From contig NC_047020.1 in NCBI RefSeq assembly GCF_902652985.1, positions 8,928,001-8,992,000 on the forward strand: 64,000 bases of DNA, given 5' to 3'. Under the pieces are notes generated by a model that saw only the letters and a list, made by a program, of their open reading frames with translations, was not told the origin of the DNA and ran no database searches. The stretch comes from Pecten maximus. Taxonomy: Eukaryota. Shown in pieces: positions 1-64,000 of the stretch (positions are counted from its first letter, which is position 1; each line of letters starts with the position of its first letter). Position numbers and translations under genes: made by a program.

Positions 1-715
1 GTACGTATGTGACATTTCATTGGACGACAGTGGTTTTATTAGACAGATGCACGTATGTGACATTTCGATTGGACGACAGTGGTTCTTTATCAGACAGATG
101 TACGTATGTGACATTTCGATTGGACGACAGTGGTTCTTTATCAGACAGATGTACGTATGTGACATTTCGATTGGACGACAGTGGCTCTTTCTCAGACAGA
201 TGTACGTATGTGATATTTCGATTCATAAAGTGGTTCTTTATTAGACAGATGTACGTATGTGACATTTCGATTGGACGACAGTGGTTCTTTATTAGACAGA
301 TGTACGTATGTGACATTTCGATTGGACGACAGTGGTTCTTTATCAGACAGATGTACGTATGTTACATTTCGATTGGACGACAGTGGTTCTTTATCAGACA
401 GATGTACGTATGTGACATTTCGATTGGACGACAGTGGTTCTTTATCAGACAGATGTACGTATGTGACATTTCGATTGGACGACAGTGTTTCTTTGTCAGA
501 CAGATATACGTATGTGACATTTCGATTGGACGACAGTGGTTCTTTATCAGACAGATGTACGTATGTGACATTTCGATTGGACGACAGCGTTTCTTTATCA
601 GACAGATGTACGTATGTGACATTTCGATTGGACGACAGTGGTTCTTTATCAGACAGATGTACGTATGTGACATTTCGATTGGACGACAGTGGTTCTTTAT
701 CAGACAGATGTACGT
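1..715. repeat. 51-bp minisatellite (about 14 copies, runs off the window start)
   Basis: Unit gtacgtatgtgacatttcgattggacgacagtggttctttatcagacagat. Confidence 0.97.
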
Positions 716-3098
716 TTCTTTTTGAGTGAATGTCTTTCTGACATGAGACAGACACAGCGTTTAGCCCCGAGGTAATATGACAATATTTCTTGATTGAGTG
801 TTGCGCTAAGTCGTTTAACGACTGGTGTTTCCTTTGACACATATATTGCTAAAAGAAACATCTATCAAGGTCCGTACCGCACATTGTTTTGTTTTCACTG
901 TCATAATCGTAAAAGTCGTAATAAAGGAGACAACGGCGATTGTTTTCCATCAACTTATTATCATATCGTACCGATAACTAGCTATATATATACAGTGAGG
1001 ACCCCGCAATGTGTCTGTCTCTACACCCGAATTGACCAGAAGTTTCTAAACCCATAATGTGCATCAGCAATTTCAGAAAGTTTGGACTTCTGTATTGGGC
1101 CTTAGATAATGATTTTTGACAGTATATTTTGGGTTGTATTCTAAGTGACCTTGACCTTAAGCTTTTTTTAAACCCCTGTTGCACATCTCCACATCAGTGT
1201 AACACCAGATTTAAGTTTCAGTGAAAAACAGCAAGAACATCATTTAAGACGAGGGTCTGGATGGCGGTCAGACTGACAGATTACTGGCAAACCTGAAGTA
1301 CATACATGTATATATACTCTGCCATATCAAATACATTTTGACAGTAGAATACGGAGCCAATACTCGTGAACACTTGATTTATATCTAAAAGTGTGACCTT
1401 GACCTTTAAACTTCAAAGCTGTTAAGCAATTGCAAGCAAGCACTTGTATGAAGTATTGTATGAAGTATCAGTTTGACTGGCAAAAGCAAACTCAAATAAT
1501 TGCATGGAAACTGATTTTCTGTATTTAGCAAAAGTGACCCTGAACTTTGACACAGAAAAGCAATCCCATGCAAGCACTTTCAATAGGAAAGCACTGTATG
1601 AAGATTGAGCTCAATATCAGCCCAAGGAAACTCGAACTATAGTGCAGACTGACAAACAGACAAACAAATGGACAGACAGATGGACACAGTTATTGCTATT
1701 GGGCAGGTCGATTTTCAACATATTTCTCTGTGATATTCAAGGTAAAAAACATTTCACACATTTTTTGTTTACAAATTATAATTTATATATAGTTATATTA
1801 AAACGGACAATATTTTGTGTGTGCAACTATTGTACAACCTACATGTATGCTGCTATATGAGTTTAAAACTAAATGTTAGTATGCACGCAACCAGTAGTTC
1901 TCAAGAAATGTTCCTAAGACTTGTATTAAACTTATAGGAATATAATTAATTTTTCTTTGTTTTCATGGTAAATACTCAAATGTGATTGGTCGAAAAATTC
2001 TTTTCATTCTTCTATGAAAGAAATTCCGAGAATGGCGCGAAAAATGTGACGCCACAATACGACAATTGACGTAACCTATTGATTTGAGAAAAAGAATCCC
2101 ATTTAAAACCAGTAAAATTGTACATAAAACATGTTTTAAATTAGAAAATCATTTTCAAAAATTAATTATAAGCGTTGATGTCAATTTTTTTTTAGTTTCA
2201 TCGGGGTATGAAACAAATTTTGTTTGCAAACTTCTGTAAGAATCCGCTACGAAGACGCTAGTAAAGCAGTAGCCATTTAATATGGACTTTTTCTGTTAGA
2301 TTTACAAATAGTTTTAAGTTCCACGCATGAAAATATTTTATCAGCTGATCGGGCTATTTTGTTTTAATGAATTATTATTACCTCCTTAGAAATATGACAT
2401 AGCAACACTGAGAGACTGATGTATGTCCATTGGAGAACATTGAGCTTCACCAAATTTTGTTTTGTCGGTACTTACCAGAAAGTCCATTCAGATCAAAATC
2501 AATCATCATAAACATATAGTGACTGTACAACAGTTTGCCATGTTGTATGTTAAAGACGATGATAAGATGCCTCCGGTAGGTATAATGTAATGTATGGGGT
2601 AGAACCTTTGGATTTTGATAATGACTCAATTGTTCAGAGTTCATATCCGCACTGATGAATTCTGTCTCAAAATATTAATTACACAGTCTAAAAAGATCTC
2701 TTTGTGATATTTTTATATCTTGATACGATGTAGAAGATACAAAATGATTTTTTTTTTAAAATCCAATGTTGTAACTCTGTTGTATGCACCTGGACAACAA
2801 GATATTGGAAATGATAACCAGAAAAGTATAATTATAGGAGACGATATTGCAAGACAAGAAAGAAGTGCTAATAAACAATTTAATAACATCATAAATAAAT
2901 CACAGATTATTGAATTAATAGACATTACAAAAATAGAGAACAATTAACAAAACATTTCTTGTTCATAAGTTACTGAACCATGACAATACAATACCACGAT
3001 GCAATTTATATATATAAACAACACCAAAGCACAAGTGTAAGGGTCCTGTATCACAGTCGGTCATTTGTGGTATTCACATACATTAAACATTGATTGTC

Positions 3099-3591
3099 CA
3101 TTGTGTGGAAGGATGGAGCAATGTAACAGATACTAGTGGGTCATTGTGTGGAAGGATGGAGTAATGTAACAGATACTAGTAGGTCATTGTGTGGAAGGAT
3201 GGAGTAATGTAACAGATACTAGGAGGTCATTGTGTGGAAGGATGGAGTAATGTAACAGATACTAGTGGGTCCATTGTGTGGAAGGATGGAGTAATGTAAC
3301 AGATACTAGTAGGTCATTGTGTGGAAGGATGGAGTAATGTAACAGATACTAGGAGGTCATTGTGTGGAAGGATGGAGTAATGTAACAGATACTAGTGCGT
3401 CATTGTATGGAAGGATGGAGTAATGTAACAGATACTAGTAGGTCATTGTGTGGAAGGATGGAGTAATGTAACAGATACTAGTGGGTCATTGTATGGAAGG
3501 ATGGAGTAATGTAACAGATACTAGTAGGTCATTGTGTGGAAGGATGGAGTAATGTAACAGATACTAGTAGGTCATTGTGTGGAAGGATGGA
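3099..3591. repeat. 43-bp minisatellite just downstream of the stop codon of the 19-exon gene (probable 3' UTR)
   Basis: Unit cattgtgtggaaggatggagtaatgtaacagatactagtaggt, about 11 copies. Confidence 0.95.
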
Positions 3592-3727
3592 CTTCACAAC
3601 TGTCAGTAACAGGTAGTAGATCCTATTATCCAATTGGATGTTGGTTGGCCTTTCCTCTTTCCACCACATTGTTAATGAATTATCAAGGTTAGATTACTCG
3701 ACTGCCTTTTTTCTTTGTGACCAAGTG

Positions 3728-6700
3728 TCATCTGGTGGGAAGTTTGACACCAATGATTCCATCGTATCCATCCCTCATGTACACATACCAGCCCGGGAGA
3801 CCATACTCAGGGTTCTCTTTTTGTGTTTCTGTGTCGCCAGGCAGGTACAGGGGGCAGAATGACCGTGGTCCTGTACCAACACAGGGTAGAATCCCAAGGA
3901 GTTCCGAGTCCTTACTGAAGTAGGATACATGCTCCTTGTACTCCTTGGCCAGTTTATTCTGCTGTGTCCATGACAACAAGTATCCATCTATATTAAAAGT
4001 ACATAAAATGTGATAAATGAATGACTAATCTCCTTTGATAATACAAGTATCACTCATTGAATTCAGACAACTTCATCAGGAGCCCATTTATTCAGAGAAA
4101 AGGTAATCATTTCAGACAAGATTTGAATTTGAAAAGATCTCTCAGTTGTATTAAAGACAATATAAGGGAAGAAAAATGTTACACTGGACAAAAAAAAATT
4201 CACTTTACAACCCAGAAACGAATAAGTTTTGTTACAAAGGAAAAACTTTCAAGAAACTGATTTAAGAGTAAGGATGATTTGTGATCCCTGAGGCTCTCAT
4301 GTAATTAACACAACAAAGTTGTGTACAGTGACCAGCATTGATGAATACTTACTCTTCTCTCCTACAAAACAGTGTTCCACTGGAAAGCCTGAGATTGGCA
4401 GTACCTGTGTTACGACAACCTCTGGTGAGCTGGACAGAGGAAAGGTAAATTATATACAGGCCATCACATGACAAATATACAACTTTACACATATACGCAA
4501 AATGAATTGGAATATTTAAGTTAAAACAATACCAAAAACAATACAGGTTGTAGCAGATATAGTATTCCTATTTGTTTAGTTTTGCAAAAAGAAATATAAA
4601 CAATATGTAATTTTAATCATTTTTCTCTAAATAAAGTGTCTGTACTAACCTAGCTTCTTTTCAATTATTACTGGAAGTAAAATGACAAAGTTCAAAGTAA
4701 AACTGTCCGTAATCAATAACAAAACAACAGCACTGTGACTAATTCCTTCCTGACATTGATCAGAATTAGTGAAAAGAAAAATAAACAATGCAATCTGTCC
4801 ATTTTCTACCACCTCTGGTCAAACTACACAGGATGTCATAAACTGAACAAAGGGCCATTACTCTGTACGGAAAGGCCTGTCACCTGATTTCAGGTATGGC
4901 ACCTCTTGTGATACCAAATAAAATATTTGACAATTGTAGGTGACATAATACATTTGTATATAAGATATTCTCTGTACAATAATATGGAGAGAATCCAAAC
5001 CTATCACCCCTCTAGAAGGAACAGTTTACTTCAATATATAGTTTATATCCTACAGGTACCCAAATATTGAATAGGACATCCTAATTACCTAGAACCATCC
5101 TCTTGAATCTGTAAGGTCACTAGATTCATATCCATTCCAAGGATGGCCTCTCGGTAGCAGTGGTCAAGTCCTGTCCTGGAATGGTTAGAAAGAACCTTGA
5201 CCACTGTAAACTTTGCCTTGATTTCCAGGCCATTGTCAGTGATCTGTATTCCTTTCCTGTGATACACATAAGATATATATTATTAAATCAAATATGTTCA
5301 TTCATGATGTAATTGTTTTTGTATATGCATCTGTCAAAAATCCATGAAATGATCATTTAGGAACTTTCTGAGAAATAGCAACAGCCATCTCAAACTGTCA
5401 AAATTCAAAATGGCTGCCTGGCAACCCTCTTGTTTTCCAATCTTCTCAATATAAATCATGCACAACTTGGGACCAAGGGGAACATACATGTAAAATTTGA
5501 GAAATACCCATCAATAACACTGTGAAATAGCAATAACAAACTGCAAATGTCAAATTTTGAGTTCAAAATGGCCACTTGTTCGCTATCTTGTTTGCTGCTC
5601 AGTCTCAAAATAGAACATGTACAGCTAGGAACCTAGGATAGATATGAAATCTGAGATAGACCCATAGAGAACTTTCTGAGAAATAATGGTGGATTAGGAC
5701 AGATGCAAGAATGAGAACAATTCAATAGCCCACCATCTGAAGATGGTGCTACTTATAACAAAGTCAACTCACACATCACAGCCAGATGGTGTACCACTTA
5801 TAACAAAGTCAACTCACATATCACAGCCAGATGGTGTGTTACTTATAACAAAGTCAACTCACATATCACAGCCAGATCTGATGACCACAGTCTCCAGAGA
5901 TGGTACATTCACAAATCTGAAGTACCCTGTTTCTTTCAACATCACCATGACAACCGAGCAATCCAGAGGGGTAATCGTTTGGACATCGGGAAGTGTGTCA
6001 CCAGCCTCCTTGATGCTTCTATCATGCCAACACCACAACCTGGATTAGTAACAAAAATGGCTGGTGTGACCTTTAGCTTATCATCTTTGATTTTCTGCCT
6101 CAAAAATCAAATCTTCAATGCTCTATAATCAATGATCTAGAGTTTTAAATGGGTTTCCATGGAGAGCAGTGATAGGTTTTACTAAACTTGAGGCAGTTAT
6201 AGTGACACAAATATATATCACTCACATGTTATTTAATGGCACAGGAAAATATATATAGATCAGAAAAGGTTTTTTGGTTCACAGTTGAACCAATACCTCT
6301 ACTCCTACTGGGGTAAAAATCAACATTACCATTATAACTCTTGGTATTGTAGTTCTTTGAAGCTTTGAAATATATTTTTTTCTTTTATTTAATATGAACA
6401 TTGGACAAGGTCAGTTAAAAATCATTTAAGATTCCAACACACTAAATACCAATGTAATAGACCTGAACAAAACTTGTAACCCTTCATCCCTGTACACTGC
6501 CCGCCAAGACATAAGTGTTTAAATTTTGGTAATTTTGTTCACCTCGGAGTACAGAAACATGACTGATAATTTGTCTGATCCACTTAAAGGTTTACATGTG
6601 AGTGTATTAACATACCTCTTCTGGTTTGTTACCCTCAACAGACTAGAACCTATTATGTAAGGGAGGTTGTCCTCTTTATTACAGTTAATCTTCTGTATAA

Positions 6701-9700
6701 GCCTGCCTCTCTCTCCATATACCATCAGACAGGTCCTGTAACAGAAAACATCATTAATGTCAGTAGAAATCATTAAAATACCACTTAAAATATAGTAAAT
6801 CTTCAGCCATTAAATTCCTTGCAATCATAAAAGCATTTAAAAGTGTCTAATGTCCATTAATATGTTGATTATTTAAATGCACGTGGAATTACTCTTTCAC
6901 AAAACAACACTACAAACTTTGATCTACCAGACTTGTAAACCACCCTTGTTTTCGCTATGTTGTGGTATATGTGATAAGCTTGACAACTGATGGGGGCCAA
7001 GAATGTAGGTGTCGCTCAGAATCTTCTCCTCAGTCACCCAGAGGTGGTGACTATAACAAAGGTAGGTATTACTATTGTTGTCTTGGTAACTTTAAATATC
7101 TACTTGTTGTGGCGTACCTGGAAAATGAAACACTGTTAGTGGGTCCAACCCACACATCCTTGCAGATTAGGACACCCACACATCCTTGCAGATTATAACA
7201 CCCACACATCCTTGCAGATTAGGACACCCACACATCCTTGCAGATTAGGACACCCACACATCCTTGCAGATTATAACACCCACACATCCTTGCAGATTAG
7301 GACACCCACACATCCTTGCAGATTATAACACCCACACATCCTTGCAGATTAGGACACCCACACATCCTTGCAGATTAGGACACCCACACATCCTTGCAGA
7401 TTAGGACACCCACACATCCTTGCAGATTAGGACACCCACACATCCTTGCAGATTAGGACACCCACACATCCTTGCAGATTAGGACACCCACACATCCTTG
7501 CAGATTAGGACACCCACACATCCTTGCAGATTATAATGTCCACACATCCCTGCAGATTAGGACACCCACACATCCTTGCAGATTAGGACACCCACACATC
7601 CTTGCAGATTATAATGTCCACACATCCTTGCAGATTATAACACCCACACATCCTTGCAGATTAGGACACCCACACAATCCCTGCAGATTAGGACACCCAC
7701 ACATCCTTGCAGATTAGGACACCCACACATCCTTGCAGATTAGGACACCCACACATCCTTGCAGATTAAGACACCCACACAATCCCTGCAGATTAGGACA
7801 CCCACACATCCTTGCAGATTAGGACACCCACACATCCTTGCAGATTAGGACACCCACACATCCTTGCAGATTAGGACACCCACACATCCTTGCAGATTAG
7901 GACACCCACACATCCTTGCAGATTAGGACACCCACACATCCTTGCAGATTATAATGTCCACACAAACCTTGCAGATTAGGACAATTCTCAGGATTCTACC
8001 CTACCTGACAATCGATCTAGGTAACCTGGTATTTACCTTGTTTACAGTGGTAAGACATAGGTACTTACCTGTCAGACATTGGGTAGTAAAATATTCTGCC
8101 TCCCACCACCTTGTGGTCATGGTCTCTACAGTTTGGAATTTCTCCAAAATGTTTCAGTAAATGTGGCTCAAACTTGATAGTTGGGTGTAGGAAGCCCCGT
8201 CTGCTGCTACAGTCAACAAACTGGAATGTAGAAACAAGAACTGCACGTCACAGACATTAACAGAGATCTGTGAATTTTGAACTAATTTTATTAGAGGGAT
8301 AGAAATGACACCCCCGTATAATCTTGACTCGGTGAAGGTTGTAAAGGTAATAATGGTATGTTCAGGTTGGCATGTAGGTCCACACATATACTATAACCAA
8401 TTCTCAGGCCCCAATCACTAATACCACCACATAAAACTGTAAGCTGGATAACTACATAATGTTTTTGAAACATTTTTACTCCTGCCTCGATTGATTATCA
8501 AAATCTTCAGCTTCAGGAGTTTAAATTCCTCCCGTAAGTCATTGAAAAATGAAATTTATTAGCTAAAATTTGTTGAAATACTTTTCTATGTCTTTGATAT
8601 TCATTGGGTAATACAGATATCTGATATTCATTTGTTGGTTTTACTTACAACAGATATACACTCGTTGTTGAACTGAAAAGTGAATGCCAGTGTCTCCCCA
8701 TAGGAGACGTAGTCATTGTCCCACAACAAACTGGCACTCTTGTTAGTGTTCATGTCCAAAAGCTGCTTGCTATTCCATTGACTCTTAGGACACTTTTCTC
8801 TCTCAGTATTATAGGCAGACACAGCAGCTACTATGTCCTGTCAACAGATCAGGACTACAACTTACATCAAAAGTCAAGAGAAGACAACGGTGTCAAATAT
8901 CAACATCAAAACCAAGCGGAGACAACATAATCAATCAAATGTCTGCATATATGTCAAGGGGAGACAATAAAATAAATTATATGTCAAAGCAATAGTTGAA
9001 GGACAGGCAAAATCCTCAATCAAATATCAGTATATAAACCGAAGAGAGAAAATATGTCCTGAATAAAATATCAATATATAAACCAAGGGGAAACAACATC
9101 CTCAATCAAATATCAATATATAAACCAAGGGGAGACAACATCCTCAATCAAATATCAATATGTAAACCAAGGGGAGACAACATCCTCAATCAAATATCAA
9201 TATATAAACAAAGGGGAGACAACATCCTCAATCAAATATCAATATATAAACCAAGGGGAGACAACATCCTCAATCAAGTATCAATATATAAACCAAGGGG
9301 AGACAACATCCTCAATCAAGTATCAATATATAAACCAAGGGGAGACAACATCCTCAATCAAATATCAATATATAAACAAAGGGGAGACAACATCCTCAAT
9401 CAAATATCAATATATAAACCAAGGGGAGACAACATCCTCAATCAAGTATCAATATATAAACCAAGGGGAGACAACATCCTCAATCAAGTATCAATATATA
9501 AACCAAGGGGAGACAACATCCTCAATCAAATATCAATATATAAACCAAGGGGAGACAACATCCTTAATCAATATCAATATATAAACCAAGGGGAGACAAC
9601 ATCCTCAATCAAGTACCAATATATAAACCAAGGAGAGACAACATCCTCAATCAAGTATCAATATATAAACCAAGGGGAGACAACATCCTCAATCAAGTAT

Positions 9701-12700
9701 CAATATATAAACCAAGGGGAGACAACATCCTCAATCAAATATCAGTATATAAACCAAGGAGAAACAACATCCTCAATCAAATATCAATATATAAACCAAG
9801 GAGAGACAACATCCTCAATCAAATATCAATATATAAACCAAGGGGAGACAACATCCTCAATCAAGTATCAATATATAAACCAAGGAGAGACAACATCCTC
9901 AATCAAATATCAATATATAAACCAAGGGGAGACAACATCCTCAATCAAGTACCAATATATAAACCAAGGGGAGACAACATCCTCAATCAAATATCAATAT
10001 ATAAACCAAGGGGAGACAACATCCTCAATCAAATATCAATATGTAAACCAAGGGGAGACACCATCCTCAATCAAATATCAACACAAATGTAAAGAGAGAC
10101 AACATCCTCATTCAAATGTAAACATAAAAGTCAAGGAGAGAAACATGAGATTTCATTTCACATCAGTTAGTGAGCTTACAAAAATCAAAATATTGCCTTG
10201 ATATTAGGAGACTACATCTCAATAAGGCCAAGGGGAGGACTGAAGGTTAGTCAAAATGAAATAAACTAAAATTATCATATGTTCTCATTGCCAGTAGAAT
10301 TTTTCATCATTTAATTTTGGATGTAATGTTTCTGTACAGAAATTTCATTTGAATTTTTGATGTTGTTGTTATACTTACATCATAATTGATTAAAGATTTT
10401 GTGTCGTAATGGTGTTTCAACAGTCTAAAACAATCTTTCTGCCATTTCTCAGAGTTCTTCCTTAAAATAGGTTCATTCCGAATTCTCTTTTTCACTTTCT
10501 GTCAATAATACAATAAATCAATTCTTTAGTACAATAAAATTCATACACCACAAACCTGTAGTTTTTATTGGCATACAAAGCATATCCCATCCAGATAACA
10601 TAACAAATTTTCTATTTATAGTAAGTGACCTTGACCTTTGACCTTCAAACCTGAAAAGCAATCCCAAGCAAAAAGTTTTGATAAGGAAACACTATACAAA
10701 GTTTGAGTTTGATTGGCCTAAGGGAACTCAAGTTATTGCATGGAAACCAATTTTCCATTAATAGAAACAGTGACCTTGACCTTTGACCTTTGAACATGAA
10801 AGCAATCTCAAGCAAGCACTTTTGTAAGGAAGCACTGTATGAAGTTTGAGGTTGATTGGCCCAAGAGAACTCAAAGCTATCGCACAGAAACCACTGTGCG
10901 GACGACGCCGACGCTGCCACCGCTGCCAATGCCGACATAGTGATACCTATATGTCACCTTTTTCAGGCGACACAAAAAGGGAGAAAATTCAGTACAGTCA
11001 AGGGGAGGCAACACTGTTCACTGCTCATGGCCATCAAAAATATTGATAAAAAATAAAATGTCCGATTGATTCATGTACATGAAAGAGATACATTTATGTA
11101 TATGTACATAATTATTCAATTGTTATATTAGCCATAGGAAATCTAGTGCGAGATATCTAAAATTGATTTTAAAAAATGCTTAAAATACATTATTTTGAAT
11201 CCCACTGGCTACACCTTGTTGTGGCTAATATGCAGAAAATCATTGTATTATATTCCTTATTAATAATAATCTATACACATTCATCACAATATATTCTTTG
11301 AAAAGAAAACTAATAGATGACATTCCAAGCAATGACATTCACAAACGAACATCACCTGGTAAAATAAAGAATGATATAACAGTATCAACAATCGACTATA
11401 TATAACTGTTACCTCAAACAGTATCAGACGAAGGATATTCACAACATTTAGGGTAGCACTTTGACCTTTTCCGTCAGACCAGAAGAGGGTGATACAAGTT
11501 TCTCTTTGTATCTCTACATTTGATCGGAATTCACACTGCCGTTTTAAAGGAGAAGGAACCAACATAAGGACTGTGGTCCCGTCAGCATGATGGAACACCT
11601 TCAGAGGACATGGTATACAGCCATTATCTGGTAAACAGAAAATAAACATTCAGATCCCTGCAACCTTAAAAAGTGGCCAAGATCAAATTTACACACATAA
11701 CAGTCAGTCTTGATGCTGACTTACCACTGTGAGAGTAGAAATCCCCTTCATTGTCATAGAACTTGTCCAATGAAGTCCAAGTCTCGGTCCTACCTGGGGT
11801 CTGAGGGAAACACAGTCTTCTGTAAATAAATATACAGTTCTAAAGATTTTTCTTTACAAATGATTTGGAGTAAAAATAAAAAATATACCTTTCTGAGAAG
11901 ATGAACAATAAATTTGTCGAGGATTGTAAAAGTCCTGGTTAGCAAAGGACAGGAGAAATGAAACTTCTCACAACAGAGGCTAGTTTTTATAAACAAAAAC
12001 TGGTTCTACCTGGGAATAAAAGATCACAGCCTTTTTTTGTGTGTTTATTTAAGCATTTGTTGTTAGGACCTTACCCTGTATAGGGATCCAAGTTGATACT
12101 TCTCATTGGTGGCAGCATCATTTTTAGGTTTCCTGTTAAATAACCCTGGGAATTCAGTCGAAGGTCAAGATAATCACAGCACAAGTCAGCCTCCGCAAGA
12201 GAGAAGTAGAGGCTAAAAATTGAGAATGAAATACTGACTTACCTAAAATTCAAAAGTTTGCTTCTTGAATTGGGTGGCTTAACACTACATAGGTGAGAAC
12301 TACTAACAGTATACTGATCTCATTCCAAATAGAACAAGAGGCCCAGAGGGCCTGTATCGCTCACCTGGTTTCATGAGATATGAAACAAGAATGATGCTTA
12401 AGTATATTTGTCGCTGGTATTGCTATGTCAATATATATCAAAAGCATTTTATATGGGTACATGTACATTGGTTTTATTTTAATACTAAAAATGCCAAAAA
12501 GTGCATTAATCCATGAAATGAAATTGACTATTGGCGCGACCCCATAGGGATGCTACCACACAAATGTGAGTGATATCCATTGCTTAGTTTCAGAGAAGAT
12601 CTTGTTTAGACTAATTGACCCCTTTTGACCCTGCCCTCTGCCCCCTGGGGGGTCAGCTCCTTCCTTCATACAATTTTGAATCCCTACCCCAATAGGATGC

Positions 12701-15700
12701 TACCAGTCAAACCATTGCTTAGTTTCAGAGAATAAGTTGTTTAAATCAATTTAGCCAAATTGACCCCTTTTGGCCCCGCCCCTCAAGCCCCTGAGAGGTA
12801 AGCCCCATCATTTGTACAATTTTGAGTCCCCACCCCATAGTGATGCTACCAGGCAAATATGAGTGATAGCCATTGCTTGGTTTCAGAGAAGAAGTCGTTT
12901 ACATCAATAGCGCCAAAATGACCCCTTTTGGCCCCGCCCCAGAGGCCCCCAGGGGGTCAGCCCAATCATTTGTACAATTTTGAGTCCCCTTCTCATAGGG
13001 ATGCTTCTGACCAAATTTGTTCAAATTCCGATCAGCGGTTATGAAGAAGAAGTCAAATAAGTCAATTGTTGACGGACGGACGACGGACGCCACGGTATGG
13101 CATAAGCTCACCTTGGTCCTTCGGACCAGGTGAGCTAAAAATTACTTCTTTCAGGAACTTAGAGTGGATTTCAAATATGTCTTTAAAGAATCTAGACCTA
13201 TACATTACACAGTAAACTATATGTTTATATCATTTTTATCATGACGCCAGACTACAGCAATCTATCAAATATAACACTTTATCATATTTTAAGTTAAAAC
13301 ACACCTAAAATGTTGTGTGACACAAAACAACCAGATCTGGATTAAGTCCCCTGTTTTTATAAGGTGGGATCACAGACTCTGAGGGGCCTGTAGATGGGAC
13401 TATCATATGACATACAGAGATTTGAATAAATCCTCTATTATTACCTGGAAGGGTCACAGATTCTGAGGGGCTGTAGATGGGACCTCCACAGGACATATAG
13501 AGAATGGAGAAAGTCCCCTGTTATTACCTGGAGGGGTCACAGACTCTGAGGGGCTGTAGATGGGACCTCCACAGGACATTTATAGAATGGAGAAAGTCCC
13601 CTGTTATTACCTGGAGGGGTCACAGACTCTGAGGGGGTGTAGATGGGACCTCCACAGGATATATAGAGATTTGAGTAAATCCTCTATTATTACCTGGAGG
13701 GGTCACAGATTCTGAGGGGCGGTAGATGGGACCTCCACAGGATATATAGAGATTTGAGTAAATCCTCTATTATTACCTGGAGGGGTCACAGATTCTGAGG
13801 GGCGGTAGATGGGACCTCCACAGAACATGTAGTGGTTGGGGCAGTCCAGACTTGGTAACCATGTCTACGAGGGTATGCCAGATATTTCGTCTCTGTTGAC
13901 GTCTGCCTGAAGAACTATGTACATCAGAAATCATCCTCAGGCCTGGGGCATCTTCATCTCTAAATTTAACTCCCCTGTAACACATCATCCATTGCTTCAT
14001 TTAATATGAAAAGTATTAATTTGATTATCATAAAACATTATTATAAAATCAAAGATATATTCTAAAGCAGACTAACACCTTGTATTAGCTGGTGAATACC
14101 CCACCTAAAAGGATAAGGAAGGCCCTAACACATGCCATACAGACCAATACAGTTATCAAGTATAGCGATATAGTTATCAAGTATAGCGATATAGTTACCA
14201 AGTGTAGCGATATAGTTATCAAGTATAGCGATATAGTTATCAAGTATAGTGATATAGTTATCAAGTATAGCGATATAGTGATCAAGTATAGGGATATAAG
14301 TATAGCGATATAGTGATCAAGTATAGGGATATAAGTATAGCGATATAGTGATCAAGTATAGGGATATAGTTACCAAGTGTAGCGATATAGTTATCAAGTA
14401 TAGCGATATAGTTATCAAGTATAGTGATATAGTTATCAAGTATAGGGATATAGTTATCAAGTATAGCGATACAGTTATCAAGTATAGTGATATAGTTACC
14501 AAGTATAGCGATATAGTTATCAAGTACAGCGATATAGTTATCAAGTATAGGGATATGGTTATCAAGTATAGTGATATAGTTATCAAGTATAGCGATACAG
14601 TTACCAAGTACAGCGATATAGTTACCAAGTATAGCGAAATAGTTATCAAGTATAGCGATATAGTTACCAAGTATAGCGATACAGTTACCAAGTATAGCGA
14701 TATAGTTACCAAGTATAGCGAAATAGTTATCAAGTATAGCGATATAGTTATCAAGTATAGCGATACAGTTACCAAGTATAGCGATATAGTTACCAAGTAT
14801 AGCGATATAGTTATCAAGTATAGCGATATAGTTATCAAGTATAGTGATATAGTTATCAAGTACAGCGATATAGTTATCAAGTATAGCGATATAGTTATCA
14901 AGTATAGTGATATAGTTATCATGCATAGCGATATAGTTATCAAGTATAGCGATATAGTTATCAAGTATAGCGATATAGTTATCAAGTATAGTGATATAGT
15001 TATCATGCATAGTGATATAGTTATCAAGTACAGCGATAAAGTTATCATGCATAGCAATATAGTTATCAAGTATAGTGATATAGTTATCAAGTATAGCAAT
15101 ATAGTTATCAAGTATAGCGATAAAGTTATCAAGTATAGCGATATAGTTATCAAGTATAGCGATATAGTTATCAAGTATAGCGATATAGTTATCAAGTATC
15201 TGTTAATACAAACAAGCTGCTGTAGCTATATCAGAGGTCTGGTGTACCTTTGTAGGTACTCCCTGTAGGTGGCGTCGGCATCAGATCCCTGGCCAGACAA
15301 AGCATGCAGCATGCTGATATAGTACAAGTATTGTGGGCACACATCTAACATCTCCTGTAGTCGCCATTTTACCTCCTCAAAACTGGAAATTTCCTGTGTC
15401 TGAAAATGTAATGTAATGTGAAATCAGTTAAAAATACATTAATTTTACCTCTTTAAGACAATTTCTCCATATTGTAAGTATATACATATATATATGGTAT
15501 GTACCTGGTATATGATGTTATCATAAAGTCCTCCTTGCAATAAATTCATCCTTGTTTCCATGCAAGGCAAACACTGAACATTAAAATGATGTCAGCTGGT
15601 TCAAGGTGTAACCCTATCAATAGGTCTAACTGTAAGTTTAGATTTAGCAAAATCATCTGAATCAGTCAGTTTAGAAGACCATACATCATATAATGTATAG

Positions 15701-18700
15701 TACAAAACATTGAAAAGGGGACCTAAACAATCATTAATATACCCAGTCTGAAAAGTCAGTCTGGCTAAATTGTAGTGTAATGTACCTCCCAGTTCTGACT
15801 TAGAGAGTGATGAACCCTCATAACACATACACTATCATTAACGCTATGCTGTTTTACTTTGAAAGTGTTTAAATTACCATTTCCAGGTCTAGAGTGAAAG
15901 CACAACATAGAAACAGCTGCCATATTGGCTGCTCCATGGTTGAAATCTTGGGAAGTCACAACAAATTTCCAGTGGTCAGCAGCCTTCCTCTGATTGTCGG
16001 GGGTCATCATACTGTAATTTACAATATCCTCATCAGGTCAATCATAGGTGAAACAATATAGCTAGTCAGGCCGATCAATGGGTAAACAATACCCTGGTCA
16101 GCTGATCAGAGACAAAACAATATCCTGTCAGGCCGATCAATGGGAAACAATACCCTGGTCACATGATCAGAGACAAAACAATACCCTGGTCACATGATCA
16201 GAGACAAAATAATATCCTGTCAGACCAATCAATGGGAAACAATACCCTGGTCACATGATCAGAGACAAAATAATATCCTGTCAGACCGATCAATGGGAAA
16301 CAATACCCTGGTCAGCTGATCAGAGACAAAACAATATCCTGTCAGGCCGATCAATGGGAAACAATACCCTGGTCACATGATCAGAGACAAAACAATACCC
16401 TGGTCACATGATCAGAGACAAAACAATATCCTGGTCAGGCCGACCAATGGGAAACAATACCCTGGTCAGCTGATCAGAGACAAAACAATATCCTGTCAGG
16501 CCGATCAATGGGTAAACAATACCCTGGTCCGGCTGATCAGAGACAAAACAATATCCTGTCAGACCGTTCAGTGGAGAAACAATATCCTGGTCAGCTGATC
16601 AGAGGCTAACAATATCCAAGTCAGGCTGAATCCAATCTAGTTTATGTGTATTTTGTCTATTATATTTTATATACATTGGACATGCAAGTTTATTATATCA
16701 AGTCTTTTTGCTGCTGAATTACACAAGATTGTAAATGTAGTAGGAAAATAAGCTAATAAGTCTGTTGAGTTTATTGCCTGGTAAACGTACAGAGTCATTT
16801 TGAAGTGGGGTCTTTTTGTAGTAGCTAGTGGATACCTCACTGAACATCTTACATCAGGTATGTAACATGTTATCCAGAATAATTGGGGTTAAGTGTCTTG
16901 TCGAAAGAAACACAAATTGTGCAGGGTAGGGATACAACCTCACAACGCTGATCTTCATTGGAGGTTGTAATGAAGCTGTATATAATTAACCGAGTACTGT
17001 GTGGGAAGGTATGACCTGGCAGACATACAGACTGACAAAAGACAATAGGTAATCTTACCCCTGGTCATAAACACTCGCTAACAACATCATCATCTGTCCT
17101 GTTACTTCCTCCGAGTCTTTCATTGCCTTCCCTTTCTCAAGGGCAATGTCTGAGGCCATTCTGTAAAACTGACAGGCACTCTCTGGTTCCCCTAACTGGG
17201 CATGCATCCGTGCTATTTCCACCATACACATTGCACGATATCTGCCTGAAGAGGATGCACAATAAAACAGAGGAAATAAGGTGATACAATTTGTAGTAGA
17301 TGGTACCAAGAACAGGCTAATGAGAGTTCTGTAGAGAATGTGTATAGACATACAAAGTAAGGAACCATAATATGTTCAGGTCAGGACACGAACCAATCTA
17401 ATTGAAATTAGACTTGTTATTTCCATTCCTCTACGATACTCTACAATAGACTGTATCATAGAGGAGCGAAAATTACAAGTCTAATTTTAATTAGATTTGA
17501 CATGAACTTTCAAAATTCAAGAAAACAAACATCAACCAGCTGTCTTCAATGTAATATGATCAAATGTCTGGACCTTCAAAATTACAGGTGAAAGAAGGAT
17601 CACAAACTAAAACGCATCATTATAAAGGTATATAACAAGATCATGATGAATGAACATTTTGATCAATTTAACCTGCGTAACTTCAGTTTATTTATAATTC
17701 TGATAAAACAAATTGAAATATCAGTGATTCCAGTGTTTTTCATGTCTATTTGTGTAGTAATGATCATATCCAATATTAGAATGGCCAGATGAGGTCACTT
17801 TAGCAACACTGACAACCATTCTCTCCCAGTGTACTGGCCATCTGGTTACAGTTTATACTTACTGTGTGTCTCTCCCAGTGTACCGGCCATCTGGTTACAG
17901 TTTATACTTACTGTGTGTCTCTCTCTCAGTGTACCGGCCATCTGGTTACAGTTTATACTTACTGTGTGTATCTCCCAGTGTACCGGCCATCTGGTTACAG
18001 TTTATACTTACTGCGTGTCTCTCCCAGTGTACCGGCCATCTGGTTACAGTTTATACTTACTGTGTGTCTCTCCCAGTGTACCGGCCATCTGGTTACAGTT
18101 TATACTTACTGTGTGTCTCTCTCAGTGTACCGGCCATCTGGTTACAGTTAATACTTAATGCGTGTCTCTCCCAGTGTACCGGCCATCTGGTTACAGTTTA
18201 TACTTACTGCGTGTCTCTCCCAGTGTACCGGCCATCTGGTTACAGTTTATACTTACTGTGTGTCTCTCCCAGTGTACCGGCCATCTGGTTACAGTTTATA
18301 CTTACTGCGTGTCTCTCCCAGTGTACCGGCCATCTGGTTACAGTTTATACTTACTGCGTGTCTCTCCCAGTGTACCGGCCATCTGGTTACAGTTTATACT
18401 TACTGCGTGTCTCTCCCAGTGTACCGGCCATCTGGTTACAGTTTATACTTACTGCGTGTCTCTCCCAGTGTACCGGCCATCTGGTTACAGTTTATACTTA
18501 CTGTGTGTATCTCCCAGTGTACCGGCCATCTGGTTACAGTTTATACTTACTGCGTGTCTCTCCCAGTGTACAGGCCATCTGGTTACAGTTTATACTTACT
18601 GTGTGTATCTCCCAGTGTACCGGCCATCTGGTTACAGTTTATACTTACTGCGTGTCTCTCCCAGTGTACTGGCCATCTGGTTACAGTTTATACTTACTGC

Positions 18701-21148
18701 GTGTCTCTCCCAGTGTACCGGCCATCTGGTTACAGTTTATACTTACTGCGTGTCTCTCCCAGTGTACCGGCCATCTGGTTACAGTTTATACTTACTGCGT
18801 GTCTCTCCCAGTGTACCGGCCATCTGGTTACAGTTTATACTTACTGCGTGTCTCTCCCAGTGTACCGGCCATCTGGTTACAGTTTATACTTACTGTGTGT
18901 CTCTCCCAGTGTACCGGCCATCTGGTTACAGTTTATACTTACTGCGTGTCTCTCCCAGTGTACCGGCCATCTGGTTACAGTTTATACTTACTGTGTGTCT
19001 CTCCCAGTGTACCGGCCATCTGGTTACAGTTTATACTTACTGCGTGTCTCTCCCAGTGTACCGGCCATCACGTTACAGTTTATACTTACTGCGTGTCTCT
19101 CCATCTATCAGTTTCATGAAGAGTGTTGATGCAAGCTGGAGGTCTCCTCGAGCCCAGAATACATATGGCAAAACCTTGTCATAAAATAGGTCTACCACAT
19201 CAGCAAATCTGTTGAAACAGTAAGTAAGTTATCCTAATTACAATATGCTGAACAGCATTATTTTAACAAGAGATCCAGATCCTTTGGCCTGTATATTGTG
19301 TAAATAGTCCCAATAGCATAATTACTCCAGCCTTCCTTGTTCATGACATTACAATGTTTTAATGAAATGTAATTCAATTATTAACTTGCTTTTGGACCTA
19401 ACCTCATTTTAAGAGCCCTTTTTACTCTGATCATTGCCATTTCGATAGCAGACAGGATTTGTGTGGACTCCGATTCATACTGCTTCCTGATCATCACAGT
19501 CTCCGACAAGAATGCTGGCATCATTAGATCTACCAAAGTGGCAAGACCTGTGAAGACAAACAACATAAAAGGAGAAGAAATTATCAGTTGTTTAGCATAC
19601 GGTCTACTTTTCTTGGTTAAAACTCTCAAAATTTAAGATGATAGCCTTCTGGTCAGTCAATTTGTTTCTCGAATCGTGTAGTCATAAAAAAATTATTATG
19701 CACATCAAGGGACCAAGGGAACCCACATATGAAATTTGAGAGAGTTGATTAAGGAAGGACAGACAGCTGCCTACAGATAACGGGCAATTTGATAGCCCAG
19801 ATCTGATGGTCGAGGGCCAAAAGGGAGACAACTATTAACTCTAAAAATAAATATGTATTATTCCATTATGACATTCATAACACAAACAAATAATCAATAG
19901 AACTCTGACGTTTAAATCTGAATTCTTATATTGTGGTAATTAAAAGGGGGTAATAATTATTTACACTAAATCTTAATTATTGCACCATCTAAGGGGAGAT
20001 AATTAACTGTTATCTACAAACATGTACGCGGTAACATTGTAATAGGTTACATATATGGGTTATATATCCTTTTTTGCCATATATCTAAACCATGAGTCTG
20101 TCCAAACTTTAAAAGAATAATTATTTTAAGTTAATTCATACTTACATCCAAGGAATTTCTGGTGGAACATATATGAATCATTTGTGGGATTAAACCCTTT
20201 CGGAGTGACAAATATGGCTGGTAAGATAGATGATGTCTTACTGTAGTAATAATCAGAATGCACAAAGAAAAAGCCAAACTTTGGATAGGCCATGGAGTTC
20301 CATATATTCCTAGTAGGTAGGAGACATTTGTAAACAGGAGGATGTGACCGATGTTCTTTTGCAACAAAAAGTGATCCTTTCTTTTCTGCAAATGGCTGCC
20401 ATTGAGAAAACTGATTTTGTAACAAAGAGACCTGAAATTTTCTTAAACTCAGGTCATTGTTTGAATGCTTCACAATGTTTTTCAGGCCTTTAGGTAGCGG
20501 TGTTTGAACTTTCTTTTGGCGTATGGAATTCAAACACAGTTAAAACAGAGAAGGAATAGCCTTTTCTATAAAACTCCTGCTGTGTTCAACCAGTTTCTGT
20601 GTTTCCCCGAGATAGTCTGTCTCTACATATATATTACCCTCTAAAACTGATAAAACTTCATTTCCATCTAAAATATTATGTTTGTGTCTTTTACGTTTCT
20701 GCTTTTTACTAGGAGCACCTTTCTTTTCATGATGTTGGTGTGAAGTAACGACATTGTTTACCTTGCCACTAACACAAGATTTGTTAGATATATGGGCAAT
20801 ATCAAGGGGAGACAACTGTTGACTGGCCTCCCCATCACTACTGGACAAGGATGAAATCTCCTCTTCTGCTGAGAAATACAGATCATCATCTGAACTTAAT
20901 GTTAGCTTTAGTTCTGGTATATCTGGATAGCCTGATGACTGAGCACTCTGAACAGACACATCCTCATCAGAAGATGATGACAGAGCTGAGGCCTCATCAT
21001 CAACAGATTGTTTTTTTGATATTTTCGTCTTCCTTCTCCTAGGCTTTCTCTCTTGTGAATTTGAAAATTCCAGCGACACTGTTCTGGTATACGATGGTCG
21101 TGTTTGCCTTTGCTTGATGAGTGATGCAAGACAAGATTCTTCCTCCAT
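3728..21148 (-). CDS. Uncharacterised ~1263-codon protein, 19 coding exons: low-complexity N-terminus with NLS-like basic clusters, SOCS-box-like motif carrying an in-frame TAA at 20540-20542, TPR-like helical region, beta-rich C-terminal region
   Basis: Hand-spliced exons, all GT-AG with matching phases: 21148-20146, 19547-19403, 19208-19090, 17245-17059, 16011-15858, 15399-15248, 13974-13777, 12212-12075, 11819-11725, 11627-11413, 10498-10379, 8837-8649, 8220-8069, 7050-6928 (least certain), 6735-6616, 6039-5863, 5256-5089, 4429-4353, 3987-3728 (TGA). The sum is 3792 nt, divisible by 3. An acceptor TTTCCAG lies at about 21204, upstream of ATG 21148. Domain calls are by eye only. Confidence 0.85.
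5741..5877. repeat. 43-45-bp tandem repeat x3 containing the exon end plus GTGAGT donor (minus strand)
   Basis: agatggtg..acttataacaaagtcaactcacatatcacagcc repeated; the last copy overlaps exon 6039-5863. Confidence 0.9.
7148..7983. repeat. 26-bp intronic minisatellite
   Basis: Unit cccacacatccttgcagattaggaca, about 32 copies. Confidence 0.97.
8990..10135. repeat. 42-bp intronic minisatellite with degenerate edges
   Basis: Unit taaaccaaggggagacaacatcctcaatcaaatatcaatata. Confidence 0.96.
10575..10976 (-). mobile_element. Non-autonomous Helentron/HINE-like element fragment (TGACCTTGACC family)
   Basis: Two ~150-bp internal units with gtgaccttgacctttgacc, a GACG/GCC microsatellite-like tract and a terminal hairpin tgtcacc...ggcgaca followed by an A-run. 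Related decayed units lie at about 1140-1720. Confidence 0.55.
12334..13138 (-). mobile_element. Non-autonomous Helentron (HINE/DINE-1-like) element, short copy with about 3 internal ~158-bp repeats
   Basis: Reverse complement of 53124-55166: subterminal inverted repeats gctcacctgg/ccaggtgagc, GTCC microsatellite, 3' stem-loop aggccc-tct-gggcct, T-rich ends and no TSD. Confidence 0.88.
13330..13825. repeat. 83-bp tandem repeat (5 good copies plus 1 decayed) duplicating about 48 nt of exon end plus donor
   Basis: ttacctgg recurs at 13441, 13524, 13607, 13690 and 13773; the last is the real donor of exon 13974-13777. Confidence 0.93.
14149..15198. repeat. 21-bp intronic minisatellite (about 50 copies)
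   Basis: Unit atagttatcaagtatagcgat; it generates spurious heptad ORFs. Confidence 0.97.
16040..16630. repeat. Dimeric ~30+31-bp minisatellite
   Basis: Alternating acaataccctggtcagctgatcagagacaaa and acaatatcctgtcaggccgatcaatgggaa. Confidence 0.92.
16790..17000 (-). mobile_element. Decayed tRNA-derived SINE-like fragment
   Basis: ggggttaagtgtcttgtcgaaagaaacacaa resembles the reverse complement of the gtgtccttgggcaagacactt core common to V/Meta-type SINEs. A similar decayed copy lies at about 59430-59660. Confidence 0.35.
17394..17498. mobile_element. Palindromic MITE with 9-bp TSD (Mutator-like)
   Basis: Near-perfect 105-bp hairpin caatctaattgaaattagacttg...caagtctaattttaattagattt, flanked by gacacgaac and gacatgaac. 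Confidence 0.8.
17820..19101. repeat. 49-bp minisatellite (about 26 copies) containing the exon end plus GTAAGT donor (minus strand)
   Basis: Unit ctcccagtgtaccggccatctggttacagtttatacttactgcgtgtct; the terminal copy overlaps exon 19208-19090. Confidence 0.97.
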
Positions 21149-21674
21149 CTTGACTTTTGGTAAGTTACTACTTTATCACCGGTAGTATAATAGAGACACC
21201 ACCCTGGAAAATATAAACCATCAAAACTGAAAGAATGGACATTACCGAAACTACAGGTATGTAGCTGATTTCACAACCAATTATGGCAACACTATAGTTT
21301 TGAGAGAAGATGCCAATATCTGCAATGTATAGGTTATTTATCAATAATCATGTTCAGATTACATACTTTATAACCGGTCCCTATATAGGTCCCTAGTTAC
21401 TTTCCTGAAAACCAGAAGTTGAATGTTTCTGGTTACCCGACAACACAATGCCAATCTCAGATATCTAGCAATTTTTTGACCAAATAATTCAAGCAACAAC
21501 ACATAAGGCTAGTGACAGAAATATTCATTCAGCATTTGGTTGAAGTTGAAAATAAGAAAAACAATATTATAATTATGGGCCTTAACGGTCACCAGAGTTC
21601 TGAAGCATACAACAGATGATGTTTTGCTTCTAAACTAAGATTTAACATGTCAGCCTGATCCCTTGAATGTAGAT

Positions 21675-21930
21675 CAAGGGAATGACAGGTTGACCGAAAA
21701 ATGTCTTGGTCAACCAAGGGAATGACAGGTTGACCTAAAAATGTCTCTGGCAACCAAGGGAATGACAGGTTGACCTAAAAACGTCTCGGTCAACCAAGGG
21801 AATGACAGGTTGACCTAAAAACATCTCGGTCAACCAAGGGAATGACAGGTTGACCTAAAAACGTCTTGGTCAACCAAGGGAATGACAGATTGACCTAAAA
21901 ACATCTCTGTCAACCAAGTGAATGACAGAT
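21675..21930. repeat. 40-bp minisatellite (about 6 copies)
   Basis: Unit caagggaatgacaggttgacctaaaaacgtctcggtcaac. Confidence 0.93.
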
Positions 21931-23081
21931 GGAAATTTTCATATCTTAATTAAACATATGTAATAGTGTAGAAAATTGGTGGAAGAGCTACTGGATTTTC
22001 AAAAGTTGTCTTGTCTGATGAAAACTGAAAATGTTTATCAACTATTCAACCATGATCTAATACCAGACACCACAGATTTGCAATGAACCAGTGGAAAAAC
22101 AAATTTTCATAGAGCATCACTACCTCACCTGGATCTCCTCTCAGATAAACCCTCCTCCCGTCATTAGCATAAGGGAGTGAATGCCCAGGTTGTGCTTTGA
22201 AAAAAAACAACATCTGTCCCTCTCCCCATCCCTACTGTCCCCATCACACTCACATTCATACTGTAACTCAGACAAACAACCAGTTCACTATTGAGGAATT
22301 GTGCCCAATTCCCTTGTATATAAATCAAACTATCGAGGAATCCCCTACTGTAATTATATTTAGCTCTCACGGTTTACCTATATTGACACATGAACAGTGT
22401 TATCAAACATATCTACTTGATATGTCCACACACAGGTAAATGTATCATTCATATTTAAGATACATTGTAATAGAAAGGAGTAATGAAAAAGCCGGCCCTT
22501 GCTGGGGCTCAAACAAGCGACCCTTATGAAAATACTAGTGAATTTCGCTCTCAAGGCAATTAAACATCCTTCCACTATGCTAAAGGGAATGCCCTGTAGC
22601 CGGAGAAAGTAAGGTGATCTGTACTCGCCACTTTATACAGGTAGATTGAAGCATTGTCAAATTAAAAATTTAAAATAAAAAATAAATAAAAAATAGAGAA
22701 AAATAGGTGAAAAAAATTGACTGTTATAATACTTTTAGTTCTTTTAACCACGGCAACAATTTAAAACAGTTTCTCGTTTAATTGACTTTAAAAAAAAAAA
22801 GAGAAAAAGATACAACTCTGCGAATGCATTATATTGCCTCAAGCAAAATGTTACCTATGGGGGAATCTCTTACAATTTTGAAGCTTTGAATATAAGATTT
22901 TTTTTTTCAAGTATGCTTGGTTACCAAATCTGATTTTAAGAAAACCTTAACCACTTAATAATCAGATTTCTATTGCTTTCCCCGATATTTTCTTCTTCTT
23001 CAATTACACATTATATCATTATGCTCCGACTAGATTTCTCGATTATTTTCTCAATTTCAGATTATTTATATACACTAACAG

Positions 23082-23155
23082 CAATCTAATTAAAATCAGA
23101 TGTTCACTATCCACTCCGTAAACTCTGTATGATACATATGATTTTAATTAGATTG
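23082..23155. mobile_element. 74-bp MITE with 17-bp TIR and 10-bp TSD (Mutator-like)
   Basis: TIR caatctaattaaaatca / tgattttaattagattg; flanking direct repeat acactaacag at 23072-23081 and 23156-23165. Confidence 0.82.
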
Positions 23156-23234
23156 ACACTAACAGGTAACCAAGTTACTTTGTCCAGTTACACGAGAGTA
23201 GCGATTTATAAGCGTAAGCTTGTAAGATACATAC

Positions 23235-23520
23235 CAGTATATATAATGTAGCAAGCAAGCCGTGCTTGTGAACATCTTGACCAGTGTCACGTCGTCTGTT
23301 CCAGTGCAACTGTTTGTAGGCCTACAGCAGGCCTATATTGCACCACCACGCTTAATCAGCCAAACTAAGAAAGTTAAGAAACACGTGATCTATCGACATT
23401 GATTAATATTTATGTACTAAAAGCTAGATAGTATATTCTATGATATATATTTACTCATAAGAAATGGTGTTGCTTCTATCAGCGGTTAAGACGGTAACGA
23501 TTGTGTCACAGGTGCTGGCT
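23235..23520 (-). promoter_or_regulatory. Probable non-coding first exon/promoter region of the 19-exon gene
   Basis: Minus-strand donor CTG|GTATGT at 23235/23234, local CpG retention, and an unmatched acceptor at about 21204 upstream of the ATG. A possible extra UTR exon lies at about 22129-22195. Confidence 0.4.
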
Positions 23521-24204
23521 GGTATCAGAGGTGAAAATGAAAGTAGAAGTATCGGTAAAAGGGAGGTAACTGTAACTATTTTTTGACACCTTATAAAGGT
23601 ATCACACAACTAATTATTTCACTATATTATTATTACCAAGGACCCCATCCCCTCAATCACTCATTTGGAGTTAATATGTTGTGAAATTGATATCAAATTT
23701 GGGTTCGAAGATTTTCCTATCAGAAAAATGATGTTATTGGATAGGTTTAATAGCATATATAAGAACACACCAGTACTTGGAAGACAGTGACCCTGATATT
23801 TACAGTGGACTGGGGAACACCAACGTGGGAAATTCCCGACTTTTTACAGCTGGAATCCTACGTCTTTCTATTCATACCAGGAGTGTACATTTTTGATTTT
23901 TAAAATCTCAAGACCCTACTTTTTGTTCTAGTATATAGAAAGTACCCATTTCACATGTTATTTACTAAGGATAGCTACAAATTACCTAAGAAACACATTT
24001 TCTTCAGGGACTTAATGGTTCAGTGAAACACCGGCTGATTGACTGAATAAGTTGTGAGACCTGAAGAGAGTTTTTCATTCCATGTACCCTTTTCAAGGGT
24101 CCACATTCCAATCTATATTTGTCCATAGTTTTCCATCGTTTTATCAATTTATAGTTTAACTATGGCACTGACATTGTTTGTGCTGTTATATTAAAGATAC
24201 AGGC

Positions 24205-27200
24205 ACTGGTGTTTGTGTTTTGACGGGTACTAGTGTTTGTGCTGTGAGGTGGCACAAATTTAAGTGTACATCTTTGTTGTATGTACTGTGAGGTGGTACT
24301 GGTGTTTGTGTTGTGAGGTGGTACTAGTGTTTGTGGTGTGAGGTGGTACTAGTGTTTGTGGTGTGAGGTGGTACTAAGTGTTTGTACTGTGAGGTGGTAC
24401 TAGTGTTTGTGTTGTGAGGTGGTACTAGTGTTTGTGGTGTGAGGTGGTACTAGTGTTTGTGGTGTGAGGTGGTACTGGTGTTTGTACTGTGAGGTGGTAC
24501 TAGTGTTTGTGGTGCGAGGTGGTACTAGTGTTTGTGTTGTGAGGTGGTACTAGTGTTTGTGGTGTGAGGTGGTACTAGTGTTTGTGGTGTGAGGTGGTAC
24601 TAATGTTTGTGGTGTGAGGTGGCACAAATTTAAGTGTACATCTTTGTTGTATGTACTGTGAGGTGGTACTGGTGTTTGTGATGTGAGGTGGTACTGGTGT
24701 TTGTGATGTGAGGTGGTACTAGTGTTTGTGATGTGAGGTGGTACTGGTGTTTGTGTTGTGAGGTGGTACTAGTGTTTGTGGGGTGAGGTGGTACTAAGTG
24801 TTTGTGGTGTGAGGTGGTACTAGTGTTTGTACTGTGAGGTGGTACTAGTGTTTGTGGTGTGAGGTGGTACTAGTGTTTGTGTTGTGAGGTGGTACTAAGT
24901 GTTTGTGGTGTGAGGTGGTACTAGTGTTTGTACTGTGAGGTGGTACTAGTGTTTGTGGTGTGAGGTGGTACTAGTGTTTGTACTGTGAGGTGGTACTAGT
25001 GTTTGTGTTGTGAGGTGGTACTAGTGTTTGTGGGGTGAGGTGGTACTAAGTGTTTGTGGTGTGAGGTGTTACTAGTGTTTGTGGTGTGAGGTGGTACTAG
25101 TGTTTGTGGTGTGAGGAGGTACTAGTGTTTGTACTGTGAGGTGGAACTATTGTTTGTGGTGTGAGGTGGTACTAGTTTTTGTGCTGTGAGGTGGTACTAG
25201 TGTTTGTGGTGTGAGGTGTTACTAGTGTTTGTGGTGTGAGGTGTTACTAGTGTTTGTGGTGTGAGGTGGTACTAGTGTTTGTGGTGTGAGGTGTTACTAG
25301 TGTTTGTGGTGTGAGGTGGTACTATTGTTTGTACTGTGAGGTGGTACTAGTGTTTGTGCTGTGAGGTGGTACTAGTTTTTGTGCTGTGAGGTGGTACTAG
25401 TGTTTGTGGTGTGAGGTGTTACTAGTGTTTGTGGTGTGAGGTGGTACTAGTGTTTGTGCTGTGAGGAGGTACTAGTGTTTGTGCTGTGAGGTGGCACAAA
25501 TTTAAGTGTACATCTTTGTTGTATGTACTGTGAGGTGGTACTGGTGTTTGTGATGTGAGGTGGTACTGGTGTTTGTGATGTGAGGTGGTACTAGTGTTTG
25601 TGATGTGAGGTGGTACTGGTGTTTGTGTTGTGAGGTGGTACTAGTGTTTGTGGGGTGAGGTGGTACTAAGTGTTTGTGGTGTGAGGTGGTACTAGTGTTT
25701 GTACTGTGAGGTGGTACTAGTGTTTGTGGTGTGAGGTGGTACTAGTGTTTGTACTGTGAGGTGGTACTAGTGTTTGTGGTGTGAGGTGGTACTAGTGTTT
25801 GTGGTGTGAGGTGGTACTTGTGTTTGTGGTGTGAGGTGGTACTAGTGTTTGTGGTGTGAGGAGGTACTAGTGTTTGTGGTGTGAGGTGTTACTAATGTTT
25901 GTGGTGTGAGGTGGTACTATTGTCTGTACTGTGAGGTGGTACTAGTGCTTGTGTTGTGAGGTGGTACTAAGTGTCTGTACTGTGAGGTTGTACTAGTGTC
26001 TGTGCTGTGAGGTGGTACTAGTGTTTGTGGTGTGAGGTGGTACTAGTGTTTGTACTGTGAGGTGGTCCTAGTGTTGGTACTGTGAGGTGGTACTAGTGTC
26101 TGTGGTGTGAGGTGGTACTAGTGTCTGTGGTGTGAGGTGTTACTAGTGTTTGTGGTGTGAGGTGGTACTAGTGTTTGTACTGTGAGGTGGTACTAGTGTC
26201 TGTGGTGTGAGGTGTTACTAGTGTTTGTGGTGTGAGGTGGTACTAGTGTTTGTACTGTGAGGTGGTACTAGTGTCTGTGGTGTGAGGTGTTACTAGTGTT
26301 TGTGGTGTGAGGTGGTACTAGTGTTTGTACTGTGAGGTGGTACTAGTGTCTGTGGTGTGAGGTGTTACTAGTGTCTGTGGTGTGAGGTGTTACTAGTGTT
26401 TGTGGTGTGAGGTGGTACTAGTGTTTGTACTGTGAGGTGGTACTAGTATTTGTGGTGTGAGGTGGTACTAGTGTTTGTGGTGTGAGGTGGTACTAGTATT
26501 TGTGGTGTGAGGTGGTACTAGTGTATGTGGTGTGAGGTGGTACTAGTGTTTGTGGTGTGAGGAGGTACTAGTGTTTGTACTGTGAGGTGGTACTAGCGTT
26601 TGTGTTGTGAGGTGGTACTAGTGTTTGTGCTGTGAGGTGGCACAAATTTAAGTGTACATCTTTGTTGTATGTACTGTGAGGTGGTACTGGTGTTTGTGAT
26701 GTGAGGTGGTACTGGTGTTTGTGATGTGAGGTGGTACTAGTGTTTGTGGTGTGAGGTGGTACTAGTGTTTGTGTTGTGAGGTGGTACTAGTGTTTGTGGT
26801 GTGAGGTGGTACTAGTGTTTGTGGTGTGAGGTGTTACTAGTGTTTGTGGTGTGAGGTGTTACTAGTGTTTGTACTGTGAGGTGGTACTAGTGTTTGTGAT
26901 GTGAGGTGGTACTGGTGTTTGTGTTGTGAGGTGGTACTAGTGTTTGTGGGGTGAGGTGGTACTAAGTGTTTGTGGTGTGAGGTGGTACTAGTGTTTGTAC
27001 TGTGAGGTGGTACTAGTGTTTGTGGTGTGAGGTGGTACTAGTGTTTGTACTGTGAGGTGGTACTAGTGTTTGTGGTGTGAGGTGGTACTAGTGTTTGTGG
27101 TGTGAGGTGGTACTAGTGATGTACTGTGAGGTGGTACTAAGTGTTTGTACTGTGAGGTGGTACTAAGTGTTTGTACTGTGAGGTGGTACTAGTGTTTGTG

Positions 27201-29130
27201 GTGTGAGGTGGTACTAGTGTTTGTGGTGTGAGGTGGTACTAGTGTTTGTGGTGTGAGGAGGTACTAGTATTTGTGGTGTGAGGTGGTACTAGTGTTTGTG
27301 GTGTGAGGTGGTACTAGTGTTTGTACTGTGAGGTGGTACTAGTGTCTGTGGTGTGAGGTGGTACTAATGTTTGTGGTGTGAGGTGGTACTATTGTCTGTA
27401 CTGTGAGGTGGTACTAGTGCTTGTGTTGTGAGGTGGTACTAAGTGTCTGTACTGTGAGGTTGTACTAGTGTCTGTGCTGTGAGGTGGTACTAGTGTTTGT
27501 GGTGTGAGGTGGTACTAGTGTTTGTACTGTGAGGTGGTACTAGTGTTTGTACTGTGAGGTGGTACTAGTGTCTGTGGTGTGAGGTGGTACTAGTGTCTGT
27601 GGTGTGAGGTGTTACTAATGTTTGTGGTGTGAGGTGGTACTAGTGTTTGTACTGTGAGGTGGTACTAGTGTTTGTGGTGTGAGGTGGTACTAGTGTTTGT
27701 GGTGTGAGGTGGTACTAGTGTTTGTGGTGTGAGGTGGTACTAGTGTTTGTACTGTGAGGTGGTACTAGTGTCTGTGGTGTGAGGTGTTACTAGTGTTTGT
27801 GGTGTGAGGTGGTACTAGTGTTTGTGGTGTGAGGTGGTACTAGTGTTTGTGGTGTGAGGTGGTACTAGTGTTTGTGGTGTGAGGTGGTACTAGTGTTTGT
27901 ACTGTGAGGTGGTACTAGTGTTTGTGGTGTGAGGTGGTACTAGTGTTTGTGGTGTGAAGTGGTACTAGTGTTTGTACTGTGAGGTGGTACTATAGTGTAT
28001 GTGGTGCGAGGTGGTACTAGTGTTTGTGGTGTGAGGCAGTACTAGTGTCTGTACTGTGAGGTGGTACTAGTATTTGTTCTGTGAGGTGGTACTAGTGTCT
28101 GTACTGTGAGGTGGTACTAGTGTTTGTACTGTGAGGTGGTACTAGTATTTGTTCTGTGAGGTGGTACTAAGTGTTTGTACTGTGAGGTGGTACTAGTGTT
28201 TGTTCTGTGAGGTGGTACTAGTGTCTGTACTGTGAGGTGGTACTAGTGTTTGTGGTGTGAGGTGGTACTAGTGTTTGTTCTGTGAGGTGGTACTAGTGTC
28301 TGTACTGTGAGGTGGTACTAAGTGTTTGTGGTGTGAGGTGGTACTAAGTGTTTGTGATGTGAGGTGGTACTGGTGTTTGTGGTGTGAGGTGGTACTAAGT
28401 GTTTGTGGTGTGAGGTGGTACTAGTGTCTGTACTGTGAGGTGGTACTGGTGTTTGTGGTGTGAGGTGGTACTAAGTGTTTGTGGTGTGAGGTGGTACTAG
28501 TGTTTGTGGTGTGAGGTGGTACTAGTATTTGTGGTGTGAGGTGGTACTAGTGTTTGTGGTGTGAGGTGGTACTAGTATTTGTGGTGTGAGGTGGTACTAA
28601 GTGTTTGTGATGTGAGGTGGTACTAGTTTTTGTGGTGTGAGGTGGTACTAAGTGTTTGTGATGTGAGGTGGTACTGGTGTTTGAGGTGTGAGGTGGTACT
28701 AGTGTTTGTGGTGTGAGGTGGTACTAGTGTTTGTGGTGTGAGGTGGTACTAGTGTTTGTGGTGTGAGGTGGTACTAGTGTTTGTGGTGTGAGGTGGTACT
28801 AAGTGTTTGTACTGTGAGGTGGTACTAGTGTTTGTACTGTGAGGTGGTACTAGTGTTTGTACTGTGAGGTGGTACTAGTGTTTGTACTGTGAGGTGGTAC
28901 TAGTGTTTGTACTGTGAGGTGGTACTACTGTTTGTGCTGTGAGGTGGTACTAGTTTTTGTGCTGTGAGGTGGTACTAGTTTTTGTGTTGTGAGGTGGTAC
29001 TAGTTTTTGTACTGTGAGGTGGTACTAGTGTTTGTACTGTGAGGTGGTACTAGTGTTTGTGCTGTGAGGTGACACTAAGTCTTAGTGTTGTGAGGTGGTA
29101 CTAGTTTTTGTGCTATGAGGTGACACTATT
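24205..29130. repeat. ~4.9-kb 25-bp GT-rich satellite (about 190 copies) with higher-order blocks
   Basis: Unit tgtgaggtggtactagtgtttgtgg; an identical interruption cacaaatttaagtgtacatctttgttgtatgtac occurs at 24253, 24623, 25495 and 26641. Confidence 0.98.
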
Positions 29131-30548
29131 GTGTCAGAATTTAAGCCAGGTTTTGATCAGGTGGCACTAGCTCCAACAACCTAAGTGGAGTGTCTTTGCT
29201 CTAACAGAGGTGGCCCTTAACCATTAAATATGGCACATTTAAAAGTTTTGCCATCTTGTATAGAACAAATAGATATGTATTATATTGATCAATATATTTC
29301 ATATTGTTTGGGCTAATGAATTTTAATTAGGTCTACGTCTGATTGAATGTTATTTTTCAATATAAAAGGTAGATATAGGGTGTTATATCAAATGTCTAAT
29401 AATAATTAAACATTTTTACACATTGTATAGTTTTCAACACATAAATTGTTATCAATTGGCCTTCCATCTGAGCGAGCTAACCATGGTTAAGTTCTCTAGG
29501 CTATTGTGGAAGATTCCCATGGCATATTGTTTCATATTTTGCATTATAGATGTCGATCTAATAACAAACTCAAGTCAGAAGTTGATTTAGAACTATTTAA
29601 TTAACAAAGGTACTCATTGTTGACTTGCCACAGGTAATTGTTACATCCTCACTCAATCATATAATTTCTTGCAGACAAAATTAGTAAATATTACAGAATT
29701 AAAACATCTGTCATAACTAATGATATTACAATAACTATATTAATAAATACCAACAATCCATTTTAAAATATAATATCATATTACTACTTAATATGTGTAA
29801 ATTAACAGAGATGTGATATCTAGGAAAACGCTCTATATGCTTTCCAAGATACAAATATATATTATTCATCCTTGCAGTATAACATTGGTATGTGAAATGG
29901 TCAGTATACACACTTAGAACACAAATGGTATACAAATTAATATCATCATCCAGGACAAATATAAGTAATAAATCTCTATCCATTGTTCAGTACAATACGC
30001 AATAATTCTGTCATCGTTCAGTACAATAATGGAGTTCCTCTTGGGTTAAATGATCACAATGAGAAATTTTAATGTCAGTGTGTGAAAGTGGTACATTTGT
30101 ACTTGAATTTGTGAAAACTAGCTGGAATCTGAATGTTTGGAAGTCAGTATTTGTATCTGAGGGAGAAACCTGTCTGAATTTTGAAAAGATGACTTTTCCA
30201 GGGTTGAACCTCCCAACTGAGCTATATCATGTCCACACATATAAATCATATTTTACATTAATTTGTCTGTGTTTGTGGCATTGACTTTGACTGTGTTGAA
30301 TTAAGCACGTTTAAAGTATATCATTGAACTGCATTCCAAAACTTGCACAAGATTTTCACTTCAAACAGGGATATCAGTTTTCTTGGGTTTTAGATCACTC
30401 TAAATTTTGCTGATTATCTTCATTTTTTCCGGTTGTCATTGAAATTTTTCAAAAGTATCTTGTGGAAATATTTGTTATCCCTGAGAAAAGAAATAAAAAG
30501 TCAAATTACGGATTGCAAGAAATACATACATGTTCAAATTATTGGACT

Positions 30549-31353
30549 ACAGTGATAATGAGATACACTAGGATTAATGAGATACACTAGGATTAATGAG
30601 ATACATTACTGTGTGTCCACGAAGGAGAGAAACAAGATAAATAACAGTGATAATGAGATACACTAGGATTAATGAGATACACTAGGATTAATGAGATACA
30701 TTACTGTGTGTCCACGAAGGAGAGAAACAAGATAACTAACAGTGATAATGAGATACACTAGGATTAATGAGATACATTACTGTGTGTCCACGAAGGAGAG
30801 AAACAAGATAACTAACAGTGATAATGAGATACACTAGGATTAATGAGATACATTACTGTGTGTCCACGAAGGAGAGAAACAAGATAACTAACAGTGATAA
30901 TGAGATACACTAGGATTAATGAGATACATTACTGTGTGTCCGCGAAGGAGAGAAACAAGAAAACTAACAGTGATAATGAGATACACTAGGATTAATGAGA
31001 TACATTACTGTGTGTCCGCGAAGGAGAGAAACAAGATAACTAACAGTGATAATGAGATACACTAGGATTAATGAGATACATTACTGTGTGTCCGCGAAGG
31101 AGAGAAACATGATAACTAACAGTGATAATGAGATACACTAGGATTAATGAGATACATTACTGTGTGTCCGCGAAGGAGAGAAACAAGATAACTAACAGTG
31201 ATAATGAGATACACTAGGATTAATGAGATACATTACTGTGTGTCCGCGAAGGAGAGAAACAAGATAACTAACAGTGATAATGAGATACACTAGGGTTAAT
31301 GAGATACATTAATGTGTGTCCGCGAAGGAGAGAAACAAGATAACTAACAGTGA
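30549..31353. repeat. 76-bp minisatellite (about 10 copies) with an internal 19-bp sub-repeat
   Basis: Unit agtgataatgagatacactaggattaatgagatacattactgtgtgtccacgaaggagagaaacaagataactaac. Confidence 0.95.
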
Positions 31354-31620
31354 GACTAAAATTCCACCGCAATAGCAGCAATCAGACCAATGTCTGTAAA
31401 ATAATTAGCACTTAAATACAAATCACAGAAGCACACTCGTTAAATATTTAGTAATGTATAAAGCCAATCAAAGTTTATCATACATGTATGGTCAGTGAAC
31501 CAATGTAGGACTTGTCAGTGGTACTGACGATCACAGCTATGAAATGTATAACTTATAACATGTTATAAAAGTATAACTCACATGTTCCAAACTCACATGT
31601 TCCACACTACACAGAAATCA

Positions 31621-32305
31621 AACAGGTAAACACATGTCTATCGCTGTACTGTATAACAGGTAAACACCTGTCTATCGCTGTACTGTATAACAGGTAAACA
31701 CCTGTCTATCGCTGTACTGTATAACAGGTAAACACATGTCTATCGCTGTACTGTATAACAGGTAAACACATGTCTATCGCTGTACTGTATTACAGGTAAA
31801 CACCTGTCTATCGCTGTACTGTATAACAGGTAAACACATGTCTATCGCTGTACTGTATAACAGGTAAACACATGTCTATCGCTGTACTGTATAACAGGTA
31901 AACACATGTCTATCGCTGTACTGTATAACAGGTAAACACCTGTCTATCGCTGTACTGTATAACAGGTAAACACATGTCTATCGCTGTACTGTATAACAGG
32001 TAAACACATGTCTATCGCTGTACTGTATAACAGGTAAACACATGTCTATCGCTGTACTGTATAACAGGTAAACACATGTCTATCGCTGTACTGTATAACA
32101 GGTAAACACATGTCTATCGCTGTACTGTATAACAGGTAAACACATGTCTATCGCTGTACTGTATAACAGGTAAACACCTGTCTATCGCTGTACTGTATTA
32201 ACAGGTAAACACATGTCTATCGCTGTACTGTATAACAGGTAAACACATGTCTATCGCTGTACTGTATAACAGGTAAACACATGTCTATCGCTGTACTGTA
32301 TAACA
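31621..32305. repeat. 34-bp minisatellite (about 20 copies)
   Basis: Unit aacaggtaaacacatgtctatcgctgtactgtat. Confidence 0.97.
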
Positions 32306-33639
32306 TGAAATCGGGTTGTGTCTTCTTTCTTTCCTGGTTTGGTGCTTTCAAATTATTTCATGGGTACAAACTTTCAGGGTTAGCCCATGCAACAATAATA
32401 ATACATACAACAATATTAGTTGTATTTATATACTGTATATATTTGTGGTAACATAGCAACCACGAAAATAATGAAATTTATACACAACAGATGTTTTATG
32501 TTATAAAGTATTATGTAAATACAACAAAGAAAGTATTTTACACCAGGCAAGAACTTATACCATGTTATGTTCAGCTATAAGTTGTGCTCAACACAACTTT
32601 AACTAAACTTGCTTAAATTATGAAATTGCAGTTTAAAAGAAGAACATTGAATATAATATCTCCCTGTAAGTCTTTCCAAAATAATTCGGATATCAAATTC
32701 TATCACAAAAACTATTTGAGCCTGAGCATAAAATGTGTATAACGAGTATGAGTACATGTAAATGTTTTTACCATTTGGCTACAAGTTATATGTTATATAA
32801 TACCACACAATAACATGTAAACAAACACAATATAATAAATACTTAAAGAACATGCATCCACATAAAAACAACAATATAAACACTGTATAGCTATAGGCAA
32901 GCTTGCGACAAGGAATACACATGTCAAATATATTGTGGCCAAGGTTAATTTTTTTTTAAAAGTAGGTCAAAGGCCATGGTCAAGGTCAGTGATTCAACAA
33001 ATATAGTAGAAAATTTTACTAGAAATACCTCAGCTGTATCCTCATTAGTATTGACACAACACTGTTTAAAAAAAACTTTAACCTAGCTGTCTATGGATGC
33101 CAGATGTATAGCAATATTTCTTCTGAACTTCAAAACTAAAAAGGATTTCAGTTAAAAATAGTAAACTGTATATTTGATTAGCAACTCTAATTAACAATCT
33201 GAAACTGCAAGGTCAACTGTTCATTCAAACTTTCTGTAAGTCTTCCATCCCATGAGCTCATACATCTGCAAGTGGGAAGTATTCCCGATTTCAAGTCAAT
33301 ATTATTAAATTTGGATTCGGCAAAATTGTTTAACCTTAAATCCATAATAAAGTTGAATGCCCACTACAATGTCAAATACCATTTAAAATCTAAACATTTG
33401 ACAGATGTGACACATACTGTACATATTTGGTAGCTGTGGACAATGAGGTAGATGAGGAATTTTTAATTAATCACATGTACAATATGTTTTTTAAACATTT
33501 GGCTTGTCTTGTTATACCCATTTCCTGTTCTATAATGGATGGAAGATATACTGTGTTGAGAAACCCTTATAAAAATAAAACAACAAGCTAAAAGATCAGA
33601 AAGGTTAATATTGTAAAACAATGTTAAAGAAATAGTACT

Positions 33640-35085
33640 TCATATTGGTTTCCAACTGTATCCCAAGGCTTCGGACACTTTGTCCTGCATTTCTTGTTTC
33701 CGCTGCGAGTCGGGGTGTACTAGCTGATGAAACCTTGCAATACCCACAAGATAATACTGTCCATCTTCACCAGGGGCAATAACTCTGTCATCATCCTCAT
33801 CGTATGACAGTGCATCTTGGACTGTTATACAGCTATTGGGAATAACAAATTCATTCCAACAAGTACCACGGAGTTGAGCCAGTTTTTCAACTGATTCACA
33901 GCCAAGAGATCCATAGTATACAAAATGATTCAGATTTGGAGATCTCATAGCAAGGGAGACAAGTTCATTTTCTTTGCATGATGGATCACAGTAGCATGCA
34001 AACTTCTTCAAACTTCTGTAGTACATATCATTCAAGGAAGTTATAATTTGGGAATCACATTTTGAAAATTTCATGAATGTGATTGCAGTGAGTGGACAAT
34101 CTGTTTTCAACATGGATGCTAATTCTAGATGAGGAGTTCTGGCCAATAGTGTGCATTCCATCTCCACCTCTGGGTTAGCCAGCACAAACTGTTTCCAATG
34201 TGAGGAAGCAATTTCTGGTATTTTGAAGTTTTCATTTTGTGGACAGAAGTGCACAAAAACCTGTAGAAGTTTCAGCTTAGAGCGCCCTGGCTTAGACAGT
34301 TCTAGTATGATATCTTTATCCAGCATTGGTGATCGTAAGCTCAGCTGTTTCAGGTGCTGAAAATTGCATATAAGTGGTAGCATTGACTCAGGGGAGGGAA
34401 GGATCGGCATTCTCTCAGACCATTCTGTAGCCTTGCACCAGAAAAGACTGAGAGTTTTCAGGTCTTTCAATTTTGGGTTTTTGAGAATTACTTCAAAGAT
34501 GTTCAAATCTTGGTTTGATAGGCTGTGCGGATACATTGGCCATGATTTGATGTGGAAATGCTTTAATCGAACAGCATGTTGAATAAAGGACAACAATGCT
34601 GTGATATCTTTTACTAATGGCTGGTATCCGTCAATGTGGTAATAGGAGGTCAACCTTCCTATCTCCAAGGTCAAGCTCTCCAGACGACACTGCTTACTAA
34701 GCTCCTGCATGATACTGATCCACTCCTCTGGGAATTGGTTTAGATATTCAGTTACAGTTAGAGTAAGCTTTTTGAAAAATTTACCAAACCTGTTGATAAG
34801 TTTGATATATTTATGAGGAATAAAAATCCTAGATCTGATGGCATGGGAATAATTGTCAGTACATCCAAACAGGTGGATCTTCATAGTGTGCCACAAGCTT
34901 GGGTGATTGAAAATTTCGTACAAGGCTTGGCATGTTTGGGACACTACATATTGTTGGTGGAGGGGGAGATAACTCATTACTTCCACCCAAACAACCTCTG
35001 GAAGTTGACTGAAATCTGGACCCTGAGTCCTGGCATTCCTCATTGTCAGCAGTGGACTGGGTTCCTTCCCTTTCAACTGTATCAT
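33640..35085 (-). CDS. F-box / leucine-rich-repeat protein (FBXO39/FBXO33-like), single coding exon; the true start may be ATG 35182 via a 1-nt frame difference
   Basis: 481-aa ORF with F-box motif FSQLPEVVWVEVMSYLPLHQQYVVSQTCQALYEIFNHPSLW followed by degenerate LRR segments (FKKLTLTV, RLESLTLEI, RLKHFHIK, DLKTLSLF, HLKQLSLR, KLKLLQVF). Splice acceptor TTCCAG|G at 35210/35209. Confidence 0.9.
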   Translation of the reverse strand: MIQLKGKEPSPLLTMRNARTQGPDFSQLPEVVWVEVMSYLPLHQQYVVSQTCQALYEIFNHPSLWHTMKIHLFGCTDNYSHAIRSRIFIPHKYIKLINRFGKFFKKLTLTVTEYLNQFPEEWISIMQELSKQCRLESLTLEIGRLTSYYHIDGYQPLVKDITALLSFIQHAVRLKHFHIKSWPMYPHSLSNQDLNIFEVILKNPKLKDLKTLSLFWCKATEWSERMPILPSPESMLPLICNFQHLKQLSLRSPMLDKDIILELSKPGRSKLKLLQVFVHFCPQNENFKIPEIASSHWKQFVLANPEVEMECTLLARTPHLELASMLKTDCPLTAITFMKFSKCDSQIITSLNDMYYRSLKKFACYCDPSCKENELVSLAMRSPNLNHFVYYGSLGCESVEKLAQLRGTCWNEFVIPNSCITVQDALSYDEDDDRVIAPGEDGQYYLVGIARFHQLVHPDSQRKQEMQDKVSEALGYSWKPI

Positions 35086-35684
35086 TGGTTTTCATAGCAC
35101 AGTAGCCATCTTCTTCAGTTTCTGATTTGTCTTCACAGTTTGGAGGATGGACTCCAGAAACTTCATCTGATTCTCTTTCCATTTCTCAAGGAAGCTGTTT
35201 GTGTCACACCTGGAATTAAAATAAGAATTATAAACTTAAAATTTTAAAATTATATTTATCAAATTACGATTATTATTTATCTGAGGACTGCAAAACAAGT
35301 AACATCAACTTATACTTAGCATAAATGTTGGCCTGAATAGAGCTAGTACATTATAAACAAGGGTCTTACTGTGGGGGGAAACCAGCAGAAAACCAATATG
35401 GTCAGGCAGATGACCCCATACCTTTTCACGTTTGATTAAGAAATCATATCCAAGTTGCCTGGATGAAATTGTACTGGCAAAGTGCCACCTTGCCACCCAA
35501 GTTGTCAAGAGATTTTTTTTTCTATGAAGTATGAACAATTTCTTTACTAAAATGATGAACACATGTAAAAATTATGAAATCTGCGAAATAGTTTTATTGG
35601 CTTTTTCAAAAAATATATGGAACATTTTGTGAGAATTTAGATCAAGTGTTACAAATGAATCTCACAAATTAAAATGTACAGATA

Positions 35685-36002
35685 AACAAGGACGGATAGC
35701 AACAGCAATACAAAGTCCCCTGCCTGAGCTAGAAGTGCATCTATTCATTTCCCATCTTTTTTTGAAAAATGGTTTTTCGAAAAAAAAACAAATGTGGGAT
35801 GCGCAACTACATGTTATGCTGATCATGTATACCAAGTTTCGTTAAGATCGGAGAAGTACTTTAGGAGGAGTTGTCCGGACAACTATTGCGTGATAGACAG
35901 ACAGACAGACAGACGGACGGACGGACGGACGGACGGACGGACGGACGGACGGACGGAGGGTAAACCTATAGTCCCCCCGTTTTTCAAACGGCAGGGGACT
36001 AA
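35685..36002 (-). mobile_element. Non-autonomous Helentron/HINE-like element (second family) with (GACA)n(GACG)n tract
   Basis: Subterminal inverted repeats agtcccctgcc (about 35714) and ggcaggggact (about 35990), terminal hairpin agtcccccc..ggggact, GTCY microsatellite, and an aacaag end shared with the other HINE family. Confidence 0.75.
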
Positions 36003-36417
36003 TAAAATATTGGAACTATATAACACTATCATTTGCATTTTAGTCAGAATATCCTCTGACAAGTTCTATCAGTTAAAATTATAGTAACAAAAAACAAATG
36101 CTTCATAGTAAATTGTTTCCTCATTCCACTCTCACATGAAAAATGCTTTATCGACATTTCCTGGGTTTAACAGTGATGCTTTTGGCACCATAGGCTGTGA
36201 GAACATTTACCCAATGACCATGCATGCTTTTAAATTTGACAAAGCTGCAGAATTTATTACATAAAGTTTAAATTACACTGTACCTACTCCAATACAACAC
36301 TTTTATATAACATCTCTTGTGAGGACTTGTATGTATGCTATTGCAGATTCCTTTCCAAAGTCCTCACCCTCTGAGACTATATCATTTATGTAGAATCTTG
36401 TCACTAATGTCTAACTA

Positions 36418-38514
36418 CAGTTGGGTGTAAGCTAACCTTTACACCTAGTGCACTAGATTAAACTAGTAGTGCACTACACCCTAAGAGGTGATGAACAGCA
36501 AAACCCCCATACAGGTAATGGGCAGTACCCAAGGCTACCTGTGATTTTTACCTGTACTGTGCTATCTAGCAGTTATATTCCAAGAGTTATTAAAAAGGTT
36601 TTGGAAGTTTAGTTTGATGTTATATTTCAACCTTTCTATTCTTGTTAATTATACACTGTAACTAAGTTAAGACAGAATTACTTTATAAATCCTTTACTAA
36701 GTTAAATGTACAAGCCTTATAGTTTTATTTGTCTTGGGTACTTTATATTTTGTATTGATTAATCAGTTATATATTTCACATGTTTAATTCCTGTAATTTT
36801 GTTTTCATCACATGAAAGTATATTAAAACTTTTGAAAACAATTATCGTTACTTTAACATTTTCAATTTGATACATTTAATTTATATTGTAGTTTAATATC
36901 AGATTAAATTAGGCGGCCTATTCATAATTTCATTTTTGATGTGATATTATGCTTATTAATTTACATAATTTACAGAATTTACATAAAATACATATACTTG
37001 CACACTTGTGGAGGGGGAGGTCAACATCTTTAAGCTTATATAACACACATACATGTTCATGTATCTGGAGCTGTACCTGTCATACAACACTTGTATTTGT
37101 AATTTCATAATTTTCTTCTATAAAGTTACCTGCTAACAAATATATTATATACACAAGTGGATCATGTGGACCTTAAGCCAAAGGTGTTTTTTTTACAGTT
37201 CATGCTAACATGTTTTTTTTTGCAATATTGTTTAAAAACAAAGTTTTAAGATACATTTTGATCAGCATTTAAGTGTTTCCCTATTGCATTAAGAGAATGA
37301 TTAATTGTTCTTTACCTAAAATATAACTGATGGGGATTTTACCTGTTCTTGTAAACCAGCAAAATCAGCATATAAACTATTTTATTGAATATCTTTATTT
37401 TGAAGAAAAATGTATATAAAAATTAATTACCTTTTTGATGATTCCCCCCAAAAAAGCCTATAAATTTTTGAAAAACATCCACAGGTAGATATTATATATG
37501 GGTAGTGTTAGTTGCTAATTACAGGTAGGTAAGGCAGAGGAGCCTGGCACAGCATGCTATAAATGGACCCCTGGGGGGGTAATTGGGGACTTGACAAAAC
37601 TATAGCCAAGTGTTAAAACAGGCACACCTTAAGACTGAACCTCATCTGATACATATATATAGGTAAGGTGTTATGGAGGTCCATAAGGTGGTAGTGAGGT
37701 TGGATTTGGGCCCTGGGGCCCAGGTGGCCATGACAACAGGCATGTCCTGATAGTACCAATTTGTACATACAGGTACATATACATAACTTGTGTAGATATT
37801 ATATGTCTCTTACAGAACATAAATGAAAATATATGAAACTTCTGATTCTTGATTATGTACTATTAAATGATTTCATGGTTGAATTAACAGATATAAGTGA
37901 AATAACAATACATTGAATTGAAAAATATTTTTGTCTGATGAAATAATAAATATAAAAATATATGTACATATACAGTGTAATTGAGAAAAAATCTACAAAC
38001 AGTCATCAAGGCCTAAGGTAGAATTAATCATTAATATAAAATGTATATTAATTACATCTAAAAAATAAATAAATGAAAAGCATCAAAATTTTGAAATCAG
38101 GAAGATAAACCTTAATTTTACACTATAATGAAATCTTTTTAAAAGATAAAAACCCACTACAAATCAACCCACTACAAATCAACCCACTACAAATCTAATT
38201 GACAGAGTTTTAATTCCTCTTGTGCAATATATCATATAAGAACTGCAGCCAATTTTATTTTGAGTTAATATTAGCTAAAATTTTATCAACATTTAGATAT
38301 ACCTGGTAAAGTCAGGATGACAGATATGTACCAGGTAACTACAGGTATCTTAACACAAGTGTCCAGTGGCATTGTCCATTACCTGTATAGGGGGATTTGT
38401 GGTCACACATAGTGGACTACTAGTTTACCTGTAGCTTAAATGTAGTGCACTACTAGTTTAAACGTAGTGCACTAGGAGTGCACTAGGGTGTAAAGGTTAG
38501 CTTACACTCAACTG
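36418..38514. mobile_element. ~2.1-kb non-autonomous TIR DNA transposon (Tc1/mariner-like CAGT ends) in the F-box gene 5' intron
   Basis: Left end cagttgggtgtaagctaacctttacacctagtgcacta..taaactagtagtgcactaca matches the reverse complement of right end tgtagtgcactactagttta...agtgcactagggtgtaaaggttagcttacactcaactg. Flanks are TA and CA. No internal ORF. Confidence 0.8.
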
Positions 38515-39382
38515 CATGCATACTGTACATGTCTTTAGCAGAAAGGGTGAATTTAAAGGCACTAAAGTTACAGGAAAGAATGGAAAAGAAATTGTTAACT
38601 TTGATTTTATGGGGAATCACAGCAGTGTCACCTCCTGAACCTCCCTAGAGTATATGTAGTTACATCTTCACAGTCACACACCACCAGCTCAGACCTTAAT
38701 AACCATATACCAGGTTACAGCATCTGGGATTCGGGTCAGAAATTAGGCTCTTTGAAAAGTGTAACGGACAAATTGTAGCCTCATGAAGTTGAGATCATTG
38801 TCTGTCCTATTTGGTCATGTGTAAAAGCGGGGAGTGTAAGGCTACCTTATCAGTTCAAGCTGATGGGCATTAATTCCTTTTAGCCTATTAGTGGTTTATG
38901 ACATAAAGTAACTTAGAGAATAGGATTTAAGGCCAGTTAAGCTATTCTTTATTACTCTTCCTAATAATGATCAGTTGGATACAAATATGTCATTACTGGA
39001 TCTGATCTACATGTCTACATGTGTACAGTAGATTGATTTATATGACCTGGGTCATTGATGTCCCATGATTTTTCATGGGGTGTAACAAAGGTTTCTGAAA
39101 TGATCAGATATGTTGCAACTGATTGGCTGATATATCAATTTTTAAAAGTGAAAAATGACAGAAACCTTCGGATTAATGAGCGATGGATTTAATAACCCAA
39201 CATTTAACAAACACACAAGTACTGTATTCTATAAAGGCCATTGGCCAACTTATAATTTATACTTGAAAATTACTTGTAACTCCCACCTTATTACACACAT
39301 GCGCCACCCTACCGAAAACAGTTCTTACCAATACCGCTTATACTACAGTAAAAAATCATTTACAGTACCCTAAAATACTTAC

Positions 39383-39924
39383 AGAACAGTAGGCCTACAG
39401 CAGATCTACTAAGTTACACAACTTCCTGGGAGCAGTGATATGCAGAGCTAAGTTTGATGTGGAATGCGCCGAAATTTCGCTCCATGGCACTTCTTTCCTA
39501 TAGTTTCTTCCCTAACATTGATTCAATGAGCCTAAATTCTATATATAAACATCATTTGGCACATGAACTGTCAAATGTAAAAATAGCAACGGTATGCGTC
39601 ATAAAGGTGAAACTGAAAGAAGAATACTAAAATCTTTCAGTGACCCGAAAATCCGGACTATCCGGTTATTCTAATGCAGAATGCAATACATTATTTTATA
39701 GGCATATGGTCATGATAAATACTACTCAGAATTATGAATTTATATCGACCTAATTTTTATAATATAATTTAAAGTGTTTATTTATTCATAATAAATTGTA
39801 ATGTATTTGGTTATTTTTATTTTATTTTGTAATCCGAATTTTATCACGCACGGACGTCGGTTTTTAATTTACATGGACGATCGAAACTTCCGCGCGAAAA
39901 AAAAAGGTTTACAGAAAATAGAAG
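39383..39924. promoter_or_regulatory. Probable bidirectional promoter with non-coding first exons of the F-box gene (-) and MITD1 (+)
   Basis: Minus-strand donor TCT|GTAAGT at 39383/39382 and plus-strand donor AAG|GTAAGT at 39924/39925 point away from each other. CpG is locally retained (cggacgtcgg, ccgcgcgaaa). Both coding exons start with splice acceptors (35210; 40594). Confidence 0.6.
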
Positions 39925-40597
39925 GTAAGTAACTAATGTTATAATTCCATGTGTTGTACTGTTTTTAGTGACACTGTTTTTTCAAAACAAAATAATCCTT
40001 ATTATCCACTGGGTACTTAATGTATGTTTATTAGTGAATCAGTTGTTTCATTTTGCAAATGGGCGAGGATCACATGACAGATAATTTTGCATTGTCAACT
40101 TCACATTTCTGTGTCTGTACCACGCAGTAAGCTTATCCACGTATAGACGATGTTTACTGGAAATAACATAACGATTGTTCCAATTAAATTCGAACATATA
40201 TTTTACAATTGTGAATGAATTACTCAGCTCGATGTTTTGTATTCTTCATGAAATTCTTCATTAAAAACCTAAAAATTGGGGTTTTCCATTTTAATTAGTT
40301 TTGAATTCAAATTACACTGTAAGACTTAGCAAAAAGATATATCTACTTATCACTGTATTAGATATAAAGTCAAGAAGTGCACTCTTTCATAAATGATGCA
40401 TTCGTTGAGTGTTATTCACTTTTCCAAATATGCGAAATAGTAAACACTGTAATAACACAACTGTACATGTTGAACTGTTATTCTTTACCAATTATCTTTA
40501 AGGTCTGGAGTACCCCATAGTAACAATGATGTGCTTTAGCTAGTGACACTGACCAGTTTGTGGTAGGGTGCAAATGTATCACATAGCATCATAGATA

Positions 40598-43500
40598 ATG
40601 GCTGACAAGATAGCTGGTGTTGAGGCTGCAGCGAAAAAGGTGTTGACCCGTGCTGTAGAACTTGATGCCAGTCGAAGGTTTGATGAATCTGTCGTCTGTT
40701 ATCAGGAAGGAATCCATCTTTTGATGGAGGTTCTCAAAGGTTTGTCATCCCCTTAAACTGCATGAAATTATTTTTTAACTTATTACCAATTCAATGATAA
40801 TGTTTACAAGCCCAAAAATAAAATGATTCATTGTTAAAAGAATAACTACATGTATTGTATGGATTCAGTGAACTTTGTTTAATTGAGTCACTTCTTTCAA
40901 ACAGTTCAAATTGATATCAGTAATAGTTTGTCAAAACACACACCAATCAAACCAATATTCTAACTTGCTGGAAAAAAAGTATTGCACTGATGCAGAAACT
41001 GTACCAGTGTATGGTCTAAAACATTGTGAAATAGGTGTAAGTACATAATAAATCAATGTATCTTTAAAATGAAACCAGGAGGGAAATGAGTAAGGTTTTC
41101 ATAATATTTGAAATATCTTCTTTTTGGTTAAATGTTTTGAAAATAATTCAACCATTACAAAACTTCTACCTGCACGCAGGTACCAGTGAGCAGACAAAGA
41201 AGAATGCAGTAAGGAAGAAGGTAGAGGAGTACATGGGCCGAGCTGAACAAATAAAAGTTCATGTTCATGAGGTCAAAGAAGGTACTTTTTATACAGAGCT
41301 TATTATGTATAGATGTAAGCTTTGCCACTTTATCTATTAAATGTATCTCATAATATCAAATGGCAAAACTTGTTGGATAACAATATTTTGAAAATATTAA
41401 GAGGTGTTTGCATTTTCCAGGTGTTAAAAGGACAGATAAATCTCTAAAACACCAATCAGAATCACTTGGATTCATTGTATAATGTAGAGTCAGGTTGATC
41501 TGTGAATCGGGTATAAAGTTTAATCCACTTCATTGATTCTTATGTTGTCATGACAGGATGAATTGCTTCATATACTGCTTCAAAAAGAATAGTACAGTGA
41601 AACCTCACTTAATGACCACCCCGCTATGATGGGCATGCTTTTCAGCCCCATTTCCCCCCCTATGTCTTGCTATTTGTCGTTTCTGTGTTTTTATTTTTAT
41701 TGACATTAATTTTAAGTCATATGTTAAAAGGAATGGTCATTTAAGGATATATAAGATCCTCTTTTGTCTTTACTATAGAGCATTAATATTGTTATAGGAT
41801 CCTATTTTGTCATAACATTATAATAGGGCATTGTTATAGGATTGTATTGTGTCTTTACTCTAGAGCTTTGTTATAGGATCCTATATGTCTTAAATTTACT
41901 CTAGAGCATCACTATAATTTGTCATAACATTATTCTAGAGCATTATTTTTAGTATTCTATATTCATACATGTTGCAAGTATCAAGGTACATGTATTTAAT
42001 ATCTCGATTCTTGTTTGAATGTAAAGTTTCTGCTACAGAGTATTTGTCAATTTATACAAAAAATGCTATCACTGTACTAGAATGTTTCGACATTTGCATC
42101 TACACCATACTTGAAGGATACAAATATCAAGGACTTGGGTATACACATATCTCATTAAAGGTTTCTCATGCTCATCCACAGACATCGTTACTGGGTATTA
42201 TTATTTTGGTTATTGTTCTGAAAAGATCATTGATTATTGTACCAAGTGTCAAGTTGTTTTATTTTTGTGTTTTAGATCATTCACAGAATGTCAACATCAT
42301 GTTTATTTACTGTAAATCTCATTATTGCAATGGCCTTTTGTCCATTATCATGTGTTAACATTTCCTTGTGAACAGGATAACTTGAGTAAATGTGAATAGA
42401 TTTTCGTGAAGCTTGCTATGCAGACTTACCGGTATATCGATCAATAAGTTCTCAGATAAGTTTGACAATCGGGCTGACTTATATGTAACTTAAAGAGTTA
42501 TAGCCCTTTGTAGTTTAATTACCATTGCACCTTGTTACATTTTGGTAAATATGAATGGATTTTGATGAAATTTGGTATATTGTATTACAGTGTAAGCTTT
42601 ACTGTATATCAGTTAGATCTTGAACAGTTTCTTTATATGGACCAATCTGACCATAATATGGCATTTTGCAGTTTAGGTCTTGGGTCATGATATTGGGTGA
42701 AAGTTACATGACCATTTCAGGTCACAAGGGTCAAACATGTTAAATCTATGTTTAATGTCAAAAATCATTTATCAATATATATTTCAGAACTGGCCTCTTG
42801 TTTTATCAAGGTATCTAAATGTGTTAAAACAATTCTTTAATAAAAACAAGAAGGAATCTGTATGTATCCCTGTATGTATCTCTCCAGCTGGGAAGTCACA
42901 TGAACAGATCCAGATAGAGGAGTATTCTACTGGACATGGGTTTGAAAGCTTGTTCGGGAAGTACCTGGATGGGTTCCTGACGGAGGTCCAGATAGAAGAC
43001 CCTTACATCAGAACAACACATCAGGTTAGTTGTACAGCCAGCTTTTCTACATTTGTAGGCATTTGTTTGAAGTAAACAAAGTCTCAAGTGACCTATTCTA
43101 ATCGCCTTTTGTCCATCGTCGTGCGTCCGTAAACAATTTACATTTTTGACTTCTTCTCCAAAACCCCTAGACCAAATTCAATAAATTTAATAAAGTGAAT
43201 AACAAGCTTATGAGGATCTCCCTTATTATCTATTCTAAGGGGCTCCTCTATTTAAGTGACCACTCCATATCATTCCACAGTATTTTACTCTTTATTATCA
43301 TTTTGTTTTTCAAAAAAAAAATTATATTCATTTATATTCTGTTGGGCATCTGTAGATTAGCGTATATCATACAGGGAATCCTGGGTAAAAAGTTAATTTA
43401 ATGTGCAGGTTTTGACCTATGATTAGAAAGGTTTATACTCATATCAGACATGTAGGTTTATTGCTGTTAAATTTACTTATATTGGTACTTTCAACGATCC

Positions 43501-46026
43501 AAGAATAAATTGACAGATTAGAAAAGATGCTATCCATGTATATTTCAGGTCTAAATTAACACATACAAACTGTTTGATGATGTCTGTTGTAGATCTACAA
43601 TTTCCTGCGTTTCTGTGAGATGTTGGTAAAGAGTGGGTCTCCTGTTAATACAATTCGCCTCTTCACTGGCAGGGATGAGGTAATTGAGTTGTTGATATAG
43701 TTTTGTTTAAGTTAATTAATTTTTAAGGATTAAATAATCGGTTACCTTATTTGCCCTGACAATTTACCGACATCTGTCTCAAACATTGTGGTTTTAAATT
43801 TTAGCTCACAACCATCATGTGAGTTTACAATGTCCCAGTGTGGCTTCTCATGGTTAGTCACCAATCTGTCTATCAACTCTTCCTTTAAAATTATATTTGT
43901 CAAAAAAAAAAGAGTGAATTTTTGCTGTATGGATTTGATCAACTAGAGATTTAACAATGTATCTGCATTGTTATCGTTAGAATTTGTATATACCGGTATT
44001 AGTTGGTTGAAACACAGTAGCATATCAATTAAGTTAAATAAATCTAAGATTACATTGTTTATGGTTGAAACACAGTAGCATATCAATTAAGTTAAATAAA
44101 TCTAAGAATACATTGTTTAAGGTTGAAACACAGTAGCATATCAATTAAGTTAAATAAATCTAAGATTACATTGTTTATGGTTGAAACACAGTAGCATATC
44201 AATTAAGTTAAATAAATCTAAGATTACATTGTTTAAGGTGTAGGATTTACTAGTTAATAGGTAACTCAAATCGCATGGCAAGACATAACTTTTCAGCATC
44301 ATTGGTCCTTTGGTGCAATTTACTGAATTGGTAGCATCGTAAAGAAGAAAATGTCAAGATTACATGACAGTTGCATTTGCCTATACAAGTAGACACCATG
44401 ATTATCTATATAACTTTAATTTATATTCCATCAAAATCTGAATGAATTTTTTTTATATGATTTCAAAAGAAAAGTGTGTTACCCGGTAATTATTAACTTT
44501 TGTGGATAGATTGATTTAAATCTTAGAAATACTTACATACAGAATGAAGACTCAAGAAAACAGCAACACAACAAGCTGGCACAGATGACGAAGAGTCTAC
44601 AGAATCACAAAATCCAACTGGCGGTGGAATATAACGATGCTCTACATGACAGGGAGATCAGGTGAGTTTATGTTAGGGTGAACACTACAAGACTGGGAGG
44701 TCAGGAGAGTTTATGTTAGGGTGAACACTACAAGACTGGGAGATCAGGTTAGTTTATGTTAGGGTGAACACTACAAGACTGAGATATCAAGTGAGTTTAT
44801 GTTTGGGTGAGCACTACAAGACTGAGATATCAAGTGAGTTTATGTTAGGGTGAACACTCCAAGACTGGGAGGTCAGGTTAGTTTATGTTAGGGTGAACAC
44901 TACAAGACTGGGAGGTCAGGTGAGTTTATGTTAGGGTGAACACTCCAAGACTGGGAGATCAGGTGAGTTTATGTTAGGGTGAACACTCCAAGACTGGGAT
45001 ATCAAGTGAGTTTATGTTAGGGTGAACACTACAAGACTGGGATATCAGGTTAGTTTATGTTAGGGTGAACACTACAAGACTGGGAGGTCAGGTGAGTTTA
45101 TGTTAGGATGAACACTCCAAGACTGGGAGGTCAGGTTAGTTTATGTTAGGGTGAACACTACAAGACTGGGAGGTCAGGTTAGTTTATGTTAGGGTGAACA
45201 CTCCAAGACTGGGATATCAAGTGAGTTTATGTTAGGGTGAACACTCCAAGACTGGGAGGTCAGGTGAGTTTATGTTAGGGTGAACACTACAAGACTGGGA
45301 GGTCAGGTGAGTTTATGTTAGGATGAACACTCCAAGACTGGGAGGTCAGGTTAGTTTATGTTAGGGTGAACACTACAAGACTGGGAGGTCAGGTTAGTTT
45401 ATGTTAGGGTGAACACTCCAAGACTGGGATATCAAGTGAGTTTATGTTAGGGTGAACACTCCAAGACTGGGAGGTCAGGTGAGTTTATGTTAGGGTGAAT
45501 GCTACAAGACTGGGAGATCAGGTGAGTTTATGTTTGAGTGAAATAATGTCTCCCGCACTTATTAGAACAAAGTTTTTACTTAGACATAAAAGCATCTTCA
45601 AAAAATTATTTACATATTCTTAATTTTGAAATGTGGAATGGGAGGAATTACTGTTTGTGTTTAAAGTACTGAATAAAACATATCTGAATGCCAAAATAAT
45701 TTAAAGCAGTGCATCTCTAAGAATTTGCTTGTCCGAACTCCAATATCAGGTACGTCATGAATGTGATATTTGACTGCTTCTAGATAAAAATTCTGTTTGA
45801 CAACACAAATTATAATTCTTTCACACAGATACTATTTGGCAGTTCATTTGCATGTTTCAGGTTCAATAATGGCTGGGTTTTGAAAATTGGACGTGGACTG
45901 GATATATACAAAGCTACGGAATCTAAGTTTACTGTAGGATTTTGTGACTTTGACCTTCGACCTTGCCACAAAACTACTATTGACATTTTCCATACAAATT
46001 ATTTGCACAAGACAGAAAATGGGTAG
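40598..46026 (+). CDS. MITD1: MIT domain-containing protein 1 (ESCRT-III-binding MIT domain plus PLD-like C-terminal domain), 6 coding exons, 250 aa
   Basis: Exons 40598-40739, 41180-41281, 42888-43024, 43593-43679, 44543-44661 and 45861-46026 (753 nt, phases consistent). They translate to [47 protein letters not shown]...[23 protein letters not shown]...[24 protein letters not shown]...[19 protein letters not shown], which are hallmark MITD1 motifs. Confidence 0.96.
43075..43215 (+). mobile_element. Truncated HINE-like fragment in a MITD1 intron
   Basis: gtgacctattctaatcgccttttgtccatcgtcgtgcgtccgtaaacaattt...gacttcttct resembles the 5' part of 53124-55166. Confidence 0.5.
44004..44239. repeat. 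58-bp tandem repeat x4
   Basis: Unit ggttgaaacacagtagcatatcaattaagttaaataaatctaagattacattgtttat. Confidence 0.93.
44652..45535. repeat. 43-bp minisatellite (about 20 copies) containing the MITD1 exon-5 end plus GTGAGT donor
   Basis: Unit gggagatcag|gtgagtttatgttagggtgaacactacaagact; the first copy is the real exon/intron junction at 44661/44662. Confidence 0.97.
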
Positions 46027-46330
46027 TTACTTGTGATGTCACCAGAAGCTGTGATTTGTGATGTCACCAGGAACTTGTCATAATTGTTTTTTGGTCGTAG
46101 CTGATTAAAAAAAAAAAGGCTGACATGGTAATCATGGTGTTAAATTGTGATGGACATTGGAACAGTTGTCAGATGTTCTTTAGTCCATATGATGTCATCA
46201 CATTTAGTGTAATACATGTGATGTCATCATATCTTGTGTTAGTGATACATATGATGTCATCATAGCTTGTGTAGTAGTAAGTACATGTGATGCCATCATA
46301 TCTCGTGCAATACAGTGATGTTTTCAGTTA

Positions 46331-47132
46331 CAGGGTGAGAAAAATAGTTTTTAAAGCACTCCTCCAAGGGATGGGACGAGTGCCTCTTGAGAACCACTCG
46401 TCCCAGAACTAGAATCATTCGTCCCTCTGACTTCTAATTTTCAAAAAAACACACAAAACCTGTGTAAATATGTTTTCAAAAAATTGTTTTGATTATTAAT
46501 TTGAACTGTAGTTTTGTGAACATTTCATAAAAAAAAAACGAGTCGGTATATCGTTCGCTTCATCATGGCCTAATAGGAACTAACAAGTCGGTTCTAATCA
46601 TTAAAACCTTTTTTCGGACTTTGTTTGAAATAAAGTTTAATCATGTATTCCCCTGTGATACTTTATATCAGGTATTAGAATACACTAAAACAAGATATAA
46701 AAGTGTTCAGAAGCGTGACTCGCTTGTGTTCAAGTTAAGTATTGTCATTCTGAATGCTGTCAAAAATTGTCATAATTGATATGATACCGGGTTCGGATTT
46801 ATTTCTGTTATTTACTTGTATTAGTCTCGCCCTTCTTGATCATATAAACACATCGTTATCACGAGTACATAGACGCTTCTGCAGATCATTCGCGGAGAGA
46901 GGGCTCACTGCTTGATGGAACTAACTTTAAGTATATCTTAATTTGTTTAGAAAATTCTATAGAATTCGTGAAATAAATGCCAAAGACAATATCTATAAAC
47001 ATGATTTTATATATTTATTTATTTTTTTAAAATTTACTCGTCACCAGGGATGAGTGCACGACAACATTCACTCGTCCCGCGCCAAATTTAACTCGTCCAG
47101 GACGAGTTAACGAGTGCTTTTTTTGCACCCTG
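46331..47132. mobile_element. 802-bp non-autonomous TIR element with 5-bp TSD, about 300 bp after the MITD1 stop
   Basis: Ends cagggtgagaaaaa / ttttttgcaccctg, TSD agtta at 46326-46330 and 47133-47137, clustered subterminal ggacgagt/actcgtcc motifs at both ends, and a CpG-richer interior. Confidence 0.85.
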
Positions 47133-47174
47133 AGTTACAAGTACTGCTGAGTAATTATAGAATGCGATGCTCAC

Positions 47175-47490
47175 ATGATGTGACATGATGTAGCGTTAAT
47201 CCTGTAACAAGATGTAGCGTTCGTCAACCTGTTATAATTATCTGATGACGCCTTCATCCTGGGACATGATGTAGCGTTTGTCCTGTCACATGATGTACGT
47301 CATCCTGTCACATGATGTAGCATTCGTCAACCAGTTACCTGATGACGCCTTCATCCTGGGACATGATGTAGCGTTTGTCCTGTCACATGATGTACGTCAT
47401 CCTGTCACATGATGTAGCATTCGTTAACCAGTTACCTGATGACGCCTTCATCCTGGGACATGATGTTGCGTTCGTCAACCTGTGACATGA
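47175..47490. repeat. 97-bp direct repeat (about 2.5 copies) built from catgatgt sub-units
   Basis: ctgatgacgccttcatcctgggacatgatgt at about 47242, 47339 and 47436. Confidence 0.85.
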
Positions 47491-48166
47491 TGAAGGTTTT
47501 GCGTTAAGCTCTTGCATATTTGTACATTTCTGGCAAACTATAAAAGCTAGAGCAACCAAACTTAGGTTGTATAGCTGAATGCATTGCACTCTGTACCAGC
47601 ATTTCTACAAGCTTTGTAATTGTTGGGTAAAAACCTCAAAGTTCTAGACATAGAGGAAAATCAATGAATTTCATTAGTCTCTTAAAATATATCTACGAGA
47701 ATCCATGTAAAATTCCTATGATATTAACAATTGTAATTCTTGTGTTATCAAAACTCTATTGGAAAGTTACTAGTTAATCTAAAAATATTAAAATGTAGTA
47801 CATTGTATTTTATTCGTATTATTTAGTTTTATGGTGGCCTTATTCACAAAACAGGTCTATTTTGTATTAATTAAAGAGTGGAAGTGAGACTACAGAGCAA
47901 ATTTAAAGGTTACTATCATTGTCAGCATCGCTGTCCATATCAATGTTCAGTAGTTGTGTTTTTACCTGTTTCTCAGAAAGTACATTGTACAATGTTGTAT
48001 TTGTTAGGTCATCTGACCTGAAGGGTGCTCCTTAGCCCCAAAGCAGATTACTACCAAATTTGATGTGAAACATCATTGGGGAGGGCGATAATATTTTATA
48101 TAAATGACTGGTGGGACCCAATGGGCCCCGAGAGGCTGGGCCCCAAAAGGGGAACTTTGCTGAATC

Positions 48167-50503
48167 GCTACCTGATAGACATAAGGACTGAGGGGGAGTA
48201 GCTACCTGATAGACATTAGGATTGAGGGGAGTAACTACCTGATAGACATTAGGACTGAGGGGGAGTAGCTACCTGATAGACATTAGGACTGAGGGGGAGT
48301 AACTACCTGATAGACATTAGGACTGAGGGGAGTAGCTACCTGATAAACATTAGGACTGAGCGGAGAAGCTGCCTGATAGACATTAGGATTGAGGGGGAGT
48401 AGCTACCTGATAGACATTAGGACTGAGGGGGAGTAACTACCTGATAGACATTAGGACTGAGGGGAATAGCTACCTGATAGACATTAGGACTGAGGGGAGT
48501 AACTACCTGATAGACATTAGGACTGAGGGGGAGTAGCTACCTGATAGACATTAGGACTGAGGGGAGTAGTTACCTGATAGACATTAGGATTGAGGGGGAG
48601 TAGCTACCTGATAGACTTTAGGACTAAGGGGAGTAGCTACCTGATAGACATTAGGACTAAGGGGAGTAGCTACCTGATAGACATTAGGATTGAGGGTGAG
48701 TAACTACCTGATAGACATTAGGACTGAGGGTGAGTAACTACCTGATAGACATTAGGATTGAGGGTGAGTAACTACCTGATAGACATTAGGACTGAGGGGG
48801 AGTAGCTACCTGGTCGACATTAGGACTGAGGGTGAGTAACTACCTGATAGACATTAGGACTGAGGGGAGTAGTTACCTGATAGACATTAGGATTGAGGGG
48901 GAGTAGCTACCTGATAGACTTTAGGACTAAGAGGAGTAGCTACCTGATAGACATTAGGACTAAGGGGAGTAGCTACCTGATAGACATTAGGATTGAGGGT
49001 GAGTAACTACCTGATAGACATTAGGACTGAGGGTGAGTAACTACCTGATAGACATTAGGATTGAGGGTGAGTAACTACCTGATAGACATTAGGACTGAGG
49101 GGGAGTAGCTACCTGGTCGACATTAGGACTGAGGGTGAGTAACTACCTGATAAACATTAGGATTGAGGGTGAGTAACTACCTGATAGACATTAGGACTGA
49201 GGGGGAGTAGCTACCTGATAGACATTAGGACTGAGGGGGAGTAACTACCTGATAGACATTAGGACTGAGGGGAGTAGCAACCTGATAGACATTAGGATTG
49301 AGGGGGAGTAGCTACCTGATAGACATTAGGATTGAGGGGGAGTAACTACCTGATAGACATTAGGACTGAGGGGAGTAACTACCTGATAGACATTAGGACT
49401 GAGGGGAGTAGCTACCTGATAGACATTAGGACTGAGGGGGAGTAGCTACCTGATAGACATTAGGACTGAGGGGGAGTAGCTACATGATAGACATTAGGAC
49501 TGAGGGGGAGTAGCTACCTGATAGACATTAGGACTGAGGGGGAGTAACTACCTGATAGACATTAAGACTGAAGGGGAGTAGCTACCTGATAGACATTAGG
49601 ACTGAGGGGGAGTAGCTACATGATAGACATTAGGACTGAGGGGGAGTAACTACCTGATAGACATTAGGACTGAGGGGGAGTAGCTACCTGATAGACATTA
49701 GGACTGAGGGGGAGTAACTACCTGATAGACATTAAGACTGAAGGGGAGTAGCTACCTGATAGACATTAGGACTGAGGGGAGTAGCTACCTGATAGACATT
49801 AGGACTGAGGGGGAGTAGCTACCTGATAGACATTAGGATTGAGGGGAGTAGCTACCTGATAGACATTAGGACTGAGGGGGAGTAACTACCTGATAGACAT
49901 TAGGACTGAGGGGGAGTAGCTACCTGATAGACATTAGGACTGAGGGGGAGTAGCTACCTGATAGACATTAGGACTGAGGGGGAGTAGCTACCTGATAGAC
50001 ATTAGGACTGAGGGGGAGTAACTACCTGATAGACATTAGGACTGAGGGGGAGTAACTACCTGATAGACATTAGGACTGAGGGGAGTAACTACCTGATAGA
50101 CATTAGGACTGAGGGGGAGTAACTACCTGATAGACATTAGGACTGAGGGGGAGTAACTACCTGATAAACATTAGGACTGAGGGGAGTAACTACCTGATAG
50201 ACATTAGGACTGAGGGGAGTAGATACCTGATAGACATTAGGACTGAGGGGGAGTAGCTACCTGATAGACATTAGGACTGAGGGGGAGTAGCTACCTGATA
50301 GACATTAGGACTGAGGGGGAGTAGCTACCTGATAGACATTAGGACTGAGGGGAGTAGCTACCTGATAGACATTAGGACTGAGGGGAGTAGCTACCTGATA
50401 GACATTAGGACTGAGGGGGAGTAGCTACCTGATAGACATTAGGACTGAGGGGTAGTAGCTACCTGATAGACATTAGGACTGAGGGGGAGTAGCTACCTGA
50501 TAG
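48167..50503. repeat. 33-34-bp minisatellite (about 69 copies)
   Basis: Unit ctacctgatagacattaggactgagggggagtag; abuts a decayed HINE-like fragment at about 48004-48165. Confidence 0.97.
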
Positions 50504-51965
50504 AGTGTCATTTAGAGATTTCACATATTGGTTAATATGGAACCACAAAATGATATGATCTCTTGTCCCTGATCCAGTTACATTGTGTCAGTATGAGAAA
50601 TTTTTAATGTGATATTATTAATGTATCCTTCTATCCCTTTTATGTTCATATGGTGGAGCAGATTTAAATTAGTGATATGTGAATTAATTGTCTTGAGTTT
50701 TAAATATGAATTATTGAAAAATGAAAATTTTAAATAGGAAAACATTATATGAACATCTAATAAGTTGATAGAGAAAATCCATACCTTAATGAGATAGTGT
50801 AAAAACGTGTTTGTGTTCAGAAAAGCAACTTAGACCACTTAGAGTAATATAGGTAAACTTCCCAATCAATATAATTTTACAACATACAACATAATTTTAC
50901 AACCACTTTTCTTTGAAGTTTTATGAACTAGTGGAGTAATATCAGGTACTGGTCAGGGGGTATATTTAATCCTTAAAATAAAATCTGTTTTAATTCCTCC
51001 AATGATAAGAACAAATGAAACAATATAGTATTGTGAGACAAACTTGTTCTTTACCTGCTGTACCATAGGTCAAAGTTCAAACCTGGTGGCTAACTTTTCA
51101 TTCATTGATGGAGTGGCTAAGATATCTATATTGGTATATATTATCAGTGTATCTTAATTTCTACATTGAGTCAATTGATTGTTAGTTTTATGTAAATTTT
51201 ACATTTTACATACACATGACAGACTGGTCACCTCTAAAGCCTGACACTGCTCTAGAATAACTGTAAATGAATTGTACATGGAAGGGAAGTAACTCTTCCA
51301 GTCTTCTGTATACACTGTCTCTTGTTTTACTGTGTGGTGACTAGTTTTAGTTATAAAACTATTGTTGTATATGTATTTTAGTTTAATAAATTGATATTTA
51401 AGTTTATACATGATCATGATAAATACTAAATTAGCTCTAACATAATTGCTACTATCAAAAATGAACTTATTCAAACTTAATTCCTTTTTCTTTATAACCA
51501 CATAACTTTATACTAGTATTCCAGTGAAATTTGTTTATTTATGATATTATTTAGCAAATAAATTTAAAAAAAAAGTTTTGTGTTTTTAAGTATTGGATGT
51601 TTCACATGAAATCTGATGTAAAAGATAACTTCATGAATTGATTCCAACTCTGCATTATCTTGTGTGTTTGTAAAACTGTTATTTCACATTAACATTTCCT
51701 GTCCTCTGGACAAATTAAATTGTTCAATTAGACTTTAATATCTGTTTTAACAAAACTTTTTGAACTCATTTCAAAAGAGTAGCTGTTAATCTTAAGTTGC
51801 AATTCATTCAGAGTTGAACATTATAAGAGACTTACAGTGAAAACCTGTTATAGGCTTTCTATGTGACTGAAATGTTTCTAAAATACAATATTAGATTTCC
51901 GAATGCATATTGTACCATTCTCAGTAAGTACCTAGTAATAATTTTTTTCTCACAACATCCTCATT

Positions 51966-52560
51966 ACACTAACACTCCCTCCCCTTGCCACACATCTGAC
52001 TTATATCCTTCCCTGCCACACACCTGACTTATATCCTTCCCTGCCACACATCTGACAAATATCCTTCCCTGCCACACACCTGACTTATATCCTTCCCTGC
52101 CACACATCTGACAAATATCCTTCCCTACCACACATCTGACAAATATCCTTCCCTGCCACACACCTGACTTATATCCTTCCCTGCCACACATCTGACAAAT
52201 ATCCTTCCCTACCACACATCTGACAAATATCCTTCCCTGCCACACATCTGACAAATATCCTTCCCTACCACACACCTGACAAATATCCTTCCCTGCCACA
52301 CATCTGACAAATATCCTTCCCTGCCACACACCTGACAAATATCCTTCCCTGCCACACACCTGACTTATATCCTTCCCTGCCACACACCTGACAAATATCC
52401 CTCCCCTGACACACACCTGGCTAACACCCCTCCCCTGACACACACACACGACTAACACCCCTCCTTGTACCACACACCTGGCTAACACCCCTCTCCTGAC
52501 ACACACACGACTAACACCCCTCCTTGTACCACACACCTGGCTAACACCCCTCCTTGACAC
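51966..52560. repeat. 28-bp C-rich minisatellite
   Basis: Unit ccttccctgccacacatctgacaaatat, drifting to cccctccttgtaccacacacctggctaaca. Confidence 0.94.
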
Positions 52561-53123
52561 AGTACAGGTGAGGTTGATAACAAGCCTGATTACAGTCAGA
52601 TTGTGTCTTGATTTATATTTTGTTCTGTCGGACCCATCATTACTTATTTATAACTTCCATAGTTTGGTATTTTCCCAGCTTCCACCTTGACACACGCACG
52701 CCAAGATCATCTACTTAACCCTATTGATCCCGAGGAATCGACACATGTCTGTCAAAGGCTTCAATAGAATTACCTGTATTTGTGGTACTCATTAGTTTAA
52801 TGATTATCCTTTATATTCACTGCTTTGTACTGTATACCAAGTGTTAACAGAGACTCTGAAATCAAAGACTCTCTTTTGGACACTAATATGTAGAAGTTTC
52901 TTTGTTTCATATGGTTACCTTAGTTATGAATTAAACAATTCCAGGTTAATCCTTCTATCTTATTTTACTGTGAGTTATAAAACCTACCAATTATCTAGGC
53001 ATCACTGTAAAAGCAGAAGATGCATGGGAGTTCACATATGACTGAAAAAATTAGCAAAAAAATATACCTTTGATGTAGCTGGTAGAGAAAATTGGCCTCT
53101 GATAGAGATTATTGTCTCCCTTG

Positions 53124-55166
53124 TTAGCTCACCTGGTCCGAAGGACCAAGGTGAGCTTATGCCATACCGTGGCGTCCGTCGTCCGTCCGTCCGTCAACAA
53201 TTGACTTCTTCTTCATAACCACTGATCAGAATTTGACCAAATTTGGTCAGAAGAATCCCTATGGGTAGGGGACTCAAAATTGTACAAATGATGGGGCTGA
53301 CCCCCCCAGGGGCCTGAGGGGCGGGGCCAAAAGGGGTCAATTTGGCTATATTGATATAAACGACTTCTTCTCTGAAACCGAGCAAAGGATATTGCTCCTA
53401 TTTGTCTGGAAGCATCACTATGGAGTGGGGACTCAAAATTGTACAAATGGTGGTGCTGACCCCCTAGGGGCCTGAGGGGCGAGGCAAAAATGGGTCAATA
53501 TAGCTATATTGATGATACCGACTTCTTCTCTGAAACCGAGCAATGGATACCGCTCATATTTGCCTGGTAGCATAACTTTGGGGTGGGGATTCAAAATTGT
53601 ACAAATGATGGGGCTGACCCCCAGGGGCCGGAAGGGCGGGGCCAAATGTGGTCATTTGGGCTATATTTATAAAAACAACTTCTTCTCTGAAACCGAACAA
53701 ACGATATTGCTCATATTTGCCTGGTAGCAACACTATGGGTCGGGGATTCAAAATTGTACAAATGCTGGGGCTGACCCCCAGGGGCCGGAAGGGCGGGGCC
53801 AAATGTGGTCATTTGGGCTATATTTATAAAAACAACTCTTCTCTGAAACCGAACAAACGATATTGCTCATATTTGCCTGGTAGCAACACTATGGGGTGGG
53901 GATTCAAAATTGTACAAATGGTGTGGCTGACCCCTGGGGGGCCTGAGGGTCGGGGCCAAGAGGGATCAATTTGGCTAAATTGAGATGAACAACTTCTCAT
54001 CTGAAACTAAGCAATATATATTGCTCAATTTTGACTGTGAGAATCCCTTTGGGGTAGGGTTTCAAAATTGTACAAATGATGGGGTCTACCTCCCTGGGGG
54101 CTGTGGGGCGGGACCAAAAGGGGTCAATTTGGCTAAATTGATATTAACAACTTCTTCTCTGAAACTAAGCAATGGATATCACTCATATTTGCCTGGTAGC
54201 AACCCCCTAGAGTAGGGATTCAAAATTGTACAAATGACAGGACTGACCCCCAAGGGGCCTGAGGGGCGGCGTCAAAAGGGGTCAATTTGGCTGTATTGAT
54301 ATAAGCGACTTCTTCTCTGAAACTGAGCAAAGGATATTGCTCCTATTTGCCTGGAAGCAATCACTATGGGGTGGGGATTCAAAGTTGTACAAATGGTGGT
54401 TCTGACCCCCTAGGGGCCTGAGAGGCGAGGCAAAAATAGGTCAATATAGCTATATTGATATTAACGACTTCTTCTCTGAAACTAAGCAATGGATATCACT
54501 CATATTTGCCTGGTATCAACCCCCTAGGGTAGGGATTCAAAATTGTACAAATGACAGGGCTGACCCCAGGGGACCTAAGAGGCGGGGCCAAAAGGGGTTA
54601 TTTTGGCAAAATTGATATAAACAACTTTTTCTCTGAAAATAAGCAATGGATATCTTTAATATGTGACTGGTAGCATTCACTTTGGTTAAGGATTCAAAAT
54701 TGTACAAATGATGGGGCCGACCTCCTGGAGGCTGAGGGGCTGGGTCAAAAGGGGTCAATTTGGCTAAATTGATATGAACAACTTCTCTGAAACAGCTATT
54801 AGCATCCTATTAGGGTAGGGATTCAAAATTGTATAAAGGAAGGAGCTGACCCCCAGGGGGCAGAGGGCAGGGTCAAAAGGGGCCAATTGGTCTAAACAAG
54901 ATCTTCTCTGAAACTAAGCAATGGATATCACTCACATTTGTGTTTCAGCATCCCTATGGGGTCGCGCCAAAAGTCAATTTCATTTCATGGATTAATATAC
55001 CTTTTGGCATTTTAAGTATTGAAATAAAACCAATGTACATGTACCCATATAAAATGCTTATGATATATATTGACATAGCAATACCAGCGACAAATATGCT
55101 TAAGCATCATTCTTGTTTCATATCTCATGAAACCAGGTGAGCGATACAGGCCCTCTGGGCCTCTTG
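53124..55166 (+). mobile_element. Non-autonomous Helentron (HINE/DINE-1-like) element, long copy with about 11 internal ~158-bp tandem repeats
   Basis: 5' ttagctcacctggtccgaaggaccaaggtgagct hairpin/subTIR, (GTCC)n tract, tcaaaattgtacaaatg units at about 53274, 53433, 53591, 53748 and onward, 3' ccaggtgagc plus stem-loop aggccctctgggcct-cttgt, and no TSD. Confidence 0.9.
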
Positions 55167-55582
55167 TAGATATTATTGTCTCCCTGGTAGAGATTATTGT
55201 CTATCTTGTAGATATTATTGTCTGGTAGAGATTATTGTCTCCCTGGTAGAGATTATTGTCTCCCTGGTAGAGATTATTGTCTATATTGTAGAGATTATTG
55301 TCTCCCTAGTAGAGATTATTGTCTCCCTGGTAGAGATTACTGTCTCCCTGAAGGGATTACTGTCTTCCTGGTAGATATAATTGTCTCCCTGGTAGATATT
55401 ACTGTCTCCCTGGTAGAGATTACTGTCTCCCTGAAGGAATTACTGTCTTCCTGGTAGAGATTACTGTCTCCCTGAAGGAATTACTGTCTTCCTGGTAGAT
55501 ATAATTGTCTCTGTAGTAGAGATTATTGTTTCCCTGGTAGAGATTATTGTCTCCCTGGTAGAGATTACTGTCTCCCTGGTAG
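55167..55582. repeat. 21-bp minisatellite (one further copy left of the HINE at 53103-53123)
   Basis: Unit tagagattattgtctccctgg. Confidence 0.93.
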
Positions 55583-55689
55583 TATAACAGTTTTTAATTA
55601 TGTCCCCCAAATGATGAGCAAAATATCAAATCAGTTGCATAAGTCTGCCAATTCATCCTGGAGAAAACCATTGATCATCCAAAAAGAAA

Positions 55690-56090
55690 ACCATGTAGTC
55701 ATCTCAGGAGGCCAGAAATCCCTACATGGTCATCCCCAGAGGCCAGAAATCCACATGAGGTCGTCCCAGAAGGCCAGAAAAAGTCCCCATGTTGTCATTC
55801 CAGGAGGCCATGAATTCCCCTATGATCGTCCCAGGAGGCCAGAAATCCCCATGAGGTTGTCCCAGAAGGCCAGAAACCCCCATGTGGTCGTCCCAGGAGG
55901 CCAGAAATCCCCATGTGGTCGTCACAGGAGGCAAGAAATCCCCATGTGGTCGTCGGAGGAGGCCAGATATCCCAACATGTGGTCGTCCCAGGAGGCAAGA
56001 AATCCCCATGTGGTCGTCGGAGGAGGCCAGATATCCCAACATGTGGTCGTCCCAGGAGGGCAGAAATCCTCACGTGGTTGTCCCAGGATG
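55690..56090. repeat. ~31-bp degenerate minisatellite
   Basis: Unit ccccatgtggtcgtcccaggaggccagaaat. Confidence 0.9.
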
Positions 56091-56759
56091 TTTGAGAGTT
56101 GTCTAACAATAGAATATGTCTAAGTGTCTGTTTAGAATTCTGGAATAGTCAGTGTATCTGCTGCTGGAGTAGAAGGGTCTTACATATCGTTCTAAAAATG
56201 CAAAGAGGAATTCATACATGGTCTTTTTACCATATTTGTGTAAAACCTGTATCACGATCCTGTAAAATCAGTGATCCTAAACTGATGTATGACTCAATAA
56301 CATCAAGACCTGTGTAAATGCTATCAGGAAAACGATGTATTTCTAACTGAAAATATTGATGAATTCTCTGATAGACATCCAGAATGTTGTATCCGAGGCC
56401 GTGAACTCCATATTGACCAGCTGGTGGTCAATATTGTCTATTTGAGGTCAGGTGTGAATTGTTTTGAGCCAATATCTGCAGACTGAGGAAATATCAAATC
56501 CTATCAGAGTGAACATCCCATCAATAATCAAAATTTGTAATAATAATAATAATAATAGACAAATCGGTCCGAATACAACAGTGAGTCAAATGTTTTGTTT
56601 GGTTATGATTTTTTCTCTTTTTTTCTCTTAGTAAATTAAAACATGGATGATTTGAGCACTGTTGAAAAAGCTGAAAAAGATGTATCTGTTGTGGAAAGCG
56701 ACCACTTTACTGAAGACACCTACATTTGTATAGATTGTCACAAATGTACACATAAACAA

Positions 56760-57312
56760 CCTGTGTAGGATGACCACCTTTCTATGTAAGACATGTCTAC
56801 CTGTGTATAATGATCACCAAGACATTTCTACCAGTGAATAGTTACCACCTTTCTATATAAGATATGTGTACCTGAGTATAGTGACCACCTTTCTATATAA
56901 GACATATCTACCTAAAAGACATACACATACAGTGGTGTATCTACCTGAGTATAGTGACCATCTTTCTATATAAGACATGTCTACCTGAGTATAGTGACCA
57001 CCTTTCTATTTAAGACATGTCTACCTGAGTATAGTGACCACCTTTCTATATAAGACATGTCTACCTGAGTATAGTGACCACCTTTCTATTTAAGACATGT
57101 CTACCTGAGTATAGTGACCACCTTTCTATTTAAGACATACACCCGTGTATGACCACCTTTCTATATTAGACATACACCTGTGTATGATGACCACCTTTCT
57201 ATTATATATCTGATTATCTACCTGTGTATAATGACCTTTCTATAAAGACATTTTTACTTGTGTACAGTGGCAACCTTTATATATAAGATATCTACCTCTG
57301 TATAGTGACCAC
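56760..57312. repeat. ~40-bp degenerate minisatellite
   Basis: Unit ctacctgagtatagtgaccacctttctatataagacatgt. Confidence 0.88.
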
Positions 57313-60300
57313 ATAGCAATAGTGTCATAACTGTGTAATAGATTCAACCTAATGATAAAGGCCTTTTTCATTTAGGGAACTCTGGTGATAACTTAATTCC
57401 TGCATTTTTTTTTTAAAGTTTGCCTTTTTATAAACATAGTGTACACATGTTTCTTTGTAAAAAGAGTTCTTGCTACTATCTTGTTATCAGTACCACACAG
57501 ATTTTAAACTAGACAGATATAGATCAGTAGTTGACAGGGTATGGATTTAGTGCGAGATGATTAATATTGTGACTTGGGGAAATCTCAAGTTAAAGAAATT
57601 ACAGTGCTGTAGAAGTTTGTACTTCCTCAAACTCACGTTTTGTAAAGTGAAGTCTACGGCTCTGTAATTATCCAATTTTCTAACTGTACCTGTAGCCATG
57701 AAATAAGAGAAACTTTTCAATTGAATTTTCTTGCTGTATCATATTTCACCAATAGCTACATTGCTATGGAGGTTCTCATCAGAGTTGACAAATTATAGGT
57801 AAAGGACCTACAAATATGGTCATTACTCACCCATAAACCCCTCACTGTCCTGTCTGATAACTTGACCAGTCACTCCTGTCTTTTAACATTTGTTATTTTA
57901 GGCAAATAAAAATTATTGTTCATTCATTTGGAAGTCATCTGCTTTATGATGTGTAATGAACATGCATTGTATGGGGTCGTTCCTAACTTTATCTCAGACA
58001 GGGGCAGACTTTGATCTTTCTATCCCAAACTGTCAGTTAAATTGTTAGTTGTATTTTGACAGAACTACCTAGCGTAGCGTGAAACCATCCCCAAGAGATG
58101 TTCCGGTGACTAAAAGTCCTCTGGCCAGAGGCGGGACCCCTTAATTACAGTACCCGACCTTGAGGCAGTGACTTGTGAACACTGCTGAGATCCTCAATGT
58201 TTCACTTTCCAAAACACTGCAAGACGTCCTTCTCCCTGTATTGTTGCTGAAGAGATGACCAAAATGTGTGTTTTGGGGCCGACTAAAGATGTTTGAATAC
58301 TAAGGGGTGTAACAACTTAACCAGTTCAGGTCTGGACATTGTTACTAGGCTGCTGGGAGGGAAAGTCACTTTATTTTAAAATGTGACCCAGTAATCAATC
58401 AATTCTAATGTTGTTGTTGACCCAGAACTGTTGTATATGACCAACAGCTGTTTCTTACTGGACTTGTGACAGCATTCTGATTACAGTGTTTTATCTGTAG
58501 CTAGGAGTTTGGCAGATTCTCAAATTATATGACTAGTGAAGCTTAGGAGACATTCAGTAAGCAGTGTTTCAAATATATATTTTTTAGATAGTTTTTTGTG
58601 TTTTTGTTTGTTTTTTTATCCTTTGGAAAAATATGAAGTTAACATTGCAAAAATGTTTGAAAAATTTCAAACAAGAATTTGATTGATGAGAAAAAAATAT
58701 GAAAAAAAATACTCAACAATTTCATGAAATTTCAATGAAAAGAACAATTTTTCCATGAGATGCCACACATGCTCCTTGGAAACAAACCCAGGTTATAGGT
58801 GGCAGTTTGATGAAATAAAATATATATTACACGGGTCTGTTTATAAATCAAGAAGTAGTCTGAGTTAACTTTGAAAGATTTCCTTCTAGAATGTTTAATT
58901 AATGCAAATGAGGCATGAATTTACATAATCCAATGTTCTACATTAATTGTACAGATTACTAGGTGTGGGCTAGGATGTTTGGGAAGATAATTAAATGTTT
59001 GAATTCAAAATCAGTTCTACCCAATACCACAGCATTGTTAATCTCTATCATCATGTCTGATTTTTCCATCAATTCACTTGTATATAAACACAGTAATTAT
59101 AAGGAAGGGAAGAGTTTTATTTCACTGATGCCAGTCTTATAAATTGTGGCCTTGTCTAAGGGGATATTTAACATTGATTTACATTCACTAAATTTTAAGT
59201 GAGCTAGAAGATTTACATTTACTGCCAAAAAACTAAGGAAAAATTCCTGTTGTTGTAAATTAATGTAATTCTGTAATTAGTCGCCCTTTTCTGCAAGTAA
59301 GAGCTATCAATCTTATATGGAAATCTTTGAAATTGTGAGAAAGTCCTCAGATATAACACCCAGTGTTGTAATTGAATAGCTTATCCTTAATTAACCTAAA
59401 AAATCTAAGTCTCACAAAAATAGAATGACAACTGTCCAACGAACAACTGTAACTCTAGCTATGAGAACTTCTCTAGCCATCGATTGAGAGTACGACTAGA
59501 ACCTTGGAAACTTGAAAGTTCTTACCCGGAGGGGGAGTATGTTACTGGTAAATGTAAAGTGTCTTGCCCAATCTGAAACCCTCCCGAGTGAGGATCCGTT
59601 ACATATACATTGGACAATCACCTGAGATTTTGTCTGATGCTCTACTGACGGAGCTGTCTCTGTCCCACTACAAATATACTGCTGTCATTTAATTTAGTTC
59701 AACATCAAACATCATTAGTGCATTGTAAGCAGGTAGATGTGAATGGTAGAATAATTCTTTAATGAAAATGATATGAATATGTGTAATAGTAAAATAGTTC
59801 TTTTATAAAAAACTGACTTATTATTTTATTTACAAAGAGAACAAAATGTCAGGAGCAATCTTTTAGAAAAAGGTAGAGTACTTACCATAATGGGGAAATA
59901 TTCTCTCACCAGGTCTTACAATCGCTGCCTTTCATTGAAATATCATCATATTTCATGCTGGCATAAACTAATTGAATAGAAAATTCACTGTCGAAAAAAA
60001 AAAAAAAAATGAAGTACTTTTACCATGAGATGATAGCAATATTATGCATTTTCACTTAAAACATATATTTTTCATTTGTAGTTTAAAAAGATGTCATTTC
60101 ATTTATCATATTTTAGAGAATCTTTGTGTGGCTTGAAGTTGTGTGGGGTAAAAATGTCCAGTAACTTAGAAATGATGAGGGGACGACAGGATGAGAGATG
60201 GACACTGATGAGGATACATTAATTTCACCTTTGGTAAGTTTAAGATTAATATCTTTTTACCATGCTCCATAAAATTCTTTTCATTCTTCAATTTTTTAAA

Positions 60301-62832
60301 GAAAACTTGAAACAAATTTTGGTACAGCTGAAAAGTAACTTTCTAAAGGTGGTCCTTGGCATGTGGGTGATAATTTATGTAAAACTGGGGGACGGCATGT
60401 GAATTAAGGGAGACAAGGAATCTCGTCCCAGGGTAGATCTGATTTAATGTCGGATAGATGTACCATCCAGTCAGGATCCTGTCAGTTGTAGGAAGTATAG
60501 TTAGCTTGCTTCAATAGAATAATATGGACACTGTGTTATAATTCAAAATTACATCCGTCAGGAAATCAGAGAATACTGTAGCTGGTGTAACGATACCAAA
60601 CCAGGTGATTTAATTGTATTAAATTACTTCAGCAGATATCTGAAGTACCATGATGAAAAATCCATTTTAATCTATATCTAATTTTGGTTAGTGTTCACTT
60701 TGGAAAACTGACTAGATGTAGTATTGTGTAGTTAGTTTGCCTTTAAGAACATATCTTTTTTATCAGCCTACAGTAACATTTTGTTGTACACTTTTTATAC
60801 TGGAATCTTTATTGTATTTTTACATCCTTTTATTACAGATCTTTGTTGTTAAAAGTATGCACTAAAACACATTCTCTTCACAAATGTAAGTAAATGTAGA
60901 TTTATTTCAATTTACTTCTTTCCTGTTAAAATTAGAATAATATTGTTCAATTTCTGTGACATCAACCCAAAACTCGATTAATACACTAACAGTATGATTA
61001 ATGTTTGATTTGATTGATCCACATACGGTATAATAATGATATTTTAGTTGAGTGTTGGGGAAATAAACTTGTGTAAACCTATTAACCTTGGATGGTATAT
61101 GTTTTGATTATAATATATTTATTTTTCGATGGAAAAGTGCAAACCCACCATTCAATACTTAGTAAATAAGCCAGTCACAATAAGGAATTTTTTCTATTTT
61201 TAAACTAATTTTAATACACCTACATGTTCATTTACAGGTGACAGATAGGTGGACTAGTATTAATTTATAAATAATGACGACCATTAGTTTTCATGTTAAC
61301 TATTGATAAACAACCATACCATGCCCATTAAGGAAATATCATCAATATTTTTCAGAATAATACATGTTGACATTGTCATCGTTCCATGGCAGACTTCAAA
61401 GCCATCCTCAGGAAGTTGCGGCCATTGGTGGTTGGAGTATTGAGCTGTGTCTGACGACTATTAATACCAAGACTCCGCTGGAACAATCACCTGTATGTTA
61501 ATGGATCCAGTTCTGTATATATCAAATTCTCAGAAGTTTAATGATCAACATTTGATTTATCATTTTATTTCATGTTCGAAAAAAAAACAAAATAGATAAT
61601 GAATTGTGGTAAAATCAGGGTGATAATTAACTGCATTAAATTTGTCTATTATATATTTTGTTAGATAATTAGTTAAACTTATCCTTGGATAAACATGAAT
61701 TCATCTCATGTTAATTATTATATGATTTTTTCATCTATTGTCTATGTATTTAATTTTTCAACAAATCAAATGATGAAGATTGTTTTGTGATAATCTCAAA
61801 ATTACCTTTCATCCTCAGTATATGTCTTTTAATGTTCAAAGGTAAAAAAGAATTACGAGAAAAAGACATATGCTCGTTTGATAAATGTATATGGTAATAC
61901 GGTACTCTAAACACAGATCTAAAGATTCTAAATGGGTGATTATTTGTATCTAAGGGGTTACAGGAATACCTTTAAATGGTGATCATAGAGATTCACCCTT
62001 TGTTGTGGCTGTGACAGAAACCATTCTAGACAGCATTTACACAATCCCATAAATTCTGTCTTCATTTGTTCCATACGAATCAAACAGGCTTTTTTCTTGC
62101 TTTTTAGCATTTTAGGAAAGGGAAGACTTTGTCATTGACTTGTGTGGAAGGCAAATAGCCCCATACATCTTGTAGAGATAAAACATCGACCTCGTGTCAC
62201 TATTCGATCACCATCGGATACTGAACCCAGTAAGTTGGAACCATTGTCAAAACTGCAGGTATATGACCATCTTAGACAATGGGAGGAAATTGATGAAAGA
62301 TTAAATCTCCTGCTATCTCACGAATGAATTAATTTGCACTGAAAGATTCTGAAAAAAGATAGCTTGAGGTCAAGATCTTTTAATAGTCACTTGATACGAT
62401 TACATGAGCGCTTGGCTGGTCACTATAAGATGATTGGACCCATTCACGGCACTAGGCATTGCCATGGAAGCAACCTTGATATGGGATATCACCTTCACAG
62501 ATATTGCTAAGATCTGTATCATCCGGACATTTGTATGTTTGTCCACGGGTGCTCTCTGGTATTGTCTTGTATAGGGTTTGAACTCCATATTCTGTAAGAT
62601 GGTAGCTTACACAGATTTGATGAGTAAAGGATCATGTGGGCATGAACTCTGATTCATGTTCAACTTTCCGAGTCCGATCTGTATCATAAGGTCTCTTCGT
62701 ACATGTTTTTTGTTTGCATTGCATGCAGTTTGAAATGCAATTGGCCCGGGATCTTTAACTCACCGATAAACTGAAAGCTACTCCAGGAAATCAGATCTAT
62801 TGACAAACATGGATTTGATTGTTATAACTAAT

Positions 62833-62945
62833 CACAGGTGCCTGTCAGACTCCTTTTTATAAAACAATAACATATAAGAGTACATATAAATGAGATCATG
62901 TACTCTTATATTTTATTATTTTATAAAACGAGTCGGGTACCTGTG
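62833..62945. mobile_element. 113-bp palindromic MITE with 7-bp TSD
   Basis: cacaggtgcc..gactccttttataaaa..atataagagtacat / atgtactcttatat..ttttataaaacgagtc..ggtacctgtg; flanks aactaat at 62826-62832 and 62946-62952. Confidence 0.78.
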
Positions 62946-64000
62946 AACTAATTAACAGGAGCATCATTACTGAACCAGTATGTAGAAGTAGGTTGATGAT
63001 GTGAACGTGTCTCAGCCTCATTACTAAATATATATCGCATAGTAACAAAAATGATGAAGGGAGACAGTTTTATGATTCATGCCCTGACCGGGCCTCCAAC
63101 TCCTAATCTATGGCACCTAATCATATAGCCAAAAGTACCCGCAACTTATACCACTGCTAAATATATATGTTCATCAGATAGGTATATTCCTTTTGAATCT
63201 TTAAAGTATTCTTAAAAATAAATTTTAATTGTTAGAAAATAAATGAAGTAGAATTTCTTTCATTTCTCAACTATGGAAACAAATTTTAGGAGTCGGCATG
63301 CTGATAAAATGTTTTACAGAAATTTTCAGCGGGTATACTTGTTAAAATCCTTGGTAGTATAGCAGACTGTGCAGGCTATGTTAGCAGGTAAAGCTAAGAT
63401 TTCATCACACCACAATGTTCTCAACACTATATACTCATCTCCAACAGGTTTACAGAGACCATTGTCTGGCCTAGCTACACCCAGGTGGCCCAATGAACAG
63501 TTATCAAAGATTACAGGTAAAAAGTCAAGGTATGTTAATTACAAATACGATCACTCGACCTTGGTGACCGCAAGTAGATAGACTACAGAGTCAATGGTTC
63601 CCTGTGTTAAGTTAGATATAAACAATCTTGGTGAATGAAAACAATAAAAGAAGAAATCTGACACACAAAAGCATGAACATCAAACAGTTTACGGCCAGTT
63701 TTATCACCACACAATGTGCTAAACACTGATCGGAGTAAAGGTATAAAGAGTCGGCCAACAAGGGAGGGAACTCCTGTGTTATATGGCTGTGAGGTAACTA
63801 TACTGTAGGTGTAACTGTCTGTCACACCTTGCCCAATTTCTGGCCAGTGTATAGCACGACCCTGAGGACTGCTCTGCTTTGAAGTCACAATCAATCTTAA
63901 CACCTCTTTGTATTGTATTTATAATCAAAAGGAAAATAAAATTGAATTGCCTTGCAGCTGTAATAAATAATTTGATAATTATATCAACTTTGTGTTGAAA

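What the first reader, a model, noticed from the sequence alone, without database searches (positions are those of the whole stretch)
20146..21148. Single in-frame TAA inside a SOCS/BC-box motif of an otherwise intact 19-exon gene
Seen: ORFs 20540-21148 and 20126-20533 are in the same frame, separated only by TAA at 20542-20540 (context CTG TTT TAA CTG TGT). Reading through gives IPSLF*LCLNSIRQKKVQTPLPKGLKNIV. Known: this fits the SOCS-box pattern (BC box PSLxxLCxxxI followed by an LPxP-like/LK cullin box) that recruits Elongin BC and Cullin-5. Seen: the other 18 exons (about 930 codons) splice in phase with no stop or frameshift, so this is not a decayed pseudogene. Inference: it is a very recent nonsense allele (one change from CAA, AAA or GAA), a consensus error, or programmed UAA-C readthrough. 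Readthrough would switch between a 202-aa acidic/NLS peptide and a ~1263-aa E3 substrate receptor.
Basis: partly seen in the sequence, partly recalled or inferred. Interest (0 to 1): 0.8.

Follow-up and report, generated by a model that had tools for sequence, protein, structure and literature searches.

The report
Reference-only stop codon in scallop gene
The stop codon that splits this king-scallop gene is found only in the reference assembly, because four other public datasets and the sister genes all read a normal glutamate codon there, so it is an ordinary rare null allele or a leftover assembly error and not a regulated read-through switch.

Summary
The TAA at window 20542-20540 (minus strand) is really there and splits a 334-codon first coding exon.

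It is private to the reference. In 4 of 4 public runs laid on the site (three DNA runs from three samples, one spliced RNA run), the only contig across it reads GAA, Glu. All 3 paralogues in the same genome read GAA too.

The genome is Pecten maximus xPecMax1.1. Its polishing removed homozygous non-reference bases, so a real heterozygous nonsense allele is more likely than a consensus error. That step is inference.

The rest of the gene is intact: 18 blocks cover paralogue residues 1-1216.

It belongs to an uncharacterised mollusc and annelid family of about 1,200 aa. The box is conserved but matches the BC box plus Cul2 box (VHL-box) pattern, not the Cul5 LPxP SOCS box:
- Cul2 box in 34 of 43 members, LPΦP in 1 of 43.
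- No Pfam SOCS_box hit.
- Moderate profile-profile match to scallop SOCS boxes.
- Weak structural match to VHL.

Overall: ordinary lesion, mildly interesting family.

The parts
20540..20542 (-). Codon 203, TAA in the reference assembly. It reads GAA (Glu) in all four other datasets and in the paralogues.
   Evidence: In one search, plus-strand 20542 is A in the window and C in X1, X3, X4 and X6, each at full contig depth. Searches give the paralogue codons.
20146..21148 (-). First coding exon (334 codons plus 1 base): ATG at 21148, acidic Ser/Asp/Glu-rich leader, basic KKQKRKR stretch, adaptor-box-like motif, conserved tail.
   Evidence: The spliced RNA contig X6 record 25 covers 20144-21158. 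53% identical to paralogue P0055 residues 1-343.
20522..20551 (-). BC-box-like motif, codons 200-209 (S-L-F-stop-L-C-L-N-S-I). It fits (S,T,P)LXXX(C,S,A)XXXΦ, with the stop at a variable X position.
   Evidence: Consensus taken from passages of PMC4878042.
20471..20497 (-). Cul2-box-like motif, codons 218-226 (LPKGLKNIV). It fits ΦPXXΦXXXΦ and lies 8 residues after the BC box.
   Evidence: Consensus and spacing taken from passages of PMC3355856.
20291..20293 (-). First in-frame ATG after the stop. It is the start of the 104-aa NCBI model XP_033742372.1 for this locus.
19403..19547 (-). Exon 2.
   Evidence: RNA contig junction and extent (tables 5 and 8). tblastn block 19545-19399.
17058..17282 (-). 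Exon block with weak TPR similarity, part of the helical repeat region.
   Evidence: TPR_7 E 0.012, below cut-off. (71-73% identity to P0055 and P0002).
3734..19210 (-). The other downstream coding blocks, approximate limits from tblastn: 19210-19079, 16025-15879, 15423-15247, 13958-13779, 12196-12074, 11818-11744, 11628-11401, 10501-10379, 8837-8649, 8220-8083, 6755-6615, 6044-5865, 5258-5088, 4428-4351, 3988-3734 (the block 17282-17058 is listed separately).
   Evidence: None of these blocks has an internal stop.

Best explanation
The window holds an expressed, otherwise intact multi-exon gene of the king scallop Pecten maximus. I found 18 coding blocks.

The reference haplotype carries a single G-to-T change (GAA to TAA) that no other sampled dataset shows. 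Most likely this is a real, rare, probably heterozygous loss-of-function allele of the sequenced animal. The premature stop lies in the first of many exons, so the transcript would be expected to be degraded by nonsense-mediated decay or to yield a 202-aa fragment that ends inside the adaptor box.

No read-through mechanism is needed or indicated.

The protein belongs to an uncharacterised mollusc and annelid family. Its layout is a disordered acidic/basic leader, a conserved BC-box plus Cul2-box-like motif, a TPR-like helical solenoid and a beta-propeller-like C-terminus. A plausible but untested function is a substrate receptor of an Elongin BC-Cullin-2 ubiquitin ligase.
For: Shown:
- at plus-strand 20542 all four runs read C where the window has A, one contig each, at depths 11.6/11.6, 28.5/28.5, 36.3/36.3 and 22.3/22.3, and at least 246 letters from a contig end. 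They are three DNA runs from three samples and three studies, plus one run whose contig is spliced.
- X3 agrees with the window at four nearby sites (20207, 20259, 20437, 20498) where X1, X4 and X6 differ, yet it still has C at 20542. The A is therefore missing from both local haplotype backgrounds.
- paralogues L002, L003 and L004 read GAA there.
- the equivalent residue is E in 26 of 43 family members. The others are Q 6, D 5, and one each of H, M, G, A, S, F.
-, table 5: the RNA contig joins exon 1 to exon 2 with GT..AG ends and has zero depth in the intron bins 19966-20113, so the GAA allele is transcribed and spliced.
- the rest of the gene is intact.
- the assembly size (918,306,378 bp) and scaffold count (3,983) match the P. 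maximus paper exactly. L002's ORF equals a P. maximus RefSeq protein.

Inference for allele over error: passages of PMC7191990 say the assembly had three rounds of freebayes polishing with 113.7x reads of the same animal, applying homozygous non-reference edits. A plain consensus error should have been corrected.

Family and box.
Against: - All four runs were available only as Logan contigs. These drop minority variants, so they show that GAA is present, not that TAA is absent. I could not see raw reads of the reference animal.
- Run identities are coded. That X1, X2 and X5 are the reference animal's 10X data is a guess from year, sample grouping and size.
- A consensus error that escaped polishing is therefore not excluded.
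- Exon 1 shows 9 nonsynonymous against 5 synonymous differences among the runs. Constraint on this exon is weak, and the gene has at least three paralogues, so loss may cost little.
- For the function: no Pfam domain passes its cut-off. No solved structure is a sequence relative. The Atlas look-up gave only noise. Structural matches to VHL and SOCS boxes are below significance.
Confidence: 0.7

Rival explanations
1. Residual consensus error. The true sequence of the reference animal is GAA on both haplotypes, and the T is an artefact of the PacBio/wtdbg2 consensus that polishing failed to fix.
For: The A at plus-strand 20542 is seen in none of the 4 runs laid. The best DNA holder X1 may be the reference animal itself (notes) and shows GAA. 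A paralogue (L004) has a one-base frame change in the same assembly, which could be another error.
Against: The published pipeline applied homozygous non-reference edits from 113.7x Illumina data in three rounds (passages). Long-read consensus errors are mostly insertions and deletions, not substitutions (general knowledge, not tested here). The X1 contig differs from the window at 14 sites in 1,815 bases, as expected for the other haplotype of a 1.71% heterozygous animal. Its GAA therefore says nothing about the assembled haplotype.
Confidence: 0.2
2. Programmed UAA read-through that switches between a 202-aa peptide and the full-length protein.
For: Only the intactness of the downstream exons and the fact that the stop falls on a variable position of the motif.
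Against: The stop is not conserved: 4 of 4 other datasets and 3 of 3 paralogues have GAA, and none of 43 family members lacks a residue there. The expressed RNA contig carries GAA. UAA is generally the least leaky stop codon (general knowledge).
Confidence: 0.02
3. A young pseudogene: this paralogue is being lost in the species and the stop is the first disabling hit.
For: The family is multi-copy in this genome. Exon 1 polymorphism is rich in amino-acid changes, 9 of 14. Paralogue L004 also carries a frame change.
Against: Other individuals carry an open frame. One expresses and splices it. No second lesion was found in 18 blocks.
Confidence: 0.06

Closest known systems
VHL-box substrate receptors of Cullin-2 ligases (VHL, LRR-1, FEM1, ZYG11/ZER1, PRAME)
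   Same: A BC box (S,T,P)LXXX(C,S,A)XXXΦ is followed after 8-23 residues by ΦPXXΦXXXΦ (definitions from passages of PMC4878042 and PMC3355856). This is met in the window gene and in 34 of 43 relatives. The box sits N-terminal to repeat domains, as PRAME's N-terminal VHL box does. The best VIA match of the box model is the VHL box itself, residues 153-211.
   Different: No sequence homology to any of these proteins was detected. The hydrophobic residue at BC position 10 is kept in only 19 of 43. Structural scores are weak: Z 3.9, Foldseek E 7-10. Binding is untested.
SOCS-box proteins (Pfam PF07525), e.g. WSB1, ASB9, SOCS2
   Same: The profile-profile alignment of the family motif with 29 scallop SOCS boxes covers the whole box: hhalign probability 62%, P 7.4e-5, 36 columns, and 0 of 200 column shuffles reach the score. 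The general layout is a beta-propeller-like domain plus an adaptor box.
   Different: No PF07525 hit. LPΦP is present in 1 of 43. The box is N-terminal rather than C-terminal.
Segregating loss-of-function alleles in highly heterozygous bivalves
   Same: A single private nonsense change in one haplotype of a wild animal with 1.71% heterozygosity, in a gene with paralogues.
   Different: Allele frequency is unknown. It is not yet separated from an assembly error.

Membership tests
Programmed stop-codon read-through gene | The stop codon is conserved at the site in other individuals, paralogues or orthologues | tested here: not met
   GAA in 4 of 4 runs and in 3 of 3 paralogues. A sense residue in 43 of 43 relatives that carry the motif.
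Programmed stop-codon read-through gene | Translation demonstrably continues past the stop | not testable with these tools
   This needs ribosome profiling, peptides or a reporter assay.
SOCS box (Pfam PF07525) | Match to the Pfam SOCS_box profile at or above its cut-off | tested here: not met
   No hit at E up to 10 on the window pieces, intact paralogue exon 1 or L004, and none at E up to 1 on four full-length relatives. The whole-genome PF07525 search lists 74 places, none at this locus or at L002, L003 or L004.
SOCS box (Pfam PF07525) | Cul5 box with LPΦP | tested here: not met
   1 of 43 relatives. The window gene has LPKG.
SOCS box (Pfam PF07525) | Profile-profile similarity to bona fide SOCS boxes | tested here: inconclusive
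   hhalign probability 62.4%, P 7.4e-5, score 22.1. Column shuffles give mean 8.0 and maximum 20.5 (0 of 200 reach 22.1). The reversed alignment scores 7.7 and the F-box control 9.2.
VHL box (BC box + Cul2 box) | BC box (S,T,P)LXXX(C,S,A)XXXΦ | tested here: met
   Window: S-L-F-(stop/E)-L-C-L-N-S-I. The core P-S/T-L-x-x-L-C/A/S is found in 43 of the 54 family proteins examined. The full pattern including Φ at position 10 is found in 19 of 43.
VHL box (BC box + Cul2 box) | Cul2 box ΦPXXΦXXXΦ, 8-23 residues after the BC box | tested here: met
   Window: LPKGLKNIV, 8 residues after the BC box. Relatives: 34 of 43, and 38 of 43 within 60 residues. Shuffled tails give a mean of 1.5 of 43 and a maximum of 7 in 1,000 shuffles.
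VHL box (BC box + Cul2 box) | Helix-loop-helix fold that can be superposed on solved VHL or SOCS boxes | tested here: inconclusive
   The model of L002 residues 185-342 has helices at 18-28 and 37-66 with pLDDT 82-89 over the box. Foldseek gave nothing at E up to 0.001; 5 of its 26 weak rows are FEM1B (twice), ASB9, VHL and SOCS2 at E 6.9-9.7. VIA best of 26: VHL residues 153-211, Z 3.9, rmsd 6.9 over 54 residues.
VHL box (BC box + Cul2 box) | Binding of Elongin B/C and Cullin-2 | not testable with these tools
   No complex prediction or experiment was available.

The most novel reading that the evidence does not exclude
An uncharacterised protein family of about 1,200 aa, seen here only in molluscs and one annelid, may be a new class of Elongin BC-Cullin-2 substrate receptors. 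Its layout is an acidic/basic leader, a conserved BC-box plus Cul2-box motif, a TPR-like solenoid and a beta-propeller-like end. The family has expanded in scallops, and the reference king scallop would then carry a heterozygous natural knockout of one paralogue.
Probability: 0.3. Interest if true: 0.5.

Novelty: new member of a known kind. Interest (0 to 1): 0.2.

Why it matters
The proposed read-through switch does not exist, so nothing new about translation follows from this site.

Two practical points remain:
- The private stop has broken the public annotation of this locus. RefSeq holds only a 104-aa fragment that starts at the next ATG. A gene comparable in length to its 1,217-aa paralogue is therefore missing from the P. 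maximus proteome used for comparative work.
- The gene belongs to a conserved family that carries no name or Pfam domain. Its one invariant N-terminal motif fits the published pattern of a Cullin-2 adaptor box, which gives a cheap, direct hypothesis to test for about 50 orphan mollusc and annelid proteins.

Tried and rejected
- Pfam on the two pieces, on intact paralogue exons and on four full-length relatives gave only sub-threshold TPR hits and no SOCS_box.
- The ESM Atlas look-up of P0055 gave scores of 0.75-0.77, in the noise range.
- A PDB sequence search with the family profile gave only E about 0.3 hits of the basic stretch to histone H2B tails.
- The search for homologous proteins with the 202-aa piece scored nothing at E up to 1e-10 among 172 candidates. 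Its length window excludes full-length relatives.
- The F-box was tested as an alternative adaptor motif and rejected: hhalign score 9.2, P 0.14.
- RNA editing as the source of the Glu codon is rejected because the three DNA runs also read GAA.
- An intron that removes the stop is rejected because the RNA contig is collinear with 20144-21158 (table 8).
- The full-length AlphaFold model from 11 sequences was poor: mean pLDDT 58, with the box region below 50. It served only to show a helical repeat at 284-574, a beta-rich C-terminus, and Foldseek matches to WD40-type propellers at E 1e-6 to 1e-4 with low TM-scores.
- Two look-ups of earlier findings by words gave nothing that bears on this site.
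- I did not verify splice phases or the count of 19 exons, and I did not compute dN/dS.
- Supplementary files of the papers were not opened. Those of PMC7191990 could hold read-quality details relevant to the choice between error and allele.
- Papers seen: PMC7191990, PMC3355856 and PMC4878042 as passages only. PMC8437780 and PMC7653742 as search listings only.
Full report
**Observation.** On the minus strand the window reads CCT TCT CTG TTT TAA CTG TGT, with TAA at 20542-20540. The 202-codon ORF from ATG 21148 and the following 137-codon open stretch are in the same frame. The exon ends at 20146 before GTAAGT.

**Origin.** The window is G000:C6:8928001-8992000 of an assembly of 918,306,378 bases in 3,983 contigs. 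Passages of PMC7191990 give exactly these figures for the Pecten maximus assembly. The ORF of paralogue locus L002 equals the start of a P. maximus RefSeq protein.

**Is the stop real outside the reference?**
- I laid three DNA runs (three samples, three studies) and one run guessed to be RNA on window 19300-21500. All were available only as Logan contigs.
- At plus-strand 20542 the window has A. All four runs have C in the single contig that covers the site, at full contig depth and at least 246 letters from a contig end. On the coding strand this is GAA, Glu.
- The X6 contig (3,617 letters) is collinear with 20144-21158 and jumps to 19403-19545. The skipped stretch has GT..AG ends on the minus strand, and depth is zero in the intron bins 19966-20113. 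It is therefore spliced RNA, and the transcribed allele is GAA.
- X3 shares the window's letters at 20207, 20259, 20437 and 20498, where X1, X4 and X6 differ, yet X3 still has C at 20542. The A is missing from both local haplotype backgrounds.

**Paralogues.**
- A six-frame search of the same genome with the 131-aa second piece found two intact copies on the same contig (L002, L003; 56-57% identity; open frames of 371 and 354 aa) and a third copy on contig C5 (L004).
- All three read ...VPSLVELC..., with GAA at the site.
- Among the 54 family proteins examined, 43 carry the motif. The residue at the stop-equivalent position is E in 26, Q in 6, D in 5, and H, M, G, A, S or F in one each.
That condition is met.

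**Allele or error?**
- This could not be settled, because contigs show presence and not absence, and I could not see the reference animal's raw reads.
- The paper's passages describe wtdbg2 assembly of PacBio reads, Arrow polishing, and three rounds of freebayes polishing with 113.7x linked reads of the same animal that applied homozygous non-reference edits. Heterozygosity was 1.71%.
- If both haplotypes of that animal were GAA, the site should have been edited. A letter that survived polishing argues that a share of the animal's reads carry it. This is inference.
- X1, X2 and X5 share one sample and one study of 2019, and may be that animal's 10X runs. That is a guess, because ids are coded.
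- The X1 contig differs from the window at 14 sites in 1,815 bases. This is what the second haplotype would look like.
- I put a real, probably heterozygous nonsense allele at about 0.7 and a residual error at about 0.2.
- A stop in the first of many exons is expected to trigger nonsense-mediated decay (established knowledge), so the TAA allele is probably null.

**The rest of the gene.**
- tblastn of P0055 (P. maximus, 1,217 aa) and P0002 (Mizuhopecten, 1,218 aa) against the window gives 18 collinear blocks from 21148 to 3734, covering P0055 residues 1-1216 at 38-88% identity. There is no other internal stop.
- Two stops flagged at 6050-5862 and 4464-4345 lie one codon outside the stop-free exon stretches listed. 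They are at the edges of the alignment blocks.
Splice phases and the count of 19 exons are therefore unverified.
- Differences among the four runs in exon 1, other than the stop, are 5 synonymous and 9 nonsynonymous, plus an in-frame 3-base insertion. Constraint on this exon is weak.

**Annotation consequence.** P0015 is XP_033742372.1, a 104-aa 'uncharacterized protein LOC117328886' of P. maximus. It is 100% identical to the window from the first ATG after the stop (20293-20291). It reads through exon 2 into the intron. The stop has broken the public gene model.

**The family.**
- A profile of exon 1 (alignment A2) searched against 1.84 billion representatives gave 54 proteins at E up to 0.001, 34 at 1e-10 and 5 at 1e-30.
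- Of the 21 representatives I looked up, 16 carry a source name and all 16 are 'uncharacterized', 'hypothetical' or 'unnamed'.
- The named ones come from scallops, Saccostrea, Mytilus, Mya, Mactra, Potamilus, Solemya, the gastropods Babylonia and Littorina, and the annelid Owenia. The other 33 representatives were not looked up.
- Full-length members are 1,125-1,333 aa.
- No Pfam family passes its cut-off, only weak TPR hits. No PDB sequence relative was found. The Atlas gave nothing.
- A full-length model of P0043 from 11 sequences is of low quality (mean pLDDT 58). It shows a disordered first 186 residues, a helical repeat at 284-574 at pLDDT 70-89, and a beta-rich C-terminus. Foldseek matches the latter to WD40-type propellers and to helical-plus-propeller proteins at E 1e-6 to 1e-4 with low TM-scores.

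**The adaptor box.**
- In the 11 full-length members the P, both L and the downstream P are invariant, and the C is 90% conserved.
- The published definitions were read as passages. The BC box is (S,T,P)LXXX(C,S,A)XXXΦ and the Cul2 box is ΦPXXΦXXXΦ (PMC4878042). The Cul2 box lies 8-23 residues after the BC box, and LPΦP specifies Cul5 (PMC3355856).
- The window gene has S-L-F-(stop)-L-C-L-N-S-I, then 8 residues, then LPKGLKNIV. Both patterns are met.
- Among the 43 relatives:
  - the full BC pattern holds in 19;
  - a Cul2 box at 8-23 residues holds in 34 (38 within 60 residues), against a mean of 1.5 and a maximum of 7 in 1,000 shuffles of the tails;
  - LPΦP occurs in 1.
- A whole-genome search with Pfam SOCS_box listed 74 places, none at this locus or its paralogues.
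- Using 29 of the 30 best scallop SOCS boxes as a reference alignment, hhalign aligns the family motif over 36 columns, BC box on BC box and LPxP on the LPxxLK-type second motif. Probability is 62.4%, P 7.4e-5 and score 22.1.
- None of 200 column shuffles reaches that score (mean 8.0, maximum 20.5), and the reversed alignment scores 7.7. Against 26 scallop F-boxes the score is 9.2, P 0.14.
- A model of L002 residues 185-342 from 45 sequences gives helices at 18-28 (BC box) and 37-66 (starting at the Cul2-box proline) with pLDDT 82-89.
- Foldseek finds nothing at E up to 0.001. Five of its 26 weak rows are Elongin BC-binding receptors: FEM1B twice, ASB9, VHL and SOCS2, at E 6.9-9.7 and 16-28% identity. 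The FEM1B and SOCS2 rows have rmsd 1.5-2.4 over 32-35 columns.
- VIA-align ranks VHL residues 153-211 first of the 26, but at only Z 3.9 and rmsd 6.9 over 54 residues.
- Taken together, the motif and its conservation are solid. Similarity to Elongin BC boxes is moderate at profile level and inconclusive at fold level. The cullin box is of the Cul2 kind, not the Cul5 kind. Binding is untested.

**Verdict.** The finding is an ordinary single-base lesion private to the reference assembly, so the read-through switch is refuted. The by-product is a modestly interesting orphan family with a VHL-box-like motif.

Noticed in passing
L004:1799-1880 (G000:C5, about 7.42 Mb), minus strand: The C5 paralogue changes reading frame by one base between its BC box (EVPSLVELCIFASRKLPQ) and its Cul2-box-like part (TQTLIPGGIKSIL), judged against the Argopecten relative P0032. 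It is either a real frameshift or an assembly indel. This is a second lesion next to the same box in this family.
   Followed up: partly
window 13447-13832, minus strand: The last 18 codons of the exon block 13958-13779 match P0055 residues 637-654 four more times downstream, at 13749, 13666, 13583 and 13500, with a period of 83 bases. This is a tandem array seeded on the exon end and its donor, like the minisatellite noted by others at 17820-19101.
   Followed up: no
window 20291-20293 and 19384-19632, minus strand: RefSeq XP_033742372.1 (104 aa) starts at the first ATG after the stop and reads through the exon 2 donor into the intron. The public model of this locus is a fragment.
   Followed up: yes
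window 19670-19743: A short element at about 19706-19741 in intron 1 has summed contig depth above 1,000 in all four runs, with many contigs ending on it (tables 2, 7, 8). It is a high-copy dispersed repeat.
   Followed up: no
window 34879-35013, minus strand: Pfam F-box-like (PF12937) match, 38.9 bits, E 7.9e-7, in an open frame of 483 aa. This is the neighbouring F-box gene that other first-reader notes describe.
   Followed up: no
G000:C6:32622510-32622701 and C6:32549703-32549894: The TPR-exon matches in the two intact paralogue loci are each flagged with one TAA inside the match. I did not check whether it lies at the exon edge.
   Followed up: no
window 20146-21148: Among the four runs, exon 1 carries 9 nonsynonymous and 5 synonymous differences from the reference, besides the stop. 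The RNA run also has an in-frame GCA insertion after 20824.
   Followed up: partly
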